DNA from: Escherichia phage OES_C-1 | Length of the DNA: 64,000 nt | Direction: 5' to 3' (one strand) | Sequence record: PQ553088 | Shown here: one piece after another, positions 1-64,000 of the stretch | Numbering within the stretch: position 1 is the first letter of the stretch | Layout: each line of letters starts with the position of its first letter | Notes under the pieces: generated by a model | Database searches by the model: none | What the model was told of the DNA's origin: nothing | The model's input: only the letters and a program-made list of their open reading frames with translations | Made by a program: the position numbers and the translations under genes

Positions 1-1172
1 ACAAATTGAACAATAGCTACCTTTTCATCTGGCGTGGCTTTAGAACCTTTAACTAAATCATTGATAATTTTCTTAATAACATCAAAGCTATTAGAAATAT
101 TAATGTCAGCAAGATCGCTTAAAATTTTATCAGTTTTATAATCAAAAAATTCTTTATTCTTTAAATATTCCTGAGAACCTTGATATGTTATATCGCTCTG
201 TAACTTGATAGATGGATCACGTAAACGTGCATGAGCCAATGCAATATGATTTCGGAAGCTTTCGAGTTCATAATCACTAGATTTAAAACGAGAAGCACTT
301 CTCATACCACCGATAGCTCCTTTGCTGAAGTTTGAACCAACCTGAATAACGCCGGAGTTCATTGGTCCTTCTGCTTTATATACCGGAACTTTAGATTCAA
401 ACTCTTGATATTTCTTAGCAGCGAAGCTATCACCCTGAAGTGAAGCATCGACAGTAGAGTATTGAGCTTGTGCTGCTAATCGACGACTAATTTTAGTTTT
501 CTGAATAACAGCTTGATCTGTGCGCTTATCATTTTCTAAAGCAATAGAAGCAGCAACAGCGACAGCTTTAGGAACAGCATTACCTGTTTTAACATCTACA
601 TAAACATCACCAACCTTTGATTCAACTTTTGTGAATAACTCAGTTGAAATAGGAGGTACACCTGGAATGTCTTCTAAATTGGCATTTTTACGGTAAACCA
701 TAATATATGCATATTTCTTATCATAGTCCCAGATTTCCTTTAAAAGAACATATCGACCTGCTCCTTTAGTACGTACTAAACGGTCGGCAATAACTTGCAT
801 TTGACGAGCAGCGCCATTTGTTTTACTTTTTAGTACGCGGAATAGGCATGCGTCAATTTTATACTGTTTCATTGTTTGAAGAGCAGTATCAAAAACCGCA
901 TTAATGACACCAATTGGATTTCCACCCAAGTTTTTAAGTTTAACTAATGATAGTTTTTCATTGACACCTATCATTACGATATGCATCATTTTATCGCCTG
1001 GCTTAACGTTTTTATTTGTATCACCGCCAGAGGTGTATGTACAAAATCTAAATCCAGGAAGCACACTTTCTTCACCTGCTTGAATAGCAAAAATTTGAGG
1101 TATTTTATGCTTAGGATTTAAGTTAACAACCGGCGCCGAAGCGCCGTCAAATAATTCTGTAATAAGTTCCAT
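1..1172 (-). CDS. Alt-like internal head protein / ADP-ribosyltransferase paralogue, N-terminal ~390 codons (3' end outside window)
   Basis: Minus-strand frame open from ATG 1170-1172 to the window edge; N-terminus MELITELFD... parallels the adjacent alt; DNA similarity e.g. 470-640 vs 2560-2760; AAGGA SD upstream. Confidence 0.7.
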   Translation of the reverse strand, partial: MELITELFDGASAPVVNLNPKHKIPQIFAIQAGEESVLPGFRFCTYTSGGDTNKNVKPGDKMMHIVMIGVNEKLSLVKLKNLGGNPIGVINAVFDTALQTMKQYKIDACLFRVLKSKTNGAARQMQVIADRLVRTKGAGRYVLLKEIWDYDKKYAYIMVYRKNANLEDIPGVPPISTELFTKVESKVGDVYVDVKTGNAVPKAVAVAASIALENDKRTDQAVIQKTKISRRLAAQAQYSTVDASLQGDSFAAKKYQEFESKVPVYKAEGPMNSGVIQVGSNFSKGAIGGMRSASRFKSSDYELESFRNHIALAHARLRDPSIKLQSDITYQGSQEYLKNKEFFDYKTDKILSDLADINISNSFDVIKKIINDLVKGSKATPDEKVAIVQF

Positions 1173-1175
1173 GAT

Positions 1176-3272
1176 TTATCCTTGAACGAACTTGTAAGGC
1201 ATGTTTGTAATATCTATGCAAGACGCAATAATTCCAAGAGATGATTCTACTTTCTGTTTAACATTTGATGAAACAAATGATGCAAAGTCAACTCTGTCTT
1301 CTATTTCAATATCACCTGTCATTGCAACTACTTCACCAGTTTCCATTAGACGGTCACCGTCATAAATTACTGATTCGGTGAGTTCTTCCGTAGTCATAAC
1401 TTCAGCTTGAATGAGTTTTGTATTATTAGATGTTGTTCCGTCATTATTAGAAGCATCAGTTATTTTATTAACTTTGACCATCAATCCGCGTGGTAGAATT
1501 ACTTCAGCTTCTGTTGCTATTCCGAGACTTCCTGGATATACAACATTAACTTTATGAGCTCCATCAATTGCCCATCCTATTTGAACTTTAACGTATTCAG
1601 GATTTTCTTTATACGCTCTTATTTCGTTTGGATTAATAGTTATTCCTTCTTCATTTTTATCAACTGTTAATTCATTGCGAGCTTCTGGTTCTAAAAGACC
1701 GATACCAGCATGTGTAATTCCAAAACGTCCAAAAATGATAGGAGTTAAAGAAGTAGATACAAAATTTCTGAAATAGAACACTTTATTTTTAACTAGTGCT
1801 TCGTATATAGGAGCAGTCATACTTTGAGCACGATAAACTGTAATGCCTTCTGGTATACGGTCACCATTTTCAAAAGCTGAATCTAAGTTATTTATAGCAG
1901 ATTCAATTTCTTTTTCACTCATTACATCATATCGTTCTGGATTGTAGCGGCCTAAAAGAAGATTATTGATGTCAGTATATCCTGATCCACAATACTCTCT
2001 AATGCCGCGCTTTTGCGATGGAGTATATTTAGAACCATCACGTGCAATGGTAATATCAATCATTGGACCTGCACCAATTCCAGAAAAGCTATAAATCATT
2101 CGTTTGAGGAATTTAGTTTTTGCTGCGTTCCAGGAATTTTTAGTTATTTCTTCCCAGACTTCATCTGGCTGCCCTTTACGAGTTTTATTATGTTTATCAA
2201 GCCAATTATCTTTATATTCTTCAAAGAGTTGATTAATAGCTGCTGCGTATTTCTCTAAACATTTTATTGAAGTAGTTGGTTCATTTTTAATCGCATTAAG
2301 AATTACATCTTTAATTTTTTCAGAAACTTCATCAACCTCACTTTTTGAAAAGAATTTATAGTCATAGTGAAGTTCATTTGCAGTTCCTTCGGCAATAATT
2401 TTTGCTGCCTTAGTTTTAGAAGCTAATGAATTAATTCCAAGCTTCATTTCTTCTGCTTCGGGAATTAAAGGAGCGGTAGCAGGTTTATTAAAATTAGCTG
2501 CGGTAGATTCATACTTCTGGAATAATTCACTTTCAAATCTAGAAGATTCTAATGACTGACTTTGCGCAATTGCTCTACGGGAAATTTTAACTTTAACAAT
2601 AACAGCTTGGTCAGAACGTTTATCATTTTCTTGTGCAATAGATGCTGCAATTGCCTCATTTTTAGTTACTTGAGCTCCGGTATCTTTATTGATATAAACA
2701 TCGCCGACCTTCGATTCAACTTTAGTAAAGAGCTCGGTACTAATTTCCGGAACTCCTGGAATGTCTTCTAGTGATACATTTTTGCGATGTATAAGAATAT
2801 ATGCATACTTTTTATCATAATCCCAGAGTTCCTTAAGAAGGACGTATCTGCCACCTGAACGACTACGGATAAGTCTATCAGCAATAACTTGAATTTGTCG
2901 AGCTTGACCAGCAGTTTTAGACTTAAGAATACGAAGCATACAGGCATCAATTTTATACTGACGCATTGTTTGCATTGCAACAGTAAAAACTGAATTGATG
3001 TAATTAATTGGGCTTGGACCGAGACCTTTTAATTTAGCAATTGAACCTTTAGCAGTTAGTGTAAAAGGAACAATGTGCATCATTTTATCGCCCATCTTTA
3101 AATCACGGTTAGTATCACCTCCAGATGTATATGTACATAAACGAAAGCCTGGTTGCTCAATTGCGTCATCAACATGAACTGAAAAAATTTGCGGTATTTT
3201 CTTCTTTGGATTTAAGTTTGTAATCGGAAGAGTAGTATCTTCGTCAAATAATTCTGTAATAAGTTCCATCAT
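1176..3272 (-). CDS. alt: Alt ADP-ribosyltransferase (packaged internal head protein)
   Basis: 698-codon ORF; N-terminal MELITELFDED prohead-protease/capsid-targeting signal; C-terminal R-S-ExE ART motifs (VYRAQ, STS, ATEAEV); true start probably second Met (3269). Confidence 0.9.
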   Translation of the reverse strand: MMELITELFDEDTTLPITNLNPKKKIPQIFSVHVDDAIEQPGFRLCTYTSGGDTNRDLKMGDKMMHIVPFTLTAKGSIAKLKGLGPSPINYINSVFTVAMQTMRQYKIDACMLRILKSKTAGQARQIQVIADRLIRSRSGGRYVLLKELWDYDKKYAYILIHRKNVSLEDIPGVPEISTELFTKVESKVGDVYINKDTGAQVTKNEAIAASIAQENDKRSDQAVIVKVKISRRAIAQSQSLESSRFESELFQKYESTAANFNKPATAPLIPEAEEMKLGINSLASKTKAAKIIAEGTANELHYDYKFFSKSEVDEVSEKIKDVILNAIKNEPTTSIKCLEKYAAAINQLFEEYKDNWLDKHNKTRKGQPDEVWEEITKNSWNAAKTKFLKRMIYSFSGIGAGPMIDITIARDGSKYTPSQKRGIREYCGSGYTDINNLLLGRYNPERYDVMSEKEIESAINNLDSAFENGDRIPEGITVYRAQSMTAPIYEALVKNKVFYFRNFVSTSLTPIIFGRFGITHAGIGLLEPEARNELTVDKNEEGITINPNEIRAYKENPEYVKVQIGWAIDGAHKVNVVYPGSLGIATEAEVILPRGLMVKVNKITDASNNDGTTSNNTKLIQAEVMTTEELTESVIYDGDRLMETGEVVAMTGDIEIEDRVDFASFVSSNVKQKVESSLGIIASCIDITNMPYKFVQG

Positions 3273-3292
3273 ATCCTCTCTAGTGTTTATTC

Positions 3293-3300
3293 TATTTATA
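3293..3300 (-). promoter_or_regulatory. T4-type late promoter TATAAATA upstream of alt
   Basis: Reverse complement of tatttata lies ~25 nt upstream of the alt ATG, just after a CUUCGG-type hairpin (3305-3325). Confidence 0.5.
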
Positions 3301-3321
3301 AAATTAAAGGCCCGAAGGCCT

Positions 3322-3510
3322 TTAATAATCTAGTGGTAAGAGAGTACGGTATATTTCAAACTTTGGACCTTTTTCGTAGGCATCAAATGTTTCTGTAAAT
3401 TTATTATAAGCATACGCATCTACAAATTCGAGAATGACTTGCGATACCGAAGTAGAAACATCTCCACCTTCTTTTTGAGCAACGACAATTGTTTCTAAGT
3501 AAGCTTTCAT
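3322..3510 (-). CDS. hypothetical small protein (62 aa)
   Basis: ORF track; start overlaps the ligase stop (ATGA). Confidence 0.45.
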   Translation of the reverse strand: MKAYLETIVVAQKEGGDVSTSVSQVILEFVDAYAYNKFTETFDAYEKGPKFEIYRTLLPLDY

Positions 3511-4967
3511 AGACCAGTTACCTCATGAAAATCACCAAATACATCCTCGAATGTATTAGCTTTAGTTTTATCTTCACGTAAACGAATCGCAATTGGAAGA
3601 AATAATTTAACGTAATCAGTGCGGCCATCAGATTTTAACCAACCGTTGCATTCGCACTCTAAAATTTTTCCAATATAATAATTTTGGTTTTCCATAATGC
3701 GAGTACGGTCAAGTTCATGTGATTTTACACCAGCTTTATCTTTTAAGCCCGAACCAGCATTTACCTTAATTTTTCCACACTCTGATTCAAGAATAAATCC
3801 ACCTGCTTTAGTAGGGTCTTTACGGTGAGGATAAATTCCTACAATTTTTAAATCAACATCAATTACTTCTTTAAATTTATAGAGATTTTTTGAACGAGCA
3901 TTTTCCCACAATCCATCGGTATTTTTGAGAATAATACCTTCAAGACCTTGGTCAATATATTTTTTATAAATTACCTTAGCTTCATCTAGGTTATTTACTA
4001 CCTGGTTTTCAATTAAAATTACTTTATCATATCCTGATGTCATTTGTTCTAGTTTAGAAAAACGTACATCATATTTTAAACGAAACGTCGGAAGACCGTA
4101 TATTTCTACTAACGGAACATAATCCCAGACCTGAAACTTCATGCATTTGGCTTCTTTTTCTGAAATAGTTCCCTTTAAAGATTTATTGGCGATTCCATTA
4201 GAAGCAGTACGAGATTCAGCTACTTCGGCAAACTCTTTAGCTTTACTATTTTCAGGAGCATCAAAAAGAAAATCTAGGCCTTCTGGTTCCTTTTCAACTT
4301 GCTCATGGTATACCAATTCGCCATCAATTAACACACCTTCTGGATGAATCTGGCGGGCTTCAGCGGTCATTTTGATTAACTCTTCCTTAAGAAGATCTAA
4401 TCCTAGATATTCATTACCAGCTCGTGATAAAAGACGAACATCATCTAATTCATCTCCTCTGACTTCAGCAAAACACCGAGCTCCATCTGCTTTTAACTGC
4501 GCAAAAGCTGGAAATTTTATATTCTTACTAATGCCTTTTTCATCATAAGAACTTGCCAGCATTTGAGGTTGTTCAGGAATTAAACCTGGCCAAACTTTGT
4601 TTGCAATAGATACTGAAGCACCACATTCAAGGTCTCGCATCATAACTCGACGCAAAACTTCAACATCATCCTTTTTACCATCGGTGATATAACCAGTTAA
4701 TTCCTCAATTGCCGCGTTTCCAGTCAATTTCCGAGTAGCTAACGTGAATTCAATGAAGTCAAGCATATCGGTAATAGTCAGCATTCCAAAACTCTGGGTA
4801 GCAATACCAGGTTTAGGCCATTTCTTAATATAATACTGTAACCCGCGAGAATAAGTCAGACGATATACTCGTTTAAGCAATTCATTATCTTTATTCTTTT
4901 CAAGAATTGCTTGCTTCTGCTTAGTTGATCCAATAGATGCTATTTCATTCAGAATTTTAAGAATCAT
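3507..4967 (-). CDS. 30: ATP-dependent DNA ligase
   Basis: 486 aa; adenylation motif KADGAR; sequence recognised as T4 DNA ligase. Confidence 0.95.
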   Translation of the reverse strand: MILKILNEIASIGSTKQKQAILEKNKDNELLKRVYRLTYSRGLQYYIKKWPKPGIATQSFGMLTITDMLDFIEFTLATRKLTGNAAIEELTGYITDGKKDDVEVLRRVMMRDLECGASVSIANKVWPGLIPEQPQMLASSYDEKGISKNIKFPAFAQLKADGARCFAEVRGDELDDVRLLSRAGNEYLGLDLLKEELIKMTAEARQIHPEGVLIDGELVYHEQVEKEPEGLDFLFDAPENSKAKEFAEVAESRTASNGIANKSLKGTISEKEAKCMKFQVWDYVPLVEIYGLPTFRLKYDVRFSKLEQMTSGYDKVILIENQVVNNLDEAKVIYKKYIDQGLEGIILKNTDGLWENARSKNLYKFKEVIDVDLKIVGIYPHRKDPTKAGGFILESECGKIKVNAGSGLKDKAGVKSHELDRTRIMENQNYYIGKILECECNGWLKSDGRTDYVKLFLPIAIRLREDKTKANTFEDVFGDFHEVTGL

Positions 4968-5233
4968 TGCTCATCCTTCAAGGTTTGGTTTACAGCTCTA
5001 TTATAAATCAATTCATCATTAAGCTCAGGCAAAGACTTATGATATGTAGTTCTAACTTTATTTCCTTGCATCCAGTGCTTGACGTAAATGAAACCTTGCT
5101 CTACACATTTTTTAAAAATTCGTTCGTCTTTTTGAGCTCGGAATTCTGGATTGCATCTAAAAAATTGATTTACGTGACCGTAATCACGTGTAGTATTACC
5201 TTCATTTTCATAAATAGTATGAACAACAAACAT
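4964..5233 (-). CDS. hypothetical protein (T4 30.1-like position)
   Basis: ORF track 89 aa; overlaps neighbours by 4 nt. Confidence 0.5.
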   Translation of the reverse strand: MFVVHTIYENEGNTTRDYGHVNQFFRCNPEFRAQKDERIFKKCVEQGFIYVKHWMQGNKVRTTYHKSLPELNDELIYNRAVNQTLKDEQ

Positions 5234-6072
5234 TAGAATGCTCCTTGAAAAATATTATCACCACTAGTAGGTCTATTATACAAATACTCTATGCCACCAG
5301 GTTTAATATAGTTCCATGTCTGAAACGGATGTGTCTGATATGGATGATATAGATGATTATAAGGATTTAATCCAGGCGTTCTCCAGGTAGTGTTCCAAGG
5401 AAAAGAATCGTTTTTAACCATCTTCTCAATTACATCTTTTATAGCTTTTTCACTATCAAAACTTTCTTTATTTTCCTTTGGTGAAAAAAGCTTATTTTCT
5501 ACATCATTCCATGTATAAACTCGCTGGGCAGTTTTTGGAATATTGTCACGCTCTCCTCGAGCCATCCAATAAACTGGAACATTTAATATTTCACTCGCAT
5601 GATCGCAGTGGTGAGCGAGATCGTCAATATAACAAATTACGTTATATTTCTCTTTTGCCTTTTTGAACAACTCTTCTTTTGAAGAATCATGACCGCACAT
5701 CATTACTTCTGAGAAGGCACCAGGAAAAAGAGCATTCAAATTAAATTGACGATTCAACAGAGCGTCAATAGAATCACCCAATGCTGTAACAGCTACAAAA
5801 TTATAATCTTCTTTTAATTTGTTAATTACACACAGAGCATCTTTATATGGAGACAAGTAACGAATAAAATCTGAACGATTATATTTTTCAATTAACTTGA
5901 CGCCAAGTTCTTCATCACAATTAAAGAGTTTACCTGGAGAAATAAATTTCTCATCTTGGATCATTTTTAAAATATGTTCTAACGGAAGATTATATTTCTG
6001 AGCAAAATAAGGAAGGCCTGATTGCCAGCTTAAACATACTCCATCAATATCAGTTAAAATAGTTGGCTTCAT
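5233..6072 (-). CDS. HAD-superfamily hydrolase-like protein (T4 30.2-like position)
   Basis: 279 aa; N-terminal LTDIDGV (HAD motif I), downstream YIDDLAHH (DD motif). Confidence 0.55.
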   Translation of the reverse strand: MKPTILTDIDGVCLSWQSGLPYFAQKYNLPLEHILKMIQDEKFISPGKLFNCDEELGVKLIEKYNRSDFIRYLSPYKDALCVINKLKEDYNFVAVTALGDSIDALLNRQFNLNALFPGAFSEVMMCGHDSSKEELFKKAKEKYNVICYIDDLAHHCDHASEILNVPVYWMARGERDNIPKTAQRVYTWNDVENKLFSPKENKESFDSEKAIKDVIEKMVKNDSFPWNTTWRTPGLNPYNHLYHPYQTHPFQTWNYIKPGGIEYLYNRPTSGDNIFQGAF

Positions 6073-6533
6073 AGAGAGTCTCTTAATAGGTTTAACACAT
6101 CAATAAATTCAGCTTCGGTTAGTATTGTATCATCTTTTGTTAGACCACTAGCCATGCTGTGCTTCAAAACTTTTCCTTTCGAGGCTTGTAATGCATCACG
6201 AAAGCCCCTGTTTTGGATCGCTGCTTCAAAATATGCATTTGTGTATAATTCTTTCCACGCCGGGGAGTATCTTGAAAACGGAACTCCAAGCCAAAAGAGG
6301 GTCCCACGGTCCTGAGCTCTAGCATAAGACCTTCCAGCTTGTTGGGCGGCAAGCCCGGATAACCCAAATATACGTCTTTGCTGTTCAACATTTTTCACCT
6401 TACATCCTTGGAGGAATCCTTCGAGACCTCCAAATTGGATACCATCCATAGCGAAAGGCCATTGGGCGAAATTGCTTAATGCACATGATGGCCATCTAAA
6501 ATTGCTTCTTATTTCTAGCTCAGACATTTTCAA
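6069..6533 (-). CDS. NADAR/YbiA-like (DUF1768-type) protein (T4 30.3-like position)
   Basis: 154 aa; LSNFAQWPFAMDG...GR resembles the FSNFAAWP...DG signature of E. coli YbiA (from memory). Confidence 0.5.
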   Translation of the reverse strand: MKMSELEIRSNFRWPSCALSNFAQWPFAMDGIQFGGLEGFLQGCKVKNVEQQRRIFGLSGLAAQQAGRSYARAQDRGTLFWLGVPFSRYSPAWKELYTNAYFEAAIQNRGFRDALQASKGKVLKHSMASGLTKDDTILTEAEFIDVLNLLRDSL

Positions 6534-6726
6534 TACTTATAATTTCAACATCAGCCCAATGACCATAGCAAGGAAGACGAAATTCAACTGGCCAGTTAGG
6601 GTCCTTTTCTAATATAATAGACTTAACTTGTGGTTCTTCATGTTCATCGGTATACGGACCTTTATACGTTACTTTATATGTGACCTTAATGTACTGAATT
6701 CCAAAAATCTTATTAATTATATTCAT
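6520..6726 (-). CDS. hypothetical protein (68 aa)
   Basis: ORF track; tightly packed early-gene block. Confidence 0.45.
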   Translation of the reverse strand: MNIINKIFGIQYIKVTYKVTYKGPYTDEHEEPQVKSIILEKDPNWPVEFRLPCYGHWADVEIISIENV

Positions 6727-6920
6727 ACTAATTCCTTTAATCCATAGATAGGAGATAATTCATCACCCATACGAAGGTCTTCATTTCCATCTACCCAGGA
6801 AACAATATAAGCCTCTTTTATTTGAATACCACTCCATTTAAATGGAGGTAGAACCTTAGAAATTAATCCAGGTATACCGACTCCCTTTAATTCAACAGTT
6901 TGACCCAAAAAGAATTTCAT
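6723..6920 (-). CDS. hypothetical protein (65 aa)
   Basis: ORF track; 4-nt overlap with neighbours. Confidence 0.45.
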   Translation of the reverse strand: MKFFLGQTVELKGVGIPGLISKVLPPFKWSGIQIKEAYIVSWVDGNEDLRMGDELSPIYGLKELV

Positions 6921-7207
6921 TAGAACCTCATCTGAAAACCATGCGATTTAACATTACCGCCGTCAATATCAGAAATGTTAATTTCACGCGCAATTGAAGG
7001 GTCAATGTCAATTTCACGATTGAGTTTAGCGATAGCTAGAGTATCACGCCCATTTACAGTACGGAACTCTAAAGGGCAGACTGCATTAACATAGTTTTTA
7101 ATCGATTCACTGGTAGGCTGCAAATGAGCAGGAAGGTCTTTAGGCGCCTTAGAGAAAACTACTTCGCAAAAATTTTTACGGGTATCAAAATAAGTAGTCA
7201 TAAACAT
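6920..7207 (-). CDS. hypothetical protein (95 aa)
   Basis: ORF track. Confidence 0.45.
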   Translation of the reverse strand: MFMTTYFDTRKNFCEVVFSKAPKDLPAHLQPTSESIKNYVNAVCPLEFRTVNGRDTLAIAKLNREIDIDPSIAREINISDIDGGNVKSHGFQMRF

Positions 7208-7248
7208 AGTATTTTCCTCAGTAAGGGGCCGAAGCCCCTTATTTTATT

Positions 7249-7626
7249 TTAAATATCAAATTCGTTAAGAACTACATCAAAGATCGCTTCAAGATGCTCA
7301 GGTTTAGCTCTGTTACTCAGAATATGACGAATCCAAGTTTTAACCAGAAGCTTACGATTGACGCCATTCCAGCAAGGATGAGTACCTAAATCGCGTTGAC
7401 GGAAATCATCATCTAATGCGATTTTAAAAGAAGAACCTTCTTTCGTGATTGAAACCGTGATGCCATTTTCAAATCGCATATAAACGTAGTTAGGAGTCAT
7501 ATATTGTTCAATTTCGCATACTGATCCATTTTGATGTTTCCAAAGGCAGATAGTATCAATAGAACCTGCAATACCGTTAGAAACATATTTACGTTCAAAG
7601 TTGATGTAGTTCATTTTATTCTCCAA
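7249..7626 (-). CDS. hypothetical protein (125 aa; T4 30.7-like position)
   Basis: ORF track; early promoter-like element immediately upstream (7640-7680). Confidence 0.5.
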   Translation of the reverse strand: MENKMNYINFERKYVSNGIAGSIDTICLWKHQNGSVCEIEQYMTPNYVYMRFENGITVSITKEGSSFKIALDDDFRQRDLGTHPCWNGVNRKLLVKTWIRHILSNRAKPEHLEAIFDVVLNEFDI

Positions 7627-7681
7627 GGTGTTTAATTGCGGTACAGGTATATAATATCATATCCTGTACCAAAGTAAACAA

Positions 7682-8014
7682 TTATTTTACTACTTTCCAA
7701 TGTTGCATGTCAAGTTTACCAACTTTTTTCATCTTCTCAATTAAGCGTTCGGCACGTTGGCGAGCTGTAACATAGTACCATTCGCCTAATTCATTTTGTT
7801 CAATTTTTCCAACGATTACTGTATTCAATTCATAAATCCAACCAGTAAAGAAATTATGAACTTGAATTGTAAAGGTGAAATCTGTTCCCATACCTTCTGT
7901 TGTTTCTACTTCAACAATATCACCTTTAACTGCCATTAAGAACCACATAGTTTCATCATATTTACCATTGAAGCATTTAGTTTTAACCGCAGCGTTCAGA
8001 TTAATCGTTTTCAT
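7682..8014 (-). CDS. hypothetical protein (110 aa; T4 30.8-like position)
   Basis: ORF track. Confidence 0.5.
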   Translation of the reverse strand: MKTINLNAAVKTKCFNGKYDETMWFLMAVKGDIVEVETTEGMGTDFTFTIQVHNFFTGWIYELNTVIVGKIEQNELGEWYYVTARQRAERLIEKMKKVGKLDMQHWKVVK

Positions 8015-8039
8015 TTTATTCTCCTTTGTTTGTGTAAGA

Positions 8040-8072
8040 TAATACTATCACAAAGGAACCATACTGTAAACA
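8040..8072 (-). promoter_or_regulatory. sigma70-type T4 early promoter (-35 GTTTAC, -10 TAGTAT)
   Basis: Reverse complement of gtaaac 8066-8071 and atacta 8042-8047 with 17-nt spacer. Confidence 0.5.
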
Positions 8073-8090
8073 ACTTTGTGCAATCTTTTG

Positions 8091-8119
8091 AAAATAAAAA
8101 AGGACTCCCGAAGGAGTCC
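8091..8119 (-). terminator. rho-independent terminator with CUUCGG tetraloop hairpin
   Basis: ggactcccgaaggagtcc hairpin followed on the minus strand by a U-run (A-run 8091-8101 on plus). Confidence 0.5.
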
Positions 8120-8124
8120 TCAAC

Positions 8125-8301
8125 TTATGCTTTCTGCTTACCAAAACGAGAAGCATCATCTCGAAGAACCGCACGTGCTCGGCGCATGATCTTCTCAACA
8201 GTTTGATTGATACGAGAGTTCGACCCACGCTTGTAACCAGCGCGTTTAGAATCACCAACTTTCTTTTCAACTGCTTTCTTTGCTTTAGCTTGTTTTGCCA
8301 T
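8125..8301 (-). CDS. small basic protein (58 aa, MAKQAKAKKAVEKK...)
   Basis: Internal Met of track ORF 8125..8343 preceded by SD; the overlapping 8016..8270 ORF is considered spurious. Confidence 0.45.
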   Translation of the reverse strand: MAKQAKAKKAVEKKVGDSKRAGYKRGSNSRINQTVEKIMRRARAVLRDDASRFGKQKA

Positions 8302-8420
8302 TATAAATTCTCTTTTAAATGAAAATGCAGGACTTATTGGCATTGCCTGCGAAAGCCCTCAAAGGGTACTTAGGTTTTGAATATTTACCGACAGGATAAC
8401 CATAAACCTCGTCAACATAA

Positions 8421-8669
8421 TTACTTCAGTGTTACCACAAAGTGACGAACTGCTTTTCGTGCAGCAGAAGCCAGAGGCTTAGCATACTTAAGTTCATCTT
8501 TTTCCTGAAGCTCAGCAGCTAATGCAGTTTGAGCAGGATTCAGATGTTTGAAATAACGCAGGATTTCAAGAGCTTCGGCTTCAACATCAATAGATGCGCC
8601 ATAGTTTTCGTGACCATTATTCCATGCGTTTCGTTGCAGTTCAAGAGCGTGTTGTAATTGTTTAATCAT
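8421..8669 (-). CDS. rIII: rIII lysis-inhibition accessory protein
   Basis: 82 aa; position between 31 and the 30.x block; sequence recognised. Confidence 0.8.
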   Translation of the reverse strand: MIKQLQHALELQRNAWNNGHENYGASIDVEAEALEILRYFKHLNPAQTALAAELQEKDELKYAKPLASAARKAVRHFVVTLK

Positions 8670-8816
8670 TTAAAAATTCTCGTTAGAGATTAAAACTCGG
8701 TAGTCACGTTCTTCTGAATTTCATCTTCTTTCGACAGATCTCTCAGTTGTAGACTACCACGTAGAATTGTTCGGTTAACTTATTATTCCGACACCCAATT
8801 CATATTATTATTTATA

Positions 8817-9152
8817 TCACTTATAAAGACATGGAATAGCTTTATAATGACATGTTACGAATTTTTGTTTAATTTCTTTTGGCTGCTTAAGACCCAGAGC
8901 TACAAAAGGATGCGGAACATTTCGAATTTGACCAACTGGAAGAGAAGTCAAATCACCAACTTCGCAGAAACCTTCAGGAACATCAGGACCAACAGAGTGA
9001 ACTACACACAGTTCAGGAACTTCACCTTGAACACGTTTACCGATAATGAGTCCTGATTCTGTAACTTCTTCATCACCAGCTTGCGCAGGTTCAGAAACTA
9101 AAATAACAAATTCACCGACAGCACGAATTGGTAGCTGTTGTACTTCAGACAT
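8817..9152 (-). CDS. 31: gp31 co-chaperonin (GroES analogue)
   Basis: 111 aa; sequence recognised as T4 gp31. Confidence 0.9.
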
Positions 9153-9177
9153 TGTTTTTCCTTTTTGTTAACAGATG

Positions 9178-9210
9178 AATTAATAATAACAAATAATTCT
9201 TAAAGCATTT
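9178..9210 (-). promoter_or_regulatory. putative MotA-dependent middle promoter upstream of gene 31
   Basis: Minus strand reads AAATGCTTTA (MotA-box-like) followed ~12 nt later by a TATTAT -10-like element. Confidence 0.35.
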
Positions 9211-9517
9211 ATTTACCAATAAATTGAAGCAAATGCTCAACTTTCATACCATTAACGGAAATCAATTTGTCAATAGAAAAACCTCGCCATGCACCAAGCT
9301 CAACATCAAATACTGGAATCATATCAGTAGATTCTTTCCGAGTAGATTCAGTCAATTTACCGGTTTGCATGGTTGGCATAAAGTCTGCATCACGAGTGCC
9401 TTTCATAGTACGAATAGTACCGTCAGACTTTTCAAAAACTACATTTGAAATACCCATGGACAATTTAGTTTTCAAAATTTCACGAATTGCTATTTTTTGT
9501 TCAGTCGTCAGTTTCAT
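9209..9517 (-). CDS. hypothetical protein (102 aa)
   Basis: ORF track. Confidence 0.5.
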   Translation of the reverse strand: MKLTTEQKIAIREILKTKLSMGISNVVFEKSDGTIRTMKGTRDADFMPTMQTGKLTESTRKESTDMIPVFDVELGAWRGFSIDKLISVNGMKVEHLLQFIGK

Positions 9518-9754
9518 TTATTTACCTATCACAGTTTTAATATGAGTTGTTCCACGTTCTTTAAGAGTGGAAAGCAATTTTTGGCATTTTTCTAAATCAG
9601 ATTTCCAACTATGCGGTCTATCAATACAAACCCAGTTTGACTTATAATACTTCTTCCATTTAGAGAAAAAATACTTCTTATACTCTACAGCAAATGAAAT
9701 ATTCTCGTTGGAATAAGAACTAATTGCTGTGAGCTTTACCAAACGAAATTTCAT
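9518..9754 (-). CDS. hypothetical protein (78 aa)
   Basis: ORF track. Confidence 0.45.
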   Translation of the reverse strand: MKFRLVKLTAISSYSNENISFAVEYKKYFFSKWKKYYKSNWVCIDRPHSWKSDLEKCQKLLSTLKERGTTHIKTVIGK

Positions 9755-10335
9755 TATTCACCACAGAATTCGTTGATATTTTCCCAATTTAACTTATTCA
9801 AGTTTTTCTTAGGAACATTAAACACTTCAATACCCGCATTTCGCAGAATATCATCCCAACCAGGTTTATTTTTATCGTATGTTTCGCAATAAACCAGCTT
9901 TTTAATTCCAGATTGAGCTATCGCTTTTGCACAATCCGGGCAAGGAGAAAGTGTTACATACATAGTAGCACCTTCAATTGAAGAACCGTTTCGTGCAGCA
10001 AACAAAATTGCATTTAGTTCAGCATGAATTTCATTTTTAGACGACCATTCAGAGTGAGCGCTACGGTGTTCTTTCGCCAAGACAAAACGATCAGTTGAAC
10101 CAAATGATACGCATTCAGGCTTATGACCTTGAATGATAGTATGTTTAGGCTTATTCAGCAACCAACCTTGCTCGGCAGCATAATCACAGCAATTCACACC
10201 ACCTGCCGGAGAACCGTTATATCCAGTAGAAATAATACGTCCATTCTTTTCAATTACTGCTCCTACCTTCCAGGAGCAACATTTTGATTCTTGTGATACT
10301 AAATATGCAATTTGAAGTACTGTACTCGCTTTCAT
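9754..10335 (-). CDS. cd: dCMP deaminase
   Basis: 193 aa; zinc-binding HAE...PCxxC deaminase motif. Confidence 0.9.
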   Translation of the reverse strand: MKASTVLQIAYLVSQESKCCSWKVGAVIEKNGRIISTGYNGSPAGGVNCCDYAAEQGWLLNKPKHTIIQGHKPECVSFGSTDRFVLAKEHRSAHSEWSSKNEIHAELNAILFAARNGSSIEGATMYVTLSPCPDCAKAIAQSGIKKLVYCETYDKNKPGWDDILRNAGIEVFNVPKKNLNKLNWENINEFCGE

Positions 10336-10670
10336 TTCATAATCACCAGATAAGCAGATTTAGCAGTTTCAACACGATAAATTTCATGACGAAGTTTAGT
10401 TATACTTTTAATAACAGAACTAATTATATTCTGCCCGTCTTTAAAGCGGTTTTTCTTATCAATAAAAATTGCACCAGCCATCTTTTTGTGAAGCTCAACT
10501 GGATACTTCGTCACAATAATAGCATCATACACAGAAGGATGAATACTGTTCACCAGAGTATCATTCATTAAAGTTATTCTAATGAACTGTGCTGTTTCAG
10601 AGTCAAGCGCTCTATGATCGCCAGTATCATTTTCAAGACAATTATCAATTATATCAGTTAAATTCATCAT
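10332..10670 (-). CDS. hypothetical protein (112 aa)
   Basis: ORF track. Confidence 0.45.
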   Translation of the reverse strand: MMNLTDIIDNCLENDTGDHRALDSETAQFIRITLMNDTLVNSIHPSVYDAIIVTKYPVELHKKMAGAIFIDKKNRFKDGQNIISSVIKSITKLRHEIYRVETAKSAYLVIMK

Positions 10671-10903
10671 AGTACGCCATACACCCTTTGTGCTTCAACT
10701 AATCCATCAAAATCCAATTTGAGATGTGTTATTTGGTCACCATCACCTGGATTCACAATTACTAATACTGAACGAGGAGTTTCGGTAATAACACGAACCG
10801 ATGTTTCAGGAAATCGTTCAGAAACCTTATTTACCAATTCCTGAGCAAATAGTTTAACTTTTTCTTGGAATTCTTTAACAGTAATTGGTTTTTCACTTAG
10901 CAT
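10667..10903 (-). CDS. hypothetical protein (78 aa)
   Basis: ORF track. Confidence 0.45.
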   Translation of the reverse strand: MLSEKPITVKEFQEKVKLFAQELVNKVSERFPETSVRVITETPRSVLVIVNPGDGDQITHLKLDFDGLVEAQRVYGVL

Positions 10904-11424
10904 GTTGATCCAAGCTCCTTACTTTCAACGTTTTTAACTAATTTGACAGAAACTAATTCAGCATCTTGAGTAATCATTACCGGACCTTCTTCATACTCTT
11001 CAAGATATTCTAGAGCTTTCTTTTTAGCTTCTTCCTTCGTATCAGTTTGAGCATAGATATAAAACATACAACCAGTAATACCTACTACTTTCCACTTAAT
11101 TTCTTTATCAGCTTTAATTTCAAATTTACTGACAGAATCATCTTTTTGAACTTCTTCGAAAAAAGAATATTCTAACATATAAGCAATTGAAAATAACGGG
11201 CTAACTTTATAGGATTCGCCCATTACATCAACAGCTTTATACCAGCAGTCATCAATTTCTCGTTTAATGCTAATAACATTTTTCGCAGGATCTATTTTTA
11301 CTTTAAATGAATTTTCCCCAATAAACTGGGCAATTCGTTTATTAGCCCCGCAAGTTTCATTAAAAATATCTTTATATCCAGCTTTAAAGCGATAAACCTT
11401 ATCTTCTTCAAACCATTCGCTCAT
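10897..11424 (-). CDS. hypothetical protein (175 aa)
   Basis: ORF track. Confidence 0.5.
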   Translation of the reverse strand: MSEWFEEDKVYRFKAGYKDIFNETCGANKRIAQFIGENSFKVKIDPAKNVISIKREIDDCWYKAVDVMGESYKVSPLFSIAYMLEYSFFEEVQKDDSVSKFEIKADKEIKWKVVGITGCMFYIYAQTDTKEEAKKKALEYLEEYEEGPVMITQDAELVSVKLVKNVESKELGSTC

Positions 11425-11487
11425 TTCAATTTCCTCATTTGTTTTTGGTAGAGCTATAATATCACAACTCTACCGTAAAGTAAACTA

Positions 11488-11763
11488 TTAAATTGCTTTG
11501 AATTCTGATGTCTGTGATTCAAAACGAATATCGCCTTTGATAACTAACTCAGCATCAAGACCGAATACGACAATGATATGCGCGGAACCTGGATACAGCG
11601 TAATTGCAATAGAATCCACTTGGTCTGGAAGCAAAGTGTTCAATACATGAGTCACTTGAGCATGAATTCGAAGCTCAGCTGCGTTATCAAGCTTTTCAAA
11701 CATATTATTAGCGATAATTTGGCTAAACACTACTTCTACGATTTTAGAATAAGTCGGAAACAT
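11488..11763 (-). CDS. hypothetical protein (91 aa)
   Basis: ORF track; early promoter-like element upstream. Confidence 0.45.
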   Translation of the reverse strand: MFPTYSKIVEVVFSQIIANNMFEKLDNAAELRIHAQVTHVLNTLLPDQVDSIAITLYPGSAHIIVVFGLDAELVIKGDIRFESQTSEFKAI

Positions 11764-11765
11764 AT

Positions 11766-11958
11766 TTACCTCACATAATTTTCTTCAAGCCAATCAATAA
11801 CATCCAACGCATTATCAAAAATTGAACCATCTACTTTGTCTTCTGTTTCATAATCAAGAACATCTAAGCCTACTCTTCCGTCAACAATAGGCCATAGACA
11901 AAATAGATATTTCTTTTCTTTTTCAATCTTATCGCAAAGACGATAAATCTTTTCTATG

Positions 11959-11966
<8 letters not shown>
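11766..11966 (-). CDS. hypothetical protein (66 aa)
   Basis: ORF track. Confidence 0.45.
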
Positions 11967-13377
<1,411 letters not shown>

Positions 13378-13381
<4 letters not shown>

Positions 13382-13608
13382 TTATTTTTCTCAACCAATG
13401 ATTGAATATAATCATGCAGGTCTTTAGATGCTTTACCCCACTTATTTTGGTATTCATTTTTAAGATTAGCACGTGATTGAGCTAATAAAACATCATTAGT
13501 TGGAGGTAAAGATTCTAATCGTTGAATCTGGCGTCCATAAATCATTGCAGCCATCTCGGATTCATAAATCAATCCTTTGAGATGTTCAAATTGATGCCAT
13601 GAAATCAT
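13378..13608 (-). CDS. hypothetical protein (76 aa)
   Basis: ORF track. Confidence 0.45.
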
Positions 13609-13904
13609 TTACATTTATCCTCTTTTAGCTCTTGACGATAATAACATATCATAGTTTTTTGGTCATGTACATATCGTTTTACATCATTAAGCCAAATACG
13701 AAATTCCTGGGAATCTTCAAATGGCATACCGACCCAAGCTTTACCATCAATAACTTTAACTTGCCAAGATAGTTTAGCTTCATCATATGACTTTATTTGT
13801 ACTGGCCAATTAGGATGAACTGTTTCTTTCTTTACTTCTAAAGGCTTTGTCGAACAACCAACTAGAAGACCAATAGATAATATTACTGCTGATAGTTTAA
13901 TCAT
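13605..13904 (-). CDS. outer-membrane spanin (o-spanin, Rz1-like lipoprotein)
   Basis: 99 aa; signal peptide with lipobox LLVGC; immediately downstream of and 4-nt overlapping the i-spanin-like ORF. Confidence 0.65.
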   Translation of the reverse strand: MIKLSAVILSIGLLVGCSTKPLEVKKETVHPNWPVQIKSYDEAKLSWQVKVIDGKAWVGMPFEDSQEFRIWLNDVKRYVHDQKTMICYYRQELKEDKCK

Positions 13905-14254
13905 TTAGAAAGGTCCTGGATGTCTTCTGCGAACTTGTTGAAGGAGTTGTTGATTTGTTTTTCAACCAATCCTGGCTTATGAGCCACCACATCCGCCTTC
14001 TTTGCGTCTTTGCGCAGTTTTTCATTTTCACGCTCAATAGCAGCAATTGCCTCACGATTTTTATTATTCATCGCATCAATATAATTATACTGAATTCGCA
14101 AATTATTTAATGCTAAAGCGTTTTCATTGGCCGTTTTTGTAATTTCTACAACAGACGTTTCTAATCTTTCAATTTTACTTTTTAAAATTAAAGAAGTTCC
14201 GCCCAATGCAATTACAATTAATAGCAAGCCTGCTGTCGTATTACTTAATTGCAT
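13901..14254 (-). CDS. inner-membrane spanin (i-spanin, Rz-like)
   Basis: 117 aa; N-terminal transmembrane segment followed by charged coiled-coil-like periplasmic region. Confidence 0.6.
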   Translation of the reverse strand: MQLSNTTAGLLLIVIALGGTSLILKSKIERLETSVVEITKTANENALALNNLRIQYNYIDAMNNKNREAIAAIERENEKLRKDAKKADVVAHKPGLVEKQINNSFNKFAEDIQDLSK

Positions 14255-14751
14255 AAAGTTTTAATAACCTCTATAATATCGTCTTGAGAAAGACCGTTAA
14301 TTAAAATATGATGTTCAGCCGGAGATTTAGAAATTTTAAAGCATGCCTCAACATCTTCTGCCATATCTGATGCGCTACGATTTGGATTGCTAATTCCAAG
14401 ACGATGTTTTCCCGTCAAAGGATTAACGATGATATAGCATTTACAGTTGTTAATATGAACATTAGGTTGAGTCTGATTAATGAACACATCACAATCATAT
14501 TTCGCAAGCTGATTTTCTAAAAAGACTTTCATCTCCTCAACCGCATCAGGAAGCATATCACGGGCTTGCTCAAGACGACGATTTCGATATTCTTTAATGG
14601 TCGTTTTCCGCTTGACTTGCTTAGCTAAATCTTTCTTAAGATCGGTGATATATCCAACTCGACGATTTCCTTTAAATACAGAAATCCCATCTGTAGTATC
14701 ACCATATGCTTCAACGACCATTTCAGTAGTAATAAGCTGCAAATCCATCAT
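14245..14751 (-). CDS. alc: Alc, inhibitor of host transcription elongation on cytosine DNA
   Basis: 167-168 aa; sequence and position (between spanins and rnlA) recognised. Confidence 0.75.
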   Translation of the reverse strand: MMDLQLITTEMVVEAYGDTTDGISVFKGNRRVGYITDLKKDLAKQVKRKTTIKEYRNRRLEQARDMLPDAVEEMKVFLENQLAKYDCDVFINQTQPNVHINNCKCYIIVNPLTGKHRLGISNPNRSASDMAEDVEACFKISKSPAEHHILINGLSQDDIIEVIKTLCN

Positions 14752-14812
14752 AAAGTCCTCATGTTATGTCAGTAAGACTACTGTAACACAACACGAGGGA
14801 CTTGTAAACAGC

Positions 14813-16400
<1,588 letters not shown>

Positions 16401-16427
16401 AATAAAATGGGCCTTGCGGCCCACTCC

Positions 16428-17606
16428 TTAAAAATATTTTTTAAAACTCATCATAACTTTATCATCAACATCATTATCAATCTGTGCTACAAGGTAAGAT
16501 GACAGTTCTACTTCTTGTGGCGCGGATTGAACATTATCAGAATTAAGGTATTCACGAATCCAAGGATATGGATGTTTAACCGGAGCATCGGTAATTGGGC
16601 ATGGAAGACCGCACTGTTTCATACGAGATACAGTTAAGTAATCAATAAAGCTCCACATGCTATTTGTATTTAATCCAGGAACATCGCCATCTTTAAATAA
16701 ATGAACTGCCCAGTCTTTTTCTTGACGGTTAACTTCCATGAAAATATCAACTGCTTCTTGTTCACACTCTTGAGCAATTTTAACCCATTCATCGCCATCA
16801 GTACCGGATTGAAGTTGACGAATAATATATTGGGTGCCTTTAAGGTGAAGCTGCTCATCACGTGCAATGAACTTCATAATCTTGGCATTACCTTCCATGA
16901 TTTCCATGTTCTTATGGAAGTTAAAGGTACATGCAAAAGATACATAAAAACGAATAGCTTCTAAGGCATTAATAACGTGCAAACAGAGGTAAAGAGATTT
17001 CATTAGTGCTCGTTTAGCTTCGGCTTCTTGTTTAATAGCTCGATTTAAACGAAAAACAGCATCAGGAGATTCTTTAGCTAGTTCTGTAAATTCTTTAGCA
17101 TTTTCCCATTCACGGGTTTTAGTCAGAACATCATCATAATAGCGACCGATAGATTCAGCACGTTTCATGATAGCTTCATCTAGTACAATCTCATCAAATA
17201 CCTTCGATGGATCAGTATAAAGATTTCGCATGATATGAGTATATGAACGACTGTGAATAGTTTCACTAAAAGTCCATGTAGCAACCCATGTATCAAGACT
17301 TGGGTCTGAAATTAATGACATAAGTACAGCAGATGGCGCACGACCCTGAATGCTATCTAGAAGTGATTGATACTTCAGATTATTAGTAAAAATATCTTGC
17401 TGATATTGAGGAAGCTTGTTAAATTGTGCAGCATCCATCATTAAGTTTACTTCTTCAGGACGCCAGAAAAATGACAACTGCTTTTCGGTTAAATCTTCAA
17501 AAACTTTATGACGTTGAATATCATAACGCGCAATACCAAGACCTGAACCGAAGAACATAGGTTCTTTTAAAACATCAACTGGATTTGTATTAAAAACTGT
17601 GCTCAT
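16428..17606 (-). CDS. nrdB: aerobic ribonucleotide reductase small subunit, uninterrupted
   Basis: 392-aa continuous ORF with iron-ligand E..H motifs (SETIHSRSY, RDEQLHL); no intron. Confidence 0.9.
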   Translation of the reverse strand: MSTVFNTNPVDVLKEPMFFGSGLGIARYDIQRHKVFEDLTEKQLSFFWRPEEVNLMMDAAQFNKLPQYQQDIFTNNLKYQSLLDSIQGRAPSAVLMSLISDPSLDTWVATWTFSETIHSRSYTHIMRNLYTDPSKVFDEIVLDEAIMKRAESIGRYYDDVLTKTREWENAKEFTELAKESPDAVFRLNRAIKQEAEAKRALMKSLYLCLHVINALEAIRFYVSFACTFNFHKNMEIMEGNAKIMKFIARDEQLHLKGTQYIIRQLQSGTDGDEWVKIAQECEQEAVDIFMEVNRQEKDWAVHLFKDGDVPGLNTNSMWSFIDYLTVSRMKQCGLPCPITDAPVKHPYPWIREYLNSDNVQSAPQEVELSSYLVAQIDNDVDDKVMMSFKKYF

Positions 17607-17657
17607 AAATTTTCCGCTTAGTTAATAGATAGTGACTCGTCCGTGAGTCAAATTATA

Positions 17658-19922
17658 TCATAATTTACAGGATGAACAATCTTCAGCTTTTGGAGTTTCT
17701 ATTTCGTAATCATCAGTACCGGAACCATCACGAGTATTATGATAATAGAAGTTTTTAATGCCATAATACCATCCGTATAGCATGTCATCAATCATTACAG
17801 ACATTGGAACCTTTCCTTTTGGAAAAATCTGCGGGTCATAATATGTATTCGCTGAAGCTGATTGACATACCCATTTCAGCATAATAGCTACCTGCGTAAG
17901 ATAAGGTTTATTGCCTTTCTTAGCTAATTTCCATGTATAATCATAGAGGTCTATGTTATGCTCAATATTGGGCACGACTTGATTAAAGGAACCCTCTTTT
18001 GATTCTTTAACAGAGACTGGTCCACGTGGAGGCTCGATACCGTTTGTACTGTTAGAAACTTGGGAAGATGACTCACATGGCATAAGTGCTGATAATGTGC
18101 TATTACGGATGCCAAAGAGCTTAAGGTCTTCCCGCAGCGACGACCAGTCACAAACGTATTTTGGAGCTGCGATTTGGTCAATCTTTTTATTGTACCAGTC
18201 GATAGGTAATTCGCCTCGAGACCAACGAGTGTCTGAATAATATTCGCAAGGTCCTTTTTCTTTGGCGAGCTTAATGGATGCTTTAATGAGTCCATACTGT
18301 AGTCTCTCAAATAGTTCATGTGTTAAATCGTTAGCATCTTCATAAGAAGCAAAGTTACTTGCCAGCCAAGCTGCATAGTTAGTAACACCTACGCCAAGGT
18401 TTCGACGCTTTTTAGCTTTTTCTGCTTCAGGAACTGGATATCCTTGGTAATCCAAAAGATTATCAAGAGCGCGAACTTGGACTTCTGCCAATTCATTAAT
18501 TTTATCTTGGTCTTGCCAATCGAAGTTATCCAACACAAATGCAGATAACGTACACAATCCAATTTCAGCATCAGGACTATTCACATCATTTGTTGGAATA
18601 GCAATTTCACAGCACAAGTTACTCTGACGAATAGGTGCCTTTTCACGAATAAACGGAGTATAGTTATTCGTATTATCAATGAACTGTACATAAATCCTTG
18701 CTGTTCCTGAGCGTTCAGTCATGAGCAATTCAAATAATTCACGAGCTTTAATACGCTTTTTACGAATATTAGGATCTTTTTCTGCTGCTTCGTATAATTC
18801 ACGGAAACGGTCTTGGTCTTTAAAATAAGAATAATAAAGCTCGCCACCCATTTCATGCGGACTGAACAAAGTAATGTAGTCGTTCTTTCCAAACCGTTCC
18901 ATCATCAAATCATTCAGCTGGACGCCATAATCCATATGACGGATACGGTTTTCTTCTACACCTTTGTTATTTTTCAAAACGAGAAGATTTTCAACTTCCA
19001 AATGCCAAATAGGATAATAAGCAGTAGCAGCGCCGCCACGAATTCCGCCCTGTGAACATGATTTAACAGCAGTCTGAAAATGTTTCCAAAAAGGAATAAC
19101 ACCAGTATGACGCACTTCACCTGTGCCAATCTTAGAACCTTCGGCACGAATCATACCAACGTTAATGCCGATTCCAGCTCGTTTAGAAATATACTCAACA
19201 ATTGAAGCAGAAGCCTTATTGATAGACTTCAGCGAATCACCTGCTTCAATAACAACGCATGAACTAAACTGTCGAGTTGGAGTACGACATCCAGCCATAA
19301 TAGGAGTTGGCAGTGAAATCTGTCGAGTAGATACTGCTTCATAAAAACGAATAACATGTTTTAATCTGTCAACAGGTTCATCTTGATGCAATGCCATTCC
19401 AATAGTCATAAATGCAAACTGTGGAGTTTCATAAATTTGACCAGTGGTTTTATCTTTAACGAGATATTTTTCTTTTAATTGCATCGCTCCGGAATAAGTA
19501 AATTCCATATCCCGCTCATGCTTAATTTTTGATTCTAAAAATGTAATTTCTTCTGCTGAATATTTTGACAACAGTTCAGGGTCGTATTTACCTTCATTTA
19601 CACAGTAAGAAATATGGTCAATAAATGAACGGGGCTCATATTGTCCGTAAACATGCTTACGAAGAGCAAACATTAAACAGCGTGCAGCTACGTATTGATA
19701 ATCAGGCTCTTCAACTGAAATAGAATTTGCAGCAGCCTTAATTACAATGGTTTGAATATCATCAGTGGTCATTCCATCACGGAGATATGATTTAATATTT
19801 TCATATAATTCATAAGGATCTACGGATGTTCCTTCAGCTGCCCAAGATAAAACTTTAATAATTTTTTGCGGGTCAAAGCTCTGAGAAACACCACTACTTT
19901 TGATAACATTAATTAATTGCAT
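17658..19922 (-). CDS. nrdA: aerobic ribonucleotide reductase large subunit
   Basis: 754 aa; sequence recognised. Confidence 0.95.
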   Translation of the reverse strand: MQLINVIKSSGVSQSFDPQKIIKVLSWAAEGTSVDPYELYENIKSYLRDGMTTDDIQTIVIKAAANSISVEEPDYQYVAARCLMFALRKHVYGQYEPRSFIDHISYCVNEGKYDPELLSKYSAEEITFLESKIKHERDMEFTYSGAMQLKEKYLVKDKTTGQIYETPQFAFMTIGMALHQDEPVDRLKHVIRFYEAVSTRQISLPTPIMAGCRTPTRQFSSCVVIEAGDSLKSINKASASIVEYISKRAGIGINVGMIRAEGSKIGTGEVRHTGVIPFWKHFQTAVKSCSQGGIRGGAATAYYPIWHLEVENLLVLKNNKGVEENRIRHMDYGVQLNDLMMERFGKNDYITLFSPHEMGGELYYSYFKDQDRFRELYEAAEKDPNIRKKRIKARELFELLMTERSGTARIYVQFIDNTNNYTPFIREKAPIRQSNLCCEIAIPTNDVNSPDAEIGLCTLSAFVLDNFDWQDQDKINELAEVQVRALDNLLDYQGYPVPEAEKAKKRRNLGVGVTNYAAWLASNFASYEDANDLTHELFERLQYGLIKASIKLAKEKGPCEYYSDTRWSRGELPIDWYNKKIDQIAAPKYVCDWSSLREDLKLFGIRNSTLSALMPCESSSQVSNSTNGIEPPRGPVSVKESKEGSFNQVVPNIEHNIDLYDYTWKLAKKGNKPYLTQVAIMLKWVCQSASANTYYDPQIFPKGKVPMSVMIDDMLYGWYYGIKNFYYHNTRDGSGTDDYEIETPKAEDCSSCKL

Positions 19923-20239
19923 AAGTCCTCAACTTGAAAATCGTCTTTAAACAATCGGTTAACTATATGAGCTATTATATCACCATGACACGGCTTTGGT
20001 TTACATGTGCATCCTAGCCTCATTCCACGTAAAGGCTCTAAATGTGCTTTAGTTATTTCTCCGGATTTAATTCGACGTATAAAATCTTTTTTGAATAATT
20101 CAATGGCAGCCTCCCGGCTGCCAGCATCTTTACCGACGTAATTTCCCCAAAATGTACCACGGTGAATATTAACATCAAAGTCGGATTTATATTTATTCAC
20201 TACCTGGCATAGACGGCCCGCGCGGTGATAATTCGTCAT
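19913..20239 (-). CDS. hypothetical protein (108 aa; nrdA.1-like position)
   Basis: ORF track. Confidence 0.5.
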
Positions 20240-20456
20240 ATTGTTTTTCCGTTAAAACAGTAATATCATAGTAACAATCAGAAGAAGTTTTAACTGTAGA
20301 AATTTTATTATCAAAATACTCACGAGTCATTTTATGAGTATAATATTTTTTGCCATAAATGACAATAGGTTGATTTGGTCCTGGAACTTCTAACTCGCTT
20401 GGGTTAGGAAGTGTAAAAAGAACTACACCAGAAGTATCTTTAAATCGTAAAATCAT
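20193..20456 (-). CDS. hypothetical protein (87 aa; nrdA.2-like position)
   Basis: ORF track. Confidence 0.45.
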
Positions 20457-20479
20457 ATATCCTCACAATTAATAATTAA

Positions 20480-20791
20480 TTACACCGCCATTTTTCCTTT
20501 AATAGGAGGGTGTGATTCGTAACCTTTAAGAACGAAATCTTTAGGCCTGAGTTTAAGAACATATTCCAATTGTTCTTTAGTAGAAAGATAGCGGAATTTA
20601 TAAGGCAATCCGCCTATTACCAGTTCACAAAGCTCTTTAGGTTCACGACGCAAAATTTCTTTACATTGTTCTACGTGATTCATATAGATATGAGTATTAC
20701 CGCCAGAAAATATCAAATCTCCAGGAATAAGATTACACATCTTAGCTACAATATGAACTAACGCAGCATATGATGCAATATTAAATGGAAG
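20480..20791 (-). CDS. td: thymidylate synthase, exon 2
   Basis: Exon begins CTTCCATTTAAT (LPFNIASYA...) directly after the intron-terminal G of ...AACATAATG; the track's initiating Met is the last intron triplet. Confidence 0.9.
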   Translation of the reverse strand, partial: LPFNIASYAALVHIVAKMCNLIPGDLIFSGGNTHIYMNHVEQCKEILRREPKELCELVIGGLPYKFRYLSTKEQLEYVLKLRPKDFVLKGYESHPPIKGKMAV

Positions 20792-21807
20792 CATTATGTT
20801 CAGATAAGGTCGTTAATCTTACCCCGGAATTATATCCAGCTGCATGTCACCATGCAGATCAGACTATATCTCCAACTTGTTAAAGCAAGTTGTCTATCGT
20901 TTCGAGTCACTTGACCCTACTCCCCAAAGGGATAGTCGTTAGGCATTTATGTAGAACCAATTCCATTTATCAGATTTTACACGATAAGTAACTAATCCAG
21001 ACGAAATTTTAAAATGTCTAGCTGCATCTGCTGCACAATCAAAAATAACCCCATCACATGAAATCTTTTTAATATTACTAGGCTTTTTACCTTTCATCTT
21101 TTCTGATATTTTAGATTTAGTTATGTCTGAATGCTTATGATTAAAGAATGAATTATTTTCACCTGAACGATTTCTGCATTTACTACAAGTATAAGCAGAA
21201 GTTTGTATGCGAACACCGCACTTACAAAACTTATGGGTTTCTGGATTCCAACGCCCGTTTTTACTTCCGGGTTTACTGTAAAGAGCTTTCCGACCATCAG
21301 GTCCAAGTTTAAGCATCTTAGCTTTAACAGTTTCAGAACGTTTCTTAATAATTTCTTCTTTTAATGGATGCGTAGAACATGTATCACCAAACGTTGCATC
21401 AGCAATATTGTATCCATTAATTTTAGAATTAAGCTCTTTAATCCAAAAATTTTCTCGTTCAATAATCAAATCTTTCTCATATGGAATTTCTTCCAAAATA
21501 GAACATTCAAACACATTACCATGTTTGTTAAAAGACCTCTGAAGCTTTATAGAAGAATGGCATCCTTTTTCTAAATCTTTAAAATGCCTCTTCCATCTCT
21601 TTTCAAAATCTTTAGCACTTCCTACATATACTTTATTGTTTAAAGTATTTTTAATCTGATAAATTCCGCTTTTCATAAATACCTCTTTAAATATAGAAGT
21701 ATTTATTAAAGGGCAGTCCTACAATTTAGCACGGGATTGTCTACTAGAGAGGTTCCCCGTTTAGATAGATTACAAGTATAAGTCACCTTATACTCAGGCC
21801 TCAATTA
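20792..21807 (-). mobile_element. td group I self-splicing intron (1016 nt)
   Basis: 5' end TAATTGAGGCCTGAGTATAAGGTGACTTATAC... directly after exon 1 ...TTGGGT; 3' end ...TCTGAACATAATG; contains the I-TevI ORF. Confidence 0.9.
20939..21676 (-). CDS. I-TevI: I-TevI GIY-YIG homing endonuclease (intron-encoded)
   Basis: 245 aa; N-terminal GIYQIKN...KVYVGS GIY-YIG motif; located in the intron. Confidence 0.9.
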   Translation of the reverse strand: MKSGIYQIKNTLNNKVYVGSAKDFEKRWKRHFKDLEKGCHSSIKLQRSFNKHGNVFECSILEEIPYEKDLIIERENFWIKELNSKINGYNIADATFGDTCSTHPLKEEIIKKRSETVKAKMLKLGPDGRKALYSKPGSKNGRWNPETHKFCKCGVRIQTSAYTCSKCRNRSGENNSFFNHKHSDITKSKISEKMKGKKPSNIKKISCDGVIFDCAADAARHFKISSGLVTYRVKSDKWNWFYINA

Positions 21808-22356
21808 ACCCAAGAAAACATCTACTGATCGTTGATACCACTGCAAATCCAAATAGCCATTACGCACATTAAACTGATAGAACATATGACAAGGTGGTAA
21901 TGCCATTTGCTTGAGTTCAGCTGGATTCCATGCTGAAACAACTTGACGTCTATCATTTGGCTGTTTTTTAATACGATCAATAACTTCTACAATTTGGTCT
22001 ACACCGCCAAAATCACGCCATTGTTTTCCATAAATTGGACCAAGTTCACCACTATGATATCCTAAATCTTTTGCTTGATTTTCGTAATTTTCATCCCAGA
22101 CTGTTTTGCCTTGAATTAATGAATCGTGTTGAATTAATCGTAAATCATTGACATTTGTGCTTCCTGATAAAAACCAAAGTAGCTCAGCAATGCAAGCTTT
22201 CCAGGCGAGCTTCTTAGTTGTTACTGCAGGAAAACCTTTACTTAAATCCCAGCGTAATTTAGTACCGAACAAAGCAATTGTTCCTGTGCCTGTTCGGTCA
22301 TCAGTTTCATAGCCATTTTCAAAAATGTCTTTAATTAAATCTTGGTATTGTTTCAT
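21808..22356 (-). CDS. td: thymidylate synthase, exon 1
   Basis: 183 codons MKQYQDLIKD...DVFLG; the track's stop codon TAA is the first intron triplet. Confidence 0.9.
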
Positions 22357-22401
22357 TTAGTACCTTATATAAATTATAATACATTTTATGAAGCTAAATA
22401 A

Positions 22402-22749
22402 TCAATACGGTTTAGCGTCAAATTTTCTTTCAATTTCAGGCGTGAAATATAATTCTTTACCACGTTTGGAAAAGCGACCAATAATATGATAATTATTCTC
22501 ATCAAACGTGATATTGCCAATATCCATAGCTTTCAACCAAATATCGATATTTCTGTCAAGCTTTATATCAAAATTCCAATACGGAGAACTATTACCGAAA
22601 ATACTGCAAGCGGATTCAGTGAAACAACTACTATAAATCTTGTCTTTAGGAACTACTAATTGATAGACGCCTTTAATAAACTGAGGACCTTTCCATTTTG
22701 GCTGTTTCGCGTCTTTTTCTAATAGAATAGGGTAATAATTAAAGCTCAT
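22402..22749 (-). CDS. hypothetical protein (115 aa from ATG; 119 aa from GTG) inserted between frd and td
   Basis: ORF track 22402..22761; ATG at 22749 lies 20 nt after the frd stop; no recognisable motif. Confidence 0.45.
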   Translation of the reverse strand: MSFNYYPILLEKDAKQPKWKGPQFIKGVYQLVVPKDKIYSSCFTESACSIFGNSSPYWNFDIKLDRNIDIWLKAMDIGNITFDENNYHIIGRFSKRGKELYFTPEIERKFDAKPY

Positions 22750-22769
22750 ATTTTCCGCCACGTGTTATT

Positions 22770-23360
<591 letters not shown>

Positions 23361-23603
23361 TCAAACAGACTTTTTCACAATTTTCCAATCAGCTTTAAAC
23401 TGTTCAACGTCAGAATGATAAATCCAGAATCCTGCGCTTTCTCCATCCTCATAAAGAGGGCATCCATCGCATTCATCTTCCCATCCCATATCACGTAAAA
23501 GATGTTCAGCTTTTTCAACAAGTTCAGAATCTTTACCGATGATATTAAAATACCATTTACCTTTAACTTCTGAATCTTTGATGCTTTGGCGTTGTAATCT
23601 CAT
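23361..23603 (-). CDS. hypothetical protein (80 aa; frd.1-like position)
   Basis: ORF track; AAGGAG SD. Confidence 0.5.
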   Translation of the reverse strand: MRLQRQSIKDSEVKGKWYFNIIGKDSELVEKAEHLLRDMGWEDECDGCPLYEDGESAGFWIYHSDVEQFKADWKIVKKSV

Positions 23604-23741
23604 TTTATTCTCCTTAGCAAGCTTTAATCAAAAGGTATAAGCAAACTAACATAACTGCTACCATAATATAAGGTGCGAACATTTTCTTTTCTCCATTAGT
23701 TTTGATAGGGTAATAGTATCACACTACTACCCTTCTGTAAA

Positions 23742-24143
23742 CTACTTTTTGAAAGTTTTTCGCAAAAGTTCAATGATTTCATCTACATTGTTTTCGTCAA
23801 CAATGCAGTGAATTTTTGTTACACCAGAAACCTTGTCTTCGACTTCATCTTCTTCAGAAGTCGGTTCTTTATACTCGCGGAAACAATAAAACTCTTCTTC
23901 ACTAAGTTCAAAATAATCATCACCCATACCATCATCATTATAGATTTCGCCATTAGCACAAATGATTTCAGTTACATAATCAAAGCCATCTAAACTTGAT
24001 ATTGATTTAACTTCAAACCAACCACCATTTTCTTGAATGATGCCGACCATATTAGCATTTGATGAACTAATATCAATGAAAGATTTAATACGATGTGGAT
24101 TTAACTCATATTTTTTGCCGATTTCCATTTTGATTTTCCTCAT
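23742..24143 (-). CDS. hypothetical acidic protein (133 aa; frd.2-like position)
   Basis: ORF track. Confidence 0.5.
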   Translation of the reverse strand: MRKIKMEIGKKYELNPHRIKSFIDISSSNANMVGIIQENGGWFEVKSISSLDGFDYVTEIICANGEIYNDDGMGDDYFELSEEEFYCFREYKEPTSEEDEVEDKVSGVTKIHCIVDENNVDEIIELLRKTFKK

Positions 24144-24173
24144 TTTAACGGGACTGTAATAGCCCCTTGATAA

Positions 24174-24422
24174 TTATTGTTCAATCAGTCCCATATAAAA
24201 TTCTGCGTCTTCAGCATCCATGCCATCGCAATATTCATTAGCCATAAAGCGGGTGAGGTCTTCAAGAGGACCTTCAATAACGATTTGAATACTCCAAAAC
24301 TTAGAATCTTGTACGCTTGTGATACTAAGTTCAGGATAACGATTACGAATAATTTCTTCAATATATTCAAAATCAACGATGTCAATATCAACTTTAGCCA
24401 TATTATTTTCCTCTTTAATCAT
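24174..24422 (-). CDS. hypothetical protein (82 aa; frd.3-like position)
   Basis: ORF track. Confidence 0.5.
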
Positions 24423-24439
24423 CAGCAGTATTGCCGATA

Positions 24440-24476
24440 GTTGTATAGTACCATAGAAGAACAGAGATGTAAACAG
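24440..24476 (-). promoter_or_regulatory. T4 early promoter (-35 GTTTAC / -10 TACTAT)
   Basis: gtaaac 24469-24474 and tatagtac 24444-24451; near-identical ~60-bp cassette recurs at 41388-41453. Confidence 0.5.
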
Positions 24477-24495
24477 TTTTGTGAAAAATTTTTGA

Positions 24496-24523
24496 AATAA
24501 AAAAGGGGACCTCTAGGGTCCCC
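24496..24523 (-). terminator. gene 32 rho-independent terminator
   Basis: ggggacc-tctag-ggtcccc hairpin followed by a U-run on the minus strand, immediately downstream of gene 32. Confidence 0.6.
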
Positions 24524-24545
24524 AATTAATTAGTAATATAATCTA

Positions 24546-25454
24546 TTAAAGGTCATTCAAAAGGTCATCCAGATCCGTGTCATCAGCACTAGATGAACTG
24601 CCAGAGCTTGAGCTCATAAAATCATCTTCAGTTTTTGTTTTGAAGTCATCAACATTGAATGCATCCAAATCATCAGCAACTTTATCAGCTTTCTTAGCGG
24701 CAGTTGCTGCGGCACCGCCCATAGCAGCAGTTCCCATAACTTGACTGAACTTAGTGCTCAGTTCTTCAAACGATTTGAATTTATCTTTAGAAGTCATTTC
24801 AGAAAGGTCAACCATCTGTTCGAACAGTTCTTTCTGGAAAGATTCATCATCAATGTTTGGAATCGCAGATTGATTCAGGAATTTAGATTCGTCGTAGTTA
24901 CTAAAACCAGAAACTTGTTTAACTTTCAGTACAAAGTTAGCACCTTCCCACGGACAAGTTACATCAACCGGAGTTTCACCCATTTCAACATCAACTGCAA
25001 TCATTGCATTGATTTTATCCCAGATTTTCTTACCGAAACGGTATTTAAATACTTTACCTTCATTTTCTGGAGCAGCTGGGTCTTTTACTACAAGAATGTT
25101 AGCCCAGTAAGAAGTTTTGCGTTTAACAAGACCGTACTCTTTATTGTCAGTGTTATACAAATCATTTTTACTGATGTACTGACATACTGGACAAGAATCG
25201 TAATCACCGTAGGTAGATGAGCATGTTTCAATATACCATTTACCATTTTTCTTGAAACCGTGATTTACAAGAATTGCGAATGGTGCTTGTTCATCATTTT
25301 TAGACGGAAGAAAACGAATTACTGCTTGACCGTTACCCGCATTGTCGAGTTTCAGTTTCCACTCGCCTTTATCTTCAGAAGAAAAACCACCTTTATTTCC
25401 AGCCAGTTTAGCCATTTGTGCAGCGAGTTCAGCAGTAGATTTACGTTTAAACAT
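24546..25454 (-). CDS. 32: single-stranded DNA-binding protein
   Basis: 302 aa; sequence recognised as T4 gp32, acidic Ser/Asp-rich C-terminus. Confidence 0.95.
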
Positions 25455-25520
25455 TTTTATTTCCTTTTTAATTTAATTAACAGTTGGTGCTATGACGATG
25501 TATGACCTCATAGCTGGTCA
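25455..25520 (-). promoter_or_regulatory. gene 32 translational operator (AU-rich unstructured leader plus 5' pseudoknot)
   Basis: Minus strand reads TGACCAGCTATGAGGTCATACATCGTCATAGC (two interleaved stems) followed by TTAATTAAATTAAAAAGGAAATAAAAATG. Confidence 0.6.
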
Positions 25521-25537
25521 GTGAGATAATTATAATC

Positions 25538-25545
25538 TATTTATA
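25538..25545 (-). promoter_or_regulatory. late promoter TATAAATA upstream of gene 32
   Basis: Reverse complement of tatttata. Confidence 0.4.
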
Positions 25546-25553
25546 ATAAGCAA

Positions 25554-26207
25554 TTAATACTTGCAAGATTTCACAGTTTCAATGAAAACACTTTTGGCTT
25601 TCTGCGAATCAATATTTAAAATTTTTCTATAAGCCTTTAACTTTATAGAATAATTATTCCAGACTAAATTATCAGTCTGTTCATCATGTTTATCAATTAT
25701 ATTTAAAAACGAATCAAGCAAGATAAACGTCTCAAACGAAATTATATTCGATTGAAGTAGTTTAAAAATATAACTTGATTGAACTTTTGGATTATACTCA
25801 AAGATTTCTTTAAAAGCAGAAACTTCAACTTTTTTACTAAAATAATAAATGTTGCGAATATCTTCTTCAAACTTAAATTTAATTTGCTTTAAGCGTCCGA
25901 TATATTCACGATAAAACACAAGTGCATCAGCATCAGAGATGTCACCAATCCAAGCATCCTGGTTAGCAACCAGATTGCTTATAAAGATTAAAGCAAGTTC
26001 CTTTAATTTATATTTTTCTGATAACTTCTGGAAAAAATACTTATCCCTTCGCTTTTGATAAGCGGCATCAGACACCCGCATGCACCAATTATACTTAATT
26101 ACATCATACTTTCCATTCATATGTTGTTTTATCATTAAGTATAATTTATAAACTGATTTACCATCAATGTATCTTTCACCACCAGCAGGCATGCGGAGTT
26201 TAATCAT
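25554..26207 (-). CDS. 59: gp59 helicase loader
   Basis: 217 aa; sequence recognised. Confidence 0.9.
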   Translation of the reverse strand: MIKLRMPAGGERYIDGKSVYKLYLMIKQHMNGKYDVIKYNWCMRVSDAAYQKRRDKYFFQKLSEKYKLKELALIFISNLVANQDAWIGDISDADALVFYREYIGRLKQIKFKFEEDIRNIYYFSKKVEVSAFKEIFEYNPKVQSSYIFKLLQSNIISFETFILLDSFLNIIDKHDEQTDNLVWNNYSIKLKAYRKILNIDSQKAKSVFIETVKSCKY

Positions 26208-26542
26208 AGTAGAAAATCTAATGTATTAGTTTTTTCACAACGAACTACAGAAGGACGTAAAAGATTTTCGTCAATAGCTTCTGACTGAATTTTTTCAATT
26301 ATACCCGAAGGAATAAATTTAGCAAATTGAGTTTCAGGAATAGAATTTTCTTCCAAGAATGCTGTTGTAGCTTCAAGATAACTCATTCCAAACTCTTCTA
26401 CCATTTTTTCAATAATAAATCCATTTTCTTGACGGTCAAGAAGCTTTGCAATTTCATCCTTTTCTTTCTTAATTGAAAGTTCTTTTTCTGAAAGACCGGT
26501 CTCATCGACCGGACGAATATCATTTAGAGAAAACTGTGTCAT
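26204..26542 (-). CDS. 33: gp33 late-transcription co-activator
   Basis: 112 aa from MTQFSLND (track ORF has 3 extra codons). Confidence 0.8.
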   Translation of the reverse strand: MTQFSLNDIRPVDETGLSEKELSIKKEKDEIAKLLDRQENGFIIEKMVEEFGMSYLEATTAFLEENSIPETQFAKFIPSGIIEKIQSEAIDENLLRPSVVRCEKTNTLDFLL

Positions 26543-26789
26543 AAAGTTCAACTACCTCTTCAGTTTCAGCTTCAAACACATCACGGTTATCTTTATGATA
26601 CAAAGCTAATAGACGATTAAACATTTTACCATCAACACCAAGTTCATCTTTGGCGCGAATTCGAATATCTTTAATCAATTCATTATAACCAGAAATTTTC
26701 AGTTTATGATCAGATGCTTCTTTGATAAATTTGGCCAAGTCTTCGCCATGGATAGCTTCATCAAATTCAACCATTTCTTTTTTAGCCAT
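26520..26789 (-). CDS. dsbA: DsbA double-stranded DNA-binding protein
   Basis: 89 aa; sequence recognised. Confidence 0.8.
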   Translation of the reverse strand: MAKKEMVEFDEAIHGEDLAKFIKEASDHKLKISGYNELIKDIRIRAKDELGVDGKMFNRLLALYHKDNRDVFEAETEEVVELYDTVFSK

Positions 26790-26797
26790 TATTCACC

Positions 26798-27715
26798 TCA
26801 AAATTCATTAATGCTATTAGTTAATTTAGAAAGACCCGCTTTTACAAAATATGAATAAATTTTGCCACGCGGTGGTAATTTATATGAATTATAGTAATTC
26901 ACAATGTTTGAAGCAATATTATCAGGAATATAATCAAAATCAATTAGAACTAAATTTTCTTTATATCGATTATATTCAGATTCAGTGAGAAGCACCTTAG
27001 CTTGCTCACGGTCATTAGCAATAGCTTCAACAACAGATGTTTTCATTGAAGGAGTTCGTTCACCTTCAACTCTGGTAAACCAAAAGTCAGATCGTACTTT
27101 AACTGAAGCAACGTTATCCTTTTTATCACCTTTAAGGATTTTAGTCATACAGTCAATTTCAGCAGAACCGCTTTTAATTTTAACCCATTTCTTGTGCATC
27201 GGTGACCACTGCTTAACATTTGGGTATTTGTGAAGTTGAGTAAAGTCACCATCCGATGAAATGATTAAAATCTTGTGTCCTTCTAAAGAGAACTTTTTAA
27301 CAAGAACAGCAATGTGGTCATCTGCTTCATACTTATCAATATCCATAACAATGTATGGCATATAAGCTTTCAATTCATCTATAACTTTATGACTGGATTC
27401 AAAATAACCTTCCCAGTCCCAAGTAGATTCTTCTCGTGCTTTTCCACGGTTTTTCTTATAGTAATAAGCGAAATCACGACGCCAGTATCCAGATTTCGCG
27501 TTATCGATACACAGTACAATTTTAGTGTATCCAAGAGTTTTTGCTTTTTTGACATTAAACTTAATTGAGTTCAATATCAAATGACGAACCATTGATAAAT
27601 TAATTTTTTCTTTATCTGGAAAGTTTACTAGAGCAGTCGAAAGTGCAATTTGACTAAAGTCAATTAAGCAAATTCCTTCTTTGTAATCTTCATCCAGCAT
27701 CATTTCTAAATCCAT
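26798..27715 (-). CDS. rnh: RNase H (5'-3' exonuclease / FEN)
   Basis: 305 aa from MDLEMML; sequence recognised. Confidence 0.9.
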   Translation of the reverse strand: MDLEMMLDEDYKEGICLIDFSQIALSTALVNFPDKEKINLSMVRHLILNSIKFNVKKAKTLGYTKIVLCIDNAKSGYWRRDFAYYYKKNRGKAREESTWDWEGYFESSHKVIDELKAYMPYIVMDIDKYEADDHIAVLVKKFSLEGHKILIISSDGDFTQLHKYPNVKQWSPMHKKWVKIKSGSAEIDCMTKILKGDKKDNVASVKVRSDFWFTRVEGERTPSMKTSVVEAIANDREQAKVLLTESEYNRYKENLVLIDFDYIPDNIASNIVNYYNSYKLPPRGKIYSYFVKAGLSKLTNSINEF

Positions 27716-27740
27716 ATGAACCTCGTTCAATTAGTGAGAT

Positions 27741-27775
27741 TTCTATTATATACCATCCAAATCTTAAAGTAAACA
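27741..27775 (-). promoter_or_regulatory. early promoter for rnh
   Basis: gtaaac 27768-27773 (-35 GTTTAC on minus) with AT-rich -10 region 27744-27754. Confidence 0.4.
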
Positions 27776-27776
27776 A

Positions 27777-27784
27777 GTATAAAT
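27777..27784 (+). promoter_or_regulatory. late promoter TATAAATA for gene 34
   Basis: tataaata 36 nt upstream of the gene 34 ATG; diverges from the rnh early promoter. Confidence 0.6.
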
Positions 27785-27819
27785 ACTTATTATTGAAAAC
27801 ACAATAGGAGCCCGGGAGA

Positions 27820-30800
27820 ATGGCCGAGATTAAAAGAAAGTTCAGAGCAGAAGATGGTCTGGACGCAGGTGGCGATAAAATAATCAACGTAGCTTTAGCT
27901 GATCGTACCGTAGGAACTGACGGTGTTAACGTTGATTACTTAATTCAAGAAAACACAGTTCAACAATATGATCCAACTCGTGGATATTTAAAAGATTTTG
28001 TAATCATTTATAATAATCGTTTTTGGGCAGCAACGGATAATATTCCAAAACCTGCTGGAAGTTTTAATAGAATTCGTTGGAAAGCATTACGTACTGATGC
28101 AGTATATACAACCGTATCATCTGGACCATATCAATTAAAATCCGGAGAAGCAATTTCAGTAGATACATCAGTTGGTAATGACATTGAGTTTAATTTACCA
28201 CCTTCTCCGCTTGATGGAGAAACCGTAATAATTCAAGATATTGGTGGAAAACCTGGTATAAATCAGGTTAAAATAAATTCTTCAAATCAGAGTATTGTCA
28301 ATTTTAGAGGTGAACAAGTACGTTCAGTTCTAATGACTCATCCAAAGTCACAAATGATATTCATTTTTAATAATCGTTTGTGGCAAATGTATGTTGCTGA
28401 TTATAGCAGAGAAGCTGCGATTGTTACTCCATCGACTGCATATCAAGCACAATCTAATGATTTTATCGTGCGTAGATTTACTTCCGCTGCGCCGATTAAT
28501 ATTAAACTTCCGAGATTTGCTAATCATGGCGATATTATTAATTTCGTTGATTTAGATAAATTAAATCCACTTTATCATACAATTGTCACGACATATGATG
28601 AAACAACTTCAGTACAAGAAGTTGGAACTCATTCTATTGAAGGTCGTACATCGATTGATGGTTTCTTGATGTTTGATGATAATGAAAAATTGTGGAGATT
28701 GTTTAACGGGGATAGTAAAGCACGTTTACGCATTATAACAACTAATTCTAACATTCGTCCAAATGAAGAAGTTATGGTATTTGGTGCGAATAATGGAACA
28801 ACCCAAACAATTGAACTTCAGCTTCCGACTGATATTTCTGTTGGTGATACTGTTAAAATTTCCATGAATTACATGAGAAAAGGACAAACAGTTAAAATCA
28901 AAGCTGCCGGTGAAGATAAAATTGCTTCTTCAGTTCAATTGTTGCAATTCCCAAAACGTTCAGAGTATCCGCCTGAAGCTGAATGGGTGACTGTTCAAGA
29001 ATTAGTTTTTAACGGCGAAACTAATTATGTTCCAGTTTTAGAGCTTGCTTATATAGAAGATTCTGACGGAAAATACTGGGTTGTACAACAAAACGTTCCA
29101 ACAGTTGAAAGAGTTGATTCTTTAAATGATTCTACTAGAGCAAGATTAGGCGTAATTGCTTTAGCTACACAAGCTCAAGCAAATGCTGATTTAGAAAATT
29201 CTCCACAGAAAGAATTAGCAATTACTCCAGAAACATTAGCTAACCGTACTGCTACAGAAACTCGTAGAGGTATCGCAAGAATAGCAACCACTGCTCAAGT
29301 GAATCAGAACACCACATTCTCTTTTGCTGATGATATTATCATCACTCCTAAAAAGCTGAATGAAAGAACTGCCACAGAAACTCGTAGAGGCGTTGCTGAA
29401 ATTGCCACACAGCAAGAAACTAACGCAGGTACTGATGATACTACAATCATCACTCCTAAAAAGCTTCAAGCTCGTCAAGGTTCTGAATCATTATCTGGTA
29501 TTGTAACCTTTGTATCTACTGCAGGAGCTACTCCAGCTTCTAGTCGTGAATTAAATGGTACAAATGTTTATAATAAAAACACTAATAATTTAGTTGTTTC
29601 GCCTAAAGCTTTGGATCAGTATAAAGCTACTCCAACCCAACAAGGTGCAGTAATTTTAGCAGTTGAAAGTGAAGTAATTGCTGGACAGAGTCAAGAAGGA
29701 TGGGCAAATGCGGTTGTAACGCCAGAAACGTTACATAAAAAGACATCAACTGATGCAAGAATTGGTTTAATTGAAATTGCTACGCAAAGTGAAGTTAATA
29801 CAGGAACTGATTATACTCGTGCAGTCACTCCTAAAACTTTAAATGACCGTATAGCAACTGAAAGTTTAAGTGGTATAGCTGAAATTGCTACGCAAGTTGA
29901 ATTCGACGCAGGCGTCGACGATACTCGTATCTCTACACCATTAAAAATTAAAACCAGATTTAATAGTACTGATCGTACTTCTGTTGTTGCTCTGTCTGGA
30001 TTAGTTGAATCAGGAACTCTCTGGGACCATTATACCCTTAATATTCTTGAAGCAAATGAGACACAGCGTGGTACACTTCGTGTAGCTACACAAGTTGAAG
30101 CTGCTGCAGGAACATTGGATAATGTTCTAATAACTCCTAAAAAGCTTTTAGGTACTAAATCTACTGAAGCGCAGGAAGGCGTTATTAAAGTTGCAACTCG
30201 GTCTGAAACTGTAGCTGGAACGTCAGCAAATACTGCTGTATCTCCAAAAAATTTAAAATGGATTGTGCAGAGTGAACCTACTTGGGCAGCTACTACTGCG
30301 ATAAGAGGTTTTGTTAAAACCTCATCCGGTTCAATTACATTCGTTGGTAATGATACAGCTGGTTCTACGCAGGACTTAGAACTATATGAGAAAAATAACT
30401 ATGCAGTATCACCATATGAATTAAACCGCGTATTAGCAAATTATTTGCCGTTAAAAGCAAAAGCTGTAGATAGTAATTTATTAGATGGTTTAGATTCACT
30501 CCAGTTCATTCGTAGGGATATTGCGCAGACGGTTAATGGTTCACTAACCTTAACACAACAAACGAATCTGAGTGCCCCTCTTGTATCATCTAGTACTGCT
30601 ACGTTCGGTGGATCAGTTTCGGCAAATAGTACATTAACTATTTCTAATACTGGAACAGCAACTCGTCTGATTTTTGAGAAAGGACCTCAAACTGGGACGA
30701 ACCCAGCTCAAACGATGACAGTCAGAGTGTGGGGAAATCAATTCAGCGGTGAATCGGACACAACACGTTCTACTGTATTTGAAGTTAGTGATGAAACGTC

Positions 30801-31689
30801 TAGTCACTTTTATTCTCAGCGCAATAAAGCTGGTAATATAACATTTAATATAAACGGTACAGTAACGCCGATAAATGTGAATGCTTCAGGAACATTGAAT
30901 GCGAATGGCGTTGCAACATTCGGTAGTTCAGTTACTGCTAATGGCGAATTTATCAGTAAATCATCGAATGCTTTTAGAGCAATAAACGGTGATTATGGAT
31001 TCTTTATCAGGAATGGTGGCAGCATCACACATTTTATGCTCACTGAATCTGGCGACCAGACCGGTGGATTTAATGGATTACGTCCTTTATCTATTAATAA
31101 TGCATCTGGTCAAGTAACGATTGGTGAAAGCTTAATCATTGCCAAAGGTGCTACTATAAGTTCAGGTGGTTTAACTGTCAACTCGAGAATTCGTTCTCAG
31201 GGTACTAAAACCTCTGATTTATATACTCGTGCGCCAACATCTGATACTGTAGGATTCTGGTCAATCGATATTAATGATTCAGCCACTTATAACCAGTTCC
31301 CGGGTTATTTTAAAATGGTTGAAAAAACTAATGAAGTTACTGGACTTCCATACTTAGAACGTGGTGAAGAAGTTAAATCTCCTGGTACATTGACTCAGTT
31401 TGGTAACACACTTGATTCACTTTACCAAGATTGGATTACTTATCCAACGACCCCAGAAGCACGTACCACTCGCTGGACACGTACATGGCAGAAAACCAAA
31501 AACTCTTGGTCAAGTTTTGTTCAGGTATTTGACGGAGGTAACCCTCCTCAACCTTCAGATATAGGAGCGATCCCATCTGATAATGGAATAATAGGTAATC
31601 TTACTATTCGCGATTTCTTGCGAATTGGTAATGTTCGCATTATTCCTGACCCAGTGAATAAAACTGTTAAATTTGAGTGGATTGAATAA
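27820..31689 (+). CDS. 34: long tail fibre proximal subunit
   Basis: 1289 aa; sequence recognised as T4 gp34. Confidence 0.95.
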   Translation: MAEIKRKFRAEDGLDAGGDKIINVALADRTVGTDGVNVDYLIQENTVQQYDPTRGYLKDFVIIYNNRFWAATDNIPKPAGSFNRIRWKALRTDAVYTTVSSGPYQLKSGEAISVDTSVGNDIEFNLPPSPLDGETVIIQDIGGKPGINQVKINSSNQSIVNFRGEQVRSVLMTHPKSQMIFIFNNRLWQMYVADYSREAAIVTPSTAYQAQSNDFIVRRFTSAAPINIKLPRFANHGDIINFVDLDKLNPLYHTIVTTYDETTSVQEVGTHSIEGRTSIDGFLMFDDNEKLWRLFNGDSKARLRIITTNSNIRPNEEVMVFGANNGTTQTIELQLPTDISVGDTVKISMNYMRKGQTVKIKAAGEDKIASSVQLLQFPKRSEYPPEAEWVTVQELVFNGETNYVPVLELAYIEDSDGKYWVVQQNVPTVERVDSLNDSTRARLGVIALATQAQANADLENSPQKELAITPETLANRTATETRRGIARIATTAQVNQNTTFSFADDIIITPKKLNERTATETRRGVAEIATQQETNAGTDDTTIITPKKLQARQGSESLSGIVTFVSTAGATPASSRELNGTNVYNKNTNNLVVSPKALDQYKATPTQQGAVILAVESEVIAGQSQEGWANAVVTPETLHKKTSTDARIGLIEIATQSEVNTGTDYTRAVTPKTLNDRIATESLSGIAEIATQVEFDAGVDDTRISTPLKIKTRFNSTDRTSVVALSGLVESGTLWDHYTLNILEANETQRGTLRVATQVEAAAGTLDNVLITPKKLLGTKSTEAQEGVIKVATRSETVAGTSANTAVSPKNLKWIVQSEPTWAATTAIRGFVKTSSGSITFVGNDTAGSTQDLELYEKNNYAVSPYELNRVLANYLPLKAKAVDSNLLDGLDSLQFIRRDIAQTVNGSLTLTQQTNLSAPLVSSSTATFGGSVSANSTLTISNTGTATRLIFEKGPQTGTNPAQTMTVRVWGNQFSGESDTTRSTVFEVSDETSSHFYSQRNKAGNITFNINGTVTPINVNASGTLNANGVATFGSSVTANGEFISKSSNAFRAINGDYGFFIRNGGSITHFMLTESGDQTGGFNGLRPLSINNASGQVTIGESLIIAKGATISSGGLTVNSRIRSQGTKTSDLYTRAPTSDTVGFWSIDINDSATYNQFPGYFKMVEKTNEVTGLPYLERGEEVKSPGTLTQFGNTLDSLYQDWITYPTTPEARTTRWTRTWQKTKNSWSSFVQVFDGGNPPQPSDIGAIPSDNGIIGNLTIRDFLRIGNVRIIPDPVNKTVKFEWIE
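29221..30260 (+). repeat. tandem ~40-residue repeats within gp34 (ITPxxL...TETRRG..IAT motif)
   Basis: Recurring ITPETLANRTATETRRGIARIAT / ITPKKLNERTATETRRGVAEIAT units; DNA copies share acagaaactcgtagagg. Confidence 0.6.
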
Positions 31690-31697
31690 GAGGTATT

Positions 31698-32813
31698 ATG
31701 GAAAAATTTATGGCAGAGTTTGGACAAGGATATGTCCAAACGCCATTTTTATCGGAAAGTAATTCAGTAAGATACAAAATAAGCATAGCGGGTTCTTGCC
31801 CGCTTTCTACAGCAGGACCATATGTTAAATTTCAGGATAACCCTGTCGGAAATCAAACATTTAGCGCAGGTCTTCATTTAAGAGTTTTTGACCCTTCAAC
31901 AGGAGCATTAGTTGATAGTAAGTCATATGCTTTTTCTACTTCAAATAATACTACATCAGCTGCTTTTGTTAGTTTCATGAATTCTTTGTCAAACAATAGA
32001 CTTGTTGCTATATTAACTAGTGGAAAGGTTAATTTTCCTCCTGAAGTGGTATCTTGGTTAAGGGGAGCAGGAACTTCAGTTTTTCCATCAGATTCCGTAT
32101 TGTCAAGATTTGACGTATCATATGCTGCTTTTTATACTTCTTCTAAAAGAGCTATTGCATTAGAGCATGTTAAACTAAGTAATAGAAAAAGCACAGATGA
32201 TTATCAAACTATTTTAGATGTTGTATTTGATAGTTTAGAAGACGTCGGAGCTACGGGATTTCCTAAAAGAACATACGAAAGCGTTGAGCAATTTATGTCT
32301 GCGGTTGGAGGAACTAATAATGAAATTGCGCGATTGCCAACTTCAGCTGCTATAAGTAAACTTTCTGACTACAATTTAATTCCTGGTGATGTTCTTTATC
32401 TTAAAGCACAACTATATGCTGATGCTGATTTACTTGATCTTGGAACTACAAATATATCCATTCGTTTTTATGATGCATCAAATGGATATATTTCTTCAAC
32501 ACAGGCTGAGTTTACTGGACAAGCTGGATCTTGGGAATTAAAGGAAGATTATGTAGTTGTTCCTGAAAATGCAGTCGGATTTACTATATATGCGCAGAGA
32601 ACTGCTCAAGCTGGTCAAGGCGGAATGAGGAATTTAAGCTTTTCTGAAGTATCAAGAAATGGCGGCATTTCAAAACCTGCCGAATTTGGCGTCAACGGTA
32701 TTCGTGTTAATTATGTCTGTGAATCGGCTTCACCTCCAGATATAATGGTACTTCCTACACAAGCCTCTTCTAAAACTGGCAAAGTGTTTGGACAGGAATT
32801 TAGAGAAGTTTAA
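31698..32813 (+). CDS. 35: long tail fibre hinge connector
   Basis: 371 aa; position and sequence. Confidence 0.9.
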   Translation: MEKFMAEFGQGYVQTPFLSESNSVRYKISIAGSCPLSTAGPYVKFQDNPVGNQTFSAGLHLRVFDPSTGALVDSKSYAFSTSNNTTSAAFVSFMNSLSNNRLVAILTSGKVNFPPEVVSWLRGAGTSVFPSDSVLSRFDVSYAAFYTSSKRAIALEHVKLSNRKSTDDYQTILDVVFDSLEDVGATGFPKRTYESVEQFMSAVGGTNNEIARLPTSAAISKLSDYNLIPGDVLYLKAQLYADADLLDLGTTNISIRFYDASNGYISSTQAEFTGQAGSWELKEDYVVVPENAVGFTIYAQRTAQAGQGGMRNLSFSEVSRNGGISKPAEFGVNGIRVNYVCESASPPDIMVLPTQASSKTGKVFGQEFREV

Positions 32814-32818
32814 ACTGA

Positions 32819-32841
32819 GGGAGCCTTCGGGTTCCCTTTTT
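32819..32841 (+). terminator. UUCG-tetraloop hairpin / weak terminator between genes 35 and 36
   Basis: gggagcc-ttcg-ggttccc followed by TTTTTCTTT. Confidence 0.45.
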
Positions 32842-32844
32842 CTT

Positions 32845-32852
32845 TATAAATA
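32845..32852 (+). promoter_or_regulatory. late promoter TATAAATA for gene 36
   Basis: tataaata 24 nt upstream of the gene 36 ATG. Confidence 0.55.
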
Positions 32853-32875
32853 ATATTAAAATAAAGGGGCATATA

Positions 32876-33526
32876 ATGGCTGATTTAAAAGTAGGTTCAA
32901 CTGTGGGTGGATCTGTCATTTGGCATCAAGGAAATTTTCCATTGAATTCAGCCGGTGACGATGTACTCTACAAATCATTTAAAATATATTCAGAATATAA
33001 TAAACCGCAGGCAGCTGATAACGATTTCGTTTCTAAAGCTAATGGTGGTACTTACGCCGGTCCAATTACTATTAATTACGGGGTAAATAGTTATCTTCAA
33101 TTAAGTAATAATGAAACCCCTATCCGAATTCGTTCTGGTGGCGGCACTGGTAATACTCTTGTAGTTGGTGGCTCTTCTGGCGGTATTAGTTTTAGACCTG
33201 CAGGTAGTGAAATCACTACTGGACAAATTACTATTACGCCAGAAGGTTTGACAACATTTACCAGGGCTGTAAAGGCTCCATCTGTAACTGTTACATCTAC
33301 TCCTTCCGCAGCATCAGATGCTACTCGTAAAGATTATGTTGATGGAGCAATAAATACTGTTACAGCAAATGCAAACTCTAGAGTGTTACGATCTGGTGAC
33401 ACTATGACAGGTAATTTAACAGCACCAAACCTTTTTTCACAGAATCCTGCATCTCAACCTTCACACGTTCCACGATTTGACCAAATCGTAATTAAGGATT
33501 CTGTTCAAGATTTCGGCTATTATTAA
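32876..33526 (+). CDS. 36: long tail fibre distal connector
   Basis: 216 aa; position and sequence. Confidence 0.9.
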
Positions 33527-33534
33527 GAGGACTT

Positions 33535-36500
33535 ATGGCTACTTTAAAACAAATACAATTTAAAAGAAGCAAAACTGCAGGTCAACTTCCTGCTGCTTCA
33601 GTATTAGCCGAAGGTGAATTGGCTATAAACTTAAAAGATAAAACAATTTTCACAAAAGATGACTCAGGCAATGTTATAGAATTAGGTTTAAAATATGGAG
33701 GAACAATTGATGGTTCTTTAACTGTTAATGGAAATATAATTGGAAATTTAACAGGTAACGCTGCAACTGCAACGAAATTAAAAACAGCACGAAAAATTAA
33801 TGGTATATCTTTTGATGGGTCAAAGGACATTACCTTAACTCCATCTGACATAAATGTCAATAGCACAACATTTATAAAAAATAATGGCGAATTACCTACT
33901 GATGCTAATTTAGATACGTATGGGCCCATTGAAGAATATCTTGGTGTTTGGTCGAAATCTACTTCAACAAATGCGCAACCAGCAAATAAATTCCCAGAAG
34001 AAAATGCCGTAGGTGTACTAGAAGTGTTTGTGGCCGGCCAATTTGCTGGCACTCAGCGTTATACTGTAAGATCTGGTAACGTCTATATTCGTTCCTTATC
34101 TGCTAAATGGAATGGCGTCGATGGTCCATGGGGTGTGTGGCGTAATGTTCAAGCGTCAACTCGTCCACTTTCACAAACGATTGACCTTGATAGTTTGGGA
34201 GAATTAGAACATTGTGGCTTATGGCGAAACAGTTCAAGCGCAATCGCATCGTTTGACCGTCATTATCCAGAAGAAGGAACAGCCGCACAAGGATTTTTGG
34301 AAATTTTTGAGGGTGGTTTATACGCAAGAACTCAACGTTATACAACTAGATTTGGTGTTGTTTATACTCGCTGTCTTGCTGCTGCATGGGATGCATCTGC
34401 GCCTAAATGGGGACCGTGGCAACAAGTCGGTAATGTCACACCGGCGACTTTCTATGACGGAGACCTGAATGATTTTAAAGCTCCTGGGTTATATAACATT
34501 TTAGGCACTGACGCAGTTACTAACCGTCCAGTTGCAGAAGGCGTTCCGGTTGAGATGACCGCATTGCTTGAGGTTAAACAACGTGCTTCCGGTGGCGCTA
34601 TTTTCCAACGTTTCACTACCGCAGGAACGGGATCTACTACTCGCGGACGTATTTTTGAGCGTGCATATACTAATGGTGTTTGGGGTACATGGAACGAAGT
34701 ATACACATCTTATTCTCTACCAATTACTTTGGGTATGGGTGGTATTAAATCTAACTTAGCAGAGTTAGACTGGCAAACATTTGATTTTGTTCCTGGTAGT
34801 ATGTTTAGCGTTCCTTTGAACAAAATAAAGAACATGCCAGCAAATATGGATTGGGGGACGATTGATGGAAACTTGGTTATGTTTTCTGTCGGTCCTAGCG
34901 AACATACTAGCACAGGGCGTACTGTTCAGGTTTGGCGTGGTACTGTATCCCAGACAAACTATCGTTATTTTGTCGTTCGTGTATTCGGTAATTCAGGAAA
35001 TAGAACTTGCACAGTTCGTCGCGTTGTTCTTGAAGATGGTCGCCACAAATGGACAGCGCAGCAAGATTTTAATGGCGCAGTTAACTTCGGTGCTCCTACC
35101 AATTTTAACTCTACTGTTAACCTTAATAACACTACCACTTTTAAAACAGAAGTTAAATTTCGCTCATCTAATGCATTCCGTATGTATGGCGGAAAATTTG
35201 GTACAATTTTCCGTAATGATGGAGAGAGTCTTTATATTCTTTCTACCGACGAAGATGACCAAGATGGAAACTTTAATACAAATAGACCTTTCCGTTATGA
35301 ATTAAGAACTGGCGATGTTACTTTAGGTGGTGCTAGTGGTGCTAACGTTTTAAAATTAGAACGTGATTCTCTCACCGCATTTTTTGGTGGTGATATTAAC
35401 ATGAAAGGCTTGATGACTTTTGACGCCGGACGTTTAGGATCACGAGATTATTTTAAATTTAACCATTGGGGTGATAGTAATAATGCTCGTGATAACATCA
35501 TCCAGTTAGAAGATAGTCAAGGCGCTCATTTTTCCACTGAACGTACTTTAGCGACAGGTGCAATTAAAACTCGTTTCTTTGGCGAAACATTCACTGATGG
35601 TACATTATACCTAAATCAGATGAATAATAGCTCTGAACGATTCTCTATTAATAATTGGGGAAATTCAGAAGTTGGTCGCGCGGCAGTGATGGAAGTCAGT
35701 GATTCCAAAGGTTATCACTTCTATACGGAACGCAGGACAGATAACAGTTTGAATTTTGATGTTGCTGGCGCTTTTACCGTGCATGGATCTAGCGGGATCA
35801 CTATCAAAAACTCTGCTGGCGCTCGCCACATCTGGTTTAAAGATGATAGCGAATCGGAAAAGGCTGTTATCTGGGCTACAGATGAGGGTATTTTACATAT
35901 ACGAAATAATTATGGGGGTTCATTTAGTCATCACTTCCAGGGTGCAATGATTCTAGCGGGAGAGCGTGTTCCATATAATGGTGAATACGCTCTTATCCGT
36001 GGTAATATTTCAGGTGGTGCATGGGTAGACTGGCGAGAGCGTCCGGCTGGATTGTTGGTAGACTGTCAGGACTCACGAAATCAAGCATATAACATTTGGA
36101 AAGCTACTCATTGGGGCGAACAGCACCTTGCGGCGATGGGTGTTCATGCTGGCGGTGGTAATCCTCATGTTGTATTGCATGTGGGTGGGAATGATTATGC
36201 ATTTGCATCTAACGGTGATTTTACTGCTGGTGCTGCTGTATATTGTAACGACGTTTATACTCGTTCTGACCGTCGTCTGAAAATTAATGTTGAAGACTAC
36301 GAAGAGAATGCGGTGGATAAGGTAAATAAACTCAAAGTTAAAACCTATGATAAAGTTAAATCTCTTTCTGACCGCGAAGTTATCGGCCATGAGATTGGTA
36401 TTATCGCACAGGATTTGCAAGAAGTATTACAGGAAGCTGTTAGCACTTCTAGTGTCGGATCTCAGGATAACCCAGAAGAAATTTTAACAATTTCAAACTC

Positions 36501-36618
36501 TGCTGTGAACGCGCTTTTAATTAAGGCCATTCAGGAAATGAGTGAAGAAATTAAAGAATTGAAAACGCCTCTCTTTACTAAAATTGCTCGCAAAATTAGT
36601 AAATATTTTAAATTCTAA
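33535..36618 (+). CDS. 37: long tail fibre distal subunit
   Basis: 1027 aa; N-terminal region recognised as gp37; C-terminus is an intramolecular chaperone-like domain. Confidence 0.9.
36265..36618 (+). other. C-terminal intramolecular-chaperone (peptidase S74-like) domain of gp37, predicted self-cleavage after Ser911
   Basis: ...YTRS|[29 protein letters not shown]...[16 protein letters not shown]...[17 protein letters not shown] matches the SD(R)RLK...IAQ...LIKAIQE pattern of endosialidase/T5 fibre chaperone domains. Confidence 0.6.
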
Positions 36619-36654
36619 CAACAAGGGGGAAATGCCCCCTTTGGAGTATAAATT

Positions 36655-37437
36655 ATGGCAGTAGTTGGAGTTCCTGGCTGGATTGGAAGTTCAGCCGTAA
36701 ATGAAACGGGTCAGCGCTGGATGAGTCAAGCAGCTGGTCAATTAAGATTGGGTGTTCCTTGCTGGATGAGTCAATTTGCAGGTCGCTCAAGAGAAATTAT
36801 TCATACACTTGGAGCAGACCATAACTTCAATGGTCAATGGTTCCGAGATAGATGTTTTGAGGCAGGTAGTACACCTATAGTGTTTAATATCACTGGAGAT
36901 TTAGTATCATATTCTAAAGATGTTCCTTTATTCTTCATGTATGGAGATACACCAAATGAATATGTTCAGTTAAATATACATGGCGTAACGATGTATGGTC
37001 GTGGAGGTAATGGCGGTAGCAATAGTCCTGGCTCAGCTGGAGGTCATTGTATTCAAAACGATATTGGTGGGAGACTAAGAATTAATAATGGCGGAGCTAT
37101 TGCTGGCGGTGGCGGTGGCGGTGGCGGCGGATATTATTCTCCTTTTTCACAAATGAGATTGACCTTTGGCGGTGGTGGCGGTCGTCCGTTTGGCGCGCCG
37201 GGCGGATCTATTGATATGCAATCAGGAGCAACTGCTGGTACTATTTCTGCACCAGGCTCAGGGTCTGTGAACGGTATCTATAGCGGCGGGTCTGGTGGTG
37301 AAGTTGGCTCCGCAGGAGGTAGATGTAATATTCGTGGTCAAGGATATGAATACGATGGCGGTGCTGCTGGTTATGCCGTCATAGGGTCTACACCGACATG
37401 GCAAAACGTTGGAGCAATATATGGTCCAAGAGTATAA
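36655..37437 (+). CDS. 38: T2-type receptor-recognising adhesin
   Basis: 260 aa; conserved N-terminus [22 protein letters not shown]... followed by glycine-rich motifs alternating with variable segments. Confidence 0.85.
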
Positions 37438-37467
37438 TTTGAATAAATATCCTTAAAAGGAGGGTCT

Positions 37468-38124
37468 ATGGCAGCACCTAGAATATCATTTTCGCCCTCT
37501 GATATTCTGTTGGGTGTTCTAGATCGCTTGTTCAAAGATAACGCTACCGGGAATGTTCTTGCTTCCCGGGTAGCTGTCGTAATTCTTTTATTTATGATGG
37601 CGATTGTTTGGTATAGGGGAGATAGTTTCTTTGAGTACTATAAGCAATCAAAGTATGAAACATACAGTGAAATTATTGAAAAGGAAAGAAATGCACGCTT
37701 TGAATCTGTCGCCCTGGAACAACTCCAGATAGTTCATATATCATCTGAGGCAGACTTTAGTGCGGTGTATTCTTTCCGCCCTAAAAACTTAAACTATTTT
37801 GTTGATATTATAGCATATGAAGGAAAATTACCTTCAACAATAAGCGAAAAATCACTTGGAGGATATCCTGTTGATAAAACTATGGATGAATATACAGTTC
37901 ATTTAAATGGACGTCATTATTATTCCGACTCAAAATTTGCTTTTTTGCCAACTAAAAAGCCTACTCCCGAAATAAATTACATGTACAGTTGTCCATATTT
38001 TAATTTGGATAATATCTATGCTGGAACAATAACCATGTACTGGTATAGAAATGATCATATAAGTAATGACCGCCTTGAATCAATATGTGCTCAGGCGGCC
38101 AGAATATTAGGAAGGGCTAAATAA
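37468..38124 (+). CDS. t: holin
   Basis: 218 aa; single N-terminal TMD and large periplasmic domain; sequence recognised. Confidence 0.9.
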   Translation: MAAPRISFSPSDILLGVLDRLFKDNATGNVLASRVAVVILLFMMAIVWYRGDSFFEYYKQSKYETYSEIIEKERNARFESVALEQLQIVHISSEADFSAVYSFRPKNLNYFVDIIAYEGKLPSTISEKSLGGYPVDKTMDEYTVHLNGRHYYSDSKFAFLPTKKPTPEINYMYSCPYFNLDNIYAGTITMYWYRNDHISNDRLESICAQAARILGRAK

Positions 38125-38397
38125 TTATTTGTTCGTATACATCTCTAGATATCGATATACACCCTCAAAACCCTCGTTGAATTCGTCGATGAGGGTTTTC
38201 TTATCTTCTTGAGTTAATTCAGAAACAATTTTACGGAATGAATTCTGATTTAACTTTCTACCTTCATGCGTTACTCCAATCTCATTCAGAAATGCAATAA
38301 AATTAGCACGATTCTCAACAATATCTTCTCTGGAAAATTTAATCAAAATAGACGCAACAGTAATAATTTCACGAACTGTATCAATGTTTTTATTCAT
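38125..38397 (-). CDS. asiA: anti-sigma70 factor AsiA
   Basis: 90 aa; sequence recognised. Confidence 0.9.
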   Translation of the reverse strand: MNKNIDTVREIITVASILIKFSREDIVENRANFIAFLNEIGVTHEGRKLNQNSFRKIVSELTQEDKKTLIDEFNEGFEGVYRYLEMYTNK

Positions 38398-38409
38398 TAA
38401 CTATACCAC

Positions 38410-38562
38410 TCAATTAGTTGACTTTATTATAATATCATCAGACACTTGATTTGTAAACTGGTCTGTGTTATTTTCTTCAAAAATTTTTTCTACGAATTCC
38501 TTGAACGACTCACGTTCCTGAGCTACATTATGCTCGATTACCTTTTCAAGATTATGACTCAT
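38410..38562 (-). CDS. hypothetical small acidic protein (50 aa)
   Basis: Not in ORF track; ATG overlaps the arn stop (ATGA); MSHNLEKVIEHNVAQERESF... Confidence 0.35.
   Translation of the reverse strand: MSHNLEKVIEHNVAQERESFKEFVEKIFEENNTDQFTNQVSDDIIIKSTN
38424..38459 (-). promoter_or_regulatory. early promoter upstream of asiA
   Basis: gtaaac 38453-38458 and ttattataat 38425-38434. Confidence 0.45.
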
Positions 38563-38837
38563 TCGAAATAATCTTCAATTTCGTAATCATGGACGTAAAA
38601 CATTATAGTTTTTAATACATCATCAATACTTTTTCCTGGAGCTGGAATTACGTAAAAATAACCCGCCTTTGAGTTATCTTTATAAGTTCCAACCAAGAAA
38701 TCATTATTCTTAAGATGTAGTTCTTCAACTAATTCATTGACAATTGAGTGGTATAAATTTGGTAGAAACTTATATAGCTTTTCTAGAATATCAATTTTGA
38801 TTGTGTATTGAACCACAGATTGAGAATCAATAATCAT
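38559..38837 (-). CDS. arn: Arn anti-restriction (McrBC inhibitor)
   Basis: 92 aa; sequence recognised. Confidence 0.85.
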   Translation of the reverse strand: MIIDSQSVVQYTIKIDILEKLYKFLPNLYHSIVNELVEELHLKNNDFLVGTYKDNSKAGYFYVIPAPGKSIDDVLKTIMFYVHDYEIEDYFE

Positions 38838-38920
38838 AGACCTTCCCCTTATGTTTCTGTTTGCGATTAGATTCTTTAAACGCTTTCTTCTTATCCTTAT
38901 GAACAGAAGCTTTATTAAAA

Positions 38921-39139
38921 TTATGTTTTGCGACTAAATTGTTCATAGTGCTGAATTACCTCTCTTAAACATTTGCATGTGAATGAAAACTTTTTAGCTA
39001 CACCACATTCAAATATATGTTCTCTTAAATCACGCGTGTCAGTATATCCCATCTCAACGATAAAATGCCGTATTAGATTTTTATCTTTATCATTGAGAGA
39101 ATTAAAATAATCGGATTTTGAATTAATTTCCCTGGCCAA
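38921..39139 (-). CDS. hypothetical protein (72 aa)
   Basis: ORF track. Confidence 0.45.
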   Translation of the reverse strand: MAREINSKSDYFNSLNDKDKNLIRHFIVEMGYTDTRDLREHIFECGVAKKFSFTCKCLREVIQHYEQFSRKT

Positions 39140-39419
39140 ATTGAATCACCTTCAGTTGACGTTTTAGCTCTTTTATCATTTCTTCGTTCATCGCAATATA
39201 AAGATCACGTAAAGCAGGTTTTAGCATTCCATTTATTGGGGAACTAAATGGACATACATAATCTTTTCCTACGAGCTTTTTAGTGAATTCCATATTACAG
39301 AACTGAAATGCCGGCTCATTGGCATAAATTCCCCATTTGGTTGACATCATTTTATTGGCATATTCCAATGCTTGAATTTGATTAGTAATTCCATCAATTT
39401 GAAACTTTTTAATATTCAT
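39123..39419 (-). CDS. hypothetical protein (98 aa)
   Basis: ORF track. Confidence 0.45.
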   Translation of the reverse strand: MNIKKFQIDGITNQIQALEYANKMMSTKWGIYANEPAFQFCNMEFTKKLVGKDYVCPFSSPINGMLKPALRDLYIAMNEEMIKELKRQLKVIQFGQGN

Positions 39420-39886
39420 TAGTAAAGGTCCTCAGAGTAAAGTTCTTTTTCACTACCACCACGTTCAATACGCACTTGTCCAGCGTAAGTTGCAATAATC
39501 ATTGCTTCTTCACGTGTCCAGTAATTGCTATACTGGTCAATAAATCCTTGGTCTTCACCACAAACATGGTCTGATACAAGTTTATCACTTACCTGGTCAA
39601 GAACTTCAGCCATATCTTTAGAATAATGACGAGCACCAGGAATAACCAGAGTCCCACCATCTTTTAACTTAAAGCGGTTGGCTGCACACACAATTCGACG
39701 TTGATATTTTTCATTATTGTTCCAATGAGCTACTTGCCAACAGATTTCAGGAACCTCTTCTAAAACATCCTCTTCCGTATATTCGGTGTAGTCGCCATAG
39801 GCCTGTAATTTAGCTGCTAGACTTTCTGGAGTTTCACGTAATAAAGCCAGGTCTAATAATTCAAGACGCTCTTTGAAGGTTTTCAT
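39419..39886 (-). CDS. hypothetical acidic protein (155 aa)
   Basis: ORF track. Confidence 0.5.
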
Positions 39887-40038
39887 TTGGTTTCCTCAAC
39901 ACTTTTAATTTTTATAGCTTGTTTAGAACTTTCAAAGCATTGACAATATACTCTTACCGCATCAAACTGGTTGGCCGCTTTAAGATGGACTACACCTTCG
40001 CCGTTATAAAATTCTACGACAATTTTAAATGTTTTCAT
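39883..40038 (-). CDS. hypothetical small protein (51 aa, [15 protein letters not shown]...)
   Basis: Not in ORF track; ATGA overlaps at both ends with flanking genes. Confidence 0.4.
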
Positions 40039-40364
40039 TTAAACCATCCTTTAATACGTTGCCATAAAGTTTTCTGTTGAGCTTTGTTAACACCAATTGA
40101 ACGAATAACTGGTTGAGATTCCTGAAATTCTTTATAATCAGCAAGGTAAATTTCGTAAGCTGCATCCGTAAATGAACTTATCGCTGCCATAAAATTATTG
40201 CGAATACCTACTGGAGCATCTTTACTTTCACGAATAATCATGTATTTACTAGTCTTAATCTTTACGATAGTTCCAAGATAAGCTCCATGGTACCAGATGT
40301 CCCAACCCTCTTGAGTAGGTTCTACACAACGACGAAGTTCATTGACAATTTCTAACTTGTTCAT
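40035..40364 (-). CDS. hypothetical protein (109 aa)
   Basis: ORF track. Confidence 0.5.
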   Translation of the reverse strand: MNKLEIVNELRRCVEPTQEGWDIWYHGAYLGTIVKIKTSKYMIIRESKDAPVGIRNNFMAAISSFTDAAYEIYLADYKEFQESQPVIRSIGVNKAQQKTLWQRIKGWFK

Positions 40365-40374
40365 TATTTATTCC

Positions 40375-41010
40375 TCACAGTTCAGATGCTACAGTGATTA
40401 CAGCTTCAATGTTTTCTGCCGAGCGTTTAATGTCAAGATACACATTACCGTTTTTAGCGATTTTACATGACATTCCGATATCAGTAAATTTCTGAATATG
40501 ATGTTCCATCATTTTGTATCCAAAAATTCGCATATTTCCATTGTTATTAATTTCAAAATTACGAATTCCGTGAGTGCGTTTTTCTAAAATAGCAAGATAG
40601 TTACTGCGGTAAGTTTCAACCTTTTTAAGAACAAATCCATTTTCATCTAAAAGTTTTAGCATAAGGTCTTTATCTTCTTCCATATCAGAAGTAATTTCGC
40701 GAGCTTTACGAGTTGCTCGTTTTTTCAGCAGTTCCGGAGCGTTTTCCTGTGCGTATAAAGTTGCTGCATTTGAAATAATATCCTGAGCTTCACCAGTAAT
40801 GATTAATCCATCACCAGATTTCTCCACCAGGCCTTTTTTAATCAATACCCCAATATTACTATTAACTACTGCGTTACCTAAATCTGGATGCACCTCACGA
40901 ACTTCTGCGGCTGTAATGAAATCTTTCTTAGCAATGGTAATTAAAATCGCAGCAGTTTTTTCATTCAGAACATCGTTAGAAGCTTTGATGATGTAAGTTA
41001 CTTTAGACAT
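40375..41010 (-). CDS. motA: MotA middle-transcription activator
   Basis: 211 aa; sequence recognised. Confidence 0.9.
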   Translation of the reverse strand: MSKVTYIIKASNDVLNEKTAAILITIAKKDFITAAEVREVHPDLGNAVVNSNIGVLIKKGLVEKSGDGLIITGEAQDIISNAATLYAQENAPELLKKRATRKAREITSDMEEDKDLMLKLLDENGFVLKKVETYRSNYLAILEKRTHGIRNFEINNNGNMRIFGYKMMEHHIQKFTDIGMSCKIAKNGNVYLDIKRSAENIEAVITVASEL

Positions 41011-41115
41011 TTTAATCTCCGTTTCAGTTCATTTATTTGATAGATCTATAGTATCATGTTTAAAGCAGAAGTAAACACTTTTTTGCACTCTTTTTCAAGA
41101 GCTCTAATAAAGTAC

Positions 41116-41343
41116 TTACTTAATGTTCAGATTACGAACTTCGATTTCGTCTTCATGGGCAAAATCAAACTGTTTGAATTCTGTGTCACCTTTAAATTTA
41201 AAAATCATTGTGAAGAAAGTCAGAACACCAGGTTTTTCTTCACGAACTCCACAGATATCATATTCAATACCATCTACAACCAGTTTGTTAGCAGTCAGAG
41301 CATTTTTAGCTTTAACGATTTCGTTTTCGATTTTAAATTTCAT
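41116..41343 (-). CDS. hypothetical protein (75 aa)
   Basis: ORF track; early promoter upstream. Confidence 0.5.
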   Translation of the reverse strand: MKFKIENEIVKAKNALTANKLVVDGIEYDICGVREEKPGVLTFFTMIFKFKGDTEFKQFDFAHEDEIEVRNLNIK

Positions 41344-41387
41344 TTTTGTATCTCCGGGTTGTTTGTTTCAGTTCATTTATTTGATAG

Positions 41388-41423
41388 TTGTATAGTACCA
41401 CAGTATGCTTTGGTTGTAAACCG
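41388..41423 (-). promoter_or_regulatory. T4 early promoter (-35 GTTTAC / -10 TACTAT)
   Basis: gtaaac 41416-41421, tatagtac 41391-41398; cassette near-identical to 24440-24504. Confidence 0.5.
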
Positions 41424-41443
41424 TTTTGTGAAAAAATTTTTGA

Positions 41444-41472
41444 AATAAAAAAGGGAGAGCCGAGGCTCTCCC
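41444..41472 (-). terminator. rho-independent terminator
   Basis: gggagagc-cgag-gctctccc hairpin followed by a U-run on the minus strand. Confidence 0.55.
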
Positions 41473-41477
41473 TAAAA

Positions 41478-41627
41478 TTACTGCATGACTGTGATAACTG
41501 TCATGATAACACGTTGAATTCCGAACGCAAGAAGACCTCCTGCTACGGCAGGAACAACACCTAAACCCGCCAGTAAAATGCCACCAGATACTAATGCAGC
41601 GCTTGTGATACCAATGAATGGACTCAT
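41478..41627 (-). CDS. small hydrophobic membrane protein (49 aa)
   Basis: Not in ORF track; ATGA overlap with the gene 52 stop; MSPFIGITSAALVSGGILLAGLGVVPAVAGG... Confidence 0.45.
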   Translation of the reverse strand: MSPFIGITSAALVSGGILLAGLGVVPAVAGGLLAFGIQRVIMTVITVMQ

Positions 41628-42952
41628 TTGATTTCCTCTAAATCTTTGGTGTATTCTGTAACTACATCAGTAGTTTTCCAATATTCGTTTTCTTCTTTTT
41701 TGGCTTTAGCTTCTTCAGCAAGTTTCTTTGCTTCGTCGGAAGTCATATGAAAAATGTTCATTCCAACTAGTTTATCAACATAAGAAGAATACATATCAAT
41801 TTTAGAAAGTTCTTCGGTCAGTTCTTTGCGAGTTTTACCTTGTACAACAATTTCACCTGAAATTACTTTCTTAATGAAATGTGCCTTGGCAAAAGCTAAA
41901 CGAAATGCTGATTCAGTTTCTTTGATTTTGTTATCAATTCGTTTTTGGACATAAGTTTTACGAACTTCAACGAAGTCTTTGATTAAATCAACTACATTAT
42001 CGTAAACTTGCAGCTTTCCTTTCTCATTAATGACGGTAATATTCTGGGAACGACGCTCAATCAACCCGAAGTCTTTCATAATTTTTGCATGGCGTTCTTC
42101 TTCATTATCGCTCAAAGAGTATTCTTTTCGGAATTTAACTTTGAAGCCAAAGCCATGCTCACCACAAGCATCATCCCATGTAATGAAGCCTTTATCTTCA
42201 AGCGGGTCTAAGATTTTACTCACATAAGTTTCACGATCATACTTATATGGAATCTCAGTGATATGCATTTGAGTTCGTGAAGTAAACTTATATGTTCCAC
42301 GAATTTCATATTGCCCATCAATTTCAACGACTTCACCACGAAATTCTGGGAATTCTACCTTCGGTTTAGTTACTTTCTTTCCTTGAAGAGCTTGCAGTAC
42401 AGCTTTCTTGACAGAAGAAACACTATGAGGAAGAATGTAAGTTGCATAACCAGTTGCAATACCGGAAACGCCATTAAGAAGAACAGTAGGAATAATAGGC
42501 AAATAGAAAGCAGGCGGAATGTGTTCTTTATCTTGATGTACTGGAGCATATTCAGTATCTTTATATACGTTATAGAAATTTTTACTTACACGAGCAAAAA
42601 TATAACGACTTGCTGCTGCCTTTTGGACAGTACGAGAACCAAAGTTTCCTTGACCGTCTAACAGAGGAAAGTTATTATTCCAAGTGTTAGCCATCAAAGC
42701 ACCTGCGTCTTGCGCAGAGTTTTCACCATGATGATATCCAAGGTCCGCTACACCGCCTGCGATAGAAGCGAGTTTGTGAAACTTATCTTTATTTCCTCGT
42801 GCCAAATCAAGAGCTCGAGCAATAACAAATCGTTGAACTGGCTTAAATCCGTCAATCATATTTGGAATGGCACGATTTTCAACCGTGTACATAGCATAAG
42901 CCAATGCTTCATTATCAATGATACTTTTTAAATCACGATTATTCAGTTGCAT
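41624..42952 (-). CDS. 52: DNA topoisomerase II medium subunit (GyrA/ParC-like)
   Basis: 442 aa; sequence recognised. Confidence 0.9.
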   Translation of the reverse strand: MQLNNRDLKSIIDNEALAYAMYTVENRAIPNMIDGFKPVQRFVIARALDLARGNKDKFHKLASIAGGVADLGYHHGENSAQDAGALMANTWNNNFPLLDGQGNFGSRTVQKAAASRYIFARVSKNFYNVYKDTEYAPVHQDKEHIPPAFYLPIIPTVLLNGVSGIATGYATYILPHSVSSVKKAVLQALQGKKVTKPKVEFPEFRGEVVEIDGQYEIRGTYKFTSRTQMHITEIPYKYDRETYVSKILDPLEDKGFITWDDACGEHGFGFKVKFRKEYSLSDNEEERHAKIMKDFGLIERRSQNITVINEKGKLQVYDNVVDLIKDFVEVRKTYVQKRIDNKIKETESAFRLAFAKAHFIKKVISGEIVVQGKTRKELTEELSKIDMYSSYVDKLVGMNIFHMTSDEAKKLAEEAKAKKEENEYWKTTDVVTEYTKDLEEIK

Positions 42953-42956
42953 AAAT

Positions 42957-43097
42957 TTACCATACTAGTGAATGTAGTGCCATAATAACATCAGAAATGA
43001 AAAGCACGACTTGAATTAATCCGAACATTATTCCGTAATATAATGCTATCAATAAAATAGCAAGGGCTAATGAATAGCCCAAGATTTTCTTAATCAT
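42957..43097 (-). CDS. small hydrophobic protein (46 aa; 52.1-like position)
   Basis: Not in ORF track; MIKKILGYSLALAILLIALYYG...; overlaps the ac stop by 8 nt. Confidence 0.4.
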   Translation of the reverse strand: MIKKILGYSLALAILLIALYYGIMFGLIQVVLFISDVIMALHSLVW

Positions 43098-43248
43098 TAG
43101 TAGATAACAACACAAATGTTAAATATGCACACATACCCTGAGCTAAAGCTTGCGAAAACACACTGCTGGCATCAATACAGATAGTTAAAACACATGCTAC
43201 TATCCAACAAATAAATGAAATAACTCCTAATAATTTTGCGATATTCAT
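43090..43248 (-). CDS. ac: Ac acriflavine-sensitivity membrane protein
   Basis: Not in ORF track; 52-aa hydrophobic ORF immediately upstream of ndd-proximal stp, as in T4. Confidence 0.5.
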   Translation of the reverse strand: MNIAKLLGVISFICWIVACVLTICIDASSVFSQALAQGMCAYLTFVLLSTND

Positions 43249-43255
43249 ATTTTCC

Positions 43256-43336
43256 TCACTGGCGTCCGAAGACGCCTTTAGTTTTAAGATTATTACGATA
43301 GAACTGCATCACGTGTTCGTTGTGGAAATTACTCAT
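43256..43336 (-). CDS. stp: Stp peptide (26 aa), modulator of host EcoprrI restriction / PrrC anticodon nuclease
   Basis: Not in ORF track; translates to [26 protein letters not shown]; ATG overlaps the ndd stop. Confidence 0.75.
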
Positions 43337-43794
43337 TAATATGCCTGCAAAACAAATTTAAAGTTATCAGCCAACATACGATTCATTTCTTCAAGCGTTT
43401 GATACTCAGAATGATGATTACGAGTAAACGCTAAAGCTAACTGACCTTTTCCAAATCCCGTCGTCAGAGGTTTCATCTTAGAAGCAGGTAGATAAAATAC
43501 CGTGTATGGAACATTGTTATTTGCAATAGTACGCGCAAGCTGAGATCGACGCTGGCGAATATGACTTAGAACTGCACTGAATCCTTGCTTAGAACGCTGA
43601 TTACCTACATAAAATCGTGCAGATACACATGGATTACTAAATGGACGACCATCTAATTTACTTACTAAAAAATAAAATCCAGGTTTAGATAAAATATCTT
43701 TATGCGGAGTTCCCAAAAACCACTCACCACCCTTGATTGTACCAATAACAGTTGCGCCTGCGTTATTCAGATCAGTAACAGTCATGTATTTCAT
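43336..43794 (-). CDS. ndd: Ndd nucleoid disruption protein
   Basis: 152 aa from [13 protein letters not shown] (track ORF has 16 extra N-terminal codons). Confidence 0.85.
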
Positions 43795-43854
43795 ATTAAT
43801 TTCCTCTAAATTATTTTCTACTCCAAGGCCGCATGAATACACACGGCCGATAAA

Positions 43855-44070
43855 TTAATCGTCGCAGGCGACGCTCAACTCCCAGAACTCTTCTACAGTA
43901 TAAGTTTCAGTATCATTTTCAATACAGAAACGTTCATTACTGTTATTTACTAAAGTAGCGTTAACTGTCATTTTCTCGCTAGTGCTCTTAAGAGGTGAAA
44001 TACGAATTAACTGATCACCGTTATCTAAACAAAAAATTTCACCAACTTTTACATCTTTAAAACTTTTCAT
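43855..44070 (-). CDS. hypothetical protein (71 aa)
   Basis: ORF track; GAGGTG SD. Confidence 0.5.
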   Translation of the reverse strand: MKSFKDVKVGEIFCLDNGDQLIRISPLKSTSEKMTVNATLVNNSNERFCIENDTETYTVEEFWELSVACDD

Positions 44071-44078
44071 AATTCACC

Positions 44079-44186
44079 TCAAGGAGTATAAAATCCAAAT
44101 GCAGTTGTTGACCATCCCATCCAATATGGGATATTTGCGCCAATGTAAAATACAAGAATATAAAACCAAATGCTTAGTAAATTCAT
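44079..44186 (-). CDS. tiny hydrophobic peptide (35 aa)
   Basis: Not in ORF track; MNLLSIWFYILVFYIGANIPYWMGW...; start overlaps upstream stop. Confidence 0.35.
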   Translation of the reverse strand: MNLLSIWFYILVFYIGANIPYWMGWSTTAFGFYTP

Positions 44187-44404
44187 TATTTTACACCATT
44201 CCAAATTGTTTCAACCACAGATTTCAAACCATTTTGGTGAATATCCATTCCGACAACTGCCATCAAATAAATTCCAACTACAACTGAACCCAAGGCGAAA
44301 ATCAGCATGAAAATGAATAAAGCTGGAAAAATATTATCGAAAAACCATTCAATAAATGTAAAAGCACGGCGTTTACGCTTCATATTTTCCTCACATAAAT
44401 CCAA
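44186..44404 (-). CDS. small membrane protein (72 aa or shorter)
   Basis: ORF track; hydrophobic C-terminal half. Confidence 0.45.
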   Translation of the reverse strand: MDLCEENMKRKRRAFTFIEWFFDNIFPALFIFMLIFALGSVVVGIYLMAVVGMDIHQNGLKSVVETIWNGVK

Positions 44405-44504
44405 AGTAAGCGTTTAATACATCAATCATTAAAACGATTGGGAATATACTTAAAACTACTAGTATTATAACTACATTCCATATAGCTTTAACAATCTTTT
44501 TCAT
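44391..44504 (-). CDS. tiny hydrophobic peptide (37 aa)
   Basis: Internal Met MKKIVKAIWNVVIILVV... of track ORF 44391..44600, preceded by GGAGG SD; the longer form would span the upstream promoter. Confidence 0.4.
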   Translation of the reverse strand: MKKIVKAIWNVVIILVVLSIFPIVLMIDVLNAYFGFM

Positions 44505-44527
44505 TTTCTGTTCCTCCGTAGCTGATA

Positions 44528-44564
44528 GTTGTATAGTACCACAGAGGAACAGTCTTGTAAACAA
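44528..44564 (-). promoter_or_regulatory. T4 early promoter
   Basis: gtaaac 44557-44562, tatagtac 44532-44539, 17-nt spacer. Confidence 0.5.
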
Positions 44565-44568
44565 CTTT

Positions 44569-44667
44569 TTAAAAATATTCGTAATAAATGTGAATACCAA
44601 TCACTACTGCCGAAACTTGCGCAACCCACCACGCACACGCAATAAGTACAGAATTCAAAATTTTCAT
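44569..44667 (-). CDS. tiny hydrophobic peptide (32 aa)
   Basis: Not in ORF track; MKILNSVLIACAWWVAQVSAVVIG...; ATGA overlap with upstream micro-ORF. Confidence 0.35.
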   Translation of the reverse strand: MKILNSVLIACAWWVAQVSAVVIGIHIYYEYF

Positions 44668-44750
44668 AATAACCTCATCACAAAAGTAAATGTTAAACAA
44701 ATTACTGGAATACTAATTAACCAAACAAAACACCACCATAATGAACTCAT
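44664..44750 (-). CDS. tiny hydrophobic peptide (28 aa)
   Basis: Not in ORF track; MSSLWWCFVWLISIPVICLTF...; ATGA overlaps at both ends. Confidence 0.35.
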   Translation of the reverse strand: MSSLWWCFVWLISIPVICLTFTFVMRLL

Positions 44751-45010
44751 AGTTCAATCTCAATGATTTCAAGATTATTTTCTTTAATAGCTTTCTTTAA
44801 ATCATCGTAAATAAGAACTTCCCAAGAATTGTTTAAATCACCATTCAACAAACGCTCTTGTTGCAATTTATCAGTAAGATATGGTTGGTCTGATTCATAT
44901 TTAGACAATCCCAATGAAATAAATGATGTTGCATCGTCAATTTCAGAATATTGTACATGAACAAATTCACCTGTGATTTTATGTTTAACATAAAAGAATT
45001 TAAATTTCAT
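44747..45010 (-). CDS. hypothetical protein (87 aa)
   Basis: ORF track; early promoter upstream. Confidence 0.5.
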   Translation of the reverse strand: MKFKFFYVKHKITGEFVHVQYSEIDDATSFISLGLSKYESDQPYLTDKLQQERLLNGDLNNSWEVLIYDDLKKAIKENNLEIIEIEL

Positions 45011-45033
45011 TTTTGTTCCTCTGTAGTTGATAG

Positions 45034-45069
45034 TTGTATAGTACCACGGTCCTTGTAGTATGTAAACTA
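45034..45069 (-). promoter_or_regulatory. T4 early promoter
   Basis: gtaaac 45062-45067 and tatagtac 45037-45044. Confidence 0.5.
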
Positions 45070-45083
45070 GTTTATGAAATTTT

Positions 45084-45641
45084 TTAGATGGAAAGATACC
45101 ATCCGTTGTAGTTGCTTTTTCGCACTACCTTACGAAGGTCTTCTCTATCACCAATGAACTTCGGAGTGTACTGGATGACACCTGGATGAATTTCTTTAGT
45201 GTTGAATATAATTATACAGTCAGCGACTTGATGATTTAGAATGGGCCCTAGATTTATTCCAGAACCGTATGGATACTCTCCGCTGCATCCGGTTGTTACC
45301 GAAATCCAACGTGAGTCAGTTTGATGTGTTTTGACTTCTACACGAAGCCCGCAGTATTTTGGATGCGCCAGTACATCCCACGCATATGTATACGGGTCAT
45401 TAACATCCTCTTGGCCTTTGTTAACATACCCGCTTAGCCAATCTGCTACAAAAAATTCTGCGTACACAGCGATACGACATCTTTCAATAACTTCTGCTTT
45501 ATCCTGATTAGGATTTTGTTTTAAAGAGTATCTTGCTGTATCAGCAATTTTGACCTTCATTTCACTAGTCAAGTCATTGTTCGATAGGGTAAATGTCGGA
45601 ATCTGAAATAGTCTCTGTAAACCTGGATTCGTTTTCTGCAT
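45084..45641 (-). CDS. denB: endonuclease IV (cytosine-DNA specific)
   Basis: 185 aa; sequence recognised. Confidence 0.85.
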   Translation of the reverse strand: MQKTNPGLQRLFQIPTFTLSNNDLTSEMKVKIADTARYSLKQNPNQDKAEVIERCRIAVYAEFFVADWLSGYVNKGQEDVNDPYTYAWDVLAHPKYCGLRVEVKTHQTDSRWISVTTGCSGEYPYGSGINLGPILNHQVADCIIIFNTKEIHPGVIQYTPKFIGDREDLRKVVRKSNYNGWYLSI

Positions 45642-45727
45642 TTAGACTTTCCTTTTATGTCTGAATCACTGGTATTCATATAATAAATCATAATTTCTCT
45701 TAAAACAAAAGGGCCGAAGCCCTTATT

Positions 45728-45922
45728 TTATTTGAATTGTGCAATTCTTTTCTCTAGACATTCAGCATAAGATTTCATTGAGATAAACTGCGAAAGTAAC
45801 AGTTCTTGCTCAACTGCATTAACTGTTAGAAACTTTGCGCTTTCTAAAAATTTGCTCAGTGCATTAATTTTGAGCATTAATTGATCGTATTCTTCTTTTA
45901 CTCGTGCTTGATAACCTAACAT
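45728..45922 (-). CDS. hypothetical protein (64 aa)
   Basis: ORF track; flanked by CUUCGG-type hairpins at 45705-45722 and 45933-45950. Confidence 0.45.
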   Translation of the reverse strand: MLGYQARVKEEYDQLMLKINALSKFLESAKFLTVNAVEQELLLSQFISMKSYAECLEKRIAQFK

Positions 45923-45950
45923 AATTTTCCTCAGTTAAGGGCCGAAGCCC

Positions 45951-46889
45951 TTATTTAAATTGTTCAGTAACGTCTTCAACTACTTCGTATTGGCAGGTAC
46001 GCATTTTAGCGTCGTTGTAATCAATCGGAATTGATACTACATCACGCGGATGCACTTTAACTTTTACAACTCGACTGGTTGAACTACCAAAGTGACGAAT
46101 ATAAGATTTAGAACACACATGCAGACCACGAGAACAAGTTTGTGTATCATCGTCATTCACACGAGTACGCGGCATTTTAACTACTTTACCAGGACTGTTA
46201 TCAAAGGTGTTTGAGTGACAGTCAAAGTAGTTGTCACGAACTACTTTCCAAGCATAGAAGTAACCATCTTCTGTAATTTCAATATCGTTTGCTACCAAGA
46301 AATCAAAGAGTCGAGATACCGCTTTTTGGCTTGGGTTTTCCAACAGATTTTCCAAGAACGGAAAATAGAATTCAAAGTTTTCGCCTTTTTCCATCGAGTC
46401 AAGAATACGATCAACCAAACCAGATCGCAATTCAATATTTTGATAGAACAAGCTTCCACCTTCAATTCGAACATCGCCGGAAATATATTTTTCAACAGCG
46501 CGACGAACATTAATTTTTTGTGCCGCTTCTTCCAACTTATCCGCTACAAGCAGATTAAGAATTTCCTGGAAGTTTGAATGAGTATTAGGAGTTGCGTTAT
46601 AAGTTACACCATCAACAGTAATTGAAATGAATTTTTTAGATGCATTCCAAATAATGTCAGATTTAGCAATTGGAGCAATAACTACATCACTCTTAACTTC
46701 AACTGCAATGTCACCGCTAATGGTAACTTTGGAACGCTCAACTTCTTCAGCATTTTTCAAAACACGACGGATTGTGTCAACCGATACACCTTGCCAATCA
46801 GCCAATTCCTGTTGGGTATAATTACCACTTGAATACAGTTTAACAATTTCAGCTTGTTCGTTTTTGGTCAGGCATTTAATATTGTACAT
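45951..46889 (-). CDS. rIIB: rIIB protein
   Basis: 312 aa; sequence recognised. Confidence 0.9.
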   Translation of the reverse strand: MYNIKCLTKNEQAEIVKLYSSGNYTQQELADWQGVSVDTIRRVLKNAEEVERSKVTISGDIAVEVKSDVVIAPIAKSDIIWNASKKFISITVDGVTYNATPNTHSNFQEILNLLVADKLEEAAQKINVRRAVEKYISGDVRIEGGSLFYQNIELRSGLVDRILDSMEKGENFEFYFPFLENLLENPSQKAVSRLFDFLVANDIEITEDGYFYAWKVVRDNYFDCHSNTFDNSPGKVVKMPRTRVNDDDTQTCSRGLHVCSKSYIRHFGSSTSRVVKVKVHPRDVVSIPIDYNDAKMRTCQYEVVEDVTEQFK

Positions 46890-46900
46890 AATTTTCCTTA

Positions 46901-49078
46901 TTAGGCCGCAAGGGCCTTCATAGTTTTAGCGATTTGGGAAACTTCATCATCACTTAAAGAGTTGCGATAACCGATGAAGTCGGAAACAATACGGAATTTC
47001 TTGGTAAACTCAGCAACCATTTTATCACTGTTTTTTGAAGCATTATTTGATAATACATCAAAAAGATTAGTTACTGTCCAGATGTCATGACCGATGGTAT
47101 CTTTTCCACCGTTGAAATATACACCCTGTAATGAACTAACCATATTAGCGAGTCGTGTATATTCTTCAGAAACTTCATCTACACTGAAGTACTTCATCAT
47201 AAAATCTAGTTCAGGATACTTGATAATTTTATCAATATATCGTTTAGCTGAACTTGAATAACCTACATACTTATCATAATCTACATCATCAAAAGCATCT
47301 ACATATAAATCACGCAAAGTTTCAAAAATACATTGGCACTGACCAAGTTCTTTTACCTTTTTCTGCAAAAGCGGACGAATAACATAAAATTCATTAATGC
47401 CAATAAGATTAGCCATACGAATCAAAATATTCGTAGATGGATGACAAAGCGATGTAGTACCATCCATAGAGAAAATATCAGAACGATGCATGTATGCTAC
47501 ATAACCAGTAATTTCATCTGCTTCTGACGTAAGTGTAAATAGTTCCTCTTTTTCCCAGCGACCGTCTTTAATTTCAAACTTAAATGCAGTAGCAGTTTTA
47601 GGACGAGGAGCTGTACTTTTTACTGCCTTCGGAATATAACTTTTAACTAAAGCTTCAATTTCTGACAGATAATGAATGTTAACTTCATCACTTTCAAACA
47701 TTGCGATAATATCAGGAAGCAAATCAATCTGCGATTCTACTTCCGGATTAATAAACAGAAGACGCTCATTGTGATGAATATTCAAAGTGTTATTAAATTC
47801 ACTATCATCTAATGCACGTGCTAATCCACGGACAATATTAACACGATTTTTAATATTATCAATGACGATATTAATTTTTGTTGTGTTAATACCAAACAGA
47901 CGATAACTTGATGCAACGGCTGAAGTTTCATGACTTTGCTTAATGCGCTTCAGTCGAGGGTCAAGATTTACTTCATACACAACTCCTGCATTGCATAACT
48001 TACTATCAGGTTCAAACATGCTTTGCATCTTCTTATATGACAGATTTTTAGTCGTAAATTTGACTGAATTACTAATCATATAATCTCGAGCAGAATACCC
48101 CATCTTCATCAATTCACGATATGTATGACGGGGAGATGTGGATTCTTTAAATCGTTTTACATCTTCATTAAATGCTTTCTCACTGAGTTCTTTAACTCGT
48201 TCAATAATATTTTTACGAGTACGATCATCCAGTGAAAGAGCCTCGCGAGATGGAGCAATATCAAGTGAACCCATTGGAAACTTAATATAATTCACTTCAT
48301 TGCGGATGCTTAACCAGTTACGGTCTCTAATAACACCATCAATAGGATAAACAATACCACCATAGATAGCATACAATCCACCACGATCTGGCCAGTATCT
48401 TTCTGGATTTACGCCGTAATAATCATCAAAATCCGGAAAATAATCAATTTCGCGGTCAAGACCATTAATAATAGCCAAATCTTTGAATGGTCGCATGATA
48501 TAGGAAACTTCATAAGCAAAGTTTCTAAAGTCTTTTTCTTCAACCGGAACTACGATTTCAATGCCAGTTTTATCGTTTGGACCCATTTCTTTTACGAATG
48601 TAGGTTTAATCTGCGGACCGTCACCATCCATGTAAGCTACATAACCACGAATTTCACCTTTATGGTACGAAGTAATACTAAATGTATCAGTATAACTAAA
48701 CGGAGATTTAGAACCTAAACCAAATCCGCCAATGAAATCGTTGGATTCAGCCTTAGATGAACTGAAGTATGAATTATATAACCCAGGAGAATTATCATCA
48801 CCCTGAATATCAAAATCGCTCATACCCGGACCAAAATCTCGACAAACAAATCGCGGATCTAATCGTCCTGGAACTTGAATGATAAATTTTTCAGGATTTC
48901 CATTGAGAGCATGGGCGTCAATCATGTTGGTAATTAATTCACGGACTACTGCACGAATCTTGTTTGTATACAAATCAGATGACAGAATTTTAAATACTTT
49001 AGGAGATGCTGTGATGCTAAATGCTTTTGATTTAGAACCATTGCCAAGAATTGTTTCTTTTTCAGTGGTGATAATCAT
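46901..49078 (-). CDS. rIIA: rIIA protein
   Basis: 725 aa; sequence recognised. Confidence 0.9.
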
Positions 49079-49088
49079 AATTTCCTCA

Positions 49089-49292
49089 TTAATTCATATT
49101 ACGCTTAATAACTTCAGCAACTTCTAGTAATTCATCTTTAGTTGCAGTGTCGGATTGAATTTTATCTCTAATATCTTTAAAGCGGTTTTTAAATTCTTCG
49201 GCTTCTCCCATATCGAAAAAGCGTTGAATGATTCTATATTCTCGATGAACTGCTTTATCAAAAAGTTCTAAATTTACTTTATATGATTTCAT
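49089..49292 (-). CDS. hypothetical protein (67 aa; rIIA.1-like position)
   Basis: ORF track; early promoter upstream (49311-49350). Confidence 0.5.
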
Positions 49293-49346
49293 TTCAATAT
49301 CCTCATTTGCCCAATTAATTATACCACATCCTTGTGGTAAAGTAAA

Positions 49347-51167
49347 CTACTGGCTCATCCATTCTTTACGAAGGTCAGCATTATCTCCCATGAGCATTTC
49401 AAAAAGCTCTTTCCAGTTCTCAGGAAGTTTAACAACATCATATACTGGATTTTGAATCATCTCACGATATTCAGATTTTTCCAAAGAGCCAAGTCCTTTA
49501 ATATAACGGATGCTATGTTTAGGTAGAGCATCTTTGGCGCTCTCATATTCAGCGACTGTATAAAACCATTCTTGTTTTTTACCGACCTGTGCGATGATTA
49601 CAGGAGTTTTGACAAAGCGAATTCGTCCTTGCTCAAACAGTTCTGGCCAATTACTAAAAAATCCAAGCAGAGAAGGATAAATGCTTCCTAGACCATCATG
49701 GTCAGCATCAGTCATAATAGCAATATTATGATAATTCAAGTTTTCAGCTTTTTCACCGAGAACTAATCCAGTGATTGCGCAAATATCAAACAGTTCTTTG
49801 TTTTTAAGCATGTCAGCATATGACATGCCCCAACTGTTGAGAACTTTACCGCGCAATGGATAACCACCGTGAAGTTCTTTATCACGAACATCAATAAGAT
49901 ATCCGATAGCCGAATCACCCTCAGTCAAGAAAAGAGTAGTGTCAGCATCTTTACCACAAAGATTCGCTTTAATATGTTTATGAACCTTAGCTTTAGAGGC
50001 CTTTTTAGCTGCTTTAGTTTCAGCTGCTTTTTCTGCTGCCAATTTACGAGCCAAGGCAGCTTCAATAATTGGCATTAAAATTGCTTCATTATTTAAAATA
50101 GCACGTGAAATCTTTTTAGCATCAAGCTGAATATGACTACGAATTTCACCAAATGGAGAAGTCAAACGCTCTTTAGTTTGAGAATCAAATCGCATGTTTT
50201 TCATATCACGAACAAACATAACGATAGTCAAACATTCTTTAACACGTGCTTTAGTTACATCAATTTTGAATTTACGTTTGATTTGTGGAATAAGGTCTTC
50301 ACAAATATCATCCATAACACAGTCAATGTGATGGCCACCATTCTTAGTATGAATGTTATTGACGTACGTCAATTGACGAAAACCATCCGGTGAACGACCA
50401 ACCGCAATAGAACAGTTTTCTTGTTCTTGAACGATGGCGTGTTCATCATATTGGCGTGCATATTTCTTAAAATTACCCTGAACCTTTTTACCATTAAAGG
50501 TAAATTGAATATCAGGATAAACTACTGCAAGTGTCTGGAGACGATCTAGCGTAATGTCAAGATAAACTTGAGATAGCTCATTGGTTTCAAATGACATAAA
50601 ATCAGGAATGAAAGTAACACGAGTTCCTTTCCATTTTCCTGGAATAGTTTCCCATGATTTATTTTCCATGCCATTTGAACAACGAACTACAATATTATTT
50701 TGACCATCACCAGTTTCACCGACAAACATCACAGAAAAAATGTTTGTCAAACTAGAACCAACACCATTCATACCGCCAGTGACGCGTTCTTTATCATCAC
50801 CAAAGTTACCACCTGCTTTTGGAATAGTCCATGCAGCAACAGGACCAGGAATTTCTTCACCAGTAGGTGTTTTAACCATCGCCTGTGGAATACCGCGACC
50901 GTTATCTTCAACTGTTACTTGATTGTTTTTAATAGTAACATTAATTTTATTTGCGAATTTAAACTTAGTACGAATACCTTCATCTACTGAGTTATCGATA
51001 ATTTCATCAATAAGCTTAACAAGACCAGGTACATACTGAACACTTTCCCATTTACCAAACAGAAAGCGCTCATGCATTTCATTAGCGGAAGAGCCAATGT
51101 ACATGCCGCTACGCTTTTTGATATGTTCAATATCGCTCAGAATTTTAATTTCATTCTTAATCATCAC
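49347..51167 (-). CDS. 39: DNA topoisomerase II large subunit (GyrB-like), uninterrupted
   Basis: 606 aa in one frame; GHKL ATPase motifs (EIIDNSVDE, GMNGVGSS) and Toprim EGDSA; no gene 60 split. Confidence 0.9.
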   Translation of the reverse strand: MMIKNEIKILSDIEHIKKRSGMYIGSSANEMHERFLFGKWESVQYVPGLVKLIDEIIDNSVDEGIRTKFKFANKINVTIKNNQVTVEDNGRGIPQAMVKTPTGEEIPGPVAAWTIPKAGGNFGDDKERVTGGMNGVGSSLTNIFSVMFVGETGDGQNNIVVRCSNGMENKSWETIPGKWKGTRVTFIPDFMSFETNELSQVYLDITLDRLQTLAVVYPDIQFTFNGKKVQGNFKKYARQYDEHAIVQEQENCSIAVGRSPDGFRQLTYVNNIHTKNGGHHIDCVMDDICEDLIPQIKRKFKIDVTKARVKECLTIVMFVRDMKNMRFDSQTKERLTSPFGEIRSHIQLDAKKISRAILNNEAILMPIIEAALARKLAAEKAAETKAAKKASKAKVHKHIKANLCGKDADTTLFLTEGDSAIGYLIDVRDKELHGGYPLRGKVLNSWGMSYADMLKNKELFDICAITGLVLGEKAENLNYHNIAIMTDADHDGLGSIYPSLLGFFSNWPELFEQGRIRFVKTPVIIAQVGKKQEWFYTVAEYESAKDALPKHSIRYIKGLGSLEKSEYREMIQNPVYDVVKLPENWKELFEMLMGDNADLRKEWMSQ

Positions 51168-51233
51168 TTATCCTCGTTTGGTTTCGGGAATATTATACTC
51201 CAATAATCATAAAGCTAAAGGCCCGAAGGCCTT

Positions 51234-51503
51234 TTATTTAAAACGAATAGTTGAATCCTTAAAGAACAGCCCAGAACATACTGTTCCTTCTACTTTCTGC
51301 CCAGTAGGTCCAATAGCACGAAATCCAGTATGTTGGAAATCATTTTCAGAACAACCGAACCAGTTATATCCAGTGATTTCAATATTAGTAAAACCGCTTG
51401 AAGACAAAACTTTGGTTGCATTATCAGCATCAGTACATCCTACTAAAGACACTGCTAATACTAATGCCGCGATAGAACGATTAATATATTTCATAATTTT
51501 CAC
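51234..51503 (-). CDS. small lipoprotein (89 aa)
   Basis: Signal peptide with lipobox LVGC. Confidence 0.55.
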   Translation of the reverse strand: MKIMKYINRSIAALVLAVSLVGCTDADNATKVLSSSGFTNIEITGYNWFGCSENDFQHTGFRAIGPTGQKVEGTVCSGLFFKDSTIRFK

Positions 51504-51871
51504 TTAAATTTAATGGCTTGAAGAAGACTAATAATTCTCAAACGGCTTCTTTCATCTTTAACCGTAAATGAAAGAGGGTCGCCAGATTTCATAGTGATGG
51601 TGCATTCAAAATCAAAATCTTCTGTAACTTCTTCGAATAGGTCAAATTCTTCATCATAAATTAGAACATTACTCTGAAAACTGTGAAGAATTTTTCCATC
51701 ATTTCCAGATGCTGTACTAATCATTGTAACATTATTACCTTTCATATCTTCAACGATAAATTCGCTTGTAGATATTACATTACTAATAGAACCATTCCTA
51801 TAAATAGCAGAAAATAGATATTTCTTTTCTTCACCTTCGCGAATGCGATATTTCTTACCGATTTTAAACAT
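51500..51871 (-). CDS. hypothetical protein (123 aa)
   Basis: ORF track. Confidence 0.5.
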   Translation of the reverse strand: MFKIGKKYRIREGEEKKYLFSAIYRNGSISNVISTSEFIVEDMKGNNVTMISTASGNDGKILHSFQSNVLIYDEEFDLFEEVTEDFDFECTITMKSGDPLSFTVKDERSRLRIISLLQAIKFK

Positions 51872-51873
51872 AA

Positions 51874-52050
51874 TTATCCTTTAAGTAAGTCGTAAAATCC
51901 ACCATTCACATGCTTAGGAGCAGAAGGCCGACGAGTAGACAAACGATGACATTTAGGGCAAACATCATTTTCTCGTTCAGAAATCTTTTTAATTTTTTCA
52001 TATTCATGCCCACAATCTTCGGATTGGCATTTATAATCATACATTGGCAT
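51874..52050 (-). CDS. small zinc-ribbon protein (58 aa, FmdB-like CxxC...CxxC)
   Basis: Not in ORF track; MPMYDYKCQSEDCGHEYEKIKKISERENDVCPKCH... Confidence 0.5.
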   Translation of the reverse strand: MPMYDYKCQSEDCGHEYEKIKKISERENDVCPKCHRLSTRRPSAPKHVNGGFYDLLKG

Positions 52051-52052
52051 AA

Positions 52053-52472
52053 TTATTCCTTAAAATGTGCTTTCAACATCTGATACAAGGACCATGCCTG
52101 TTCATTATTTTCAATAGTAACTTTCATTACCGGGAATTCTGTGAAATCTTTTATTTGTTCTTGCTCTTCCTGCTCTTGTTCTTCAGCTGCCTGGTATGGA
52201 TTTTCCACTTCATCAAAGAACCCGGCTTCGTCAGTAGAAAGCCAGATAAAGTTTTCGTCAAGGATATCGCCATGTTTTGCATATCCAATTGTGCCAGTAG
52301 ATAACATAATTTTAGTAGGACGCCCAAGATAATCAGCATCTAAAATTTTAAAAGGTTCCATACCTAAACGTCGTGCATAGATTCTGTTATCAGTATGGTC
52401 TTTAATAAAATTTTCTTGAGCTTGTTTATTTTTAAATTGATACCATTTATTAACTTCAAATCTAATAGCCAT
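52053..52472 (-). CDS. hypothetical acidic protein (139 aa; possibly goF/comC-alpha-like)
   Basis: ORF track; EQEQEEQEQ acidic stretch. Confidence 0.5.
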
Positions 52473-52687
52473 TAATAAATTTCCTTCCAGTAAGTTGTGC
52501 CATCTTCAGTAATTTCACGAAATACACCGTAAATTGGTTGTTTATCACCAACCTTTTCATACACATAAACCGAAGTCAAGTGAGTAAACTTGCTAGTATG
52601 TTCTTTTTGAACCACTACCAAATCTGGATCAAATAATACATCTTCAAATTCGTCATTAGTGCAGTTCTGAACAATTTTACGTTTCAT
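52472..52687 (-). CDS. hypothetical protein (71 aa)
   Basis: ORF track. Confidence 0.45.
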
Positions 52688-52859
52688 TACAATTTCCTCA
52701 TTAATTGAACATTGGAGTGATGCGTTTCAGAAGAGTAGCAGCACCTTTGGCAAATTTTCCATTTTATTCTCCAAGTTGTTTTCTGTATCAGTAGTTGATA
52801 TTGATATAGTACCATAATCAACTACTGATGTATATAGTTTTATGAAAAAATTTTAAACT

Positions 52860-53348
52860 TTATGCATAGAGAGCTTTGCTATAATGTTTAATCCAACTTT
52901 CAGGAATGACTTTGTATGTTCCTAAAAATACCGCGTTGTACAACTTAACACCATCTTCTACCCACTGATCGGTAATGTATGCGCACATAGCACGAGTATA
53001 AACAGCCGCACCATCATCTTTGATAAATTTAAATTCATGGGGAGCAATGAACTTAATAGCCTGACCGAGTTTCCACTTAAAGTCTACACCTACATGCGAA
53101 GTATCAATCGTTTCAATTCCTTTAGCAGGAACAGCTTTCAAAAACGCAGATTCAAGAAATTTCGCACGAACATAGCCAAACTGAGGTTTAGACTTTCCAT
53201 CTTTAGGAATGATACGCACTTTTACTTCAGAATCTTCATCTTTAACGCCATGTTTAAGCTGAATGCTTACAATTTCAACTAATTTTCCTGCTGCTTTAGA
53301 ACGGGATTTATCAGATACACGAGCAATTTCACCAATATTAATAATCAT
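52860..53348 (-). CDS. motB: MotB
   Basis: 162 aa; sequence recognised. Confidence 0.8.
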   Translation of the reverse strand: MIINIGEIARVSDKSRSKAAGKLVEIVSIQLKHGVKDEDSEVKVRIIPKDGKSKPQFGYVRAKFLESAFLKAVPAKGIETIDTSHVGVDFKWKLGQAIKFIAPHEFKFIKDDGAAVYTRAMCAYITDQWVEDGVKLYNAVFLGTYKVIPESWIKHYSKALYA

Positions 53349-53424
53349 AGTTATCTCTCACTTGTTAAAAAGATTTTATACTCCACAGGACCATTATACT
53401 CTGGTCCCAAGAGTTTGTAAACTA

Positions 53425-53964
53425 TTACTTCAAAATAGCTACCACCGCACTACGAGGTACTACACTAAAATCACCTGCATGAACAACGTTCAGAAGTTCA
53501 ACACCATCTTCAATCCACTGGTCTGTTACCCAGCCACAGACCGAAATAAATGGGGTCTTGATAGCTACAGCACGAGTTAGAAGGTCAGTAGGATCGCATT
53601 CTTGGAAGAGGATGAACTCTGCTTCAAAGACTATAGTTTTAATTACTTCATCATTATCTAAGCGTTGTGCTCGAATCACGTAAGCTTTATTCTTATCATG
53701 CCAATTACTTTTTGAAAAACTTTTAACCACAAACTCGCCTTCACCAAAAACATTAGTCAATGCTTTATAACCCAAATTTAGTTCAGTAGTTTTAATTTCA
53801 GTTTCAACCAGTTTGTAGGTTTTGCCGATTTCAATAGCGGTAGTCATAGCAGGTTCCTTAATTTCCAGTGGTTTAACAGGGCATACATAAGTACTTACAA
53901 CGTCAAAATCAATCAGTTTAGCTACCGGATTTGGTGTGTATTCAGGATTATAATTAAATTTCAT
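53425..53964 (-). CDS. MotB-paralogous protein (179 aa)
   Basis: C-terminal ...VTDQWIEDGVELLNVVHAGDF parallels MotB ...ITDQWVEDGVKLYNAVFLG. Confidence 0.55.
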   Translation of the reverse strand: MKFNYNPEYTPNPVAKLIDFDVVSTYVCPVKPLEIKEPAMTTAIEIGKTYKLVETEIKTTELNLGYKALTNVFGEGEFVVKSFSKSNWHDKNKAYVIRAQRLDNDEVIKTIVFEAEFILFQECDPTDLLTRAVAIKTPFISVCGWVTDQWIEDGVELLNVVHAGDFSVVPRSAVVAILK

Positions 53965-53966
53965 AT

Positions 53967-54506
53967 TTATCTCATTTCAATAAAATCTACGAGTTCAGCA
54001 TGCGATTTGCGGAACATTACTTGGTGCCTGCCAATGATAACTTGATCATCTGGAACTTCGTATACAGCGAGATAAAATCCTTTAGAAGATAATTCTTCGC
54101 GTTCTTCTCGTGTGAACCATCTCATCATATCATATTCGCTAGCGAAAGCAAAATGATAAAGAGCTATAAACCATCCTGGAATATGATATTCTACTCCAAC
54201 ATAATCTTTCTTGAACTTAGTATTAATTACTATATTAGCGTTTTTAACTAATAGTTTATCTTCGTGTGGTAAAGGAATTCTTTTATTATCATCACTATGA
54301 TGCATAAAATTAGGTCTATCATAACCTACGTGTAATAACCACTCTTCGCTCCATGAATCTATTATACTCCTGTACGGCGTTATTTGAACACAAAGATTTC
54401 GACGTATTGTTATAGCATCTTCATAATTAAGAATACTAAAAGATGATTCAACACGATAAATTTTCATTTTATTATCCTCAGTAGCTATGGTGTTATAATA
54501 CCACAA
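53967..54506 (-). CDS. hypothetical protein (179 aa)
   Basis: ORF track. Confidence 0.5.
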   Translation of the reverse strand: MWYYNTIATEDNKMKIYRVESSFSILNYEDAITIRRNLCVQITPYRSIIDSWSEEWLLHVGYDRPNFMHHSDDNKRIPLPHEDKLLVKNANIVINTKFKKDYVGVEYHIPGWFIALYHFAFASEYDMMRWFTREEREELSSKGFYLAVYEVPDDQVIIGRHQVMFRKSHAELVDFIEMR

Positions 54507-54530
54507 CTAACCGAGGAAGTAAACAACTTT

Positions 54531-55214
54531 TTATCGTTTTGTTGGAAGAGACAGAGGATCGCACTCTTCCTCTGACGGAGCATCTTCAAGACCCATAGCA
54601 TATCGCAAAGCATACTTCATCATCAGGATGTCTTTCGCACAGTCATGAATAGAATCATGTGCAACGAATCCATCTAAAGTTCCCTTTGGAAGAGGACACG
54701 TGGTCATATCACGAACAAGCAGAAGTGCTTCAATTCTGGTACGAATATCACGTTGATTCCAGAATTTACATGGTTCTAACTTAAATGTATCAAGCTCATT
54801 CTCAGATACACCATTGAGACGCTGAATATCGCGAATGAGATCGACTAAAATTGGAAAATCAAATGACATTCCACGGCACCAGCCTTGAGATTTCCAAGGA
54901 TCGATGTTATGTGCATTGATGTAATCATTAAATTTTACAATACCATCGATAGTGCTTACATCTTCATCTGATGGTGCAATATTTTTTCGAGCTTCAGGAG
55001 ACTGATTTTTCCACCATTCGATGGTGCTTTTAGTAAAAAGACGATGTCCTTTTTGGCTTTTTAAATCAAACTTGATTTTAATGCCGCGTGAAACTAATTC
55101 ATCAAACGTTTCAACTACTTCTGGGTTAGGGTCAAAGGCAATAACAGCCAAATCAATAACAGCTGCCTTTTCACCACTTCCCATTGTTTCAAAATCTATA
55201 ATAAAATCAAACAT
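54531..55214 (-). CDS. dexA: exonuclease A (DnaQ-like 3'-5' exonuclease)
   Basis: 227 aa; sequence recognised. Confidence 0.85.
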   Translation of the reverse strand: MFDFIIDFETMGSGEKAAVIDLAVIAFDPNPEVVETFDELVSRGIKIKFDLKSQKGHRLFTKSTIEWWKNQSPEARKNIAPSDEDVSTIDGIVKFNDYINAHNIDPWKSQGWCRGMSFDFPILVDLIRDIQRLNGVSENELDTFKLEPCKFWNQRDIRTRIEALLLVRDMTTCPLPKGTLDGFVAHDSIHDCAKDILMMKYALRYAMGLEDAPSEEECDPLSLPTKR

Positions 55215-55489
55215 TAAATTTTCCTCGCTAAATCGCGAATTTGACCTACAGTATAATCTTGGATATAAACTTTATTAATGGGCTCATCAATAAATTTTGC
55301 CATAGATTCAATATCTTTTTGTATCTCTTCAAGACTGTATACTATCTTTGAAGCTTTTTCGCGAATAGTAACATTATCAGGTCCTGGATTTTCCTCAATG
55401 ACAGCTTTAACATTTGTCATAAGAGATTTAAATTGGTGTAAACTTAATTCAATCATTAATAACCGCCTTATAAAGATGGCTAATTTCAC
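55214..55489 (-). CDS. hypothetical protein (91 aa)
   Basis: ORF track. Confidence 0.45.
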   Translation of the reverse strand: MKLAIFIRRLLMIELSLHQFKSLMTNVKAVIEENPGPDNVTIREKASKIVYSLEEIQKDIESMAKFIDEPINKVYIQDYTVGQIRDLARKI

Positions 55490-55709
55490 CTAAAACATAA
55501 TCACTAATTGTAACAGTTTTCACTTCGCCACAAAAGAATTCTAACGCAATCAAATCTCGTTCGATTTCTTCCAATTGAAGCATTAACTTGCCTGATTCAA
55601 TTTTCACGTTTTTGCGATTTTTACTATAAGCTATTTCATAAATTTCGCTCACTTTATCTTGAAGTAGATAAAACTGGTCTTTAGTTATTTCCACGAATAG
55701 CTTCCTCAA
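55449..55709 (-). CDS. hypothetical protein (86 aa)
   Basis: ORF track. Confidence 0.45.
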   Translation of the reverse strand: MRKLFVEITKDQFYLLQDKVSEIYEIAYSKNRKNVKIESGKLMLQLEEIERDLIALEFFCGEVKTVTISDYVLGEISHLYKAVIND

Positions 55710-55715
55710 ATTTAA

Positions 55716-57035
55716 TCATACATAAAACACATCATAACGACCACGTGTTACACCAACATAAAGAAGCTGCTGAGCTAGTTCAGCATCTGCATAATGAATG
55801 CAAGGTGTATAAATGAAAGCACGATCTACAGACATGCCCTGAGCTTTATGGAATGTTGATGCAGGAAGTGCTTTCACTTTACTAAACTGTGATTTAGCAT
55901 CCCAAAAATCACTCCACGGAGCTTTTCCGCCTTTATTCCAATTTTTATAAGTTTCTGCCGTTTTACCTAAAAATAAGTTAAACTTATACAGCTCTTCATC
56001 AGATGAAATTATTTTAATCTTTTCACGATAATATTCATCATCGCCGTAAGTTTCTACTGTTAAATCCCAATGACGAATTAGATATTCTCCAGGAACACCA
56101 CGAGCTTTAACAAATGTTGATGTATATTCTGCTTCTATAATACGAACTAACTGTCCGTTATTAAAAATAATTTCTGACACAGGCTTTCCATCAATTTTAT
56201 ATGTTTTAATTAACGGTTCCTGCATTACAATAATTTCACCGACAATAAAATCTTTATCAGTTTCAAAAATCTTTTTACGAATAATGCTATTTAACTTATC
56301 AACAGATTTATTCGTAAATGCCATTACACGATTTTCAAACAAATCATCTAGCGATTTTACGATTGAAAAATAATTTACCATAAAATCGCGTAAAGCGGTA
56401 TCACCAGTAAATCCACGTACTCCATGCCCGTCAACAATTTTATCATAAATCCACTTACCGTTGCGAACATCAGTAGCTACATCAATAATAGGAGCATTAC
56501 TGCGTTTAACTTCAGTGAGTTCACATTGATAAAAATCTTTGTGCGTAAAGAATGGACTGATATAAGCAGTGTTTTCTCCTGGGTCAACAGGTCTAATTTG
56601 CTTATTATCGCCTATTCCAATTATAGTACACCAAGGTGGAATAGTTGAAAGCAGAATTTTAAATAGCTTTCTATCATACATTGATACTTCGTCGCAGATT
56701 AATACTCTGCATTTAGCCAAATCTGGTACTTCTTTTTGCTCAAAAAGAACGTTTTCTTCGTATGTTACAGGGTTAATTTTAAGAATACTGTGAATAGTAC
56801 TCGCTTCTTTCCCTGATAGTTTTGAAAGAATCTTTTTAGCTGCATGTGTAGGAGCTGCTAAAATAATGCCAGTTTCGCCTGTAGATATTAAAGCTTCAAT
56901 GATGAACTTAGTAAGAGTAGTCTTACCAGTACCGGCAGGTCCATTAATAGTTACATGATGTTTCTTTTCTTTAATAGCCCTCATAACAATGTTAAAGGCA
57001 TTTTTCTGGCCTTCGGTCAAATCATCAAATGTCAT
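55716..57035 (-). CDS. dda: Dda DNA helicase (SF1B)
   Basis: 439 aa; Walker A GPAGTGKTT. Confidence 0.95.
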   Translation of the reverse strand: MTFDDLTEGQKNAFNIVMRAIKEKKHHVTINGPAGTGKTTLTKFIIEALISTGETGIILAAPTHAAKKILSKLSGKEASTIHSILKINPVTYEENVLFEQKEVPDLAKCRVLICDEVSMYDRKLFKILLSTIPPWCTIIGIGDNKQIRPVDPGENTAYISPFFTHKDFYQCELTEVKRSNAPIIDVATDVRNGKWIYDKIVDGHGVRGFTGDTALRDFMVNYFSIVKSLDDLFENRVMAFTNKSVDKLNSIIRKKIFETDKDFIVGEIIVMQEPLIKTYKIDGKPVSEIIFNNGQLVRIIEAEYTSTFVKARGVPGEYLIRHWDLTVETYGDDEYYREKIKIISSDEELYKFNLFLGKTAETYKNWNKGGKAPWSDFWDAKSQFSKVKALPASTFHKAQGMSVDRAFIYTPCIHYADAELAQQLLYVGVTRGRYDVFYV

Positions 57036-57343
57036 CGTAAATTCCCTGCAATTGGTATACTAACAATACGCCCAGTATCTAGAATTCGTTGATATAATCT
57101 TTGTGTATCTACATCAGGCTTAACATGTTTAACTTCTATTTTATTAAACCAAAATTTACGTGGAGTCTCAACTAATCTTGGAATTCCTTTACCTAAAGCT
57201 AGTCGATACTGCTCTTTAAGAGTGGTAAATACTTTATCAGCAATCTTCCATTCAAAAAATACAGCAGGACGATGTTCATCAAGCGGAACTGGCGCCGTAA
57301 ATCCGTCTTTGTCTCGGTAAACTATCGCATATACATAAACCAT
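57032..57343 (-). CDS. hypothetical protein (103 aa; dda.1-like position)
   Basis: ORF track. Confidence 0.5.
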   Translation of the reverse strand: MVYVYAIVYRDKDGFTAPVPLDEHRPAVFFEWKIADKVFTTLKEQYRLALGKGIPRLVETPRKFWFNKIEVKHVKPDVDTQRLYQRILDTGRIVSIPIAGNLR

Positions 57344-57344
57344 A

Positions 57345-58091
57345 TTATCCTCGGATAAGTTTAAAAATTGAACAATTTAGCGGGTATCCTCTTTTCAGTT
57401 TAAGTTTATCAATAAAAGACAAATTTTGATACCGCTCTACACCTTGAATAATTTTATCACACATATCATATTGCATTTCTGCTTCTGACAGCTTTTTCAC
57501 AATTTTCCAATCCGAGCCTTTAAGAAGAACGTTCAATTTAACAACTTCAGCGCCTTCTGCTATGCGAGAACCATCAATACGTGCTTTAAGTGCTATAATC
57601 CTTAGCTTAATGTCAGAGGTCTGTTTTGATTTAGAAAGCTGAGAAATGTGTTCAATTCGGTTTTCACGTTTTTTCTGTATAGCTTTAATTTGATTATAAG
57701 TCTTTTTGATTTTAGCCCATTTCTTTTCATCTAAATTTAGTTTATGAACTTTTTTCGCAGATGAACGACCAATTCGCAAAGCAAATAAATCACGCTTTTC
57801 AATCAACTCTTCTAAAGTATAATCAGAACGAAATGTATTATACTTTTTCTTTACTGCAATAACATTCCCTTTAATGTATCCAACGTTATTATCAAAACGT
57901 TCTAATGATAATTTCTCTCCTTCAATACGATTATCAAAAGGTTCTCCCGAGTAAGCACAAACTTTTTGATCTAAAATGTTCTTAATGTAATTGAAGTCTA
58001 AGTTAAAATCTTTAGAACGTCTTTTTGCAGATGCCTGAGTATGCTCTAGACGACGTTTAATTTTACGAATTTGGTTATTAGACAGCTTCAT
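57345..58091 (-). CDS. srd: Srd-like basic protein
   Basis: 248 aa, lysine-rich; position between dda and modA. Confidence 0.6.
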   Translation of the reverse strand: MKLSNNQIRKIKRRLEHTQASAKRRSKDFNLDFNYIKNILDQKVCAYSGEPFDNRIEGEKLSLERFDNNVGYIKGNVIAVKKKYNTFRSDYTLEELIEKRDLFALRIGRSSAKKVHKLNLDEKKWAKIKKTYNQIKAIQKKRENRIEHISQLSKSKQTSDIKLRIIALKARIDGSRIAEGAEVVKLNVLLKGSDWKIVKKLSEAEMQYDMCDKIIQGVERYQNLSFIDKLKLKRGYPLNCSIFKLIRG

Positions 58092-58213
58092 ATTTTTCTC
58101 ACATCTTACGGACGGTTAACTACTTATACTATAACATTTTTACTTCAGCTTGTAAACAACTTTATGAAAAATGCTTTAAAACTTTCATGGTATAATGAAT
58201 CTAAGTCCTTCCA

Positions 58214-58816
58214 TTATAGATTAAATCCTTCAAAGTCAAGAGTATAGATAGTGTACGTTGAATACTTTTTATACTCATATCTATCTGCAATTCTAAATAC
58301 ACTTCCAGCTGGTATCATTACTTCTTGTTCATCTGAAACTAATTCCATATTACGATAGCGATGGCTATCTGGAAACTTAAAACTTGGACTATATTCTTTA
58401 CAACGTAGAGCTTTTATAGCATACTCCTGGAAATTAAACACCATAGGAGCTTTGAATTCAAAAATAACTTGTGTGTTGTATTCTAATCCAGAAGCAAAAT
58501 GTAGAGCTATATTTTTATCATATGAAGCTGATACTACTTTATCAAATGTAATAATATCAATTCCTTGATTTAACACCTGTTTAGTCTCAACTGGAACACC
58601 TCTCCAAAGAGGTTTATCGTTTGGAACCAAACGAGATTTGACTATTTCATTTAACCAAGAATGATCGTCTGGTTTATTAGTAATACAATGAATTAAAAGT
58701 TCAATTTCAGATAAATTAAATCCTTCAGAAAGTAATTCTTCACGAATAGAAGCACGCACCGATGCATCCATTGATTTGATTTTAAAATCTTTTAATTGCA
58801 TTGCTGAATATTTCAT
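58214..58816 (-). CDS. modA: ModA ADP-ribosyltransferase
   Basis: 200 aa; R-S-ExE motifs (LWRGV, SASY, EQEVMIP). Confidence 0.85.
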   Translation of the reverse strand: MKYSAMQLKDFKIKSMDASVRASIREELLSEGFNLSEIELLIHCITNKPDDHSWLNEIVKSRLVPNDKPLWRGVPVETKQVLNQGIDIITFDKVVSASYDKNIALHFASGLEYNTQVIFEFKAPMVFNFQEYAIKALRCKEYSPSFKFPDSHRYRNMELVSDEQEVMIPAGSVFRIADRYEYKKYSTYTIYTLDFEGFNL

Positions 58817-59448
58817 TCAACTACCTCAATATCATACACTTTAAATGTTCCAAATGAATCGTGTAATTTTTCTTTTGAAATAGAAGTTATTTTATACTTT
58901 CCAATTGGAATCATCCATTCTTGTTCACGTACAATCATCATTAAGTTATCAGTACGTTCTGAATCTAATCCATCAGTATCTTCATATGTATACTTAAACT
59001 CAGTATTAGGAGAAGAAAGTATAATATCGCTGATATGGTCAGAATAATTAAAAGCTTTATCAGTTTTTAAGCGAAATATTATTTCAGTGAAATACTCAAC
59101 ATAAGAAAAACCACACGCGGTGTGCAAACTAGTAGTAAATGAATCTACCCTGTTCGTTGAAAACACTTCTCCGACTTGTAAATCTTTAATGAGCTCTTTT
59201 GTCGATTTTGATATACCACGATATAGCTGATAAGGCGATTTAGTTAAATGCTTTTTAACGATTTTATTCAACTGCCGATGAAGAGCTTCATTCTTTTTGG
59301 CTTCCATACACTGCCAAAGAACTGACTGTTCAAAGTCAGTAAATTTTTCACAGACCTTTTTGTACATATCATATTGAAAATCAACACTTTCAGCTTTTAT
59401 AGATAACTGTTCAACATCTGCAAGATTAATAATCATGATAGCCTCCAT
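58813..59448 (-). CDS. modB: ModB ADP-ribosyltransferase
   Basis: 211 aa; R-S-ExE motifs (LYRGIS, FSTN, EQEWMIP); upstream of modA. Confidence 0.8.
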   Translation of the reverse strand: MEAIMIINLADVEQLSIKAESVDFQYDMYKKVCEKFTDFEQSVLWQCMEAKKNEALHRQLNKIVKKHLTKSPYQLYRGISKSTKELIKDLQVGEVFSTNRVDSFTTSLHTACGFSYVEYFTEIIFRLKTDKAFNYSDHISDIILSSPNTEFKYTYEDTDGLDSERTDNLMMIVREQEWMIPIGKYKITSISKEKLHDSFGTFKVYDIEVVE

Positions 59449-59503
59449 ATACTTCAGAAGCTATCATATCATTGTTAGGAAGGAAAGTAAACAACTTTTT
59501 GAA

Positions 59504-59686
59504 TTATTTTGCCCAGGGAGCCCAAGGCGGAGGGTCAAGATGGTATGAAGCTAGTTCTTCTAGAAGAGCATCTGGGGCTTCAATTCCATAATTCTGTAAT
59601 ACTATACGGTACTCTTTCTTATAATCACTAGAATCATTCTGGTTATTCGTAGAATGATTATCTTCTAACATCTCAAATAAATCCAT
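59504..59686 (-). CDS. hypothetical protein (60 aa)
   Basis: ORF track. Confidence 0.4.
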   Translation of the reverse strand: MDLFEMLEDNHSTNNQNDSSDYKKEYRIVLQNYGIEAPDALLEELASYHLDPPPWAPWAK

Positions 59687-59694
59687 ATTAATTC

Positions 59695-60165
59695 CTAGCG
59701 ATAAAAACCAAATTGACGATTAGCTTCAATAATCTTTCTTTCTTCTTCGGACATTCTCCAGCGTAGTCCAACATCAAAATGAGCCCAGACCATCTTAACA
59801 AATGCATTTATATCTTTAATATCTTCAATAATGAATGTTTTACTTTTCGAAGGTTGACTCGCTAATTTAACTTTATCGTCTTCAAACAGGTCAAAAAGAC
59901 CATATTCATGAGCTCTTTTATAGCCTTTAATAGTTAAAGCTTCAGAAGAAGAAAACGGTGAATCAGTATTCTGCAAAATATCTTCAGTATGCTTTATAAT
60001 TAGAATAACATTTTCTGGATATTTTCTTTCTTTTATATCTTTAATTAAAAGATCCGGATTTTCTGCTAAAGGAATAATTAATGAGCACTTTTTATCAAGC
60101 GTATTTACTGATTTACCTTCTTTAGACATAAATTCTATTGAATAATGTTTTGCTACTTCAATCAT
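59695..60165 (-). CDS. hypothetical protein (156 aa)
   Basis: ORF track. Confidence 0.5.
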
Positions 60166-60322
60166 GTGATTTCCTCTTGCCTACTAATGGGCCGTCAGGA
60201 ATTTTGTTTTCCTGGATATATTTCTCATTTTCTTCCATCATTTTACTACCGATTTTAAGAAGCAAATCCATTGCTTCATTTGCTTTAGCTTTAGCCTCTT
60301 CTAACGTCATATCTCTGTTCAT
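60158..60322 (-). CDS. hypothetical small protein (54 aa)
   Basis: Not in ORF track; ATGA overlap with upstream stop and 8-nt overlap with downstream start. Confidence 0.35.
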
Positions 60323-60522
60323 GATTTATCCCCATAGATGTCTCTCATCAATTTAAGCGCTGAGCGTTCTAATTTCTTTTCTTTCTCGGCACTAATCATT
60401 GATTTCATCCATTCTTCTGATTCGTTCTGCATTTCTTTATTTGCTTGTTCAACCCAACCATCGTCAATGTACATTGAGTTTGGTCTATTGAACCATTCAA
60501 ACATTTTCTTCAGAACTTTCAT
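60319..60522 (-). CDS. hypothetical protein (67 aa)
   Basis: ORF track. Confidence 0.45.
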
Positions 60523-60994
60523 TTATTTTACCTAAAACAACAGTAGGAGCATCGTCAAATTTATGAATTTTTAGCAAATTTGGATTTAAATTATTCCATA
60601 AAGAGGTAATAAAATATGATAGCGCATTTTCTTCCGTAATTATAAATTTATTTCCCTTATCTATTTTCCAGTCATATATTGAATCATATGAATATAATGG
60701 CAACGGTTTATTGTTATAATATGCTTCAGCAACATCAATATAGTTAGATTTAGTAAATGCCTGAATTGACATAAATGGAGAATTTCGTACAGTTTCAATA
60801 ATTCCGATCTTTTTAAGTTTTATTTCAACATCTTCTGGAACTGGCATTGAAATAAAATCTTCTACTAGATACATGCTATTATCATATCTTTTATCAATCA
60901 TTACTGCTACGGTAATTGGAACGTCTTTAGCAAACGACATACTATTACTGCTAATATACATTTCAAACAAAATCGCTTCCATAATTTTCCTCAA
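60497..60994 (-). CDS. hypothetical protein (165 aa)
   Basis: ORF track. Confidence 0.5.
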
Positions 60995-61329
60995 TCACAA
61001 GATGTAGATGAACAACTAGAATCACAAGAACTTCCACACGAATCGCCCGTCCATACATGAACAGGAACATTAGTGTCATATGAATCAGAACTAGACTGTG
61101 TATTCTGCGTATTAGATGATGTAGGTGTTGACCAACGCCAAGGATTTTTATAATATTCCTGGGCTTCTTCATAAGTCATAGTAACTGCTTCTACTGTTCC
61201 ATCTCCCATATAAACATATTCAACTACAGTTAAAGGAAGGTAGTCATTTGAAATAGGAACTACACCTTCTCCGGGAGTTGTAGAGAAAAAATCCGTAAAG
61301 AAACTTTTAAACCAATTAAAGATAAACAT
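60991..61329 (-). CDS. hypothetical protein (112 aa) with Cys/Ser-rich C-terminus
   Basis: ORF track; ...[18 protein letters not shown]. Confidence 0.5.
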
Positions 61330-61535
61330 TACAAAAAGCCTCTTTTGAATTCGACTTGCTTCTCGCCATAATCATATCGAATCTCTGCGTTAAATTCGAC
61401 AGAACCATCTGCGTACATCATAAATGAATGCACAACAACTTCTGTAGACCATGGTTGTAGTTCATATTTCTTCATTACATGCCGTGAAATGATAATATCT
61501 AAATCTTCATTTGGTTTAATCCAACGATTTAACAT
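61329..61535 (-). CDS. hypothetical protein (68 aa)
   Basis: ORF track. Confidence 0.45.
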   Translation of the reverse strand: MLNRWIKPNEDLDIIISRHVMKKYELQPWSTEVVVHSFMMYADGSVEFNAEIRYDYGEKQVEFKRGFL

Positions 61536-61557
61536 AGTGCTCTCCTCTATAAGATAA

Positions 61558-61593
61558 TTCTATTATACCATACTCATTTTGGAAAGTAAACCA
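61558..61593 (-). promoter_or_regulatory. T4 early promoter
   Basis: gtaaac 61586-61591 and tattatacca 61561-61570 (-10 TATAAT on minus). Confidence 0.5.
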
Positions 61594-61596
61594 GTA

Positions 61597-61625
61597 AAAT
61601 GAAAAAAGGACTCCCGAAGGAGTCC
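61597..61625 (-). terminator. rho-independent terminator downstream of soc
   Basis: ggactcccgaaggagtcc hairpin (same sequence as at 8102-8119) followed by a U-run on the minus strand. Confidence 0.55.
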
Positions 61626-61631
61626 TTGAAT

Positions 61632-61877
61632 TTATTCACCAGTTACTTTCCACAAATCTTCGTTCGCAGTAATCCATTCAGTACGTTGATTTTCTTCATA
61701 TACTGTAGAATATGCTGCTTTTTCTGAAGGGAATATCTGATAATGAGCTCCAGAAATTTTGTGAACGTCAGAATAAAGAGGGAAAGCTACAGAAATTTCC
61801 TTTCCTTCAATTTTCTTATTTCCATCTAATTTCTGCTCAAATGTTTTGATATTAACATAACCGCGAGTACTAGCCAT
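61632..61877 (-). CDS. soc: small outer capsid protein
   Basis: 81 aa; sequence recognised. Confidence 0.9.
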   Translation of the reverse strand: MASTRGYVNIKTFEQKLDGNKKIEGKEISVAFPLYSDVHKISGAHYQIFPSEKAAYSTVYEENQRTEWITANEDLWKVTGE

Positions 61878-61893
61878 GTAATTCTCCTTTTAT

Positions 61894-62103
61894 TTAAATT
61901 ACATGATTATTTATAATAAATTCTTGCGGAACGTTAAAATACCCAATTTTAGTTAATATAACAACATCACCGTTAATAATTACCGGAGAATAATCGGCTG
62001 GAGCATTAAACTTCCAATGGGCTCTAATATTATATCCATCAGAACCAAATGCTCGACTAGCCGGTCTCCCGGCTTTTTGCCATGCATAAAAATCAAATTT
62101 CAT
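61894..62103 (-). CDS. hypothetical protein (69 aa)
   Basis: ORF track. Confidence 0.45.
   Translation of the reverse strand: MKFDFYAWQKAGRPASRAFGSDGYNIRAHWKFNAPADYSPVIINGDVVILTKIGYFNVPQEFIINNHVI
61908..61915 (-). promoter_or_regulatory. late promoter TATAAATA for soc
   Basis: Reverse complement of tatttata ~30 nt upstream of the soc ATG. Confidence 0.55.
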
Positions 62104-62300
62104 TTTGAATGCTCTATAATTAATTTTAAGGCTTCTTCATGCACCTTACCTAATTGTATATGTCCAGTTTTAATTGTGTAAGCTTTGTGGAGCTGATTAG
62201 ATAGGAGCTCGTATGTGAGCTCCTTGTCATAATTTTTAAATAGCTGGTCAATACGTTTCTTGTGGGCTTTCTTAAGTTGACGTTTATTTAAACGAGCCAT
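62100..62300 (-). CDS. hypothetical basic protein (66 aa)
   Basis: ORF track. Confidence 0.45.
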   Translation of the reverse strand: MARLNKRQLKKAHKKRIDQLFKNYDKELTYELLSNQLHKAYTIKTGHIQLGKVHEEALKLIIEHSK

Positions 62301-62818
62301 TAATAACCTCGGTCTTGACGAGCGAAGTTTTCAGCATTTTTCAGATAATAAAGTTTAAAGATTTCTTCAGCCGTAAGACCGAGACCTTGGAACATGTTCA
62401 GAACGAAATGAAGAATATCAATCATTTCGAATTTAATTTCCAACTGGTCTTGTGGAGACAAATCAGTAATCAGAGTTTCACGTCGTTCACCATGTTGAGC
62501 TTTCCAAGGCTTCCATACAGCAGATGCATCTTTTTCACCATTGCTCATACCACCAAGAGAAGTCAATAGTTCGCGGAATTCATCATCAATATAATCTTTC
62601 TGATTACGCAGCCAATCAACAACTTCACCCGCAGTAGCCAAATCATCAGGATGACGGTTATATTCAGGTTTATCTTTAGCTAAACGAACCTGTAGAGATT
62701 TCTGCATATCAAGCATAACCTGCAGCGGGTCTTTTTCATCACCGAGAATATCCCAGTATTCATTTTGAGCTTTATCAGCGCCTTCGATCAGTTGACTACA
62801 TTCGTTAAAGTAAGCCAT
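62300..62818 (-). CDS. 56: dCTPase/dUTPase (MazG-like NTP pyrophosphatase)
   Basis: ~172 aa from MAYFNECSQ; sequence recognised as T4 gp56. Confidence 0.85.
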   Translation of the reverse strand: MAYFNECSQLIEGADKAQNEYWDILGDEKDPLQVMLDMQKSLQVRLAKDKPEYNRHPDDLATAGEVVDWLRNQKDYIDDEFRELLTSLGGMSNGEKDASAVWKPWKAQHGERRETLITDLSPQDQLEIKFEMIDILHFVLNMFQGLGLTAEEIFKLYYLKNAENFARQDRGY

Positions 62819-62878
62819 TATTTTTCCTTTCAATTCATTAATAAGTTAAATAATTATATCATTTGAGTATGTAAGCAA

Positions 62879-63864
<986 letters not shown>

Positions 63865-64000
63865 AGGGTTTTCAGTTTTTGTGTATTCTTTTAATTTCTC
63901 TTTATCTTCTAAATATATTCCAACCGAATCAATAGCTGTACCTCCACCAACTTGGTGTTTAATTTCAATTATATGCTTTTTACCGTTGCGAGAAATAACA

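What the first reader, a model, noticed from the sequence alone, without database searches (positions are those of the whole stretch)
5233..6533. HAD-like hydrolase plus NADAR/YbiA-like protein in the alt/ligase neighbourhood
The 154-aa protein has a SNFAQWP...DG signature resembling YbiA/NADAR (DUF1768) proteins, which are implicated in ADP-ribose and NAD-derived N-glycoside processing. It is translationally coupled to a HAD-family phosphatase-like protein. In a genome with three ADP-ribosyltransferases (alt, modA, modB) this pair could process ADP-ribose-derived metabolites or reverse nucleic-acid ADP-ribosylation as counter-defence. The function is inferred from motifs only.
Basis: inference. 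Interest (0 to 1): 0.45.

Follow-up and report, generated by a model that had tools for sequence, protein, structure and literature searches.

The report
Known phage anti-DarT enzyme plus phosphatase
The 152-residue protein is phage T4's already characterised AdfN enzyme, which strips a host defence's ADP-ribose marks off phage DNA, and its neighbour is a real but uncharacterised phosphatase that published data show AdfN does not need, so the finding is correct but largely known.

Summary
The window is a T4-type phage (Tequatrovirus). The two ORFs are T4 genes 30.3 and 30.2, lying between 30.4 and 30.1/DNA ligase/alt.

Gene 30.3 is 98% identical to T4 gp30.3. Its likely start is the ATG at 6527, giving 152 aa rather than 154. 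I confirmed a NADAR fold with catalytic E36, K43 and the phage-type H123, and an intact C-terminal helix. This protein is already published as AdfN. It is a DNA ADP-ribosylglycohydrolase that reverses guanine ADP-ribosylation by the host DarT1 toxin (Nat Commun 2025; Toxins 2024).

Gene 30.2 is a genuine HAD-superfamily phosphatase with all four motifs and a helical C1 cap. Its weak closest matches are 5'(3')-deoxyribonucleotidases. It has a disordered C-terminal tail and no published function.

The proposed functional pairing is not supported:
- A 4-nt overlap is the default between genes in this block.
- 30.2 tracks DNA ligase (75 of 80 loci) more than AdfN (37 of 80).
- In a published T4 transposon screen on DarTG1, 30.3 insertions are lost (log2FC -7.25), while 30.2 insertions are neutral (-0.12).

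The main result is already known. Only the substrate and role of 30.2 remain open.

The parts
6069..6527 (-). adfN (T4 gene 30.3), 152 aa: NADAR-family DNA ADP-ribosylglycohydrolase and anti-DarTG1 factor. The in-frame TTG at 6533 gives the 154-aa reading.
   Evidence: 98% identical to T4 gp30.3. Pfam PF08010 E=5e-69. 18 of 40 family members also hit Pfam NADAR PF08719. AF2 pLDDT 93. The three best Foldseek PDB hits are all NADAR structures: 2b3w, 8bau, 8bat. Function published for the T4 protein.
6420..6422 (-). Codon for Glu36, a catalytic residue of AdfN
   Evidence: Invariant in the 40-sequence family alignment. E36A impairs T4 AdfN. GAA read directly.
6399..6401 (-). Codon for Lys43, a catalytic residue of AdfN
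   Evidence: At least 90% conserved. K43A impairs T4 AdfN. AAG read directly.
6159..6161 (-). Codon for His123, in the last beta-strand. This is the phage-type residue that replaces Glu (YbiA) or Asp (DarT1-linked NADARs).
   Evidence: Invariant. Strand E120-123 in the model. Described as the hallmark of gp30.3-type NADARs in PMC11125620.
6075..6116 (-). C-terminal helix of AdfN (residues 138-151), intact here
   Evidence: Helix H138-151 in the model. The RB69 allele is truncated 15 residues early by a frameshift and is non-functional, and truncated T4 AdfN has reduced activity.
5233..6072 (-). T4 gene 30.2 orthologue, 279 aa: HAD-superfamily phosphatase with unknown substrate
5488..6072 (-). 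HAD core plus C1 helical cap (residues 1-195; cap about 16-86). Motif I is D8/D10 (6043-6051), motif II T96 (5785-5787), motif III K132 (5677-5679), motif IV D150-D151 (5620-5625).
   Evidence: D8, D10 and K132 are invariant; T96, D150 and D151 are at least 90% conserved. Secondary structure places five to six helices between strand 4-7 and strand 91-96. The cap aligns with mouse cytosolic 5'(3')-deoxyribonucleotidase at E=0.045.
5236..5487 (-). Variable C-terminal tail of gp30.2 (residues 196-279). One helix spans 207-220, and the rest is predicted disordered.
   Evidence: pLDDT below 50 for 225-231, 239-261 and 266-279. The tail is absent or unrelated in many homologues of about 200 aa.
6069..6072 (-). 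ATGA overlap: the 30.3 stop (TGA) shares bases with the 30.2 start (ATG)
   Evidence: Read. The same kind of 1-, 4- or 8-nt overlap joins alt.1/30, 30/30.1, 30.1/30.2, 30.3/30.4, 30.4/30.5 and 30.5/30.6.

Best explanation
These are two separately acting early genes of a T4-type phage that sit side by side through inherited gene order.

(1) Gene 30.3 is adfN. It encodes a stand-alone NADAR enzyme that hydrolyses the N-glycosidic bond between ADP-ribose and guanine in DNA. This removes the marks that the host DarT1 toxin places on phage DNA, so replication can proceed in DarTG1-carrying hosts. The catalytic residues are E36 and K43, with H123 in the last strand, and the C-terminal helix is needed for full activity. 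The identity of the gene is shown here; the function is shown in the literature for a 98%-identical protein.

(2) Gene 30.2 encodes a catalytically competent, Mg-dependent HAD phosphomonoesterase. Its helical C1 cap points to a small-molecule substrate. The substrate is most likely a (deoxy)nucleoside monophosphate, as in NT5C-type 5'(3')-deoxyribonucleotidases. The fold and motifs are shown here; the substrate is inferred from weak similarity.

Gene 30.2 is not required for AdfN's anti-DarTG1 function.
For: Identity of the region. It is collinear with T4 genes 30 to 30.7.

AdfN (30.3).
- It is 98% identical to T4 gp30.3.
- E36 and H123 are invariant and K43 is at least 90% conserved across 40 relatives.
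- The AF2 model has pLDDT 93 and pTM 0.88.
- The top three Foldseek PDB hits are YbiA 2b3w (E=5e-5, TM 0.69), Phytophthora NADAR 8bau and Geobacter DarT1-linked NADAR 8bat; every lower-ranked hit had E above 2.
- The family profile hits YbiA in PDB sequences at E=0.0018.
- 18 of 40 members hit Pfam NADAR, best E=1.5e-7.
- Published work: T4 delta-adfN is DarTG1-sensitive; ectopic AdfN rescues RB69; purified AdfN removes ADP-ribose from DarT1-modified DNA; E36A and K43A are impaired (PMC11825919). Guanine-specific and not thymine-specific activity was shown in vitro (PMC11125620).

gp30.2.
- D8-x-D10, T96, K132 and D150-D151 are conserved.
- The core has pLDDT above 90.
- There are 109 Foldseek HAD hits with E below 1e-3, including cdN, mdN and the deoxyribonucleotidase-like 3bwv.
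- The only near-significant PDB sequence hit is mouse cdN, aligned across motif I, the cap and motif II.
- 8 of 40 members hit Pfam NT5C, best E=1.2e-4.

Independence of the two genes.
- In the T4 HIDEN-SEQ screen, control versus DarTG1, 30.3 has log2FC -7.25 (adjusted p 0). 30.2 has 71 sites, log2FC -0.12, p=0.61 (bioRxiv 10.1101/2025.11.20.689424, supplementary file 7).
- 30.2 is non-essential on K-12, with 72 of 72 sites hit, and neutral in LB versus M9.
- Purified AdfN is active alone in vitro.
- Of 80 loci carrying a 30.2 homologue, 75 also carry DNA ligase within the flank, but only 37 carry AdfN within 1.2 kb and 21 have it directly adjacent.
- At least nine phage genomes carry both genes 55-60 kb apart.
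Against: No experiment was run on this window's proteins; their function is transferred from T4 orthologues.

The substrate of gp30.2 is not established.
- The window protein itself hits no Pfam family.
- The cdN alignment is only E=0.045.

The Tn-seq result shows dispensability in one host and medium only. It does not exclude a contributory or redundant role.

The order AdfN then 30.2 then ligase recurs in E. coli, Acinetobacter and Aeromonas T4-like phages. A looser functional link therefore cannot be ruled out.

Published work says AdfN needs an unidentified T-even factor for full activity.
Confidence: 0.8

Rival explanations
1. The NADAR and the HAD phosphatase form a two-step pathway. AdfN releases ADP-ribose or a related N-glycoside, and gp30.2 dephosphorylates a downstream product such as ribose-5-phosphate, AMP or a phospho-ADP-ribose. 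This would clear ADP-ribose-derived metabolites, possibly in connection with the phage's own Alt/ModA/ModB.
For: The genes are adjacent with an ATGA overlap. AdfN lies within 1.2 kb upstream of the HAD gene in 37 of 80 loci, including distant Acinetobacter and Aeromonas T4-like phages. Both genes are near-universal in Straboviridae, with almost the same counts by host genus.
Against: 30.2 insertions are neutral on DarTG1 while 30.3 insertions are lost. AdfN works alone in vitro. Overlapping stop and start codons are the default in this block. Many phages keep both genes 55-60 kb apart. Most of the 80 AdfN loci have no HAD gene within 6 kb. The genome-level co-occurrence is confounded by shared T4-like ancestry. 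HAD enzymes cleave phosphomonoesters, so they cannot act on ADP-ribose directly.
Confidence: 0.07
2. gp30.2 is the unidentified T-even factor that AdfN needs for full activity in cells.
For: AdfN fully rescues RB69 but only weakly rescues T5 and Bas25, and it does not detoxify DarT1 in uninfected E. coli. The authors therefore infer a T-even-encoded helper. gp30.2 is the immediate downstream neighbour. A 30.2 gene is drawn beside 30.3 in the RB69/T2 chimera map, and Mosigvirus-type loci carry a homologue.
Against: T4 with insertions in 30.2 is as fit on DarTG1 as on the control (log2FC -0.12, 71 sites). This is not expected of a required helper. There is no obvious way a small-molecule phosphatase would stabilise or localise a DNA glycohydrolase.
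Confidence: 0.03
3. gp30.2 is a nucleic-acid end-healing 3'-phosphatase that prepares nicks for the adjacent DNA ligase. This would be analogous to the HAD phosphatase domain of T4 Pnkp or eukaryotic PNKP.
Confidence: 0.08
4. gp30.2 is a dNMP phosphatase used as a counter-defence. It would be analogous to T5 Dmp, which depletes dAMP and so blocks the dITP-signalling Kongming system that is triggered by phage dNMP kinases.
For: T5 Dmp is a HAD-type enzyme whose essential D22 is the first Asp of a DLDGT motif. It is a proven anti-Kongming factor found mainly in phages that carry dNMP kinases. T4 encodes dNMP kinase gp1 (listed). gp30.2's closest weak matches are deoxyribonucleotidases.
Against: The profile-profile comparison of the 30.2 and Dmp families is weak (probability 15%, E=0.0017), with agreement only at the HAD motifs. 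The held Kongming preprint does not mention T4-like phages under the terms searched. The substrate is unproven. T4 re-uses host dNMPs, so a broad dNMPase would be costly (my own knowledge).
Confidence: 0.12

Closest known systems
T4 AdfN (gp30.3), anti-DarT factor NADAR (Johannesman et al., Nat Commun 2025, PMC11825919; in vitro work in Toxins 2024, PMC11125620)
   Same: Orthologue. It has 98% identity, the same 152-aa length, the same flanking genes (30.4 upstream, 30.2 downstream), E36/K43/H123 and an intact C-terminal helix.
   Different: There are three conservative substitutions relative to T4: A26 for V, R106 for K and M125 for I. None is at a catalytic position, and M125 is the family consensus.
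DarG1-type (DarT1-associated, BC4488-family) NADAR antitoxins, e.g. Geobacter lovleyi NADAR (PDB 8bat)
   Same: Same fold and the same reaction, removal of ADP-ribose from guanine in DNA. The literature describes them as the closest relatives of the phage clade.
   Different: The phage protein has no N-terminal extension. It has His instead of Asp in the last strand. It is not encoded next to a DarT toxin. It cannot replace the antitoxin in uninfected cells.
E. coli YbiA (PDB 2b3w) and the riboflavin-intermediate N-glycosidase branch of NADAR
   Same: It is the best structural match (TM 0.69) and the only PDB sequence-profile hit. It shares the SNFA-W/H-P-F...DG and E-x-F-Q-x-x-K motifs.
   Different: Identity is 17%. 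YbiA has Glu where the phage protein has His123, and it has a housekeeping or other role. The NCBIfam riboflavin N-glycosidase model scores far below its cut-off (12.4 versus 73.7 bits).
Cytosolic and mitochondrial 5'(3')-deoxyribonucleotidases (NT5C family, PF06941; PDB 2jao, 2i7d, 1q92) and the bacterial deoxyribonucleotidase-like protein 3bwv
   Same: HAD core with a helical C1 cap of similar size. Motif I context is DxDGV-x-x-x-aromatic. The cap aligns over about 100 residues. From memory only (Wallden et al. 2007, not verified here), W16, F43 and Y64 of gp30.2 fall on the base and sugar-contacting Phe18, Phe44 and Tyr65 of human cdN.
   Different: Identity is 16-21%. The window protein does not reach any Pfam threshold. 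It has an extra disordered tail of about 85 residues. Its activity has not been tested.
T5 Dmp, deoxynucleoside-5'-monophosphatase and anti-Kongming factor (bioRxiv 10.1101/2024.12.20.629578)
   Same: A phage-encoded early HAD-type phosphatase with DxDG, Lys and DD motifs. It could be a functional analogue.
   Different: It belongs to a separate family (PF26880 versus phrog_420). The profile-profile probability is only 15%.

Membership tests
NADAR superfamily (YbiA fold; Pfam PF08719 / PF08010) | [quoted passage not shown] | tested here: met
   AF2 pLDDT 93 and pTM 0.88 with alternating short strands and helices. The top three Foldseek PDB hits are the NADAR structures 2b3w, 8bau and 8bat; every lower-ranked hit had E above 2.
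NADAR superfamily (YbiA fold; Pfam PF08719 / PF08010) | Sequence-profile membership | tested here: met
   PF08010 Phage_30_3 E=5e-69 against a cut-off of 36 bits. The window protein itself does not hit PF08719, but 18 of 40 family members do, best E=1.5e-7. The family profile hits YbiA at E=0.0018.
NADAR superfamily (YbiA fold; Pfam PF08719 / PF08010) | Conserved catalytic Glu and Lys (E36 and K43 in T4 numbering) | tested here: met
   E36 is invariant and K43 is at least 90% conserved in the 40-sequence alignment, and both are present in the window protein. Their roles were shown by mutagenesis in PMC11825919.
NADAR superfamily (YbiA fold; Pfam PF08719 / PF08010) | Charged catalytic residue in the last strand: Glu in YbiA, Asp in DarT1-linked NADARs, His in phage gp30.3 types | tested here: met
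   H123 is invariant and lies in strand E120-123. This places the protein in the phage gp30.3 subtype.
NADAR superfamily (YbiA fold; Pfam PF08719 / PF08010) | Hydrolysis of ADP-ribose from guanine in DNA | not testable with these tools
   Shown in vitro for T4 gp30.3, which is 98% identical, in two papers.
AdfN (T4 30.3 orthologue group) | Orthology to T4 30.3: high identity, same length and same flanking genes | tested here: met
   98% identity, 152 aa, and the order 30.4 / 30.3 / 30.2 / 30.1 / 30.
AdfN (T4 30.3 orthologue group) | Intact C-terminal helix (its loss in RB69 abolishes protection) | tested here: met
   The reading frame is full length, ending ...LNLLRDSL, with helix 138-151 in the model. 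The RB69 truncation is described.
AdfN (T4 30.3 orthologue group) | Confers resistance to DarTG1 during infection | not testable with these tools
   Shown for T4 by deletion and complementation and by transposon screen (log2FC -7.25).
HAD (haloacid dehalogenase-like) phosphatase superfamily | Motif I DxD (nucleophile and acid/base Asp), motif II Thr/Ser, motif III Lys, motif IV DD | tested here: met
   D8 and D10 invariant, T96 at least 90% conserved, K132 invariant, D150 and D151 at least 90% conserved.
HAD (haloacid dehalogenase-like) phosphatase superfamily | Rossmann-like HAD core fold | tested here: met
HAD (haloacid dehalogenase-like) phosphatase superfamily | Pfam or NCBIfam threshold for a HAD model | tested here: not met
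   The window protein hits no Pfam or NCBIfam model at E up to 1. Among relatives, 10 of 40 hit Hydrolase and 5 of 40 hit HAD_2 at weak E-values (0.00035 and 0.0076). Membership therefore rests on fold and motifs.
NT5C-type 5'(3')-deoxyribonucleotidase (PF06941) | Profile membership | tested here: inconclusive
   There is no hit for the window protein. 8 of 40 relatives hit NT5C, best E=1.2e-4. The family profile against mouse cdN gives E=0.045.
NT5C-type 5'(3')-deoxyribonucleotidase (PF06941) | Helical C1 cap carrying aromatic residues that hold the nucleoside | tested here: inconclusive
   The cap is present, with helices between residues 16 and 86. Conserved W16, F43 and Y64 align with aromatic positions of cdN. 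The roles of those cdN residues are recalled from memory and were not verified here.
NT5C-type 5'(3')-deoxyribonucleotidase (PF06941) | dNMP phosphatase activity | not testable with these tools
   I found no report on gp30.2 in the held literature.
T5 Dmp family (PF26880) | Profile-profile similarity beyond the shared HAD motifs | tested here: not met
   hhalign of A3 against A4 gives probability 15% and E=0.0017, with only motifs I, III and IV coinciding.
Capless HAD polynucleotide 3'-phosphatases (T4 Pnkp / PNKP type) | No cap domain, so the active site is open to nucleic-acid ends | tested here: not met

The most novel reading that the evidence does not exclude
gp30.2 founds a distinct, widespread phage HAD family (about 1,400 clusters at 50% identity). 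Its role would be a conditional counter-defence or nucleotide-pool function that has not yet been assayed. One option is a dNMP/dIMP phosphatase that blunts nucleotide-signalling immunity such as Kongming, analogous to T5 Dmp. Another is an enzyme that cooperates with the adjacent DNA ligase. It could still modulate AdfN under conditions other than the single DarTG1 screen.
Probability: 0.15. Interest if true: 0.45.

Novelty: already known. Interest (0 to 1): 0.15.

Why it matters
The NADAR assignment matters because it explains how T-even phages resist DarTG1. That result has already been published and independently confirmed by a genome-wide screen, so this window adds only another intact allele.

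The useful residue is gp30.2. It is a conserved, non-essential and apparently active phosphatase, present in nearly all T4-like phages and almost always next to DNA ligase, with no assigned substrate. The data here narrow what it is (a capped, small-molecule HAD, nearest to deoxyribonucleotidases). They also narrow what it is not (an obligatory partner of AdfN). This gives a short list of assays for one of T4's roughly 100 genes of unknown function.

Tried and rejected
- Single-sequence searches of gp30.2 against Pfam, NCBIfam and PDB sequences gave nothing. The classification needed family alignments and structure prediction.
- Literature searches for gp30.2, gene 30.2, NP_049815 and T4p204 found no functional study. 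A search for core or quasi-core listings of 30.2 found nothing useful.
- I considered HAD-ligase adjacency as evidence of function. I rejected it as weak, because T4-like genomes are collinear and a divergent T4-like contig keeps the HAD gene in the same region without a ligase.
- I looked for informative domain fusions among 150 remote relatives. Only one was found, a fusion to a domain that PHROGs labels DNA polymerase. It is a single metagenomic contig with no Pfam or PDB support.
- Homology between gp30.2 and T5 Dmp holds at superfamily level only.
- I tried to verify from the held papers which cdN/mdN residues contact the substrate, and did not find it. That point stays a recollection.
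- The promoter scan of the region found no more sites than shuffled sequence (21 versus 18.4 +/- 4.9), so I drew no inference about the transcription unit.
I repeated it without that row.
Full report
**What is at the coordinates**

The stretch 4900-6800 is 100% identical to Escherichia phage OES_C-2 and about 98% identical to hundreds of Tequatrovirus records. On the minus strand the ORFs run 30.4 (6520-6726), 30.3 (6069-6533), 30.2 (5233-6072), 30.1 (4964-5233) and DNA ligase gene 30 (3507-4967). Alt.1 and Alt (1176-3272) lie further downstream. This is the same order as in the T4 reference annotation.

T4 annotates 30.3 as 152 aa from an ATG. In the window that ATG is at 6527 and overlaps the 30.4 stop codon. 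Genes 30.3 and 30.2 share an ATGA overlap at 6069-6072.

**The NADAR protein**

- The window protein matches Pfam Phage_30_3 at E=5e-69.
- It is 98% identical to T4 gp30.3. The three substitutions lie away from conserved positions.
- In an alignment of 40 relatives down to 35% identity, E36 and H123 are invariant and K43 is at least 90% conserved.
- Eighteen of those 40 sequences also hit Pfam NADAR (PF08719), best E=1.5e-7.
- The family profile finds E. coli YbiA among all PDB sequences at E=0.0018.
- An AlphaFold2 model (pLDDT 93, pTM 0.88) has as its three best Foldseek PDB matches YbiA (2b3w, TM 0.69), Phytophthora NADAR with ADP-ribose (8bau) and Geobacter lovleyi NADAR (8bat). Every lower-ranked hit had E above 2.

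Neither is met.

**This is already known**

Johannesman et al. (Nat Commun 2025, PMC11825919) renamed T4 30.3 as adfN, anti-DarT factor NADAR. Their findings were:
- Chimeric phages mapped DarTG1 resistance to the 3' end of 30.3.
- RB69 carries a frameshifted allele truncated 15 residues early and is sensitive.
- Ectopic AdfN rescues RB69.
- E36A, K43A and the truncation impair AdfN.
- Purified AdfN removes ADP-ribose from DarT1-modified DNA.

Toxins 2024 (PMC11125620) showed that the T4 NADAR hydrolyses ADP-ribose from guanine but not from thymine. It also described His in the last strand as the hallmark of gp30.3-type NADARs.

A 2022 survey had already placed NADAR domains in T4-like phages as early genes expressed alongside the ADP-ribosyltransferases.

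A 2025 preprint (HIDEN-SEQ) recovered 30.3/adfN as conditionally essential on DarTG1. It also found tk.4/AdfM as the anti-DarTG2 macrodomain.

The window copy is full length, with the C-terminal helix (residues 138-151) intact.

**The HAD protein**

gp30.2 hits phrog_420 (function unknown) but no Pfam or NCBIfam model on its own.

An alignment of 40 relatives shows the four HAD motifs. D8 and D10 are invariant, T96 is at least 90% conserved, K132 is invariant, and D150-D151 are at least 90% conserved.

The AlphaFold2 model has a confident core (residues 1-195, pLDDT above 90). It has a helical insert at residues 16-86 between motifs I and II, which is a C1 cap. The tail beyond about residue 225 is disordered.

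By sequence profile, the only near-significant PDB hit is mouse cytosolic deoxyribonucleotidase (E=0.045). It aligns through motif I, the whole cap and motif II. Eight of 40 relatives hit Pfam NT5C, best E=1.2e-4.

I conclude that gp30.2 is a competent HAD phosphomonoesterase for a small substrate, most likely a (deoxy)nucleotide. The substrate is an inference from weak similarity.

The family is large, with 1,376 clusters at 50% identity at E up to 1e-3. Most members are about 200 aa and lack the tail. I found no functional study of 30.2 in the held literature.

**Do the two proteins work together?**

Four lines of evidence argue against it.

1. The overlap is not specific. In this block alt.1/30, 30/30.1, 30.1/30.2, 30.2/30.3, 30.3/30.4, 30.4/30.5 and 30.5/30.6 all overlap by 1-8 nt.
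2. The synteny favours ligase over AdfN.
   - Among 80 viral loci found with the 30.2 profile, 75 carry DNA ligase within the flank, 62 of them within 300 nt. Only 37 carry AdfN within 1.2 kb upstream, and 21 have it directly adjacent.
   - Among 80 loci found with the AdfN profile, only about 20 have the HAD gene within 6 kb.
   - At least nine T4-like genomes carry both genes 55-60 kb apart.
   - Both genes occur in about 1,450-1,500 phage records with nearly identical counts by host genus. This reflects shared Straboviridae ancestry rather than a specific link.
3. AdfN is active alone in vitro.
4. Published T4 transposon-screen data are the most direct test.
   - In the control-versus-DarTG1 comparison, 30.3 has log2FC -7.25 (adjusted p 0). 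30.2, with 71 insertion sites, has log2FC -0.12 (p=0.61).
   - That table follows Data S5 and precedes S7 and S8, so it is Data S6.
   - 30.2 is also non-essential on K-12 (72 of 72 sites hit) and neutral in LB versus M9.

The published work leaves one open point. AdfN works fully only during T-even infection, which implies an unidentified phage helper. The neutral 30.2 result makes gp30.2 a poor candidate for that helper.

**Other readings of gp30.2**

Its near-constant position next to DNA ligase suggested an end-healing role. The capped architecture argues against a nucleic-acid substrate. T4-like genomes are also collinear, and a divergent contig keeps the HAD gene in the same region without a ligase.

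A second lead is T5 Dmp. This HAD-type dNMP 5'-phosphatase was recently shown to block the Kongming system by depleting dAMP. T4 encodes a dNMP kinase, which is the class of protein that triggers Kongming. However, the 30.2 and Dmp families agree only at the HAD motifs (hhalign probability 15%). This is a testable analogy, not homology.

**Verdict**

The result is already known.

The proposed NADAR-HAD partnership is not supported and is contradicted for DarTG1. The proposed connection to Alt/ModA/ModB has no support. What remains open is the substrate and biological role of gp30.2.

Noticed in passing
window 6164-6391 (- strand): A 75-codon ORF lies in the +1 frame inside adfN. T4 annotates it as 30.3' (internal translation in a different frame). 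It stays open (76 codons) in 11 of the 12 full-length close loci scanned, both Tequatrovirus and the 84%-identity group, but not in distant AdfN genes. Whether it is expressed or merely tolerated is unknown.
   Followed up: partly
window 6520-6726 (- strand), gene 30.4: In the published T4 screen on DarTG1, insertions in 30.4, immediately upstream of adfN, are also depleted (log2FC -1.79, adjusted p 0.014). 30.5 shows -3.0 but is not significant. The 30.4 stop overlaps the adfN start (ATGTCTGA). The likely cause is a polar or translational-coupling effect on adfN, but a role for 30.4 itself is not excluded.
   Followed up: partly
window 5236-5487 (- strand), gp30.2 residues 196-279: The tail of gp30.2 is predicted disordered, yet it carries a short motif (G-[TG]-G-I-E-Y-L-x-x-Q/R-P-T) near its end. 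The motif recurs in Escherichia, Klebsiella and Enterobacter-type homologues and is absent from the roughly 200-aa versions. It could be a docking peptide.
   Followed up: no
window 7220-7243: A GC-rich 10-bp hairpin (AAGGGGCCGAAGCCCCTT) followed by a T-run sits in the 41-nt gap between 30.7 and 30.6. This is the only real intergenic gap between 30.7 and the ligase. The scan reported it on the + strand, opposite to the genes.
   Followed up: no
L163 5001-6776 (JGI metagenome contig, 58 kb): A 591-aa protein (P0236) fuses an N-terminal domain matching a PHROG labelled DNA polymerase (E=2e-34) to a C-terminal 30.2-like HAD domain. It is a single example with no Pfam or PDB support for the N-terminal part.
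   Followed up: partly
L157 3928-6591 (also L158, L159): In a divergent group of phage contigs of about 170-180 kb, the order is reversed. Ligase comes first, then two small ORFs, then the 196-aa HAD gene, all on the same strand and with a PhoH-like gene upstream. The two genes stay close despite the rearrangement.
   Followed up: partly
literature (PMC11125620, methods): The Toxins 2024 paper lists its 'E. coli T4 phage NADAR (gp30.3)' construct as residues 1-208, whereas T4 gp30.3 is 152 aa in the reference annotation. The construct may be from another phage or may include extra sequence.
   Followed up: no
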